64,000 nucleotides of DNA from Octopus bimaculoides (GCF_001194135.2 NC_068983.1:50046901-50110900); one strand, 5' to 3'. Positions 1 through 64,000 are shown, numbered from the stretch's first letter. Numbers and translations are program-made. The notes: generated by a model not told the origin, from the sequence alone.

Positions 1-12159: not shown

Positions 12160-12859
12160 TTTTTACTGTAGGCACAAGGCCGAAATTTTTTGTGGAAGGA
12201 GTCCAGTCGATTAGATCGACACCAGTACGCAACTAGTACTTTAATTATCGACTCCGAAAGGATGAAAGGGAAAGTCGATCTCAGCGGAATTTGAACTCAA
12301 AACGTTGCTGTAGACGAAATACTGCTGAGCATTTTGCCCGGCGTGCTAATGTTTCTGCCAGCTCACCGACTTAAGTCTTACAAGATATTCTTTTCTACTC
12401 TAGGTACAAGGCTCGAAACTTTTGATGGAGGTAAGGGGCAGGTGATTAGATCTACCGCAGTATGTAACTGGTACTTAATTTATCGAACTCGAAAGGATGA
12501 AAAGCAAAGCAAACCTCGGCGAAATTTCAACTCAAAACGTAAAGACAGACGAAATGCCGTTAAGTATTTCGTCCGGCGTTCTAACGTTTCTTATTTCTTT
12601 ACTGCCCACAAAGGGCTACACACAGAGGGGACAAACGAGACAGACAAGCGGATTAAGTCGCTCATATCAACCCCAGTGCGTAACTGGTACTTATTTAATC
12701 GACCCCGAAAGGATGAAAGGCAAAGTCGATCTCAGCGGAATTCGAACTCAGAACGTAGCGGCAGACGAAATATCGCTAAGCATTTCGCCCGGCGTGCTAA
12801 CGTTTCTGCTTGCTCACCGCCTTAAGCCTTCTAAGATATTCTTTTCTACTCTAGGTACA
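12160..12859 (-). mobile_element. Head-to-tail array of at least 3 SINE family A units, running into a gap
   Basis: Repeated TTAATTATCGACTCCGAAAGGATGAAAGGGAAAGTCGATCTCAGCGGAATTTGAACTCAAAACG..GCCCGGCGTGCTAA..TCTGCCAGCTCACC at roughly 200-240 bp spacing. Confidence 0.9.
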
Positions 12860-13515
12860 NNNNNNNNNNNNNNNNNNNNNNNNNNNNNNNNNNNNNNNNN
12901 NNNNNNNNNNNNNNNNNNNNNNNNNNNNNNNNNNNNNNNNNNNNNNNNNNNNNNNNNNNNNNNNNNNNNNNNNNNNNNNNNNNNNNNNNNNNNNNNNNNN
13001 NNNNNNNNNNNNNNNNNNNNNNNNNNNNNNNNNNNNNNNNNNNNNNNNNNNNNNNNNNNNNNNNNNNNNNNNNNNNNNNNNNNNNNNNNNNNNNNNNNNN
13101 NNNNNNNNNNNNNNNNNNNNNNNNNNNNNNNNNNNNNNNNNNNNNNNNNNNNNNNNNNNNNNNNNNNNNNNNNNNNNNNNNNNNNNNNNNNNNNNNNNNN
13201 NNNNNNNNNNNNNNNNNNNNNNNNNNNNNNNNNNNNNNNNNNNNNNNNNNNNNNNNNNNNNNNNNNNNNNNNNNNNNNNNNNNNNNNNNNNNNNNNNNNN
13301 NNNNNNNNNNNNNNNNNNNNNNNNNNNNNNNNNNNNNNNNNNNNNNNNNNNNNNNNNNNNNNNNNNNNNNNNNNNNNNNNNNNNNNNNNNNNNNNNNNNN
13401 NNNNNNNNNNNNNNNNNNNNNNNNNNNNNNNNNNNNNNNNNNNNNNNNNNNNNNNNNNNNNNNNNNNNNNNNNNNNNNNNNNNNNNNNNNNNNNNNNNNN
13501 NNNNNNNNNNNNNNN

Positions 13516-13547
<32 letters not shown>

Positions 13548-13559
13548 GTGCGTGTGTGT

Positions 13560-13750
13560 GTGTGTGTGTGTGTCCCAGTATCGCTTGACAAGCGATGCTG
13601 GTGTGGTTACGTCCCCGTAAATTAGCGGTTCAGCAAAAGAGACCGATAGAATAAATACTAGGCTTACAAAGAATGAGTCCGAGAGTCGATTTTCTCGACT
13701 AATGGCGGTGCTGCATCATGTCCGCAGTCAAAAGGGCTGAAAAAAGTAAA
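13560..13750 (+). mobile_element. SINE family B, 3' half
   Basis: ATCGCTTGACAAGCGATGCTGGTGTGG..GGTTCAGCAAAAGAGACCGATAGAATAAATACTAGGCTTACAAAG. Confidence 0.8.
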
Positions 13751-13937
13751 AGAATATATCATACTTTTGAACGTTCCTTTGAATGCTCATTACAGCTATT
13801 CATGTTGGATCTATATATTTTTGGGATTAGTTTACTAAGTCATCGTCTCTACATATAATCGGAAGTTATGAATTATTTTACAAAAGAGTGAATCTGGCTC
13901 GTGTGCCCTTTTCTTAAACCCCAGCAAGCTACTATAC

Positions 13938-14028
13938 CAGTGGTTCCCAACCTTTCCACAGTGGCTCCTAACAGTGGTTCCCAACCCTTTTATTTAAATG
14001 AGTTTTCCCATGGCCCCCTTTCAATATG

Positions 14029-14062
<34 letters not shown>

Positions 14063-14310
14063 TCATGAGCGATAGTGGTGTCAGTTAGACCCAGGGGTCT
14101 AATGGATTTACAATTACAATATCCCTACATTCACTCTCTATTTCCTATCTTAACTAAACTAACTATTGCTTAACCATCCTTTCACACCGTCTCCGATGAA
14201 GGGATATAACAAACATCCTGGAAACAGCTGTAAGACCTATTTCTAAATGTTCTACATTATACACAGCCTTATTTTTCTTTTATCTCATTACGAAAAGTAA
14301 ATCCTTATAC

Positions 14311-14352
<42 letters not shown>

Positions 14353-14696
14353 NNNNNNNNNNNNNNNNNNNNNNNNNNNNNNNNNNNNNNNNNNNNNNNN
14401 NNNNNNNNNNNNNNNNNNNNNNNNNNNNNNNNNNNNNNNNNNNNNNNNNNNNNNNNNNNNNNNNNNNNNNNNNNNNNNNNNNNNNNNNNNNNNNNNNNNN
14501 NNNNNNNNNNNNNNNNNNNNNNNNNNNNNNNNNNNNNNNNNNNNNNNNNNNNNNNNNNNNNNNNNNNNNNNNNNNNNNNNNNNNNNNNNNNNNNNNNNNN
14601 NNNNNNNNNNNNNNNNNNNNNNNNNNNNNNNNNNNNNNNNNNNNNNNNNNNNNNNNNNNNNNNNNNNNNNNNNNNNNNNNNNNNNNNNNNNNNNNN

Positions 14697-14727
<31 letters not shown>

Positions 14728-14826
14728 GTGTGTGTGTGTGTGTGTGTGTGAAAGTTAGTTCACGAATCCTCAGTACTACCTTCAGGGACCACCTGGGGTT
14801 CGCGGACCCCAAATTGGGAACCGCTG
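13938..14826. mobile_element. hAT-type MITE with 8-bp TSD, carrying nested insertions and a gap
   Basis: Termini CAGTGGTTCCCAA (13938-13950) and TTGGGAACCGCTG (14814-14826); flanks TACTATAC (13930-13937) and TACTATAT (14827-14834), 7/8 identical. 8-bp TSDs are characteristic of hAT. Confidence 0.8.
14189..14236 (+). ncRNA. Minimal type I hammerhead motif (CCGAUGA core variant)
   Basis: GTCT-CCGATGA-A-GGGAT-ATAACAAAC-ATCCT-G-GAA-ACAGCTGT-A-AGAC: stem I GTCT/AGAC, 5-bp stem II, 8-nt palindromic stem III, GUA triplet. Confidence 0.7.
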
Positions 14827-17084
14827 TACTATATTATCAATGACGGTAAACTGTGCTGAGATATATTTGACATATTGTAGTTCAGTTCGTCGCGAGAAAC
14901 CTGCAGTGAAAAACAGGTTCTATTAATCAGTGAAACTCTACGTATGTCTGTTAAATATGCATTTGAACTCACTCAGGATTTACCGAGATATTCAATGGCA
15001 GAATAATTAAATTATTTAAGAAACTACGAGCCAACGCTCTGGTATACAAATGTATGAAATCAACGCATATACATATAAATGTTTCATAACTTGATGTGGA
15101 ACAGAATAGGAAGACAATCCGGATAAACTGGCAAAATGTAGGAAATTTTTGTCGAGCTATTCCCTGCACTTTTCTGCAGCTAGATTTATGTACATTAATC
15201 GCATAAATCATAAATTTACACACTGAAGGGGGTAAATGTAAATTTATTAAACTCGTGAAACTAAATTTCTTTACATATGTACGTTTCATAGGGAAATTTT
15301 GATATTGTCACGGCTCTGTGGGTTTGCTTTGTAATGGCTATTCTATAATGGACTGAATTTCATGGTAACCTTACAATTAAATTTTGTCTCCTGACATCAG
15401 CGGCGTGGTTGATAACCGTATCTGTATTTTTGGCGTTAATGATAATGGAGATGGTTATTGATGAAGGCGATGGCCTTTAGATGATGATGATTAACAATAA
15501 TTTTAGAGTGTATAATTGTAACAAAGGTGAAGCTGGAGTGGGCCTTGATGCTGATTGTCATTGTGTACATAGTATATCCGGTTATAGCATAATGATGAGG
15601 CTTGTGTTATTTCATTGGTTGAGCACGGCATTCTATGATTTTACCAAACAACTTTTGCGATCCTTGATCTTTATTTGCTTTGCATTCTTCGTACCTAGCC
15701 AACCTGTGAGGGTGCACTTTTCTGTGGCTTACATTACCAAATACTATAAATGTACACTCACATATTCTCATTTGCGCTTAACCTGTTCTTGTTTGGAAAC
15801 GTTGTTCATCCAACACATTATATCCTATCTATAAAGTCCCATAACCCATTGTATGCCTCTGAAGAAAGTGACCATGCAAGCAATACTAATTGAGTTATAA
15901 GTTTAGACACGAAGTAAATATGTTTTGTCTGTTAAATACTTCAAACAGATATACCATGCCGTTTCAGTGATAGTATAAGAAAAGGTGATTTTTCGGCTAG
16001 TTATCTGGTATATAGGCATCTCTGGTATATGTCACATATACACGAGCCTGAAAATATACATCGATTGGTACAGATAGATTTTATAATGTTTTTTACCTTC
16101 ACTAAAATAATTCAGTTTGAAACATCGACAAATATGCCATGTTATTTCAAATGTTTCCTCATCAACAAACTGAATTTGAGATATCTAAAATCTCGTTACG
16201 TTATCTTGAAAACATTTTCAGATAACCCATATAAAAGAAAAACACAAAAAATATTAAAAAAACACCAGCATCACAATTATTCACCACTGGTTCCTATTTC
16301 TTCTGTTCCTGTCCAGGCTAATCCCTTACTAACTATTAAATCCTTCAGAACTTCACTTGTCACCATTTGTCTCCATTATTACATTGCCATTTTTCTCCTT
16401 GTATGCTTAAGGGTAAATTGATTTTTTTTTATTATTTTATTTGCTGCTGTTGTTTTTTTTTATCTTTGTTTTTCTTTGGTAATGTAGAAATTTGAAACTA
16501 CTGTATAAAGTAATTCTATCTTTCCACAAACTATCGCAGACAGAATAGAAATATAGAAGTTAGATGAAAGCACATTCTGATTTAATAGCAATTCTTCTGA
16601 GATTAACTTCCAAAGCTGTGTGTGACAACAATGGCAAATATAGCAAAGTTATATGTTTGAGATCAATAGACACACGAAGTGGCTAACTGGACAGAAAATG
16701 ATTGACTCAATTTACTTATGTCTGTACTTGCTTTCTATTCTTATTTTCTTTCTTGTTTACTTCTATTTTACCTTCTTCGTCCACCACTTCTTTACTATTT
16801 GTCTGAAATCGCAATAACCATACATGATCATTCATAACTGTACATCGACTTGAGTAATTCGTTATGGTATGGTGGGGATTTAATGAACCTGAAGTGTCTA
16901 TGTCATCCTCGCTTGCATGAAGTAGCTCTGACTATGAGGTAAATATCACTACCTACTCATTTAGCCCCGAGCCATCTCGCGTCTGTCCTTTCTGATGGTA
17001 GAATGTTAGTTGAGACGGATATGGTTTATCTTTCAAGCAGGCTGCTATCTAGAAAATTTCCCTGCACATTGAGTATTGATTTCA

Positions 17085-17282
17085 AATTTTGGCACAATGC
17101 CTGTAATTTCGGGATAGGGCTTGTGTCGATTACCTCTACCCTAGAGCGCAACTGGTACTTATTTTATCGTCCCCGAAAACGTGAAAAGCAAAGTTCACTT
17201 CGGGGAATTTAAACTCAGAATATAAAGTCGGACGAAATGCCGCTACGCATGATGTCCGGCGTGCTTAAGATTCCGCCAACGC
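17085..17282 (-). mobile_element. SINE family A, degraded
   Basis: CAACTGGTACTTATTTTATCGTCCCCGAAAACGTGAAAAGCAAAGTT..GGAATTTAAACTCAGAA..GACGAAATGCCGCTA. Confidence 0.75.
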
Positions 17283-17686
17283 GTCATGGGCCTCGCTGGT
17301 CTAGGAGCCCAAATCTGATCTATGTACGTTGAGGTTTACTGTCAATGAATAAATATTATAGGGCTCACGTGCATTGATTTTTCAGGCGGTCTATAATGCA
17401 ACTAACGTTGCTCTGCATCCCACCACAAGGTCTGGGGCCAGTAGGTCCAAAGTTGCAGCTGTTAAATATCTGTTTTTTACTTGCGGTTGTTAAGGTTGAG
17501 TGAGGGTATTTTAAACATGTTATTTCAGTTTGACTCCGAAGAATTGTATATGTCTTTGTGCAGTGTCATCTTGTCGTCTTAACGTATAGGGACACTGTTA
17601 CTTTCAGGCATCAGTGTACAGAAAGCTCAATTCATATGTATTCTGCTGCTCTCTGTCAATGTATATATACACGCACACGCATATAG

Positions 17687-17725
<39 letters not shown>

Positions 17726-17758
17726 TTACATTATAAATATAATCATATATCATTTTTT

Positions 17759-17828
<70 letters not shown>

Positions 17829-19204
17829 TAAGCTCCAATTAAAGCGACTATTGTAAACAAATTGACTGAAAGAAATGGGCCGAACCACTGGGAATTAATC
17901 TTGTCTTCAGTTCCCAGTGGTTCAGCACATCTTTTTTCAGTCAATTTGTTTAGATTAGTTGCTTTAATTGGATCCTGTATTATAATTATTAAGAAAATAA
18001 TAATATACAATTACAATTAGATTAGTTGCTTTAATTGGATCCTGTATTATTATTATTATTAAGAAAATAATAATATACAATTACAATTATTGTTAAAAGA
18101 CCTATATGGTCGCTTTTGTCCGATATTTAGTTCTGAGGGGAAAATGAGATCTGTGACAAATTTGGAATTACGACATCAGAGAAGAGTGATCTCTGAGGCA
18201 CAGTAGGGATAATGACATCAGAGAAGTGTGATTATTATAAAATGGGCTGAAATATGTACACGCTGGGCTGGAGTGTTTGTTCCTTGAATTAGTGTAAAGT
18301 CCACAAAACAAATATCCTGATGAATGAGCAACTCTGAAAATGAGCTTATCATTTCTTCCTCTTTGATAATTAATAGTCATTATTTAATGTTTACGTCAAC
18401 AAATACACCAACTTAAGCATGAAATCATGTCGTAGTCAAGCTATGATATTATTTTGCAGAGGTACAGTTATTAAGAAAACAAATTTTGAGGCGGGAGAAA
18501 GGGGCATTGCATATTAACTTTGCCGTCCCTTCCAGGTCGAAGTGCTTGATGCCGTTCATATCGTGTTTTGAGTGTCGCATGTCAACAGCAGTAGGAAAGA
18601 CACAAGAAGAAGAATCTAGAGTGCTAATGTTTTAGGGAGGAAAAAAAAACTTGAAGGGAGTCAAGGGACCTGTCATCTGTTTAAGAGGGAACGTTGCTGG
18701 CGTCAAGTATGTCTTTGATGCATAGAAGAATAGAGAGTTGGGTTCAAAACTATCGCCTGAGAAACGCAAGATTTGATCGGAAAAAGGTTGAAAGAGCTCC
18801 TTCAACACATGCTACAACAATGCTTTTTATGCTGAAAGAGTTTTCTTGCTCCATATCATTTGAAAGAAAAACCAATACGAATGCAACGACTATGATTTCA
18901 CGTCTGCTACTGATTCTGAAGGTCAAAAAGAAAATTATGATAGCACTCCCCGGCAGCCGAAGGAAATTCAATTTGCAGTATTTCCCTGAATCATTTGGTC
19001 ATGATTAAAAAAGCTGAATCAGTTTCACCTGCATAATGTGTCCACTAGAGATTTCCCTTATTCATGAGTGTTTTTTTTAATAAAGGCTCAATATCGCTAT
19101 CATTGAATTCCATAAATTAGAGCCATAATACTCCTTCTTGTCAATTATTCATGATTTGAGCAAATTTCAATAATCTTTGGTTTCACATATATTTCTTTCT
19201 AATT

Positions 19205-19402
19205 TTGGCACAACAGTTTTGAGAACAGGGGCAAAGCAATTACATAGGCCAGAGTACTTGACTGGTACTTTACTTCTTCAACCACCGGAAGGATGAAAGT
19301 GAAGTCGATCTCGGCGGTGGAATTTGAACTTCGGGCGTTAAGAGTGGGAAGATATGTCGCAAAGAATTTTTTCCAAAGAGCTAACAATTCTGCCAGATCG
19401 AT
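19205..19402 (-). mobile_element. SINE family A, degraded
   Basis: ACTGGTACTTTA..GGAAGGATGAAAGTGAAGTCGATCTCGGCGGTGGAATTTGAACT..AACAATTCTGCCAG. Confidence 0.7.
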
Positions 19403-20261
19403 GCTTCGTTTCATTATGAAAATTTGTTTCTCAGAGAATAGCTTGGAAAATTTGATGTGAATTTTTTTGATCGTGTTATGCTTTTAGTTCTAATATAATC
19501 ATACTAAATAAATTTTCAACATAGACTAAAAACAGTTATTTGACAGTATTGGAAGCAGAAATGGTCAAGAGGTGTTTGTCATTATTCTTGTCACGGTTGC
19601 ACTAGCATCAGAAAAGAATGACAGACATTTCAAATTTTTTTCTTGCAGATTAAATTTTTTCGTTTTCTTTTTATCTTAAAATTGTTTTCCTTATATTTTT
19701 ATTCCATTTCTAGTATTCAAACTCTGTATTTACTGTTATCAAACATCAAATTTTCCTTGATTTCTTTTTTCAGATTTATCGTTGCTTTGTGTGTTTCCTT
19801 TTCTTCAGCTTGGGGACATTTTCAAATTATGGATACAAAATACAATAGAAAAGTGTTTATAGCTTTTTGAAGTTTCAGTATTGTATTATTGATACAAATT
19901 TCTGACGCAATGATTGGCATAAATACAACAAATTTCAGAAGCGATGATTGGCATAGAACACACAAATCACTTATTGACGAAGGTATTGTAGCAGGTAAAA
20001 CAAGTTCAGAATACAGCTGGTACTGTAATAGACCACAATCGAGGAAGAAATGTCAGAATTGAAAATGAGTGTATGAACTATCATAACTGGGCACTGGGAA
20101 ACATATGTTGAAAGTCTTCGGTGCCGTGCATTCATCACAATGAAGTATGTCTATAACTTAGCAAAGCTCCAGATTAGTAATACCTTGTGGGTGGCGCACA
20201 CATCAAACTCAGACACACATATACAGACACAAACACGCACACAGACACACAAACACACACA

Positions 20262-20295
<34 letters not shown>

Positions 20296-20411
20296 CATAC
20301 ACAAACGCACAAACACCAACATACACTCAAACACATACACAGACACACACATACACACATGCGCATACATATTTTAATCGAAGAGTACAATATTATCTAT
20401 CCATTGAGAGA

Positions 20412-20729
20412 GCACTCCGTCGGCTGCGACGACGAGAGTCCCAGCTGATACGATCAACGGAACAGCTTGCTCGTGAAATTAACGTGCAAGTGGCTGAGCT
20501 CTCCACAGAAACGTGTACCCTTAACGTAGGGAGATTCAGCGTGACACAGAGGGTGACAAGGCTGCTGGTCCTTTGAATTACAGGTACAACTTAATTTTAC
20601 CAGCTGAGTGAACTGGAGCAACGTGAAATAAAGTATCTTGCTCAGGGACACAACGCGTCGCCGGGATTTGAACTCACGACCTTACAATCGTGAGTCGAAT
20701 GCCCTAACCACTAAGTCACGTGCCTTCAC
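20412..20729 (-). mobile_element. tRNA-derived SINE, head H2 + tail T1
   Basis: Minus head GGCACGTGACTTAGTGGTTAGGGCATTCGACTCACGATTGTAAGGTCGTGAGTTCAAATCCCGG, then TGTGTCCCTGAGCAAGATACTT, then the family C 3' half (..GCCGACGGAGTGC). Confidence 0.85.
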
Positions 20730-21067
20730 ATTACGCTATCCACTACGGCCGATCTTATTGGTTGGTTTCGCACCCTACACTCTCCATATATAAGGATTAT
20801 TATTGCTTACAATAATATCAAATAGCAAGCATGCATAAAAAATATCATAGGGTAAAAAATCATTAATTAATAATCAAGGGTGCTACAAGCAGTACCAGCA
20901 CACTAAAAATAGCTGCCAGAGGACGTCTAGAACCACAAACGTTCACAGATACACATTAATTGAAATCGGGGTAATTGCTAACGAGAACTTAGTGGCATTT
21001 TCGCAAAGTACGAAATCGTGACGATACGGATATGTCTGGCTTTTCAATTTACGGTTCTTAATTATCA

Positions 21068-21104
<37 letters not shown>

Positions 21105-22611
21105 CATACATACTCTTCTCTGGTTCTATCTCTGCATCGACTCTTTTTTTTTATATTTCTTTCTTTGTGTGATTGTGCCACTTTGTCGAATACATAAGTT
21201 ACCGGAAGATCTCATTTGGACTAGGCATCGCAGGATATGTAAAATATATTGAATATGCGCCTTACTTTACAACGGTACCTCTACGACTCCCTCATCTGTT
21301 GAGGGAACCCCTGAAACTCATTTTCTAGATTTGGGATAATTTGTTATATTTGTGGTTTACAATCTTCGTTTATTATCACAATGCTGAATCACTCAGCATC
21401 GTATCATCTAAGTAATTCCAAAGAAGGTGTTAATTGAACGACATCAATATTCACAAACAATAAACAATTATCGAGTCTTAAATATAATTTTAGTTTTACA
21501 TATTTCATTTTCTATTTTCTAAAAAGAGATTATTTTCCAAAAATACTATACTAATTTACATAATTACAGAAAATGAATTATTTTTCTAATCAGTAACTTT
21601 TTCCATGTCTACTGCAATTCGGTGACTAGCATATTCGCAATTTTTCAGTCAGGAACTAAAAAAAAACGTACTTCTTTTGTTTCGTTCTCCGAGAAATGCA
21701 ATGTAGAAATAATCATGTTAAAAATGCCGTACCAATGTGGTTGCAACCTGTCAGAATCTTCGCCCTTGTATTTTGTTGATTCTCATTACAAAACATATTC
21801 ATATTTAAAAGACACACTTATGGGGATCAAAGCATTATTAGATTAAACATATTTTCGGCCTTGAAACAACCTGTCAAATTTCTTGTCTCTGTTGATGTAT
21901 AAAAACATCACTATCTGCTAAATTCAACATTACGTAGATTTTCAAGAAGAATGACGTCGATTCCAGATTGATTCAGTAAAGATGGAATGTATGAGAATAC
22001 TTCGATGGCGAACATATAAGGAAGTTTTGGAAGGAAATGGATGGTGATTGTTTCGGTAGTCTACAGCTTTGAATAGTGGAAGGCTCTGATATATTTCCCT
22101 GTAGGTTCTGAACTAAGCTCCACTTACCGTGTTCAGGGATTTAAATGATACGAGGACATGAAACCCAATGGGGATGGGGTGCTATTTAACACTTATACAT
22201 TTAGATATTTGAAGATGGGTATTTATTTTCTGCGCTACTGCCAAATTTGATAGAGAACCAAGAGAACCAATTTTACAATAGTTTTGACAAATTTATGGGT
22301 TTGACATGGTTGAAAGAATACTGTGAATTTGCGGTTAGATCTCCACTGGATGTAATCATAGATATTTTCATTAGTGAAATATATTCTTTAACCATTTTCT
22401 AAACGAACATTTAAATTAGTCACACTGAAGAGGCGATCATAGATTGTAAATTCTAGAATGTAAATTCATCATTAGTAGTGGAGTATATCCTTCTCTTGTA
22501 GATCTGAATCTCTTCATGAGAGTTCAATAAAACATTCAGCTGAAGTGTAAACAAATCGACTTTGATATGATCTCCATTTCAACACTAATTTGTAGAGGAT
22601 ATGCATCCCTT

Positions 22612-22818
22612 CTACTATAAGCACAAGACCTGAAATTTTTGGGGAGGTGGCCAGTCAATTAGATCAATCCAGTATGCAGCTGGTACTTAATTTATCGACC
22701 CCGGAAAGGATAAAAGGTAAAGTTGGCCTCGGCGGGATTTAAACTCAGGACGTAGCAACGGGGAAATACCGCTAAGCATTTCGTCCAGCATGCTAACGAC
22801 TCTGCCAGCTCGCCGCTT
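22612..22818 (-). mobile_element. SINE family A
   Basis: CTGGTACTTAATTTATCGACCCCGGAAAGGATAAAAGGTAAAGTTGGCCTCGGCGGGATTTAAACTCAG..TCTGCCAGCTCGCCG. Confidence 0.85.
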
Positions 22819-23719
22819 TACAGACGATATGCATCGTGACCGAAATGTGTGTCACACAGAAAAAGACGAGTATTCGTCATCGTATAATTAAATTATTTCC
22901 TAACGTGAGTAATATGTCTGTTTAAAATTTCACGACTTATTAATTCAAAAAATAATAGTCATATAATGGACGATATTTTCCTTGAAATACGCTCGAAGGA
23001 AAATATCCTCTAGACCGGAGACACTTTGCTAATATACCATGCAAAATATTCTGTCATGAATATATATTTATTTGAATAAGAGACAACTGTGATAATCATT
23101 GAAATCCAAACACTAGCACCATGTGTTTTTTTTTATTTATATAAAATATAAATATTTTATATTTATTTATGCTCTTATTACATTCATATTTTATAAAATT
23201 TCTTTTTAAATATTTTCAATTAAGTTTCGATATAATTTTCTTTGGATAGCTTTGAATAGTTTATGCAAACTCTTTAGCGGTGTTGATTTTATAGTTCTAA
23301 CATAATACGATGAAATTGACACCATAGAATAATAAAATATATTTCAACAGAGTTATAAGCAGAAACTGTCAAGCTGGGGATGTCATTAGTTTTGTCAGGG
23401 TTGAGCTTGCATTACAAAAATATGACAGTTATTCAATTATTTTCTTTCAGATTAATTTGTTTTGTTACGCTTTTTGTTTTCGTCTCCTAATATCCTATTA
23501 TTTTCATTGTTGTCAAGTATTAACTCTACTTTGTTCTTATTCTGATTATGAGCGGATATTTTCAGGGTCGGAGCAAAGAAGGTGGGATGCAAAAATGCTT
23601 ATTTATTTTTTAAGACTTATAATACTTATCCGACTTTCATACATAATCACTTCTTTTGCCAGCACAAGGCCAACATATTTTTAATTTATTGTTTAGCTTT
23701 TAATTATTTTATACACCAG

Positions 23720-23935
23720 AGGGGCGAGCTGGCAGAATTATTAGCATATCGAGCAAAATACTTAGCAGTGTATTGTCTTTTGTCCATCTTCATGTTCTGA
23801 GTTCAATTTCCACCGAGATCAATTTTGCACTTCATCCTTTCGGGATCAATAGAATAAGTACCAGTTGAGTACTGCGGTCGATGTAATCAACTTACATCCT
23901 TCCCAAATTTTCTGGCCTTGTACCAAAATTTGAGA
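23720..23935 (+). mobile_element. SINE family A
   Basis: GGCGAGCTGGCAGAATTATTAGCA..GTTCTGAGTTCAATTTCCACCGAG..TTCATCCTTTCGGGATCAATAGAATAAGTACCAG. Confidence 0.8.
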
Positions 23936-24010
23936 CCGATTACTTTATAAACCATAGAGAAAGAAACGGGCTATTTGATGTCATTAATATTTAATCATAT
24001 AAATAATATA

Positions 24011-24251
24011 AATGCACCCTTTTAAAGCCTGGCCAGGCTCATTGGCCCAATTTCACGGTTTGAAGGGCATATGTGTTCCCCAGCTGGACGCTAGTCCATC
24101 GCAGCGTTACTCATTTTAGCCAGCTGAGTGGACTGGAGCAACGTGAAATGAAGTGTTTTGCTCAAGAGCACAAGGCGTCGCCCGGTCCAGGTATCGAAAC
24201 CACAATGTTATGATCATGCTGACACCCTAACCACTAAGCCACGCGCCTCCA
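24011..24251 (-). mobile_element. tRNA-derived SINE, head H2 + tail T2
   Basis: Head and core match 20640-20729; the 3' end is instead ..GAGCCTGGCCAGGCTTTAAAAGGGTGCA. Confidence 0.8.
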
Positions 24252-24357
24252 CAATATTTAATCATAAGACATCATAATTGAGTATTGAAAGCATTTAGTG
24301 GCGCCCTCTATCCTGTTCTGTTATCAATCAAAGTGAAATATATAGATCTTTTATATT

Positions 24358-24740
24358 TTACTTGTTTCAACCACTGGATTGCGGCCATGCTGGGGCACTG
24401 CCTTTGAGGGTTTTAATCGAACGAATCAACTGAAATACTTGATTTAATTTGATAATATTCTATCGGATTCTTTTTGCCAAAACTTTAACTTACGGGGATG
24501 TGAACAAACCAACACCGACTGTCACTCGGTGGTGAGTTGAATACAGACACACAGATATTTAGCTCTCAATCTATACATAAAAATATATACAATGGGCTTC
24601 CATACAATTTCCTCCTATCAAGTTCACCCAAAAGCCCAGAGCTTTAGCAGAAATTACTCACCCAACGTACTGTGGAGTGGGATTGAACCCCAAAAAGCAT
24701 GGCTGCAAATCTAACTACTTGATCTTAACCACAAAGCTAC
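24358..24740 (-). mobile_element. SINE family B, degraded
   Basis: CTTGTTTC..GCGGCCATGCTGGGGCACTGCC..ACTTACGGGGATGTGAACAAACCAACACC..GGGATTGAACCC..CTTAACCACA. Confidence 0.6.
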
Positions 24741-25354
24741 ACGTGCTTATTATGATAATAATAAAATATTTTTCTTCCAATAATTTTCTTAATTACGCAT
24801 TATAAATCGCCATCTTAGGTCGGTGACAGCTTACACGAAACAACAAAAGGTCAAAATAAGCCGACACATTGGATTATGTTGAATGCGAAATGTTCAGCAT
24901 TCTTTATTTTCAGTTAACTCCAAATATAACATCAATACTTTTAATAACCAAATAAACATCACACATTATTATATTTCTTTCACTATAATTCATCGACTTT
25001 ATGTCTAATTAAGAAGTAATTTTTTCTGACAAAATATTTTAGTCGTGAAGCACGAGATATATTTTTAAAGCTTCTTATATATATTACAAGTTCAGCCAAA
25101 AAACTGTAATCTGTCAGAATGAAAATAAATATAAATCTGACATTTTGATTTTCTAAATCGGTTCAAAACTTAGTTTAAGGTCAAGTTTTACCCTGTATTT
25201 CAAAGTCAGTCGAATATAGATAAATTCTCTTTTAACAAGTAAGTATGAATACGGATGGTAGAGACTAGTATCTTTGCCATCACACCGAACTGATGTGACT
25301 GAAGCAATCAGCATTTATTTCAAACATAGTTCTAGTTCTATATTTAAGAGAAGA

Positions 25355-25615
25355 GGAAATCTGTACATTATTTATATTATTTACATTCGACGGATATTTG
25401 TCCTCGTGTTGTTTGTTGTTAACACAACGTTTCGGCTGATATACCCTCTAACCTTCTTCAGGTGTCTTGGTGAAATTTCGAACCTGGGTTGTCATTCCTA
25501 AGGTATTTTACGATGTTATTAGTATTATTATTAATGTTCAGGTCACTGCCTGGAATTGAGCTCAGAATCTTGAGATTAGTAGCCCGCGCTCTTAACCACT
25601 ACGCCATATGCCTGT
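25355..25615 (-). mobile_element. tRNA-headed SINE whose 3' part contains a hammerhead ribozyme motif
   Basis: Minus head (25612->25540) GGCATATGGCGTAGTGGTTAAGAGCGCGGGCTACTAATCTCAAGATTCTGAGCTCAATTCCAGGCAG has A-box TGGCGTAGTGG and B-box-like GAGCTCAATTCC; then an (AAT)n linker, then the HHR at 25466->25421. Confidence 0.8.
25421..25466 (-). ncRNA. Minimal type I hammerhead motif (CUGAAGA core)
   Basis: Minus strand GACAC-CTGAAGA-A-GGTT-AGAGGGTATATC-AGCC-GAA-ACGT-T-GTGTT: 5-bp stem I, 4-bp stem II (one U-G), ACGT palindrome, GUU triplet. Confidence 0.75.
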
Positions 25616-27433
25616 GCTGAAACTCAAGTGAGTGTTGTGATGGGAGAGAGCACACGGATTGCATCGAGTTGTCATATAAATTAGTTCGTTTTTGTTTTCC
25701 TACTTAATTTCATTTTATCGTCTGTTATTTGAATTCAGACGACATCTATTTCTCTCGTTATGGTGATTTGTAACTCTATTTGATCTAAACTTTCTATTTA
25801 CGGTTTTTAGAAATTTGATTAAATTTTATGTCTTTTGAAAAAAAGAAGAATTTAGCTGACAAGTCAATACACAAAAACGGACATCTATTTTTGTGATAAG
25901 TTGAATTATGAAGTGCATGGAATATTTCAGAAATATTAAGTACTACGTAGTAAGTTAACCACGAGAAAGTATGAATCGAAATGAAACATAGATATACTTG
26001 AACATGATAGCAGAGATACCAGAGAGTAAAAAGGAATAGATGCAATGAAAGGGTGTGACACCGTACGGAGGCGTATATAATATATAAGTTATAGTTCTTC
26101 GAAATAAATGCGAAGTGAACTGGTATTAATGAAGATGTTTTAAGATAAGCATTATACGAGTGAATTGTTAATTAATGAATAAGTAATTAGAATACATGTA
26201 AAGCAAAATTTATATGAGTATCCTTTAGGACCAAGGAAAATTTGGAATTACTAGAAAAGAAAGCTCCCTACCTCAAAAACGAAACAAAAAATAATGTCGA
26301 CGGCGTCACTTGAACTGATAGCGCTCTCTTTAAGTTAGAAGTAACATTTCCTTTAATTCAATTTCTGTCCTTAAAGTCTTAAAATGAAAACAGATGGGGT
26401 ATATTTGGATGAAATATTTCCGATAATCAGTAATTAAATTTCAAAAAATAACAGACGGGTCGCTCAGAACCGAGACGTCATGATAACTCTGAGTCCGTTC
26501 TATCAAGAATGACCTGGGGCTAAGCAACAAAAATAACCCACGATCCATAAAGGAATAATTCAATCGGTTATCCTCGCAAGCTTATGACCTTTACACAATG
26601 GCTTAACCACTTGGCACTGTTACCTATGCGTATGTCTACGAGAGAAATGAATATTTCTTGATAAAAAAGATGGAACGAAGCTGAACAAGATCGAGATATT
26701 TGCATATTCAATTTCTGGAGCAAGTATTTTTACACTTGGATGCATTTTGTCACACAAACTACTAAAGCATAAAGCTGGAGTAGTTGTGAACTGCTGCATC
26801 TATTTTCAGCGTTGTTTGTCTGAAGAAAACATAGTTATTGTAGGATGCCTAGAGGAAGTATAGAATAGCTGTTGCAAATTTTAAAACTCATGATATTGCA
26901 GTCTGTAACCCTGAACTTTAACTCTGCAGACATTTAAGTTGAGGAAATAGAGATAATCAATAAACAGAGATTTTCCCTCAGAAACAGATTTATTATGATT
27001 TAATGTCTTTCTACATTACTTCTATTACTTGTAGACGAGAAACATGTCTGTAAGAAATGTATACGACTGTGTATAGTTATGCGAATACACATACACACAC
27101 ACAAACATACACACACACATACATATATATATATATTTATATATATATATATATATATATNNNNNNNNNNNNNNNNNNNNNNNNNNNNNNNNNNNNNNNN
27201 NNNNNNNNNNNNNNNNNNNNNNNNNNNNNNNNNNNNNNNNNNNNNNNNNNNNNNNNNNNNNNNNNNNNNNNNNNNNNNNNNNNNNNNNNNNNNNNNNNNN
27301 NNNNNNNNNNNNNNNNNNNNNNNNNNNNNNNNNNNNNNNNNNNNNNNNNNNNNNNNNNNNNNNNNNNNNNNNNNNNNNNNNNNNNNNNNNNNNNNNNNNN
27401 NNNNNNNNNNNNNNNNNNNNNNNNNNNNNNNNN

Positions 27434-27466
<33 letters not shown>

Positions 27467-27919
27467 GTGAAAATATACACATATACACCCATGCATACAT
27501 AGGCTCTCTCACACAGGTGCCTTCTTCTGTTTCGGTTTGTGAAATGGAACTTGAAAATTGTTGGTCAGCCGGAGCCCGTGGCAGAAGTCATTTCGAGAAG
27601 AAAATCCTAGAGTACGTAAGAAGACGGCACTTAAATATTTTTTAATTAGTTGAAATTATGGTAGTATTGAGAGAAACTATTGCTACTTCTGAGGAAAATT
27701 AATCTCAGAAGGTCAAAGATGAGAACTTCAGAAATGTCTAGTGGCAGCACTTAAATACAGGTAAGCAATTGGCTAAGTGTCTCTATTCATTCATTGGTAG
27801 ATTTAGTGTCTGTTGAGATATTCAATGGGTTTGTTAGACTTCTGCAGCGTAGCACATTTTGCCGAGATGCAACGTTGTTTATTTGGAGCCGGTACTGATA
27901 TCTATCTATCTATCTATCG

Positions 27920-27952
<33 letters not shown>

Positions 27953-28084
27953 CCTGTCTGTCTGTCTGTTTCTTTTTTGTGTATGCTTTTATCTTTGTGT
28001 ATGCTTTTATGCGCCCCAAATATTTTCTAGTTGCATGAATCGACTCCAGTTATTGTTTCTTTTTAAAGTTGGTACTTCTTCTAT

Positions 28085-28305
28085 CTGACAGGTTTTCTGA
28101 ACCGTAAACTTATGTGGACGTAAACACAGCAACACCAATTGACAAGTGGCAGTGGTGGGACAAATACACACACACATACACACACACACACACACAAACG
28201 ACAAACTTCCTTCAGTTTTTGTCCACCAAATCCATGCCTAACCTGAGAGGAACTGACCCCGGAATCATGTAGTTGGGAAATACACTTCTTACCACACAGC
28301 CACAT
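28085..28305 (-). mobile_element. SINE family B, degraded and internally deleted
   Basis: GGACGTAAACACAGCAACACCAATTGACAAG..(CA)n..TTCAGTTTTTGTCCACCAAATCC..CTTCTTACCACACAGCCAC. Confidence 0.65.
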
Positions 28306-28819
28306 CTACAGCTATGTATGTGTATGCATATATAAACGTATGTCCTGGGTATGACTTTAAACTGGAGTGATAGGGACTATGCGGTCCCCACTTAATTACC
28401 ATTCTCCTCAGGTCTGTTCTGGTCAGGAATGGTAGCAAATGTCAGGTTCGCATATATGTGTTAAATAAATTTCCGATAGGCACAGGAGACTCTCGATATT
28501 TTTGACAAACTTGCGGTGAGAGCAGCTCTTCTAAAAGAAAGATACTATACCAACAATCTTGCAGTCAAAATAATACCAACCATCTTGTAATTCTTGTCAT
28601 TGAAACCTTTTACGATGACCGAGAGAGTGGCAAAAGTATTGTACAAGCGATATTACCAAATTTCAACAAATCAAAAAATATTTAAGTGCCACCTACTTGC
28701 GTTTTCTAAGCATTTCTTCTCGAAACGAGTTCTGCCACAGACTCCGGCTGACCACCAATTTTCAAGTTCCATTTCACAAACCGAAACTTTAAAAAAAAGC
28801 ACTCACGTATATTTGTGTA

Positions 28820-29263
28820 TGGCTGAGTTCAAATTCCGCCGAGGTATACTTTACCTTTCATCCTTTTGTGGTCGATAAATTAAGTACCAATTACACACTG
28901 GGGTCGATCTAATCGACTGGCTCCCTCCCCAAAAATTTCGTGTACCTACAGTAGAAAAGATATTTCGCATTTAAGACGGTGAGCTGGCAGAAACGTTAGC
29001 ACGCCAGACGAAATACTTAGTGGTATTTCGTCCGTCTTTACGTTCTGAATTCAAATTCTGCCGAGGTCGACTTTGCTTTTTATTCTTTCGGGGTCGATAT
29101 GTTAAGTATCAGTTGCATACTGGGGTCGATCTAATCGACTGGCTCCCTCCCCAAAAATTTCGTGTACCTACAGTAGAAAAGATATTTCGCATTTAAGACG
29201 GTGAGCTGGCAGAAACGTTAGCACGCCAGACGAAATACTTAGTGGTATTTCGTCCGTCTTTAC
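28820..29263 (+). mobile_element. Tandem SINE family A units (~223-bp period), running into a gap
   Basis: About 145 bp from ACTGGGGTCGATCTAATCGACTGGCTCCCTCCCC to TTTCGTCCGTCTTTAC occurs twice essentially identically (about 28897 and 29120). Confidence 0.85.
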
Positions 29264-29785
29264 NNNNNNNNNNNNNNNNNNNNNNNNNNNNNNNNNNNNN
29301 NNNNNNNNNNNNNNNNNNNNNNNNNNNNNNNNNNNNNNNNNNNNNNNNNNNNNNNNNNNNNNNNNNNNNNNNNNNNNNNNNNNNNNNNNNNNNNNNNNNN
29401 NNNNNNNNNNNNNNNNNNNNNNNNNNNNNNNNNNNNNNNNNNNNNNNNNNNNNNNNNNNNNNNNNNNNNNNNNNNNNNNNNNNNNNNNNNNNNNNNNNNN
29501 NNNNNNNNNNNNNNNNNNNNNNNNNNNNNNNNNNNNNNNNNNNNNNNNNNNNNNNNNNNNNNNNNNNNNNNNNNNNNNNNNNNNNNNNNNNNNNNNNNNN
29601 NNNNNNNNNNNNNNNNNNNNNNNNNNNNNNNNNNNNNNNNNNNNNNNNNNNNNNNNNNNNNNNNNNNNNNNNNNNNNNNNNNNNNNNNNNNNNNNNNNNN
29701 NNNNNNNNNNNNNNNNNNNNNNNNNNNNNNNNNNNNNNNNNNNNNNNNNNNNNNNNNNNNNNNNNNNNNNNNNNNNNNNNNNNNN

Positions 29786-29829
<44 letters not shown>

Positions 29830-31514
29830 TGCGTGTGTGTGTGTGAGTATGTATGTATTTATTTTCATGTTGGACCATCGACCGAAAGAGTGGCAAAAAT
29901 GATGTACAAGCTGTTGTCGCTTAGGTCTAATGATGTACAAATGTCATACTATCATCTAAGTGTAAGACTCCTGTCATCTTACAAGACGAGATAATCATCA
30001 TGCATGTATGTATAATTTATCTAATTTAAAATCAGTGGCTGTTCCTACTCAGAGTTTCGCGTCTCTGGTCCTCACACTCAGTGACACATAGAATGGCTTG
30101 CTTATGTACACAAATCTCTCAAAAGCTCTGTCTCCTTCTCTATTTTCTCTCCCTTTCTTACGATATATATACATACACACACACATATACACACACATGT
30201 ATGAGTGTGTTTGTGTATGTGTGTGCGTGTCAGTGTGCGTGTGTGTGTGTGTGTGTGTTGTGCGTGTATGTGTGTGCGTTGAGGAGTTCGGTTTAGTTAC
30301 TAGGCTGTTGTAGTCATGACCGTAAGATTTTGGTTCTGATTCCTGGACCTGGAGATGCATTAAGTTCTTGAAAAAAAGAATTCATTTCAAGTTGGGCCAC
30401 TCCACTCAGCTGGCAATGATGAGTATTTCTGTGAGGGACCGGCGTCTTGTTGAGTGTGTGTGTGTGTGTGTTGGGGGGATGCTAGAAGTGTAAACCACCA
30501 GACCTGGAAATCCAGCTTTGTATGCCGAAGGCTGAAGAAAGACCTTTGACTCTTTAAGTTATTCTATTCCTCCAGAACGTCCTAAGGACTGAAAGCATTC
30601 TATCTCTCTCTACTATCTTTTCTCTTCTCAAAGAAAATATTTCTCCAGCGATCGTTAGTTTAATCTCGTTCTGTCTGTTTTCATTCGGTTTCCTTGTGTC
30701 TCCACTGTCCTATTTTTGTTCCCAACTTTAACCATACCTAAGATCCAACATTTTATTATGGTATTTATGGGAGCAACTGCCTTTGAAGACTCATATTGTC
30801 GTTCAGTGCTCGAAATGCAGAGTAGATAAACAGCCAACAACTGATAAAGAGTCTTTCTTTGTGTTACTTGTCTTCTTTTCCATTTTTTTCTCTCGTTGTT
30901 TGCGTATCTAACTCATTTGTTTTTGTATTTCATGTTCTTTACTGTTTGTGACTTCCTGTACACACATATGCATATACATACATACGTACATACACATATG
31001 CATGTATATATATATTATTTATATTATATATATATAATTACCAAATGAATAATTATTCGAAAATGTTTATATGTATATTATTATTAATCATTATCATAAG
31101 TAAAATGACCAAGAACAACTATAAAACGATAATATAAGTNNNNNNNNNNNNNNNNNNNNNNNNNNNNNNNNNNNNNNNNNNNNNNNNNNNNNNNNNNNNN
31201 NNNNNNNNNNNNNNNNNNNNNNNNNNNNNNNNNNNNNNNNNNNNNNNNNNNNNNNNNNNNNNNNNNNNNNNNNNNNNNNNNNNNNNNNNNNNNNNNNNNN
31301 NNNNNNNNNNNNNNNNNNNNAATTGCAATACCAGTGACTCTTTCAATCACAGTTTAATTGTACCAGACACCATTAGCGACTGATATTATCATATCATGTC
31401 GCTTTCAATGGAGACATACAAATGACGAAGCGCCAAGATGCAGAGATACTGAATTTGCATTGACCTCACCACAGCAGGATGATTTTCATTTGTTACTGAT
31501 ATTTTTTAAATTCT

Positions 31515-31906
31515 TTTATTGGTTTCAGTCATCTGACTGCGGCCTTGCTGGAGCACTGCCTTTAGTCGAAGAAATAGCCCCTCCCCCACACAGACTTATT
31601 CTTCGTAAGCCTAGTACTCTTTTGCCGAACCGCGTAGTGACGGGTTGTATACACACCAACATCAGTTGCCAAGCGATGGTGGAGGCACACACACATAAAC
31701 ACACGCACACAGACACACACGCACACACACACACACAAACATATATACGAAGGACGTCTTTCAGTTTCCGTCTACCATATCCACTCAAAAGTATTTATTC
31801 GGCCCTAGGCTATAGTAGAAGACACTTGCCCAAGGTGCCCAAGGGACTGAACCCGGAACCATGTGGTTGAGAAGCAAGCTTCTTACCACATAGTCATGCC
31901 TGCGCC
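31515..31906 (-). mobile_element. SINE family B, near full length
   Basis: GACTGCGGCCTTGCTGGAGCAC..AGCCTAGTACT..(CA)n..TTTCAGTTTCCGTCTACC..AGTAGAAGACACTTGCCCAAGG..GCTTCTTACCACATAGTCATGCCTGCGCC. Confidence 0.85.
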
Positions 31907-34484
31907 TTTATATATNNNNNNNNNNNNNNNNNNNNNNNNNNNNNNNNNNNNNNNNNNNNNNNNNNNNNNNNNNNNNNNNNNNNNNNNNNNNNNNNNNNNN
32001 NNNNNNNNNNNNNNNNNNNNNNNNNNNNNNNNNNNNNNNNNNNNNNNNNNNNNNNNNNNNNNNNNNNNNNNNNNNNNNNNNNNNNNNNNNNNNNNNNNNN
32101 NNNNNNNNNNNNNNNNNNNNNNNNNNNNNNNNNNNNNNNNNNNNNNNNNNNNNNNNNNNNNNNNNNNNNNNNNNNNNNNNNNNNNNNNNNNNNNNNNNNN
32201 NNNNNNNNNNNNNNNNNNNNNNNNNNNNNNNNNNNNNNNNNNNNNNNNNNNNNNNNNNNNNNNNNNNNNNNNNNNNNNNNNNNNNNNNNNNNNNNNNNNN
32301 NNNNNTATATATATATGCTTAACTTCATGCAAGATGAATATCTCAGAGTATTAGGAGTTCAAAGGTGTATCTTCTCTCAGTATAATGCACAAATTGCTAC
32401 ATTGTAATAATGCGACCTCTTTCATTAAGCATGACTATACAAACTTAGGTACGTACATGCATACGTACATGCATACATACATATATATAAAGTTAAAGTC
32501 TAGTTATAGAGTGACCAATCGTTTTGCAGCCACGAAATCCGCAGCCTTGTGGACAGCTTATCAGACTCCATACAAAGACAAATTTAACTCTTCACCTCAT
32601 GGAAGCGGAGAAACCCTATGATTAATTGTTGAAATGGCTATATATTTCAATTCTAACCTGCAATAGAGATGCACATATTTACTTAGTAAAACCTATTATA
32701 CACTTCTTGTGGATTGGCAGTGTCTTGTTTCTATACCCAACTATCTGGCGGATTGTATGTGATAGATTTTGGTCCTATATTTGTGTATTGACATACAGTA
32801 TTCTCGTGAATATAAAATGCTTGAATATTTCAGTACTGTACAAGAATTTCATGAGTTATCGTGTGCCATTCTCAATTATTCAGGAAGGCATTGCTCATTA
32901 ACCCAATTCCAGTATTGTCATAAGTAATCTCTCTCTAGAGAATTTTGCATATACAAGGATTTCGTAATCGAATTTTAGATGAATAAAGTTCTGGTCTGTT
33001 AACAGTGCTGTGTTTATATGGTACAATGTATTTACGTACATTTCTAGGGATTTTTGAAACCAGTATCACATGTGTAGTCGGACGTGATCACTTTTCATTA
33101 TACACTATATTTGTGGACACAGCAAAAAGAGATAAGCTAAATTAGTTTCTATTCTGTAATGAGATTTGTTCATCAATTACGTAACCCCATCTTTCACCAG
33201 ATATACATATATGTAAGAGAGCGGGAGAGAGAAAGCCAGAGAGACTGACAGAGAGAAAGAAAAATTGGCCATTGATAATAATGATCAAGTGTTTTATTTC
33301 TTTCGTTCTGTAATTTACTGGTAGCGCAGTGGTCATAACACAAATAGACAGTATAATATAGAGAAAGACAAACCTTTGATTTTTGAAAATCAAAATGTTT
33401 TTGCTGTGAGTATATCATAGTCTAATTTCTAAAGACTCGGTATTTGATTCACAGAACTATTTTGTTATCAATCATTTGCATAAAGGACACCAAAAAAATG
33501 TTATTTTTATGCTTTCACGAAATTAATACCAATTTTTAAATCTTCAAACATATTTTTTATTAAGAAAAGGAAAAGAAAATTCTTAAAACACACCTAACAG
33601 AAATAAGCACTATATTATCTTCGAACAACACCCGGAGGTATTATATTTATTTCAGAACAGATACAATAAAAACTAATACAAACGCCAAGTAAACTTTCGA
33701 GCTGGTGGCAAAAAGAAATAGACGAGTTATTGGATCATTGGTGTGTGAGATTTACCACAATTCTTCAAACGTTATATTATCTTATATCCTTTCCGTCAAT
33801 CTCCGAAACTGCAACTGCAGGTCGATAGCGCAAATAGAAAGAAAAGCATTTGGAAATAAATAAAACTATCTCACTGTCAAGTCTGAAGTTACACTAAGTA
33901 ACAAATGAATATTTTCTTTGTAAAATTTGGTGAAGTGGACATTATATCAGTTACTGATGTTACAGTTTCAATCCTTTTCTGTAGAAATGATAAGCCACAA
34001 CGTTAACAAATCAATATCATTGAACCTTGTTAAACACACCGAGAATTGCGACTGCCCCAGATTCCAATACATTCTGTTAGAGTGGTATTTGAAATACGGT
34101 ATCATAAAATATAGCAACGTAGCCATAAATAAGCAATAAACAATCTAGTTAAAAGGGGCCATTTATGCGATTGGACGATCTACAAGATTAAGCAGCCAAT
34201 TTCCATAAACCTTTCAAAATTTTGTCGTAAAATGTGTAATGTGTGAATGTAATTGAGAAGTATTACACTACTGAATATACGTATAATAGGTTAGGGAAGA
34301 ACAGACGGAATTGTCACCACGTAAATGTTTGTCGGACGATTAAACGCCAATGCCATAAAAACACGTGTGACAACGGTTTAGTTCGATATCTGAAAACGAT
34401 CATGACAGAACATAAATAAAACTTTAAAATCTCTAAAATACACAAACACAGTCAGCAATACAACTTATCATTATATTTAATGCC

Positions 34485-34690
34485 AAGCGGTAAGCTGGCA
34501 GAATCGTCAGGCAAATTGCTTAGTAGCATTTCGTCCGACTTTACGTTCTGAGTTTAAATTCTACAGAGGATGACTTTGTTTTTCATCTCTTCAGGGTCGA
34601 TGAAATAAGTGCCAGTTGAACGCTAGGGTCGATGTAATCGTCTAGCCACCCAGCGCAAAGTTTCAGGCCTTGTGGCTATAGTAAAAACGA
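34485..34690 (+). mobile_element. SINE family A
   Basis: GCGGTAAGCTGGCAGAATCGT..TTACGTTCTGAGTTTAAATT..GGGTCGATGAAATAAGTGCCAG..GGGTCGATGTAATCG. Confidence 0.8.
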
Positions 34691-35397
34691 TTATTACATG
34701 TAATGCGCTTCAGAAATAAATTCAGCGCCAACGACTACAACGAAGAAAAAGTATCTGTATTATTTCCATGTGTAATGTAACATCTTGCCAGATAATACAT
34801 TAAAATGTTGTAAGCGATGCTTACAAAAATGTAAATCTTGTACATGCAATACAGTGTAACAGAGTGTGTACTATGTTTGTCGTTAGAGGTACGAGTGAAG
34901 GTTTTGGTTTCGCCAGTCGCTCTTCCAATCGATACATGGAAACTATTTCCTTTGTTTGCTTTCAGATTCTGTAGGTCTCAGTTCCTGCGGGAAGTGTCAC
35001 TATTTTACACTGACTTCACTGAATTTGAAGTGTGAATGCACCGAGCCGGAATACATACCACCCGAAACCCTAGTAACTGCATCAATCTACAGCTCTGGGA
35101 TGCTAATTTCGTTCTTATCGATCACGAAGCAAAGCTGACCTTGGCCGGATATGAATTGAAAGTGCAGACATCCGGAACAAACACTAAGAGATAGTCTCTC
35201 CAATACATACGATTTAGCCAATCCACCTTGAGCTGCATTAAAGTCAACCAGCATCCAGTATTCAGGAGGAGATGTTAAACATGACGACAGAGTAATTCTG
35301 CCACCAGCCCCAACAGGAACCGTGCATCTCGGCTCTGTTGACTGCACCCATTCACTGAATTTCAACAACAAAGTTTTAACGTACCCCACGGTATACT

Positions 35398-35622
35398 CCT
35401 TTACTTGTTTCAGTTATTTGACTGCGGCCATGCTGGAGCACCCGCATTTAGTCGAGCAAATCGACTCCAGGACTTATTCTTTGTAAGCCTAGTACTTATT
35501 CTAGCGGTCTCTTTTGCCGAACCGCTAAGTTACGGGGACGTAAACGCACCAGCATCGGTTGTCAAGCGAAGTTGGGGGACAAACACAGACACACAAACAT
35601 ATACACACATACATATATGCAT
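35398..35622 (-). mobile_element. SINE family B, 3' half, running into a gap
   Basis: TTTTACTTGTTTCAGTTATTTGACTGCGGCCATGCTGGAGCACC..CTTTTGCCGAACCGCTAAGTTACGGGGACGTAAAC. Confidence 0.85.
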
Positions 35623-36341
35623 ANNNNNNNNNNNNNNNNNNNNNNNNNNNNNNNNNNNNNNNNNNNNNNNNNNNNNNNNNNNNNNNNNNNNNNNNNNNNN
35701 NNNNNNNNNNNNNNNNNNNNNNNNNNNNNNNNNNNNNNNNNNNNNNNNNNNNNNNNNNNNNNNNNNNNNNNNNNNNNNNNNNNNNNNNNNNNNNNNNNNN
35801 NNNNNNNNNNNNNNNNNNNNNNNNNNNNNNNNNNNNNNNNNNNNNNNNNNNNNNNNNNNNNNNNNNNNNNNNNNNNNNNNNNNNNNNNNNNNNNNNNNNN
35901 NNNNNNNNNNNNNNNNNNNNNNNNNNNNNNNNNNNNNNNNNNNNNNNNNNNNNNNNNNNNNNNNNNNNNNNNNNNNNNNNNNNNNNNNNNNNNNNNNNNN
36001 NNNNNNNNNNNNNNNNNNNNNNNNNNNNNNNNNNNNNNNNNNNNNNNNNNNNNNNNNNNNNNNNNNNNNNNNNNNNNNNTGTTAATGATGAAACTTTATC
36101 TTTCCTCCCATCACTTTCTAGATTGAACAATTGCGAAAATACCATTTGTTGGATATTTGAAATGAAAATCCCCCTCTGGGCTTAATCATAACTTTACTTG
36201 TGCTTCCTATACGAACCCTTTCATTATGGTAATTGACCAAATTTATAAAAGATTGTAATTCATTTTACTTTAGGGTAATGAATTACCAATCTTCGAACAC
36301 TTCGTATCATTTCTTGCAAAACACCAGATTCACCGCCGCCG

Positions 36342-36404
<63 letters not shown>

Positions 36405-36814
36405 TCAACGCCACCACCGCCGCTCCCGACGCCGCCGCTGCTGCTGCCACTACTACCACTACTACTACTACGTGCTTTTATAGACTTTTTAATTGTTCAA
36501 CATAATTCAAACACAATACGTATAATATTATATCTTATGATTCTATGTGTATGATTGTAAAGATCTGCTACAAAGGGCTGAAAGCTCTCTGAGTATTTAT
36601 TTATAAAGAGAATTATAATTAGATTGTGTGATGTTAAACTTTCATTTTCCTCTCTTAAGAAGATTAGTAAACACGAACCAACGAACGAGCTATTATTATG
36701 TCATCTGCTAGAAACAGCTACCAAATTTTCTTCAAATAACACCGAGATGCTTTATTCGAAAAAAACAAACTTCTACATTATATGCTCATGTGTGTTTGTG
36801 TATTTGTGTCGGTG

Positions 36815-36992
36815 TTTGTCATTCCACTCCACTGTTTCAGAGCCAGATTTGGTCTATTTACGTCCCCGTAACGTTAACAGTTCGGTAAGAGAGACTGAAA
36901 GAACAAGTACAAGAGTTAAAATAACGCACTGGAGACGATTTGTTCGAATAAAACTCGTCAAGGTGATACTCCAGCATGGTCGCAGTTCAACG
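36815..36992 (+). mobile_element. SINE family B, degraded 3' half
   Basis: TTTACGTCCCCGTAACGTTAACAGTTCGGTAAGAGAGAC..CTCCAGCATGGTCGCAGT. Confidence 0.6.
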
Positions 36993-37022
36993 AGTGAAAA
37001 TATATTTAGAACTGGATAAACT

Positions 37023-37640
37023 ATGAAGTAGTTGTATACTGTCAACTTAATGTGACAGTCCCCTGAAGGGAATAATACTACTGTTGGTTAGACCTAGGAA
37101 GCTGCACCGCTTCCTGTCGGCCTTGACACATTTCCGACAGGAAGCGTTGCAGCTTCCTATGTCTAACCAACAGTAGTATTATTCCCTTCAGGGAACTGTC
37201 ACATTAAGTTGGCAGCATACAACTACTTCATCGTATCACTACTGCATAAATCTCTCTGGGAGATTTAGAAATGTATTATTTCTAAATTTGAAATCAGTGA
37301 ATGTATTTCACGAGAATTATTATATGTTTACTAGAGCTTGACAGGTATCTTCGACTAGCAGGTGATGCTACTCCAGACTGATGACGAGGAAAGACTCAGA
37401 AACATGTCTCTAGATACAGGCTTAGCTGGGTAGAGGTGCTTGTCTCCCCCTTGTAAACATAAGGACACAGAAAATGTTTCAAAGCCGACAGGAAGCGGTG
37501 CAGCTTCCTAGATCTAACGAACAGTAGTATTATTCCCTTCAGCGGACTGTCACATAAAGTTGACAGCATACAACTACTTCATCGTATCACTACTGTATAA
37601 ATCTCTCTGAGCGATTTAGACATGTATTTTTTTCTAAAAA
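37023..37640 (+). mobile_element. 618-bp non-coding hammerhead-bearing retroelement: inverted partial repeat + 351-bp unit + partial direct repeat, 10-bp TSD
   Basis: TGGATAAACT at 37013-37022 and 37641-37650. 37023-37133 is an inverted copy of the repeat; 37134-37286 and 37485-37640 are ~153-bp direct repeats (~90% identical by eye); HHR at 37373-37413. Confidence 0.88.
37373..37413 (+). ncRNA. Minimal type I hammerhead motif (CUGAUGA core, GUC triplet)
   Basis: CCAGA-CTGATGA-C-GAG-GAAAGA-CTC-A-GAA-ACATGT-C-TCTAG: canonical core, 3-bp stem II with a C.A closing mismatch, 6-nt palindromic stem III, stem I AGA/TCT plus C-G after one mismatch. Confidence 0.72.
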
Positions 37641-37904
37641 TGGATAAACTGTGTCTGGAAAAGTAGTCATGGCTAGTTAGCTTTCGAACAAAGATATACC
37701 TGATCCAGGCCGATCTGGAGTAACAGTGCATCAAGCATGACATTAGAACATACAGATGAATCCTGAAAATAACATACTCACTTTGGAACACATTAACAAG
37801 AGAGGCCTGACTTGATCATTCAACTTACTGGAAATAGCAGTCAAATCCCTTACAAAATAACACCATATTCTCAAACGAGAAACAAAGAAAAGAAAATAAA
37901 TTAT

Positions 37905-38113
37905 GACTTGAAATTTGGGCAACAAGACAACAATTTCGAAGGAGGGGGTAAATCGATTACATTGATCCCAGTGTTCGACTGGTATTTAATTTATTGGCTC
38001 CGAAAGGATGAAAGACAAAGTCGACCTCGATGACATTTGACCTCTGAACGTGAAAACAGACGAAATGCCGCTAAAATTTCGTTCAGCGTGCTAACGATTC
38101 TGCCAACTCGCCG
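37905..38113 (-). mobile_element. SINE family A
   Basis: GACTGGTATTTAATTTATTGGCTCCGAAAGGATGAAAGACAAAGTCGACCTCG..GACGAAATGCCGCTAA..TCTGCCAACTCGCC. Confidence 0.8.
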
Positions 38114-38156
38114 TTTTAATAATAATAATAACAACAACAACAACAACAACAACAAC

Positions 38157-38209
<53 letters not shown>

Positions 38210-38429
38210 TAATAACATTGATACAAGTGTGAAGGTAGAACACCTACAAAAGAAAATCAGCATTACTTGGAGCTCCAAGAATTCTTCGTAGGATTCTTGA
38301 AGCATGACCAGTAAACAAGTGTCATCTTAGTCTGCTGACAAAGTTCAGCTGACACTTTCCATCACACCCAGCAAAATAAACTGTGAGTTTTCATCACAGT
38401 ATAATAATAAATGGTTTAACATTTGCCTC

Positions 38430-38627
38430 AAGGGTAGCAATTTTGGGGTAAGGGGTGAATCGATTATACCAATCCCAGTGTTCAACTGGTACTTATTTTA
38501 ACGACCCCGAAAGGATGACAAGCAGAGTTAACCTTGGCAGAATTCGAACTCAGAACGCAAAGATGGACGAAATGCCGCTAAGCAATTTCCCCGGCGTGGT
38601 AATGGGTCTGATAGCTCACCGCCTTAA
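38430..38627 (-). mobile_element. SINE family A
   Basis: CAACTGGTACTTATTTTAACGACCCCGAAAGGATGA..GAATTCGAACTCAGAACG..GACGAAATGCCGCTAAGC..AGCTCACCGCC. Confidence 0.8.
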
Positions 38628-40699
38628 AATACTAAATAATATACGATCAAGCAAACACCAAAGAGGGCGGTATCGGTCTGCGTCCGAACATCTCATGAAC
38701 TGGACATGTCCTAGAAAATTTCAAATAATGTGGAGCGAAATCAAACAGTTATCAAATATATGTAACTCTAAGTAAACGTGTTGAGAACTACTTTCTTTCG
38801 TTAGATCACACATTATACAAAATGTTACGTATAATGTTAAATTCGGCTGTTTTATCGTTTATGTCGTATCAGCCAGACTGATTTATTAAAACAAAACAAA
38901 ACATAAAAAATGAAGACAAACTGTCGTTGATATCTGCAACGCCGAATATATAATTACTTAGCGACATTAGTGTCTGATAGCCAAGCCTCACAGTATATAT
39001 CACGAACACATTAGTCGAATATGTATTTGTGGGTGGTCGTTCGGAGCTGTAATTGCAAATACCTAATTCTTTTATGTATCAATTTTGCTTACATTTTTCT
39101 TTCCATTTCCCCCCGACAAAGTGTTTTATTTTGTTTATAGATATATTTATGTTTAATAATTTAGTTGAGTAGTATTCATTATACTTTCAATTAATGTATG
39201 TTATAGAAATCTAAGTAATTCTAAAAACAAGCCATTGTGCTGGCGGCATTTCTACGAATCATTGTAATTGAAATTGGACCAAACAACGAAGAAGCTTCGC
39301 TTGGTAATAGCCGGAAGCTTTTAATAGGTGACGGCAAGCTACTTTCATAGGCGGGGCAGGTGAAGGATCGTCTACGAAGGAAGTCTCAAACTGTTAAGGG
39401 TTGGAATACGAACCGGAAGTGAACTGAAATTCAGTACTTTTGTAGCTTTTCTACTCTTCTATCGAAACCCTAACATTTAGTTGCTTGTGATAAGACTGCG
39501 GAAATAACGATGTTAATTTTATGAATTTAAAGAGAATGAATAACATTCATCAACATAAGATACAAACTTTGATGTCATGAATAATACGAAGAGAAAGGAA
39601 TATTATTTAAGCCCAGGTGAAGTTAATCACTTTTGAATGTTTCATGTTACTTTTGCTGTTGTTGTCGTCGTTGTCCATCATATTCTTCCCCTCCTCCTCC
39701 TAGTTTCCCATGCTCTTCTTCTTCTTCTTCTTCTTCTTCCACGTTCACATGTTCTAGTTGTTGTTGTTGTTGTTCTTCTTCTTCTTCTTCTTCTTCTTCT
39801 TCTCCTTCTTCTTCTTCTTCTTCTTCTCCTTCTCCTCCTTCTTCTTCTTTTTCTTTTTCCATTCTCTACTTCTTCTTCTTCTTCTTCCTCTTCTCCTTCT
39901 TCTCCTTCTCCTCCTTCTTCTTCTCCTCCTCCTCCTCCTCCTCCTCCTCATTCTTCTTCTTCTTCTTCTTATTCTCCACAGCCTACTTTCCCGTCTTCTT
40001 CTTCTTCTTCTTCTTCTTCTTCTCCTCCTCCTCNNNNNNNNNNNNNNNNNNNNNNNNNNNNNNNNNNNNNNNNNNNNNNNNNNNNNNNNNNNNNNNNNNN
40101 NNNNNNNNNNNNNNNNNNNNNNNNNNNNNNNNNNNNNNNNNNNNNNNNNNNNNNNNNNNNNNNNNNNNNNNNNNNNNNNNNNNNNNNNNNNNNNNNNNNN
40201 NNNNNNNNNNNNNNNNNNNNNNNNNNNNNNNNNNNNNNNNNNNNNNNNNNNNNNNNNNNNNNNNNNNNNNNNNNNNNNNNNNNNNNNNNNNNNNNNNNNN
40301 NNNNNNNNNNNNNNNNNNNNNNNNNNNNNNNNNNNNNNNNNNNNNNNNNNNNNNNNNNNNNNNNNNNNNNNNNNNNNNNNNNNNNNNNNNNNNNNNNNNN
40401 NNNNNNNNNNNNNNNNNNNNNNNNNNNNNNNNNNNNNNNNNNNNNNNNNNNNNNNNNNNNNNNNNNNNNNNNNNNNNNNNNNNNNNNNNNNNNNNNNNNN
40501 NNNNNNNNNNNNNNNNNNNNNNNNNNNNNNNNNNNNNNNNNNNNNNNNNNNNNNNNNNNNNNNNNNNNNNNNNNNNNNNNNNNNNNNNNNNNNNNNNNNN
40601 NNNNNNNNNNNNNNNNNNNNNNNNNNNNNNNNNNNNNNNNNNNNNNNNNNNNNAAGAACAGCAACAAACACTACTGTATAAAACAACAATAACAACAAC

Positions 40700-40756
<57 letters not shown>

Positions 40757-41084
40757 AGAGCTGAAGGGAGGCATCGGTAAACCAGTTTATTAAAGAAAAA
40801 ACTAGGCTTCTTTTGCAAGCTGATTGCTCAAGGAGGCAATACTAAAACGCTCTGTATAGAAAAAAAAGGGAAGTACTTAAAAAGAATTTGAATGCCAAAC
40901 ATGAATACCGCTCTGTAATCTATTCATGTTATTCACACCTCCATCGCGATTATCATAAAACTATATGATTCACTGTTAAATATAAGAATGACTTCCGGCG
41001 AGCATTGACGCTTTATTATGCCAATAACATATATGATAATGATCTGTAGCATAGCCACAAGGTTGCAGATTTTGAGAATGTCGT

Positions 41085-41530
41085 TGGCCAAAAAATTGAA
41101 ACACACCATCTTTGATTTAGCTTTTGTGCTTTTCCTAACCTATAACTACGGATGTTGGGAAATGACGTAAGGAGTACGATCGCGAAGACAAGTGACCGAA
41201 ATGGGGTTCCTTCCAAGGAATAACGTTACTTGGTAAGTAGTTTGGATATCAGTGAGACTCTCCAGGTTGAACTGCTTCTTCTCTGCATTGAGAGGTAACA
41301 GCTTCGGTTCTATGAATAGAATTGCTAAATGGATTCCTTCCGAGTCAAAAGCTAGGAATCTTTGAGGACGAGACGACTGGATAATGCCCGTAGTGTGAGA
41401 AAGTATGATGAAACTTTCCATTCGAATAGTATAATGACAGCTGTTTCTGATGTGACCCTGTGGAGAAGGTGCCTGATGACCCTACTCCGAAGAACCTTCC
41501 AGGAATAGTGGGAAGAGAAAATGGATGGAT
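41085..41530 (+). mobile_element. Decayed RTE-clade LINE, RT C-terminal region
   Basis: Across stops and frameshifts: LAKKLKHTIFDLAFVLFLTYNYGCWEMT*GVRSRRQVTEMGFLPR..ISETLQVELLLLCIER*QLRF, matching the RTE pattern LTYG..W.MT..VRSR.QA.EM.FLR..IRE.L.VE.LLL.IER.QLRW. Confidence 0.78.
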
Positions 41531-41687
41531 GGTTTGTCATTTAAACAAATACGCCAGTAAATAGTCAGTATTTTATTTTAACTACAGGTATTTTCTTCTT
41601 TTTAGAGAAAATATAACGAATGCAAAGATGATCTGAGCATATGTGAAGAATTTGAATCTGAGTGGTAAATGGTGCTAAGTTAATATT

Positions 41688-41818
41688 CTTTTCTACTCTA
41701 GGCACAAGGCCCGAAATTTTGGGGGAGGGGACCAGTCTATTAGATCGACCCAGTATGCAACTGGTACTTAATTTATCGACCCCGAAAGAGTAAAAGATAA
41801 AGCTGACCTTGACGGAAT
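41688..41818 (-). mobile_element. SINE family A, 3' part
   Basis: CTTTTCTACTCTAGGCACAAGGCCCGAAATTTTGGGGG..CTGGTACTTAATTTATCGACCCCGAAAG. Confidence 0.8.
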
Positions 41819-42009
41819 GGTGCTAATTTAATATTAAACAATACATTTAGCCCGTCGTTGAAACATTTCTTCCAAAATATGGTTTTCAACACAGGAACAA
41901 AACCAGGAATTTGTTAATTGGCTTAATCCGCTAAATTCATTTCAGTGCTTGGCTGGTATTTATTTCATAAATTCCAGAAGGAAGGTAAAGGTAACCTGAA
42001 ATGCAAAAA

Positions 42010-42275
42010 GCTAGACCAAATACCCCAGCATGAGAAAAACATCGCAAATGGGCGTACAGCTGTGAGGGAAATCGTCGAATCACCATCCGTAAGTTATCAG
42101 AAGATGTGCAGAATAGTTACGGTTCAGTTCAGTCCGTTATCACAGAAGATTTGGTTTTGAGACCCGCGTCTGCCAAGTTTGTGCCCAAACTGCTTTCAGC
42201 TGACCTAAAAGACACTCAGGTTTCAATTGCATAAGATCTCCTTGATTGTGTCTAGAACAATGAAAATTGTTTAAA
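42010..42275 (+). mobile_element. Mariner transposase fragment (second HTH and linker)
   Basis: NRRITIRKLSEDVQNSYGSVQSVITEDLVLRPASAKFVPKLLSADLKDTQVSIA*DLLDC, matching mariner RRIT.RELA..V.IS.GSV..IL.EDL.MR.VSA(K/R)(F/W)VP(K/R)LL. Confidence 0.85.
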
Positions 42276-42535
42276 ATCTTTGCGTAGGCCTCTGAGCAGG
42301 TATCGCCAAGCTTTTGGAAAAATTCTATGCAGATCCTCTGCTCAACTTTCTCTGTTAAGGTCAATGCGAGGATCATATGCTACACACCTTCCTTCAAATA
42401 ACTACTATAATCAGCTGAAATGAGAAGGAACGTTAAAACTTAGTGCGCATGCACGGCAGTGTTTAAGGTCAATCTGTGCCAAGCGGCTTTACTCTGCGTG
42501 CTTTAGCGTCGTTATTATGATTACAGTCCAGATAC
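42276..42535 (-). mobile_element. Mariner transposase N-terminus and 5' end, opposite orientation
   Basis: Minus ORF 42140-42376 contains TEKVEQRICIEFFQKLGDTCSEAYAKI, a typical mariner N-terminus (EQR.CIKF..KLG.T..E). Confidence 0.8.
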
Positions 42536-42586
42536 GTATTGATCAGGCCACGTATAATTATAGTTTTATATATTCATAAACACATA

Positions 42587-42751
42587 GGCGTAGGAGTGGC
42601 TGTGTGGTAAGTAGCTTGCTAACGAACCACATGGTTCCGGGTTCAGTGGCACCTTGGGCAAGTGTCTTCTACTATAGCCTAATATAGCCACGGGCCGACC
42701 AAAGCCTTGTCAGTGGATATGGCAGACGGAAACTGAAAGAAGCCCGTCGTA

Positions 42752-42840
<89 letters not shown>

Positions 42841-43054
42841 ATATATTTGTGTGTCTGTATTTGTCCCCCAACATCACTTGACAAACGATGCTGGTGTGTT
42901 TATGTCCCCGTAACTTAACGGTTCGGCAAAAGAGACCGCTAGAATAAGTACTAGGCTTACAAAGAATAAGTTCTGGGGCCGATTTGCTCGACTAAAGGCG
43001 TTGCTCCAGCATGGCCACAGTCCAATGACTGAAACAAGTAGAAAGGTAAAAGAG
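42587..43054 (+). mobile_element. SINE family B, full length with internal (TA)n(TG)n
   Basis: GGCGTAGGAGTGGCTGTGTGGTAAGTAGCTTGC..GGTTCCGGGTTCAG..AAGAAGCCCGTCG-(TA)n(TG)n-TCTGTATTTGTCCCCC..CAGCATGGCCACAGTCCAATGACTGAAACAAGT. Confidence 0.92.
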
Positions 43055-44221
43055 TAAACATACATACATACATACGAACAAACACACACACATATAATCA
43101 TGGTAATATTTCAACTCATTTTCAATAACACAATATATATGACTAATTGTTGATCCCTCTGGTATAAAATTATTCAGAATACAAAGAAAAGGACCAACCA
43201 ATACATTTTTTAGACTCTTTGCATTTAATAAACAGTTTTCCCACTAAATAATATTGCAATGATCTGAAAATATGATAGATGAAACAAGGTCACAAGAGTA
43301 AGAAGGGTGAGGCCAAACTTCCATATTTCATGCCATAATCATTTACAGAGTGACTTGGTCAATATGGGCCTTGCATTATCGCGCAAGAGCAACAGCCTTT
43401 CACACTGACCAATGACGTGTACCCTTTCTGTAAATTTCTGCTCACTGCTTTCAATTTACAATGTACATTGCATTGTGCTATACCACAGCACAGCATCATT
43501 CAGTTAGTCTATCTTCATATTTGCTTTCTTATTTATATCGATGAATATAATCATTTGGATTTGTGTGCACATATGTGTATCTATTTACATTTCTTGTTGT
43601 GTTTTTATATTTCTGAAACTCGCAATTATAACCGTAAACTGTAAACTCTTAGACTAACTACCACCTTTCAGGCTTTGCTTACCATTAAATTCTTTGTAAT
43701 ATTACATTCCTATATGTCATATTATTTGACTTTATTACATTACTGCATACCACTTTGCATTTTATTATATTATTCGATATTACATCGTCCTGCATTCTTT
43801 TGTGTAATATGGCACTCCTGTGCACCGATCTATATTAATATGATTTACATAGAATGTAGTTTTCAATCATAGACAAAACTAGAAACTGTAACTTTCTTTC
43901 AGTAATAATTACCTAAATGTTTTCTGAACAATTGATTTGCCAAAACGGACCAAAATTCGAAATATTTATTAGTAGCCGCACCCGTCTTTGTATAGGGATG
44001 TATAAATTAACCTGACCCTAATGTCAAAGTAATAATAATCGTTAATCTACTTACTTAGAACTTTACTACATACTTGCTCCCACTAACATATGCATACACG
44101 TACATATAAATATATATATATCTATCTATGTCTTTTTTTCTGACTCTCTCTCTGAATGTTTCATGTCAGTCTATCTGTCTGTCTACATGTATGTATATAT
44201 GTATGTATGTAAATATAAAGT

Positions 44222-44505
44222 GTATTCAACCTACGATCGTAAGGCCGTGAGTTCGATCTTTGCAGCACGTTACGTCCCTAAATAAGACACTCTATTTCTC
44301 ATTGCTCCAGTATACTCAGTTGGCAAAAATGAATAGTACCTGTATTTAAAAGGGCCAGCCTTGTCACACACTGTGTCACGCTGAATCTCCCGGACAAATA
44401 CATTAAGGGTACGCGTGTCTGTGGCGTATTCAGCCACTTGCACGTTACTTTCACGAGTAGGCTGTTCCATTGATTGGATCAAATGGAACCATTGACGTCG
44501 TAACC
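44222..44505 (+). mobile_element. SINE, head H2 + tail T1, degraded
   Basis: ACGATCGTAAGGCCGTGAGTTCGATC..AAATAAGACACT..GGGCCAGCCTTGTCACAC..AGCCACTTGCACGTTA..GACGTCGTAACC. Confidence 0.75.
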
Positions 44506-44804
44506 ATCTGTGTGCCAGTTTATAAGCGATGATATCTACACTGAAACAATATCGCCATGTTCCCCACAACACATCAACATTTGCAGGGATTTCTAGATCC
44601 AACACTGAATAATTCACAAACAAACGTTCACAGATTTGAGGTTCATTTGGCCTGTAACATGCAAGAGTCATTAAAACTATCTACAAAGAATAGACGTTGT
44701 AATGGTGATCATCATTAGAAGTATTAGTAACATACACAGAAAGGCTGTTGGTTTGTCCCAAAACACCGTTTATCTCCAGTTTTTCTGGAGGTTCTGAATA
44801 TAGC

Positions 44805-44891
<87 letters not shown>

Positions 44892-45215
44892 GCACACACA
44901 CATATACCCCGGTCTATTACCCATTTTTCTTAGGAGGGGTAACCACAGCAAGACATACACCAAGCATTCCATTCATTTTCAAGCTCAAGGGGGTGAGCCC
45001 AATTCTCTGCTCGGGTCAAGGCATAGAACGCAACCCTCAATATCAGCAGCGAGGNNNNNNNNNNNNNNNNNNNNNNNNNNNNNNNNNNNNNNNNNNNNNA
45101 TATAAGCTGATTCCGTACTCCGTTGAGCAACATCAAAATTCATTCATCCGTCCACAAACACTCTCCAAGAGAGTAAAAATATATAATAATAATTATGATA
45201 ATAATAATAATAATG

Positions 45216-45268
<53 letters not shown>

Positions 45269-45271
45269 TAC

Positions 45272-45903
45272 AAGGTAAGAAACTGGGGAGTTGGGGTTGT
45301 ATAAAGGGGTTCAAATCTGAAACTAAGGAAATTTTAAGTTTTGTATCTGAGTGTATTTGCAAAGGTATTAATTTAAGTAAGTAAAAAATAAAGATAAAAT
45401 AAAAATAAATTTCAAAATATATAAATAATAAAAAATATGGATATATCTCTAAGGGGAAATAATTATGTAATGAAGATAAAAATAAATTTTTTAAAATAGA
45501 TGTAAAATAAAGAACAGTAAATAAACCGTTGTAACTCTAATTTCTATTGTCTTATTAATAGTAATATTAGTATTAGTAAATATTAGATATACTTTTTTAA
45601 ACTTCCTCTCTTTCGGATTTGAATCCCTTCAAGAAATATGTAAGATTCGTTTTATATATTAAAAAAAAGATACCCTGAAGAGCTTCTGCTCAATGCAGTT
45701 TAAAATGAAAGCCAAGTCTTAATAATGGAGTTGTCCCAAATGCTTCAAACTATGCATTACTAAGAGGACAAAATCAAAACATATGTAGGATTTCTTTAGT
45801 CTCTTTTGTAATTTTTGAAAATTTGTTTTTATGCAAATCTTAACTTTAAACTATGATACAAATGAATTAAATATACGTCCCCAACTCTCCATTTTCCTAC
45901 CTT
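45272..45903. mobile_element. Probable old MITE with ~30-bp imperfect terminal inverted repeats
   Basis: AAGGTAAGAAACTGGGGAGTTGGGG (45272) vs CCCCAACTCTCCATTTTCCTACCTT (45879-45903); AT-rich interior with a further internal inverted segment (45304-45330 vs 45601-45630). Confidence 0.5.
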
Positions 45904-45959
45904 ATTAATAATACTTATTACAATAATCCAAAACAAATCGTGGAGATTTTCTTATTATA

Positions 45960-46500
45960 CGATGGAGATTAAACCAGTGAAATCAAATCTTCTGCTGGAC
46001 TTTTCAATTTGTTTAAAAGCCTTTTAGATCTGATGTAGTGATTTTCTTTCACTTTTTCTGACAAATTGACCTTTCCTCATCATATAAGATTTATATCTAA
46101 TGTCTTCGTGGACAACATTTCTGACTGTTCCTTCTGGCACATGGATATCTTTTGCAATTGACCACATGGACTTTCTGGGATTGTAATCAATGGGCTGTTG
46201 AACTTGTTGCATGAATTCAGATGTTCTAATGATCCCAGAGCGTTTAGAATGCTTTTTAAGCTTTGATACTGGTGATAAGTTTCCATCTTCAATCTTTAGC
46301 TCCTTACCAAAGATCTGGCAAATTTAAAAAATTGCGATATTTCTAAATCGCTATGCTCAGCCTTTATAACCACAATAACAGCATGCCTCTTCATTTCTTA
46401 AGTAAGCTGAGGGCTGGCCATTATTATTTTCTGAAACAAAAGTTATACAAAGCTAGAAAAAATGCAGCAATGGCCCCAAAAATTATGTCCTCAAATACCT
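45960..46500 (-). mobile_element. Tc1/mariner (DD37D/maT-like) 5' end and transposase N-terminal part, decayed
   Basis: Minus strand RHAVIVVIKAEHSDLEISQFL.. and ORF 46024-46212 IDYNPRKSMWSIAKDIHVPEGTVRNVVHEDIRYKSYMMRKGQF (HTH). The subfamily is assigned by motif resemblance only. Confidence 0.8.
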
Positions 46501-48525
46501 TACGCACACACATATATATGTGTATGTATGTATGTATGTATGTGTGATTATATATTTATATACACATATATATTCATACAATTGTATGAATATACATACA
46601 CCATAATGGCTTGTATATATAAAATATGGGACGCTACCTTTATTAAAACTAGTTCGGTATTCATCGCGTAGCTGGTGGCAAACTAGTAAAATATTTAATT
46701 TAAATTTTGTTCTTTTAAAATGCTACCTTTAATATAAAATATGTGTATTTTAAACACAAAGAGTCTTTGAAAGAATTATAGATTTGCCTCTGTATTCGCT
46801 TTTCAGAAAAGAATATGCTGCTAGGAATTTTTCAATTTCGTAATGTAAATTATTGAAGTTTGGTTGCCTTTCCCAGCGTAGATTTAATAATAAATAATTT
46901 TTTAATATTGTAAAATAAATGAGCAGTCAAGCACTAGTATAGATGTAATCGAATTGCCTCCTGCTCTGAATATTCCTGGCCTATTGCCAAAATCAAAATG
47001 AATATTGTTTAAATAAACAACGTTTATTTTAACGTATTTTATAACATACGTACTTTAAAAATTCAGTATGTAAAGTGGACAATATTTAAAATTACTAAAA
47101 TGTTTTTGCCATAAACATCTTTCGGGGGCAACGTTCTACTTTCATTCGTCTGTTTCGCTGATTTCAAGTAAACATTTATTTTTTATTTCAAGGAGGTCGA
47201 GTGACCACACAAAACACTTTCACGTTTGCGAATATTTGTTTATATTTTAGTAATATTTGTTGCTGACGATGAATGATATAAGGACGTTTTTCTTTTTAAT
47301 AATATTTACATCACCAGTATTATAGTGTACTTCTAATGAAATTTCATAGCTAAAATACTCATATATGCATAACCTAGAATTTCATTTTTTTTGTTTTTTT
47401 TTGCAATTTACCAGTTGTTGTATCTCAACAAATATTTAAATTGAAAATAATATATTGACTTTACAAATTGGAGAATTGACTTTTACTGACTAAACGGTTT
47501 TGTAACATTGCTTAATCACCCCGAAAATAAGTAGTTTCAAGCGGGGAGAAGGAACAGAATTCAATAAATCGAATTAGGTTGACAGTAGTGTTTAGCTTTT
47601 ATACTGACTGAAAGTTTCAGTGGATCTGTCACTGCTTTTATTACTTTCCCTTCAGTTTCCTCGACTTTTATCTTTTTCCTTTCATCACATAGTTTATTGT
47701 ATTTGAGACAGCAATATTCATTTTTATTTCTTTCTTCTGTGGGGTGCACTGAAAAAATAAACTTTGGCCAAAAGTAAAACACAATCGTTATTTGTCGGTT
47801 CGTTGCTTACTTGAATTCAATGAATAAATTATATAATTCATTATTTTCTTTATCTCGCTTCTCCAAATATATCACTTGGCTGTTTAGGATTAAGATTAAA
47901 TGAATGGGATTTTCTCTCAAAATGAATTGTCATTCTCTTGTTAGTTTTATTGTTGCTGTTTAACCCTAATATATCAACTGACCGGATAACTATCAAAACT
48001 AGCCCAGCCATGAATAAATATGTTCCTTTAGTTCAATGGTTTAGAGTTACCTCCTCTTATAAGACAATAATACGTGATTCAAGCGAAATATTGTTGCTAT
48101 TTCAACCACGTAGTACAACAAAGTAGAGTGTTCTATGCAGATATTTTGACACCTTATATTATTGTCGAAAACTAAACCTGTCTGTGAAGTTGCTAGAAAT
48201 AAGTTAAACCCGATTGAAATTAAACGATTTCAATTAACGTATGTTATTGCAAAGCCTAAAGATAAGAAACATCTGTAAAATGTTTCATTAGTTATTTCAT
48301 TACTTTATCGACTTAACTCAATGCTATACTGCATTTACCAGCGATATATGTCGTAGCATATGCGTGGTGTTATATATATACCGTTAAATTTCCACTGTTC
48401 TTTTGACATTTTAGTGTCTGAAGTTATTGAGAGAAGCGCTAATTTTTCTTAATTCAATCAGCGACAAAGCGCATGTCAGTGAGAAATCCCTTGACACTCA
48501 ACTCTCTGATTGAAAAATAATCCGA

Positions 48526-48900
48526 CTGCTTTCAAAATGAGTTCTGATTGCTTTAAGAGAGAACATTATTAGTGAAAATACAATTACTCTTTCACAGTTT
48601 ATTTCAAACAAATCAAGTTTTAGTATATTTTATCTCCTGCTGTTCCTCATGTATCAAAGTAAGAATACAGCGCAAGGAAACATTGAACATGCCAATGTAG
48701 AGCTAGTTCCTCACCCAATCACAGAGATTTTGGGACCACTGATTTAACAGTAATTACATGCAATAACATGACACATTGCTCTCTTGCAAAGAGTAACAGG
48801 GCGATTAAATAATGATTCAATAGCTTGCAGATACCATTTCACAATCTGTTCGACATTCTAAAAGTATCAAAGGCTGTGTTAAAATTAGAATATCCATTGA
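48526..48900 (+). repeat. Block X of an old duplication (paralogue 61896-62265); possible decayed coding exon
   Basis: Gap-free alignment of about 190 nt, continuing with small indels; roughly 70-80% identity by eye. Confidence 0.8.
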
Positions 48901-48904
48901 AAGG

Positions 48905-49100
48905 TAGGCCGGCTTCAGCTTCCACTACGGCCTCCAGACGGCCCCGAAACCAAACGCATGCACTGTATTCCTGGCAAGATCATCGAACACCTCCTTGTTC
49001 TTGTCCACCAGCTCAGCCTTGGTATAACAAGTAGAACAGTTAGTTTCTTTCTCAGTCGTGTCCCACATAACTGAGAAAGAAACCAACTCTTCTATCAGGT
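48905..49100 (-). mobile_element. Tc1/mariner (DD37D-like) transposase C-terminus, decayed
   Basis: Minus ORF 48925-49179 has MWDTTEKETNCSTCYTKAELVDKNKEVFDDLARNTV; homologous to 62445-62730. Confidence 0.75.
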
Positions 49101-50467
49101 CTTTCACACTTCGTTCATTCCACTCTTCGTTCTTTCGTCCCCCCTCTCTCACATTTCCTGGCATTCTCTTCATGCTCACTTTCCCTCCTTTTTCACTTCA
49201 CTGTGTCTCTTTCATTTTTTTCCCGCCCCCACCCCCCTTAATTCTTCTCTGCCTTTACATCTCTCTCTTGTCTCCCCACGTGACCGATGTCCGGCAAGGC
49301 CTGACATTTCTTTCTTGGTTCGATTACCATCTGTGCAACATCTATATTTCTCCCTGTGCTTGTTAAATCCTATGTCCCTGCCGTAAGGCTTTACTTCGAC
49401 ACATGCTAGCTTAATTTAATTCGTCCCTAGTCGAAAGACACCTGTTCTTATGTCCTGTTAATTGCATTTGTATTTGTGTAACATTTCTCTGTTTTTTCCG
49501 TCCTTGATTTCGTATACCTTTGCTGCTTTCTTCCAAGGAATCTAATGCTCTTAGCTTATTTTTTCCTTGGGGGCTGGCCAGATTAGAGCAATCTCGAGTA
49601 TAACTAGCCGAAATTACAAAGATAATCTGGAACTCGACTGAGGATAGAAAATTCCGAATGACCCGTCATTGTGTTCCTTGTATAGTCTGTCTGGATATTT
49701 TTCTGTCCCTTTTTTGTATCACTTAACTATCTGGACGTTTTGCGTTCTTGTCCCATATATATATATTTATATATATATATATNNNNNNNNNNNNNNNNNN
49801 NNNNNNNNNNNNNNNNNNNNNNNNNNNNNNNNNNNNNNNNNNNNNNNNNNNNNNNNNNNNNNNNNNNNNNNNNNNNNNNNNNNNNNNNNNNNNNNNNNNN
49901 NNNNNNNNNNNNNNNNNNNNNNNNNNNNNNNNNNNNNNNNNNNNNNNNNNNNNNNNNNNNNNNNNNNNNNNNNNNNNNNNNNNNNNNNNNNNNNNNNNNN
50001 NNNNNNNNACTTCCCTTCATCGGAAACAGAAAAAATAAAGTAATCTATTATTATATCCATAGGCGGATATGTTTAGTATGAAGTGGTAAAGAGTGTGATG
50101 TGCTGAAAAAAGAGAGAACAGTACTTGAAGTGTAGTTTCATTCCAATGGTAAATATCCGTGTAGAAATCCGTGCAAAGTAATCCTTGTGTGAATAATCCG
50201 GAAATTTATGTTGGAACGAAAGTTGATATAGCATAGATAGCAGAGGTACATATATTCCATATTGCGATGGATTTTTGCTTGTTTACTTGAAGAATGTCCA
50301 AGTCAAGTGAAAAGTGAGCGGTAATTAGGTCAAGTCAAGAAGACAGAATGTGAAAGGGGATAGAGGAGATATAGAGGTGGAGGGTGGTAGCGATATATTT
50401 ATGGTCAGTTGGTCTTAACAGTTGGTCTCAACCTTATATATATATATATATATAAATATATATATAT

Positions 50468-50770
50468 GGCCTGTCAGCAGCAACTCTCTCCAGCAAGCGT
50501 TTGACTACAGTCGTCAGCAGCTTCACATACCTGCGTGAATTATACCAAAGGCTTTCATCAATGATGTGGGGTAGCATGGCATCACACCAATCGAAGACAC
50601 ACACAGAAACCATCACAGCTTTAGCGTAGTTAGTTCTCATGATGCCTGAGACACCACATAGTCTGTAGGCAACCGACCTTCTGTTTTTGTTGTTGAGCAA
50701 CGTATCCTGGCACAGGTTCCTTTCGTCAAAGTATCACCAGATAATCTCCAGCTGCGCATGCTCAATACAC
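50468..50770 (-). mobile_element. Tc1/mariner (DD37D-like) catalytic-domain fragment
   Basis: YFDERNLCQDTLLNNKNRRSVAYRLCGVSGIMRTNYAKAVMVSVCVFDWCDAMLPHIIDESLWYNSRRYVKLLTTVVKRLLERVAADRPY, from the first catalytic D to just before the QQD motif. Confidence 0.82.
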
Positions 50771-50774
50771 TCCT

Positions 50775-51135
50775 ACTCAGGTTTTCACGCTACATGAGAT
50801 TATGAATTTACTGGGACAACGTCAAAACAAAATATGTAATCTCTACTTTGGAATGATTGCTCTTTCTTCCATTTGAAACAAAGCGACACAAACACACGTA
50901 CACATATTTATGGGTAAATATATTTATATATAAATTTTATATACGAATATATCCAGACAAATACATAACTGCATAAGTGAGCATTTGTGTGTATTTGCAA
51001 CGTATTTTAACAGTTACATACCTACACATATATATTTAAACAATTACATACATAGGCACATACATATTGATATGCATGCATATATATTCGGACAAATATA
51101 AATAGGTACATACGTACATGCATATATATATATGT
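50775..51135 (+). repeat. Block Y of the old duplication (paralogue 63683-63990)
   Basis: Shared CGCTAC(A/G)TGAG(A/T)TTATGAATTTA(C/T)TGGGA, CTTTCTTCCATTTGAAA, AACTGCATAAGTGA(G/A)CATTTGTGTGTATTTG and TCGGACAAATATAAA. Confidence 0.8.
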
Positions 51136-51584
51136 ATNNNNNNNNNNNNNNNNNNNNNNNNNNNNNNNNNNNNNNNNNNNNNNNNNNNNNNNNNNNNNNN
51201 NNNNNNNNNNNNNNNNNNNNNNNNNNNNNNNNNNNNNNNNNNNNNNNNNNNNNTATATATATATATATATATCAAACGATTATACTCATATACATATGTA
51301 TGCATGGATATCAATACATATATCTACAAATAAATATCATTTGCGACACAGAGAAAACATGTATTCATGTTGTGATCTTTCAGTTTTATTTCTCATTGTC
51401 TGTCAACAATAGATTTATTGCCGTTTTACGGCGAAAATGAATTTGGGTTTCAAATTTTAATATTATTTACCGCCACATATACAAGCGCTGTCTTCTACTC
51501 CATTGACTTTATTCTATGATTACTCATGCATGACTCACTTGCCCTCTGTTTTCGTCTATCTATCCGCTTCCTCTCCTTAATGTG

Positions 51585-51648
<64 letters not shown>

Positions 51649-51703
51649 TATATGTAGACATGTATGNNNNNNNNNNGTAAGTATCTCTCTCTCCCTCTCT
51701 CTC

Positions 51704-51772
<69 letters not shown>

Positions 51773-52138
51773 ATGCATACATGCACACACATATACAAAC
51801 ACACGCTCGCACATATATCCCATACAGGCATTAATATTTACGATGTGTTTACGTTTTGCTTGAGATTTATTGCCAAACTTAAAAACTGACGAGAGAGGAC
51901 TAAAATATTTTCATTATAAATGTAAAACACTGTTAAATTACTTATACACAATCACACACACGCACACACAGACACATAGACACGCACACATTTGCACTCA
52001 CATACTTATAAACTTACACCGATCGGTGTATACGTTATTCAACATATTTTATACAGTCCTGCAGAAATGCGTCTGTCAATATAATTGGTTATAAACTTGT
52101 ATGTTCTTTAGTGTACCCTTTATCTGTAACTGTGTATA

Positions 52139-52175
<37 letters not shown>

Positions 52176-52650
52176 NNNNNNNNNNNNNNNNNNNNNNNNN
52201 NNNNNNNNNNNNNNNNNNNNNNNNNNNNNNNNNNNNNNNNNNNNNNNNNNNNNNNNNNNNNNNNNNNNNNNNNNNNNNNNNNNNNNNNNNNNNNNNNNNN
52301 NNNNNNNNNNNNNNNNNNNNNNNNNNNNNNNNNNNNNNNNNNNNNNNNNNNNNNNNNNNNNNNNNNNNNNNNNNNNNNNNNNNNNNNNNNNNNNNNNNNN
52401 NNNNNNNNNNNNNNNNNNNNNNNNNNNNNNNNNNNNNNNNNNNNNNNNNNNNNNNNNNNNNNNNNNNNNNNNNNNNNNNNNNNNNNNNNNNNNNNNNNNN
52501 NNNNNNNNNNNNNNNNNNNNNNNNNNNNNNNNNNNNNNNNNNNNNNNNNNNNNNNNNNNNNNNNNNNNNNNNNNNNNNNNNNNNNNNNNNNNNNNNNNNN
52601 NNNNNNNNNNNNNNNNNNNNNNNNNNNNNNNNNNNNNNNNNNNNNNNNNT

Positions 52651-53144
52651 ATGCAGTTCAATGCAAACAAATTTCAAGTACTGCGCTACAAGACCACAAG
52701 TGCCTCCCAACTGGCATACAGAGGACCTGGAGGTACTGCAATCCCAGAACCACAAACAGTAAGAGATCTGGGCATCAACATGTGTAGTGATGCATCATTT
52801 CACATGCACATTGTCAAGTTGACAGCAAAGTGCAGACAACTGGCAGGGTGGATACTGAGGACATTCCGTACAGGGGATCAAAAAGTCATGTTGACTCTAT
52901 GGAAGACATTTGTTCTGAGCCGCCTAGACTATTGCTCTCAGTTGTGGTCACCACACAGTGTTAAGCGGACAGCAGAACGCAAGGCAATTCAGCAGCACTA
53001 TACAAAAAAGATCTCCACAGTCCAACAGATGAACTACAGGGAGCGACTGAAGGCACTAGGTCTCTACTCCCTGGAGCGCAGGCGGGAGTGATATGTAATA
53101 ATATACATATGGAAAATACTGGAAGGACTGGTGCCAAACTTTGG
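52651..53144 (+). mobile_element. CR1/L2-group LINE reverse transcriptase C-terminal fragment, between two gaps
   Basis: MQFNANKFQVLRY..VRDLGINMCSDASFHMHIVKLTAKCRQLAGWILRTF..LTLWKTFVLSRLDYCSQLWSPH..AIQQHYTKKI..MNYRERLKALGLYSLERRRE*YVIIYIWKILEGLVPNF; one in-frame stop. Confidence 0.92.
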
Positions 53145-54026
53145 NNNNNNNNNNNNNNNNNNNNNNNNNNNNNNNNNNNNNNNNNNNNNNNNNNNNNNNN
53201 NNNNNNNNNNNNNNNNNNNNNNNNNNNNNNNNNNNNNNNNNNNNNNNNNNNNNNNNNNNNNNNNNNNNNNNNNNNNNNNNNNNNNNNNNNNNNNNNNNNN
53301 NNNNNNNNNNNNNNNNNNNNNNNNNNNNNNNNNNNNNNNNNNNNNNNNNNNNNNNNNNNNNNNNNNNNNNNNNNNNNNNNNNNNNNNNNNNNNNNNNNNN
53401 NNNNNNNNNNNNNNNNNNNNNNNNNNNNNNNNNNNNNNNNNNNNNNNNNNNNNNNNNNNNNNNNNNNNNNNNNNNNNNNNNNNNNNNNNNNNNNNNNNNN
53501 NNNNNNNNNNNNNNNNNNNNNNNNNNNNNNNNNNNNNNNNNNNNNNNNNNNNNNNNNNNNNNNNNNNNNNNNNNNNNNNNNNNNNNNNNNNNNNNNNNNN
53601 NNNNNNNNNNNNNNNNNNNNNNNNNNNNNNNNNNNNNNNNNNNNNNNNNNNNNNNNNNNNNNNNNNNNNNNNNNNNNNNNNNNNNNNNNNNNNNNNNNNN
53701 NNNNNNNNNNNNNNNNNNNNNNNNNNNNNNNNNNNNNNNNNNNNNNNNNNNNNNNNNNNNNNNNNNNNNNNNNNNNNNNNNNNNNNNNNNNNNNNNNNNN
53801 NNNNNNNNNNNNNNNNNNNNNNNNNNNNNNNNNNNNNNNNNNNNNNNNNNNNNNNNNNNNNNNNNNNNNNNNNNNNNNNNNNNNNNNNNNNNNNNNNNNN
53901 NNNNNNNNNNNNNNNNNNNNNNNNNNNNNNNNNNNNNNNNNNNNNNNNNNNNNNNNNNNNNNNNNNNNNNNNNNNNNNNNNNNNNNNNNNNNNNNNNNNN
54001 NNNNTATATATATATATATATATATT

Positions 54027-54375
54027 GGCGCAGGAGCGGCTGTGTGTTAAGTAGCTTGCTTACCAACCACATGGTTCCGGGTTCATTTCAACTGTGTGGC
54101 ACCTTGGGCAAGTATCTTCTGCTGTAGCCTCGGGCCGACCAAAGCCTTGTGAGTAGATTTGGTAGACGGAAACTGAAAGAAGCCTGTCGTATATATGTAT
54201 ATGCATATATATGTGTGTGTGTGTGTGTGTGTGATTGTGTCTGTGTTTATCTCCCCAGCATCACTTGACAACCGATGCTGGTGTGTTTACTAGCGGTTCG
54301 GCGAAAGGGACCGATAGAATAAGTACTAGGCTTACAAAGAATAAGTCCTGGGGTCAATTTGCTCGACTAAAGGCA
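54027..54375 (+). mobile_element. SINE family B
   Basis: GGCGCAGGAGCGGCTGTGTGTTAAGTAGCTTGCTTACCAACCACATGGTTCCGGGTTC..GAAGCCTGTCG-(TA/TG)n..GCTCGACTAAAGGC. Confidence 0.9.
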
Positions 54376-54790
54376 ATGCTGCAGGAAATTATCGCATTGG
54401 AGCTTCCGGTGCCAACGCCAAGTAGTACAGCATGTCATTTCCAAATTTCTGGCAGAGATAATTGCATCATTGTGGTGGTTTTCTCACAGACGGTGACCAA
54501 CTGACCCTACTATACTGTGTCGGCGACAAATAATGCGCGTGCATGAAATCAGAAGGTAGAAATGGCGACAATTTACCCATTGCACCCTGTACATGTGTGT
54601 GTGTGTGTATGCATATGCAGATGTGAACTTATGCGACACTACAGTAGTAAACATGGTTGGAGTCACTTTTGTTCAAAGAAATGCAGTTATTTGGATTTCA
54701 ACTTTATTGAGGTCTTCATTAATCCTAATGATGGTGAAAATTCAAAATTACTGTCATTGTGTATTGTTAAAAGTCCCAGTACAAGATGTA

Positions 54791-55347
54791 GGCGCAATGG
54801 CCCAGTAGTTAGGGCAGCGGACTCGCGGTCATAGGATCGTAGTTTCGATCCCCAGACGGCGTTGTGAGTGTTTTTTGAGCGAAAACACCTAAAGCTCCAC
54901 GAGGCTCCGGCAGGGGATGGTGGCGAACCCTGCTGTACTCTTTCACCACAACTTTCTCTCATTCTTTGTTCCTGTTTCTGTTGTGCCTGTAATTCAAAGG
55001 GTCAGCTTTGTCACACTCTGTGTCACGCTGAATATCCCCGAGAACTACATTTAAGGGTACACGTGTCTGTGGANNNNNNNNNNCCGGCAGGGGATGGTGG
55101 CGAACCCTGCTGTACTCTTTCACCACAACTTTCTCTCATTCTTTGTTCCTGTTTCTGTTGTGCCTGTAATTCAAAGGGTCAGCTTTGTCACACTCTGTGT
55201 CACGCTGAATATCCCCGAGAACTACATTTAAGGGTACACGTGTCTGTGGAGTGCTCAGCCACTTGCACGTTAATTTCTCGAGCAGGCTGTTCCGTTGATG
55301 GGATGAACTCGAACCCTCGACGTCGTAAGCGACGGAGTGCCAACAAC
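54791..55347 (+). mobile_element. SINE family C (H1+T1); the internal ~166-bp duplication across a 10-N gap is probably an assembly artefact
   Basis: GGCGCAATGGCCCAGTAGTTAGGGCAGCGGACTCGCGG..GTAAGCGACGGAGTGCCAACAAC; 54907-55072 is repeated identically at 55084-55249. Confidence 0.9.
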
Positions 55348-55809
55348 ATGATATAGACCTCGCACCATTTTGACTGTCCAAGTTTAAATGAAAGTTCTAC
55401 TTCATGTCGCCTCTGTGGCTTGTGGCTTCATTAAAACCATCATGTCTGCTTAATGCATGAAACTCACACTCAACAGATATTTCCAATATTTTCTATATTA
55501 TTACTTTATTCTCTTCAAACAAATGTAATAATCCTATCCTTTATTTCTATTATCAATATGTTTTAAAAAAAGTACTGCATTAACGATATTTGGTACACTT
55601 CGCATTGTCAAAAATATTGATATTTTATTGTCCATAATATTTCGAATTCATTAAATTTTCAAATTATATGAAATGTTTATATTTCTATTCATATTTTGTT
55701 TCTGCTTTTAGGAATTTTCCAGTTAGATTAAAAAACAGTTCTTATGTATTTGAAAATGAAGTAGAGTAAGCAAACTGCAATCGCAGTTACAATCATATCA
55801 TCTCTCTTT

Positions 55810-56050
55810 TATTTATTTCAGTCATTGAACTGCGGCCACTCTGGGGCACTACTTTGCAGGGACTTTAGCCGATGAATCGATCTCAGTTCTTCTTTTTTTT
55901 AAGTTTATTACTTCTATTGGCCTCCATTGCTGAACCACTTAGTTACGGGAACATACACAAAGCAACACTGGTTGTCAAGGTATTGGGGACAAACACATAC
56001 AGTGACACATCTGCACGCGCACACAGTCATGGATATGTGTGTATATGTAA

Positions 56051-56108
<58 letters not shown>

Positions 56109-56400
56109 GTGTGTGTGTGAAGGCGCAATGGCCCAGTGGTTAGGGCAGTGGAATCGCGGTCGGAGGATCGTGGTTTCGATTCCCAGACCGGACGTTCTTT
56201 ATTGAGCGAAAACACCTGGCAACACGTACGCCATAGAAACCGGGCCTATGAAACTGGCTAGGCTTTAAAAGGGCGCACAAAAAAAAAATATATATGTATA
56301 TATATATATATATCTACGACAGGCTACTTTCACTTTCAGTTTCCGCCCACCAAAACCACTCACAATGCTTTGTTCAGCTCAGGGAGGGCTATAGCCGAAA
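55810..56400 (-). mobile_element. SINE family B interrupted within its microsatellite by another SINE
   Basis: 3' half at 55810-56000 (TTCAGTCATTGAACTGCGGCCA..GGGGACAAACAC); 5'-half remnant at 56315-56400 (TTTCAGTTTCCGCCCACCAAAACCACTCACAATGCTTTG). Confidence 0.6.
56122..56277 (+). mobile_element. Short SINE, head H1 + tail T2
   Basis: GGCGCAATGGCCCAGTGGTTAGGGCAGTGGAATCGCGGTCGGAGGATCGTGGTTTCGATTCCCAGACC joined to ACACGTACGCCATAGAAACCGGGCCTATGAAACTGGCTAGGCTTTAAAAGGGCGCA. Confidence 0.8.
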
Positions 56401-59329
56401 GTGTTTTATTCCGTAAGAATATTACAATCAATTAATGGTTTCTTATAAAATTCTTCAAGGCAACACTCCAGGGAAACATGCGATTAGGGTAGGAATACCA
56501 GATCGCTGAAATTCTGGGAAGGAAGAACCAAACGTAGAAATTAGTGCGAATTTTGGCGGGATAGCTATGACAAGGATGATAAAAAGAAGATTTTGAAATC
56601 GAGAAGATGAAAACCCGAAAGAAACATCTAGGATGGATCGTTGTTATTAAGTTGTAGACATTATACATCAATGTTTAACCCCACCAGCTGAGTGTTGGAC
56701 ACCTGCACAGAGTAACCACTTCCTGCAGGCATTAGTATAAAGTTTCAGTGTGACTATAATTTATTTGATTTGTCTCACAATTGAGTTAATTGCCCTTCAA
56801 CCCTCATATATTTCATTACATATAATAAGTAAAAAAAAAATTAAGCTAAGTAAATTTAATTAGCAATAATTATATATCTGTCAATTACAAGTCTAAACAA
56901 ATCAGTGTACATTTAATTGCTTTTCATTATTTTTTGGATGCTTTACAATTTCCTCATTTAAATAATATTATTTTCTTTGCATGTGAGTAGGTGGTCAATT
57001 ACACTAATAATGATAGTTTACTTGGTGGTGTTTGAATGAACTACGCTGTATTATATTATATATATCTATGTTATTGATTACAGAGAATTTGAGACTGATT
57101 GGAGAGATAGTACGCGGTCGCTCCTGCTACTAGAAATAGAAAACAACTCACCCTCTCTCTCTCTCTCAACAAATCACACCATAATATGTAAGACAAAGAA
57201 TGTCAGTATGCATGTAGCTAGTTACTATGCCAAGATAAATGTGAAACCGATATCTAATCATACCTCTACTGGTACAGTCACATCTATCACCTATTATTAC
57301 AACCATCAGGATCAGAAATAGAGTGTTCATCAGTGAATCTCCTTGTACAGACTTTTCTACTGAATATTAGTACCGTCTGTAGCAATAGATCTAAGGCATG
57401 AAGTCAACACCTCCCCTGCAACTATACATTCTATAGTTTACAATTAGAACTCTTACGCATTTAGCCATGAAATCTTCAGGCTCAGACATTTCGTTGACAC
57501 ATAATTCCAATTCCATTATCTTAACTGCAACTAAATACTTTCTAGGCCTATGCGGTATGTCTTAGAATGGTATTAAATGGGCAAATAGGATCCAAACGAC
57601 TTTTACCATGCACAACCAAATGGATCCATCTCTTCAGCAATAACATACGATGTTTGTTTTAAGTGTGAGGCGCTATCACGCTGTACAAATAAATTTTGCA
57701 AAATTGATACCCCCCCCCGCCCCAAAAAAAAACAAATACGCAATATGTTGCATTAGCGATATATAATGCATGAATCTAATTTCATCTTTGTTTCTTAATG
57801 TGTAATATTATTTTAAAATAAAGTATGTCAAGTTTATATCTTGATCCTGCTTGAACAGAATTAATATAAAGATAATGCACCATTTTCTATAGGTAGACAT
57901 TGCTCACCTAACACGCCAACATTATGCGCTTTTGCTCTCTATTTCTCCTCCTACTCTATTGTACCTCAAATGTTTTTCTCACGTTTCACTACGATGCGTG
58001 AAGAAGTGATGTAGAGTAGAGGAGTAGGGGTGAGTACATCGCGCACACTACCACCCACTCTTCTCGTGAACTTTTTTAATTACAATGTTTGTCTATAATT
58101 ATTATCTTACAGAAGTTTTCAATGCGCAGCATATTTATCAGTTGAACCAATTCAAGAAAAATTATAGAAAATTATAACCACATCCTCGTTCTAACAAATA
58201 TACAATGTAAGAAATCGAATGTTACAATTCAAAATATTCAACCTTATATTTATGCTAATTATATAAAATAATTCTTGTTAGAAATCAAATTCATTTTGTT
58301 AATTAGCGTGGCCTAAAAATATCTTCTGTTGAAAAATCAACGTTGCAATATTCTCATGTTTATATCTAATTAAATAAATTCATTCCTGTTGTTTAGCTTT
58401 AGGTCAAACCTGATCAGGCGGATGTATGATTAATTCATAGCTTGCCTTAAACAAGAAAACGATTTTTTCTTAGCACAGTTTATCTAAGATTACAATATCT
58501 AACCCATTCTTTCTTTTTAAGATGATAGCTCGTATTGATGAATGTGTATTAAAAGTTTTTGTATATCGAATAACCACTTGCTGAATTCCTACTTGAAACT
58601 AAATTTGTGAATTATTTTTTCTAAAGTTTAAAAATAGTTTAGTTTGATCGCCATTCATAATTAATTAAAACGGAAATAAGAGCTTGGAAATATCCTTACG
58701 AAAACGAAGTCATTGGCCATTTTATTTTAATGATTTTATGTCGTAGTTCTTCCAAAAACATTTTATTTCGTTAAAAAATATAGAGGCAACAAATAAAAAA
58801 TATTAAAATAAGCTAACACATTCTAAAAAATCGAAAACGTTATATAATAAAAATAAAACACATACTTCTTATTATTGGAATTATTCCTTATTCTCTTTCC
58901 ATCTGTCACAACTTTCAAATTTTATTTTCTCATTTTCCCTCCGTTTCAGAAATATTAAAAAAAGTATCCGAAATTACTTATACAAAACTGGTTGTTATCG
59001 ATAAACCACATCCACCGTATCCGCTGGTTACATGAAACCCTGACAAACTATAAAGACCTCTTAATCTAATATACTCTATGTTATTGCGTTATTCTGTTCA
59101 AGCATTTTAATCATTCTAATGTTTTCCCCATTACCTACGTTTGCAAAAAATATATTACAGTACTTCTGTCAGGTATAATTCACCTTGTCAATGGTATTGA
59201 TTTTTCTCTGTTTATTTTGAAGGTAAAGTCAACAGAGGAATTTATTCATCTGTCCCATTTCAGTTAACAACAACCAGAACGTTGTCACGCGCACGTCCGA
59301 TTATATGCACACAGTATTAGTGACACCCA

Positions 59330-60090
59330 AGGCGGCGAGCTGGCAGAAACGTTAGTACGCCGGGCAAAATGCTTAGCGGTATTTCGTCTGCCGTTACGTT
59401 CTGAGTTCAAATTCTGCCGAGGTCGACTTTGCCTTTCATCCTTTCGGGGTCGATAAATTAAGTACCAGTTACGCACTGGGATCGATGTAATCGACTTAAT
59501 CCCTTTGTCACTCCTTGTTTGTCCTCTCTATGTTTAGCCCCTTGTGGGCAATAAAGAAATAAGAAACGTTAACACACCTATCAAAATGCTTAGTGGTATT
59601 TTATCCGTCTTTACGTTCTGAGTTCAAATTCCACCGAGGTCGACTTTGCCTTTCATCCTTTCGGAGTCGACTAAATATGTACCAGTTACGCACTGGGGTC
59701 GATGTAATCGGTTTATTCCTCTCCCCCAAATTTGAGGCCTTGTGCTTCCAATAGAATGGATACTTTCTAATATTCTTTCGAGGGTCATTACAATAAATAC
59801 CAGTCGAACACAGTGATTGATGTAATCGATTAGTTCCCTCCCCCAGAATTTCAGGCCTTGAGTCTGTAATAATAATGATTATGATTATTATTTCTGAGGT
59901 GGTAATTTGGCGAAAGCGTCAGTTCGCCGGACAAACTGCTTAACGACAGTTCGTCCGTCTTCATGTTCTGTGTTCAAATTCTACCGAGATAGACTTTGCC
60001 TTTCCTCCTTTTGGGGGTTAATAAACTAAGTACCAGTCAAATTCTGAGGTCGACGTAATCGACTAACCCCCTCCTCCAAAATTTCAGGTA
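59330..60090 (+). mobile_element. Head-to-tail array of about 4 SINE family A units (one intact, the others progressively degraded)
   Basis: GGCGGCGAGCTGGCAGAAACGTTAGTACGCCGGGC..GAGTTCAAATTCTGCCGAGGTCGACTTTGCCTTTCATCCTTTCGGGGTCGATAAATTAAGTACCAG at 59331-59470; repeats near 59570, 59770 (partial) and 59895. Confidence 0.9.
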
Positions 60091-60222
60091 GGGAAAGAAT
60101 TACTACTACTACTACTACTACTACTACATTAAGTAACACATTATTGTGTCCATATGCGCCACATTTCCTTCTAGAACTTATTTCTCTGTAAATATTATTT
60201 TAATTTCAATAGGCTTCACGTA

Positions 60223-60379
60223 GGCGCAGGGGTGGCTGTGTGGTAAGTAGCTTGATTACCAACCACATGATCCCGGTTCAGTTTCACTGCGTGGAACCTT
60301 GGGCAAGTGTCTTCTACTATAGCCTCGGGCCGACGAAAGCCTTGTGAGTGGATTTGGTAGACGGAAACTGAGAGAATTC

Positions 60380-60467
<88 letters not shown>

Positions 60468-60679
60468 AGTGTTTGTGTTCGTGTCTGTGATAGTTCCCGC
60501 AGCGTCGCTTGACAACCGATGCTGGTGTGTTTACGTCACCGTAACCTAGCGGTTCGGCAAAAGATACCGATAGAATAAGTACTAGGCTTACAAAGAATAA
60601 GCTCAGGGTTCAATTTGCTCGACTATAAAGGCGGTGCTCCAGCATGGCCGCAGTCAAATGACTGAAACAAGTAAAAGAG
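60223..60679 (+). mobile_element. SINE family B, full length
   Basis: GGCGCAGGGGTGGCTGTGTGGTAAGTAGCTTG..(TA)n(TG)n..CAGCATGGCCGCAGTCAAATGACTGAAACAAGTAAAAGAG. Confidence 0.92.
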
Positions 60680-60879
60680 TGTTAAGTAAACGATTTTTGT
60701 ATTTTGGTTCCTGTGTACACCAAAATATGAAGAAAACATTGAAACTGAGTCTAAAATCAACGATGTGATTGAAATAAAAGTGATTAGTTTAGACGCAATT
60801 GATGTTGCTGCGTGAAAGTTTAATTTGTTTTTCTTTTTATTGTAATATGATTGCTTAGTAAAACAGTATATGTTTTAAA

Positions 60880-61300
60880 TCTAGATATGAAATTAATATT
60901 GTAGCTATTTTGGTGAGTATTTGTGTTTTGTGTTTGTTCCAGATGGGAGAGCAGGCGCATTGAGAATAGCATTACGCAGTAATGGTCTTCTGTTTTGTTA
61001 GTGTGTGTAGCTAGGATTTGTATTGCTTCAATCTGTTGGTGGTCTTTGAATGTTTGCATTTTGGAATTGTTAGTTTGGTGATTTGATTAATACTTCCTTT
61101 GTATTCTGGAAATAGAATCGGCGTGTTGTATACTTCTCTTAGATACTTCTCTACGAGTGATATTATTGCGCGTAGAGTAACTTTAACATGTTAGCAACTG
61201 TTGTTTATAAGTAGTGTTGTGTTGGATTTAATTTGATTTAATTTTAGCTCTGTTGGAAATACATCCAAGTACTTCTGAGAAAATAATTATAAAATAAAAT
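60880..61300 (-). mobile_element. Possible old LINE (Jockey/I-like) C-terminal remnant
   Basis: Minus strand LRAIISLVEKYLREVYNTPILFPEYKGSINQITKLT loosely resembles LR.I....RY....LH....I..I...I.KLT; strong A/C strand bias. Confidence 0.3.
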
Positions 61301-61895
61301 GTTTATGGCTTAGTCAGAGGGGAAACACCCATCCATTATCGAGACTGGCTTCCAATTCTGAAGTAGAAAAAAACAGGATAAATATACAACTGCAGAGTTA
61401 ACCTTATACCAGAGACCTACTCCAAATGGTTGCAAGAGAGTTGACTTCAGTAGAGAAGTACAAGGATTATATTAGCTGTGGCAGATTGGGTCTACCTCAA
61501 AGGAATATGTGACGTTTGTCGAGACTTTGTACACCTTATTGTTTCAATGATGTTGCTTAATGCCTCCAACGTATATTTGTCGTGTTGTTTAGCCTAATAT
61601 AAATATTGAACTTGACTTTTGAGCTGTGTCTATCTTTTCTTTTTCTCAGTACAGTACGTACATTATATATTGTGTCCTTCCTTCTTTGAAGCTGGATAGT
61701 AGTGATATTTGGTTATTGTTTCCATCATAATATCATGCTTATTTTACGAGACAAATATATTTGTCCACCGCCTACTTGATGTATGGCAATGAAATATTTA
61801 TATGAAGTGGATGACATATTACAAAACAAACGAAGTTTATAACAGATTAATTTAATATTAGCACTGATATTTTACCTAAAGCTGCTTCTTTCCTT

Positions 61896-62265
61896 CTGCG
61901 TTCCACATGTGTTCTGGTTGTTTTAAGAGATAATGCTTTCAATGACAATACAATAATTGTTTCGCAGTTTATTACAGACAATTCAAGTGCTATTGCATTC
62001 TATATTTTTCTGTGATTCATGTATGAAAGTAAGAATATAGTGCAAGGAAACATTGGACATGCTAATGTAAAACTAGTTCTTCATTCAATCACAGATTTTG
62101 GAATCTCTGATTTAACTGTAATTAGATGAAATGGCATGACACATTGCTCTCCTGTAAAGAGTAAGAGATCAGTTAATTAAATACTGATTCAATAGCTTGC
62201 AGATATCAGTTAACACCATTCCAACATTCTAGTGGTATCAACAGCTGTGTTAAAATATCCATTCA
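61896..62265 (+). repeat. Block X paralogue of 48526-48900
   Basis: e.g. GTTCTGGTTGTTTTAAGAGA, CATGTATGAAAGTAAGAATATAGTGCAAGGAAACATTGGACATGC, CATGACACATTGCTCTC, GATTCAATAGCTTGCAGATA. Confidence 0.8.
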
Positions 62266-62444
62266 GCGATAGTTCGATGACCTTTCTTTTTAGAATTGTA
62301 AACTGTTTAAACTGGAAATATTGACTGTGTGTTCGGGCTAAACAGGACAGATTGGATAAACGGATAAGTAAACAAAGTATTCCTTCTAAAAATAAAGATA
62401 TTTAAAAAAATCAAAAACTATGAACTGAATTATTCCTGGGTGAT

Positions 62445-62730
62445 AAAAGGTCACACAAAGTGGCCTCAGCTCCTAGCACGGCCTCAAGACTGCTCAAGAA
62501 GCAGGCACATGTGTATCTCACTGTAACCCTGAGAAGATCCTTGAAAACTCCTTTGATCTTGTCTATCAGCTCAGTCTTGGTTTTGCAAGTAGAACGGTTG
62601 GTGTCTTTCTCAATCATGTCCCTCATAGTAATCGATGAGATTACAATCGGAGGAATAATTAGGCCAAAAAATGGGGCTTGTAAGGTCGTAAAAATTTCCC
62701 GATATTCACATCTGAATCTTCTTGAAGGCA
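62445..62730 (-). mobile_element. Tc1/mariner (DD37D-like) transposase C-terminus, frameshifted
   Basis: KKIQM*ISGNFYDLTSPIFWPNYSSDCNLIDY (WPPNSPD.NP.DY-like), then after a frameshift MIEKDTNRSTCKTKTELIDKIKGVFKDLLRVTVRYTCACFLSSLEAV. Confidence 0.82.
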
Positions 62731-62954
62731 TTTCATGGAGCCGAGTCTCGAATCTCGGAGCGAAGAACTACGATACGTTCTCGTCGGCTATTGACGGCTC
62801 TTCGCTCCGACATTCGAAACTCCGAGTACTATGATGACAACTTACTATTTGTTCTAAATTATAACACACAGACTCACACAGACTCACACACACGCACACA
62901 CACACGCACACCCACACACACATACACACACACAGACATTCTTTTTTCTTTTAT

Positions 62955-63338
62955 TTTTTTACGTGTTTCAATCATTTGACTGCGGCCATGTTGGAGAACT
63001 ACCTTTAGTCGAACAAATCGACCCCGGAACTTATTCTCTGTAAACCTAGTACTTATTTTTACCGGTCTCTTTTGACGAACCGTTAAGTGACGGGGACGTA
63101 AATACTCCAACATAGATCGGCAAGCGAAAGTGGAGGGACAAATACAGACACACAAATACGTACACTCACACATACACTCATGTACGACGGGCTTCTTTCA
63201 GTTTCCATTTACCAAACCTACTCAGAAGACTTTGGTCGACCCGAGGCTATAGAAGAAGACACTTGCCCAAGGTACCACGCAGTAGGGCTGAAACCGGAAC
63301 CATGCGGTTGGGAAGCAAGCTTCTTACCACACAGCCAC
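62955..63338 (-). mobile_element. SINE family B, near full length
   Basis: TCATTTGACTGCGGCCATGTTGGAG..GGGGACGTAAA..CGACGGGCTTCTTTCAGTTTCC..GAAGACACTTGCCCAAGG..GCTTCTTACCACACAGCCAC. Confidence 0.88.
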
Positions 63339-63682
63339 CGGTTTCAGACAGAGGCTGTGGCTCTGTTGGAGCGCCGTCTTCCAGTGTGTTTGGGTTTCTT
63401 TTCTGTATATATGGTGAAGTAGCGAGTTGGATGGGGATGCCCTTCTTTGTGCCTCTTGCTGCGCCGATGCGATTTCTTCTGTTATATCTGATAAAAAACT
63501 TGGCCAGACGCTTTTGAAAACCCTTCTTTGATGTTTGGCAGAATGCCGAACAGTTGTGAAATCCACACTATTATAGTGCTTGGTCATCAATCTAAATGGA
63601 GGAAGCGGAATCTTTGTTGACCTGCATGAGTATATATGTATTTGCGCACCCATGAATACACACGCATAAATACACACACAAA

Positions 63683-63969
63683 CATTTCCCGCTACGTGAG
63701 TTTATGAATTTATTGGGATAACATCGAGAAAAGAGAATCTACGCTTTAGAATAATTAGCTTTCTTCCATTTGAAAAGAAGAGACACAGACACAAGTACAT
63801 CCGTATATATAATTAGATATAAACATATATTTAAACTTTATATACAAATACACAACTGCATAAGTGAACATTTGTGTGTATTTGTAATGTATTTAAACAA
63901 TTACATTCATAGACACATATATTAATGTGTATCCATATATACTCGGACAAATATAAACTGGTACATGCG

Positions 63970-63990
<21 letters not shown>
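63683..63990 (+). repeat. Block Y paralogue of 50775-51135
   Basis: Direct alignment with block Y (see 50775-51135). Confidence 0.8.

Positions 63991-64000
<10 letters not shown>

What the first reader, a model, noticed from the sequence alone, without database searches (positions are those of the whole stretch)
37013..37650. Complete 618-bp hammerhead element with inverted plus direct terminal repeats and a perfect 10-bp TSD
Seen: TGGATAAACT flanks both ends (37013-37022, 37641-37650), so the block inserted as one unit. Inside, 37023-37133 is an inverted copy forming a ~97-bp near-perfect hairpin with 37134-37231. Its apparent loop (CCTTGACACATTT) is the reverse complement of sequence resembling that preceding the repeat at 37485 (AAATGTTTCAAAG), so the inverted copy abuts the direct copy. 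A 351-bp unit (37134-37484) holds an HHR with canonical CUGAUGA core and GUC triplet, followed by a partial second unit (37485-37640). There is no ORF. Established: partial tandem and inverted pseudo-LTRs with HHRs are typical of PLE insertions, and animal retrozymes are tandem monomers of a few hundred nt with minimal HHRs. Inference: reverse transcription of a circular or multimeric ~351-nt RNA ran past one unit and then switched template, producing the inversion.
Basis: partly seen in the sequence, partly recalled or inferred. Interest (0 to 1): 0.85.

Follow-up and report, generated by a model that had tools for sequence, protein, structure and literature searches.

The report
Dead retrozyme insertion with Penelope-style architecture
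This is one old, non-coding insertion of a small hammerhead-ribozyme retroelement (an animal "retrozyme"), and its head-to-head plus partial-tandem layout suggests that the enzyme of a Penelope-like retrotransposon pasted it in; it is a known kind of element, and this copy carries a single imperfect ribozyme, so it probably cannot make RNA circles.

Summary
TGGATAAACT occurs only twice in the window, exactly flanking a 618-bp block (37023-37640). The block holds an inverted 5'-truncated copy, one full 351-nt unit and a 153-nt partial second unit, with no ORF over 57 aa. Rfam finds no hammerhead. However, a covariance model built only from three experimentally validated retrozyme ribozymes (coral, mussel, axolotl) gives one significant full-length hit in the window, at 37371-37415 (19.5 bits, E~0.003). 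Its segment lengths match the validated axolotl Ax330 ribozyme and its helix III (GAAACAUGUC) is identical. It carries two mismatches (C·A at the base of helix II, C·A in helix I) and is the only ribozyme at the locus. The layout is the published signature of Penelope-like element insertions. No other copy could be retrieved, so copy number, consensus ribozyme and end clustering remain untested. Verdict: probably a new member of a known kind (non-LTR retrozyme, a non-autonomous PLE derivative), of moderate interest.

The parts
37013..37022 (.). Left target-site duplication, TGGATAAACT
   Evidence: Exact 10-mer found only here and at 37641-37650 in the window.
37023..37133 (-). Inverted, 5'-truncated copy. 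Read on the minus strand it is unit positions 339-351 followed by 1 to ~99. Its RNA-3'-ward end abuts the left TSD, with 1-3 nt of microhomology at 37020-37022.
   Evidence: Inverted repeats I1 (114 nt, 93%) and I2 (101 nt, 94%); three-way alignment; only 1-2 private changes per 99 nt.
37134..37484 (+). One full 351-nt non-coding unit (GC 0.40). It starts at the head-to-head junction with the inverted copy.
   Evidence: Direct-repeat period of 351. No ORF over 57 aa. No protein homologue in any frame. Folded as a circle: MFE -91 kcal/mol, z = -2.65.
37371..37415 (+). Type-I hammerhead of the retrozyme (newt/axolotl/mussel) architecture.
- Helix I: 37371-77 with 37409-15.
- Core: CUGAUGA at 37378-84.
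- Helix II: 37385-88 with 37395-98, with C37385·A37398 at its base.
- Loop 2: GAAAGA.
- GAA: 37399-401.
- Helix III: the palindrome ACAUGU at 37402-07, predicted to pair between two ribozyme copies.
- Cleavage: after C37408.
   Evidence: Covariance model R1, built from three validated retrozyme HHRs, scores it 19.5 bits at E = 0.0026 over the window. It is the only significant hit. Side-by-side table with validated HHRs. Descriptor scan.
37323..37461 (+). Long imperfect hairpin that extends helix I of the ribozyme into a rod of about 45 bp.
   Evidence: MFE folds; inverted repeat I4.
37216..37243 (+). G-poor, A/C-rich tract (unit 83-110), mostly unpaired in the predicted fold, lying just after a 6-bp stem-loop. 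The inverted copy's outer end (unit ~99) maps inside it, so it is a candidate reverse-transcription start site A.
Evidence: Lowest G content of any 24-nt window in the unit, with A+C = 0.67. Unit folds; hairpin at 37196-37215.
37263..37287 (+). Perfect 10-bp stem with a 5-nt loop (ATTTAGAAAT-GTATT-ATTTCTAAAT). Its 3' edge (unit 154) coincides with the position where the partial second unit stops, so it is a candidate reverse-transcription start site B.
   Evidence: Inverted repeat I11; fold; alignment of the two direct copies.
37485..37640 (+). Partial second unit (unit 1-153 plus two extra A), forming a pseudo-LTR-like direct repeat. It stops 122 nt before the unit position of the ribozyme cut (275), so it has no second ribozyme.
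   Evidence: 91% identity to 37134-37286, with 13 mismatches and 2 gap columns.
37641..37650 (.). Right target-site duplication, TGGATAAACT

Best explanation
This is a single fossil insertion of a short, non-coding, hammerhead-bearing retroelement: a metazoan 'non-LTR retrozyme', that is, a non-autonomous derivative or passenger of Penelope-like elements (PLEs).

Inferred mechanism:
1. A PLE-type RT/GIY-YIG enzyme made nicks 10 bp apart in an AT-rich site (...TTTAGAAC|TGGATAAACT|GTGTC...).
2. Both exposed 3' ends primed reverse transcription on a retrozyme RNA longer than one unit, either a multimeric transcript or a 351-nt circle.
3. The bottom-strand primer started at unit position ~153, at the 3' edge of a 10-bp hairpin. 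It copied 1.44 units and stopped at unit position 1.
4. The top-strand primer started at unit position ~99, in a G-poor A/C-rich tract. It copied 114 nt back to unit position 339.
5. Host repair joined the two cDNAs head to head.

This yields TSD, inverted truncated copy, full unit, partial unit, TSD. The outer ends differ by ~54 nt, which matches the PLE 'tail present at one end'.

Shown directly: the anatomy, the TSD, the absence of coding capacity, and the match of the ribozyme to validated retrozyme HHRs. Inferred: the enzyme, the dual priming, the start sites, and the nature of the template.

This copy is about 2-4% decayed per arm. It has one ribozyme with two mismatches, and the ribozyme is of a type expected to need a second copy to pair helix III. 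The locus is therefore most likely dead on arrival for circle production.
For: 1. Discrete insertion. The perfect 10-bp TSD occurs only at the two block edges.
2. Published PLE insertion hallmarks are all present: 5' truncation, a partial tandem forming a pseudo-LTR, an inverted 5'-truncated copy adjacent at the 5' end, and an extension at one end only (Craig et al. 2021, PMC8557442; anatomy).
3. A purified PLE enzyme cleaves and extends both target strands and starts RT at two adjacent internal RNA sites downstream of its HHR (Frangieh et al. 2024, PMC11167929). Here both arms point their RNA-3'-ward ends outward, and both putative start sites lie downstream of the HHR cut (176 and 229 nt).
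4. The ribozyme lies on the strand that this polarity predicts.
5. The ribozyme call is independent of this sequence. A model from coral, mussel and axolotl ribozymes gives a single full-length hit at E = 0.0026, against a noise ceiling of 12 bits. Segment lengths match axolotl Ax330 and helix III is identical to it. A helix II base mismatch has a precedent in Ax353, which has U·U.
6. Retrozyme-class traits are met: a 351-nt unit (mussel 353), GC 0.40, no ORF, a TSD longer than 4 bp, and a self-paired fold with z = -2.65.
7. No frame of the unit resembles any protein, and there is no tRNA-like head.
8. The three partial copies differ in a star-like way, with 1-2, 4 and 4 private changes per 99 nt. 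This fits one event from a homogeneous template followed by decay.
9. The 6% arm divergence excludes an assembly palindrome artefact.
Against: - Only one locus is available. No other copy exists in the window, and none was retrievable from any collection. Repetitiveness, the consensus ribozyme and clustering of ends are all untested.
- The window has no PLE coding remnant, and the source organism is not identified by any tool.
- Rfam reports no hammerhead even at E <= 10 on 91 nt.
- The ribozyme has C·A mismatches at 10.1/11.1 and in helix I, and helix II has only 3 Watson-Crick pairs.
- The offset between the outer ends is 54 nt, against the 30-40 nt reported for PLE tails.
- The ribozyme lies in the non-duplicated part of the unit, not inside the repeated pseudo-LTR segment.
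- The inner junction shows no evident microhomology.
Confidence: 0.6

Rival explanations
1. A single cDNA was primed at the right end, ran 1.44 units along a circular or multimeric RNA, then switched template or folded back on itself to generate the inverted arm. The element is still a retrozyme/PLE-type insertion.
For: The arms form a hairpin of about 100 bp with only a 13-nt spacer. Retroviral-type RTs can snap back. The star-like divergence of the three copies does not exclude it.
Against: - A snap-back copies the nascent cDNA from the fold point, yet the inverted arm contains unit 339-351, which the adjoining direct copy lacks.
- The inverted arm's outer end abuts a perfect TSD with microhomology, as expected for a primed end.
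- That outer end falls in a G-poor, A/C-rich tract that is mostly unpaired in the predicted fold, resembling the mapped PLE start site.
- Dual-strand extension has direct biochemical support for PLEs.
Confidence: 0.12
2. The insertion was made by a LINE (non-PLE) enzyme through classical twin priming of a SINE-like or satellite transcript. The hammerhead is incidental or non-functional.
For: - L1-type twin priming also gives a TSD plus an inverted 5' segment (established knowledge).
- LINE reverse transcriptases are present in this genome (RT tail at 52651-53088).
- Cervera & de la Pena 2020 left LINEs open as possible mobilisers.
- The direct copy ends in CTAAAAA.
Against: - There is no poly(A) or microsatellite tail beyond two extra A.
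- There is no tRNA/pol III head.
- Chance co-occurrence of a significant retrozyme-type HHR, in the correct orientation, inside a 618-bp block is about 1e-3.
Confidence: 0.1
3. It is a heavily 5'-truncated fragment of an autonomous PLE (UTR/pseudo-LTR region with an internal repeat), not a separate non-coding family.
For: PLE insertions are mostly 5'-truncated and carry HHRs near the pLTR/ORF junction.
Against: - A 351-nt periodicity in a 507-nt direct segment is not expected from a 3-kb element.
- No frame matches any protein, PLE ORFs included.
- Tblastn with the PAc protein finds nothing in the window.
- The HHR has the retrozyme architecture (4-bp helix II), not the PLE min-HHR architecture. 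It fails the strict min-HHR descriptor that recovers PAc.
Confidence: 0.06
4. It is not a mobile element. A local duplication/inversion (replication-based rearrangement) of unique sequence happens to contain a hammerhead-like motif.
For: No second copy was found anywhere.
Against: - The searchable collections do not contain this species. The best homologue of the window's LINE RT fragment (itself in a multicopy family) is only 67% identical, so absence is uninformative.
- Perfect 10-bp direct repeats sit exactly at the block edges.
- The ribozyme is significant by an independent model.
- The layout matches a known transposition signature.
Confidence: 0.05

Closest known systems
Metazoan non-LTR retrozymes (Cervera & de la Pena 2020, PMC7229834), especially the mussel Mg353 and axolotl Ax330/Ax353 repeats
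   Same: - Non-coding unit of about 350 nt (351 here; mussel 353).
- Low GC (0.40).
- Type-I HHR with CUGAUGA, a 4-position helix II, a 5-6-nt loop, GAAAC, a palindromic helix III and GUC|U.
- Helix III is identical to Ax330 (GAAACAUGUC).
- TSD longer than 4 bp.
- Self-paired predicted fold with the HHR embedded in a long rod.
   Different: - This locus has 1.44 units and only one HHR, not a tandem with an HHR in every unit.
- There is an inverted truncated copy at the 5' side.
- The HHR has two C·A mismatches.
- No sequence similarity outside the ribozyme core.
- Expression as a circle and copy number are unknown.
Penelope-like element insertions (Evgen'ev & Arkhipova 2005; Arkhipova 2006; Craig et al. 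2021, PMC8557442) and the PAc mechanism (Frangieh et al. 2024, PMC11167929)
   Same: - 5' truncation.
- A partial tandem giving pseudo-LTRs.
- An inverted 5'-truncated copy immediately upstream.
- An extension at one end only.
- An AT-rich target.
- The HHR lies upstream of the RT start sites.
- The structure is explained by priming from both nicked strands.
   Different: - No RT/GIY-YIG ORF (non-autonomous).
- The unit is 351 nt rather than ~3 kb.
- The end offset is 54 nt rather than 30-40 nt.
- The HHR is the 'canonical' retrozyme type, not the minimal PLE type.
- The HHR is outside the duplicated segment.
Newt satellite 2 / Schistosoma Sm-alpha type dimer-dependent hammerheads (Forster et al. 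1988, cited in PMC4209133)
   Same: Short helix III with a palindromic loop, expected to be active only when two ribozyme copies pair.
   Different: Those are high-copy tandem satellites or SINE-like families with many intact ribozymes. Here a single decayed copy was examined.
L1 twin-priming inversions (Ostertag & Kazazian 2001; from my own knowledge)
   Same: TSD-flanked insertion with an inverted 5' segment, produced by priming from both target strands.
   Different: L1 events copy adjacent parts of one linear poly(A) RNA and end in poly(A). Here the arms overlap by ~99 nt of unit sequence, the template exceeds one unit, and there is no poly(A).

Membership tests
Type-I hammerhead ribozyme (retrozyme/newt architecture) | Conserved core: C3 U4 G5 A6 N7 G8 A9, G12 A13 A14, A15.1-U16.1, H17 | tested here: met
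   CUGAUGA at 37378-84, GAA at 37399-401, A37402...U37407, C37408.
Type-I hammerhead ribozyme (retrozyme/newt architecture) | Significant match to a covariance model of experimentally validated members | tested here: met
   Model R1 (coral, mussel, axolotl Ax353) gives 19.5 bits, E = 0.0026 over 64 kb on both strands, full-length 1-46. It is the only hit below E = 0.5. E-values are rough (short calibration, 3 seed sequences).
Type-I hammerhead ribozyme (retrozyme/newt architecture) | Helices I and II fully base-paired, with a G10.1-C11.1 closing pair | tested here: not met
   C37385·A37398 at 10.1/11.1 and C37374·A37412 in helix I. Validated Ax353 has U·U at the same helix II position. A37398 follows C37397, so a CpG-to-CpA decay from a C-G pair is possible (inference).
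Type-I hammerhead ribozyme (retrozyme/newt architecture) | Short helix III with palindromic 15.x-16.x/loop 3 (dimer-competent) | tested here: met
   ACAUGU at 37402-07 is a palindrome, identical to Ax330. Intermolecular duplex energy is -6.0 kcal/mol.
Type-I hammerhead ribozyme (retrozyme/newt architecture) | Self-cleavage activity | not testable with these tools
   Needs in vitro transcription of monomeric and dimeric constructs.
Rfam hammerhead families (Hammerhead_1, _3, _II, HH9, HH10) | Score at or above the gathering threshold | tested here: not met
   No hammerhead hit at gathering, nor at E <= 10 on 1.7 kb or 91 nt. Rfam also misses the strict min-HHR motif at 25.4 kb.
PLE minimal HHR (Cervera & de la Pena 2014) | Bulged nucleotide after A9, long helix II (6-8 bp) closed by G10.1-C11.1, helix III absent or 2-4-nt palindrome | tested here: not met
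   It fails the strict descriptor that recovers the PAc ribozyme. Helix II has 3-4 positions. The architecture is the retrozyme type instead.
Metazoan non-LTR retrozyme | Non-coding unit of ~150-450 bp with low GC | tested here: met
   351 nt, GC 0.40, longest ORF 57 aa, no protein homologue in any frame.
Metazoan non-LTR retrozyme | Tandem copies each carrying an HHR (at least two HHRs, so that a monomer can be excised) | tested here: not met
   There are 1.44 direct units. The second stops at unit 153, before the HHR (cut at unit 275), so the locus has one HHR. It corresponds to the 'monomer derivatives' of Li et al. 2026.
Metazoan non-LTR retrozyme | TSD, when present, longer than 4 bp | tested here: met
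   10 bp, perfect (criterion).
Metazoan non-LTR retrozyme | Multi-copy family expressed as circular RNA | not testable with these tools
   No DNA or RNA of the source species is reachable.
PLE-type insertion architecture | 5' truncation plus a partial tandem forming pseudo-LTRs | tested here: met
   Unit 1-351 followed by 1-153, 91% identical. Criterion.
PLE-type insertion architecture | [quoted passage not shown] | tested here: met
   37023-37133 is the reverse complement of unit 339-351 plus 1-99, head to head with 37134.
PLE-type insertion architecture | 30-40-bp 'tail' extension at one end, reflecting two RT start sites | tested here: inconclusive
   The outer ends are at unit ~99 and ~153, a 54-nt offset. 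One locus cannot show whether these are preferred sites.
PLE-type insertion architecture | RT plus GIY-YIG ORF (autonomous element) | tested here: not met
   No ORF and no protein similarity. Tblastn with PAc finds nothing in the window. If it belongs here at all, it does so as a non-autonomous passenger.
tRNA-derived SINE | tRNA-like pol III head | tested here: not met
   ARAGORN finds nothing in 36500-38200 or in the whole window. No Rfam tRNA hit.

The most novel reading that the evidence does not exclude
This locus is a natural footprint showing that a canonical-type retrozyme RNA, not a PLE's own RNA, was integrated by PLE-style dual-strand target-primed reverse transcription. The two internal start sites would be a G-poor A/C-rich tract at unit ~99 and the 3' edge of a hairpin at unit ~153. 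If family-wide ends cluster there, this would give direct structural evidence for the proposed but unproven retrozyme-PLE mobilisation link. It would also map the cis signal that lets retrozymes hijack the PLE enzyme, in a lineage (possibly cephalopods) where none of the papers consulted here describes retrozymes.
Probability: 0.3. Interest if true: 0.55.

Novelty: new member of a known kind. Interest (0 to 1): 0.35.

Why it matters
Animal retrozymes are abundant sources of small circular RNAs. How they get back into DNA is still inferred from co-occurrence and from pseudo-LTR phylogeny with Penelope-like elements (PMC7229834; bioRxiv 10.64898/2026.07.22.740005).

A TSD-bounded retrozyme insertion that shows the specific PLE insertion scars (inverted truncated copy, partial tandem, one-sided extension) is the kind of structural evidence that could link the two. 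It also gives concrete candidate RT-initiation sites to test.

By itself a single decayed copy adds an example, not a new principle.

Tried and rejected
1. Rfam at gathering and at E <= 10 gave no hammerhead. I do not treat this as decisive, because Rfam also misses a strict PLE-type min-HHR in the same window.
2. Other copies through the protein index. The 57-aa antisense ORF and a six-frame composite of 37134-37640 found nothing. Exact look-ups of window ORFs are not on record.
3. Exact-pattern DNA scans of metagenome, viral and prokaryote-genome collections with family-specific and HHR-anchored patterns all returned 0.
4. Organism identification through the LINE RT tail. The best homologue is only 67% identical, from an unnamed Logan/ENA contig, so the species is not in the ORF-called collections. 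From memory, the flanking repeats look like octopus SINEs. No tool verified this.
5. Surrogate empty site from paralogous repeats. The upstream repeat ends at ~36999, 13 bp before the TSD, and no paralogue spans the junction.
6. PLE coding remnants in the window, searched with the published Poseidon_Ac protein: none.
7. Homology of the unit to published coral, mussel and axolotl retrozymes: none beyond the 11-nt ribozyme core.
8. The weak miRNA (mir-31_2, 33 bits vs 97) and C/D snoRNA hits are artefacts of the long hairpin and of UGAUGA/CUGA strings.
9. An assembly palindrome artefact is rejected, because the arms differ at 6% of positions.
10. TIR DNA transposon and LTR readings are rejected. 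The two termini are not inverted repeats of each other, there is no TG..CA, and the TSD is 10 bp.

Full report
**Observation**

The block is as described. TGGATAAACT lies at 37013-37022 and 37641-37650. These are the only two occurrences in the 64-kb window, both on the + strand (0.33 expected by chance). Only 0.6% of random pairs of 50-nt windows drawn from this window share any 10-mer.

Between the two copies lie 618 bp:
- An inverted segment, 37023-37133.
- A full 351-nt unit, 37134-37484.
- A partial second unit, 37485-37640, which is 91% identical to the start of the first.

The inverted segment pairs with 37134-37234 (101 nt, 94%). Including the 13-nt 'loop', it pairs with 37472-37585 (114 nt, 93%). 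Read on the minus strand it is therefore unit positions 339-351 followed by 1 to ~99.

The longest ORF inside the block is 57 aa, antisense. The 6% divergence between the arms rules out an assembly palindrome artefact.

**Context**

The window is a gap-rich (6,122 N), microsatellite-rich eukaryotic draft sequence with 36% GC. It contains SINE-like repeats and a LINE RT tail.

The unit has no other copy in the window. The insertion lies 13 bp downstream of the end of a repeat with four paralogues in the window. No paralogue spans the insertion point, so there is no surrogate empty site.

**The ribozyme**

Rfam reports no hammerhead at gathering thresholds. It reports none at E <= 10 on 1.7 kb or on 91 nt either.

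By hand, all core nucleotides are present:
- CUGAUGA at 37378-84.
- G12-A14 at 37399-401.
- A15.1 and U16.1 at 37402 and 37407.
- C17 at 37408.

Helix III is just AC-AU-GU, which is the palindrome ACAUGU. A descriptor I wrote after seeing the site finds one hit in the window. Chance expectation is 0.1 per window, or 0.003 if the palindromic helix III is required. That descriptor is post hoc.

The decisive test used sequences independent of this window. Supplementary Table 2 of Cervera & de la Pena 2020 gives four experimentally cleaving retrozyme constructs. I aligned three of them: coral Amil224, mussel Mg353 and axolotl Ax353. I supplied the textbook structure and built covariance model R1.
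- Over the whole window on both strands, R1 gives one significant, full-length match at 37371-37415 (+), with 19.5 bits and E = 0.0026.
- With filters off, the next hits score 12 bits or less.
- E-values are rough, because the model has three seeds and a short calibration.

The fourth construct, axolotl Ax330, was left out of the model. It has exactly the candidate's segment lengths (7-4-6-4-GAAAC-AU-GUC) and the same GAAACAUGUC.

Two departures remain: C37385·A37398 at the base of helix II, and C37374·A37412 in helix I. Ax353 carries a U·U at the same helix II position. A37398 follows a C, so CpG decay of an ancestral C-G pair is a reasonable but untested explanation.

This ribozyme type is described as needing two copies to form helix III (PMC4209133). 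The locus holds only one, because the partial unit stops at unit 153 and the cut site is at unit 275. This copy is therefore unlikely to release monomers or circles.

**What kind of element**

The unit matches the retrozyme class:
- It is 351 nt with GC 0.40.
- It is non-coding, with no protein similarity in any of the six frames against 5.8 billion proteins.
- It has no tRNA-like head.
- It folds more stably than shuffles as a circle (z = -2.65), with the ribozyme embedded in a ~45-bp rod.

These are the class features of metazoan non-LTR retrozymes: units of 150-450 bp, low GC, TSDs longer than 4 bp, and self-paired circles. The mussel unit is 353 nt. No sequence similarity to published retrozymes exists beyond the ribozyme core, as expected for species-specific families.

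**How it was inserted**

[quoted passage not shown] 2021).

Frangieh et al. 2024 showed that a purified PLE protein nicks and extends both target strands. It starts reverse transcription at two adjacent internal RNA sites downstream of its hammerhead, in an AC-rich stem-loop.

This locus fits that scheme:
- Both arms have their RNA-3'-ward ends outward, against the TSDs.
- The ribozyme lies on the strand this polarity predicts.
- The left arm ends at unit ~99, inside the most G-poor, A/C-rich tract of the unit, which is mostly unpaired in the predicted fold.
- The right arm ends at unit ~153, the 3' edge of a perfect 10-bp hairpin.
- Both ends lie downstream of the ribozyme cut, by 176 and 229 nt.
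- They differ by ~54 nt, a tail-like asymmetry.

The contiguous 1.44 units require a template longer than a monomer, meaning a multimeric transcript or a circle. The data do not distinguish the two.

The three overlapping copies differ in a star-like way, with 1-2, 4 and 4 private changes per 99 nt. This fits one event from a homogeneous template followed by about 2-4% decay per copy. That level of decay is compatible with an intact 10-bp TSD pair.

**Why not a template switch**

A fold-back of one cDNA should mirror the adjoining direct copy from the fold point. Instead, the inverted arm carries unit 339-351, which the adjoining copy lacks. Its outer end also behaves like a primed end, with TSD abutment and 1-3 nt of microhomology.

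I keep this rival at 0.12. A LINE-mediated twin-priming event, a truncated autonomous PLE and a non-transposon rearrangement are less likely, for the reasons given under rival explanations.

**Limits**

Everything at family level is untested. No DNA from the source species is reachable.
- The best homologue of the window's LINE RT fragment is only 67% identical.
- All exact-pattern scans and protein-index tricks returned nothing.
- The window contains no PLE coding remnant.
- The organism is unidentified. My recollection that the flanking repeats resemble octopus SINEs is not a tool result. If it is correct, active Penelope families are documented in Octopus vulgaris (PMC13282606).

**Verdict**

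The ribozyme is supported by an independent model but is imperfect. The element is best read as a dead, single-ribozyme copy of a non-LTR retrozyme, integrated by PLE-style dual-strand target-primed reverse transcription.

This is a new member of a known kind. The most interesting aspect is that the insertion scars offer structural evidence for the proposed retrozyme-PLE link. One locus cannot establish that link.

Noticed in passing
window 25421-25466, minus strand (CTGAAGA begins at + coordinate 25461): A second, unrelated hammerhead-like motif of the minimal PLE type: GACAC-CUGAAGA-A-GGUUAGAGGGUAUAUCAGCC-GAAACGUU-GUGUU, followed at once by an AC-rich tract (AACAACAAACAACAC). It passes a strict min-HHR descriptor that also recovers the validated PAc ribozyme, and the chance expectation is 0.002 per window. 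It is single-copy in the window, shares no similarity with the 351-nt unit, has no PLE-like repeats around it, and is missed by both Rfam and model R1. It is flanked on both sides by TAA-rich sequence. It could be the 3' stub of a heavily truncated PLE insertion.
   Followed up: partly
window 37154-37169 vs 37640-37653: The unit sequence just beyond the point where the direct copy stops (TTTGAAATCAGTG, unit 154-166 in the first copy) loosely resembles the right TSD plus flank (ATGGATAAACTGTG). More broadly, 37007-37025 and 37635-37653 match at 16 of 19 positions (D4). This may be chance, or a hint of limited target/RNA homology at the priming site.
   Followed up: no
window 37076-37180: The 101-bp inverted repeat gives a sub-threshold Rfam mir-31_2 hit (33 bits vs a gathering score of 97). 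It is a generic long hairpin, not a miRNA gene. If transcribed, it would form dsRNA that could feed small-RNA pathways against the family.
   Followed up: no
window 52651-53088 (+): An intact 146-aa C-terminal fragment of a non-LTR (LINE) reverse transcriptase lies immediately after an assembly gap. The best database homologue is only 67% identical, from unnamed Logan/ENA contigs. More distant named hits come from a mantis shrimp and a hydrozoan.
   Followed up: partly
window 36788-36999; paralogues at 35408-35610, 42892-43034, 60523-60667, 62966-63173. Also 37931-38100, with 10 or more paralogues including 12140-12591 and 28823-29263: Two dispersed SINE-like repeat families flank the insertion, at ~70-80% identity between copies. 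One of them also forms 222-235-bp two-copy tandems. ARAGORN finds no tRNA-like heads anywhere in the window.
   Followed up: partly
whole window: 9.6% of the window is N (6,122 bases). In the ORF listing, many gaps open directly next to TA/CA/ACT-type microsatellites. This is typical of a short-read draft assembly, and complex tandem/inverted PLE-type insertions elsewhere may be collapsed or missing.
   Followed up: no
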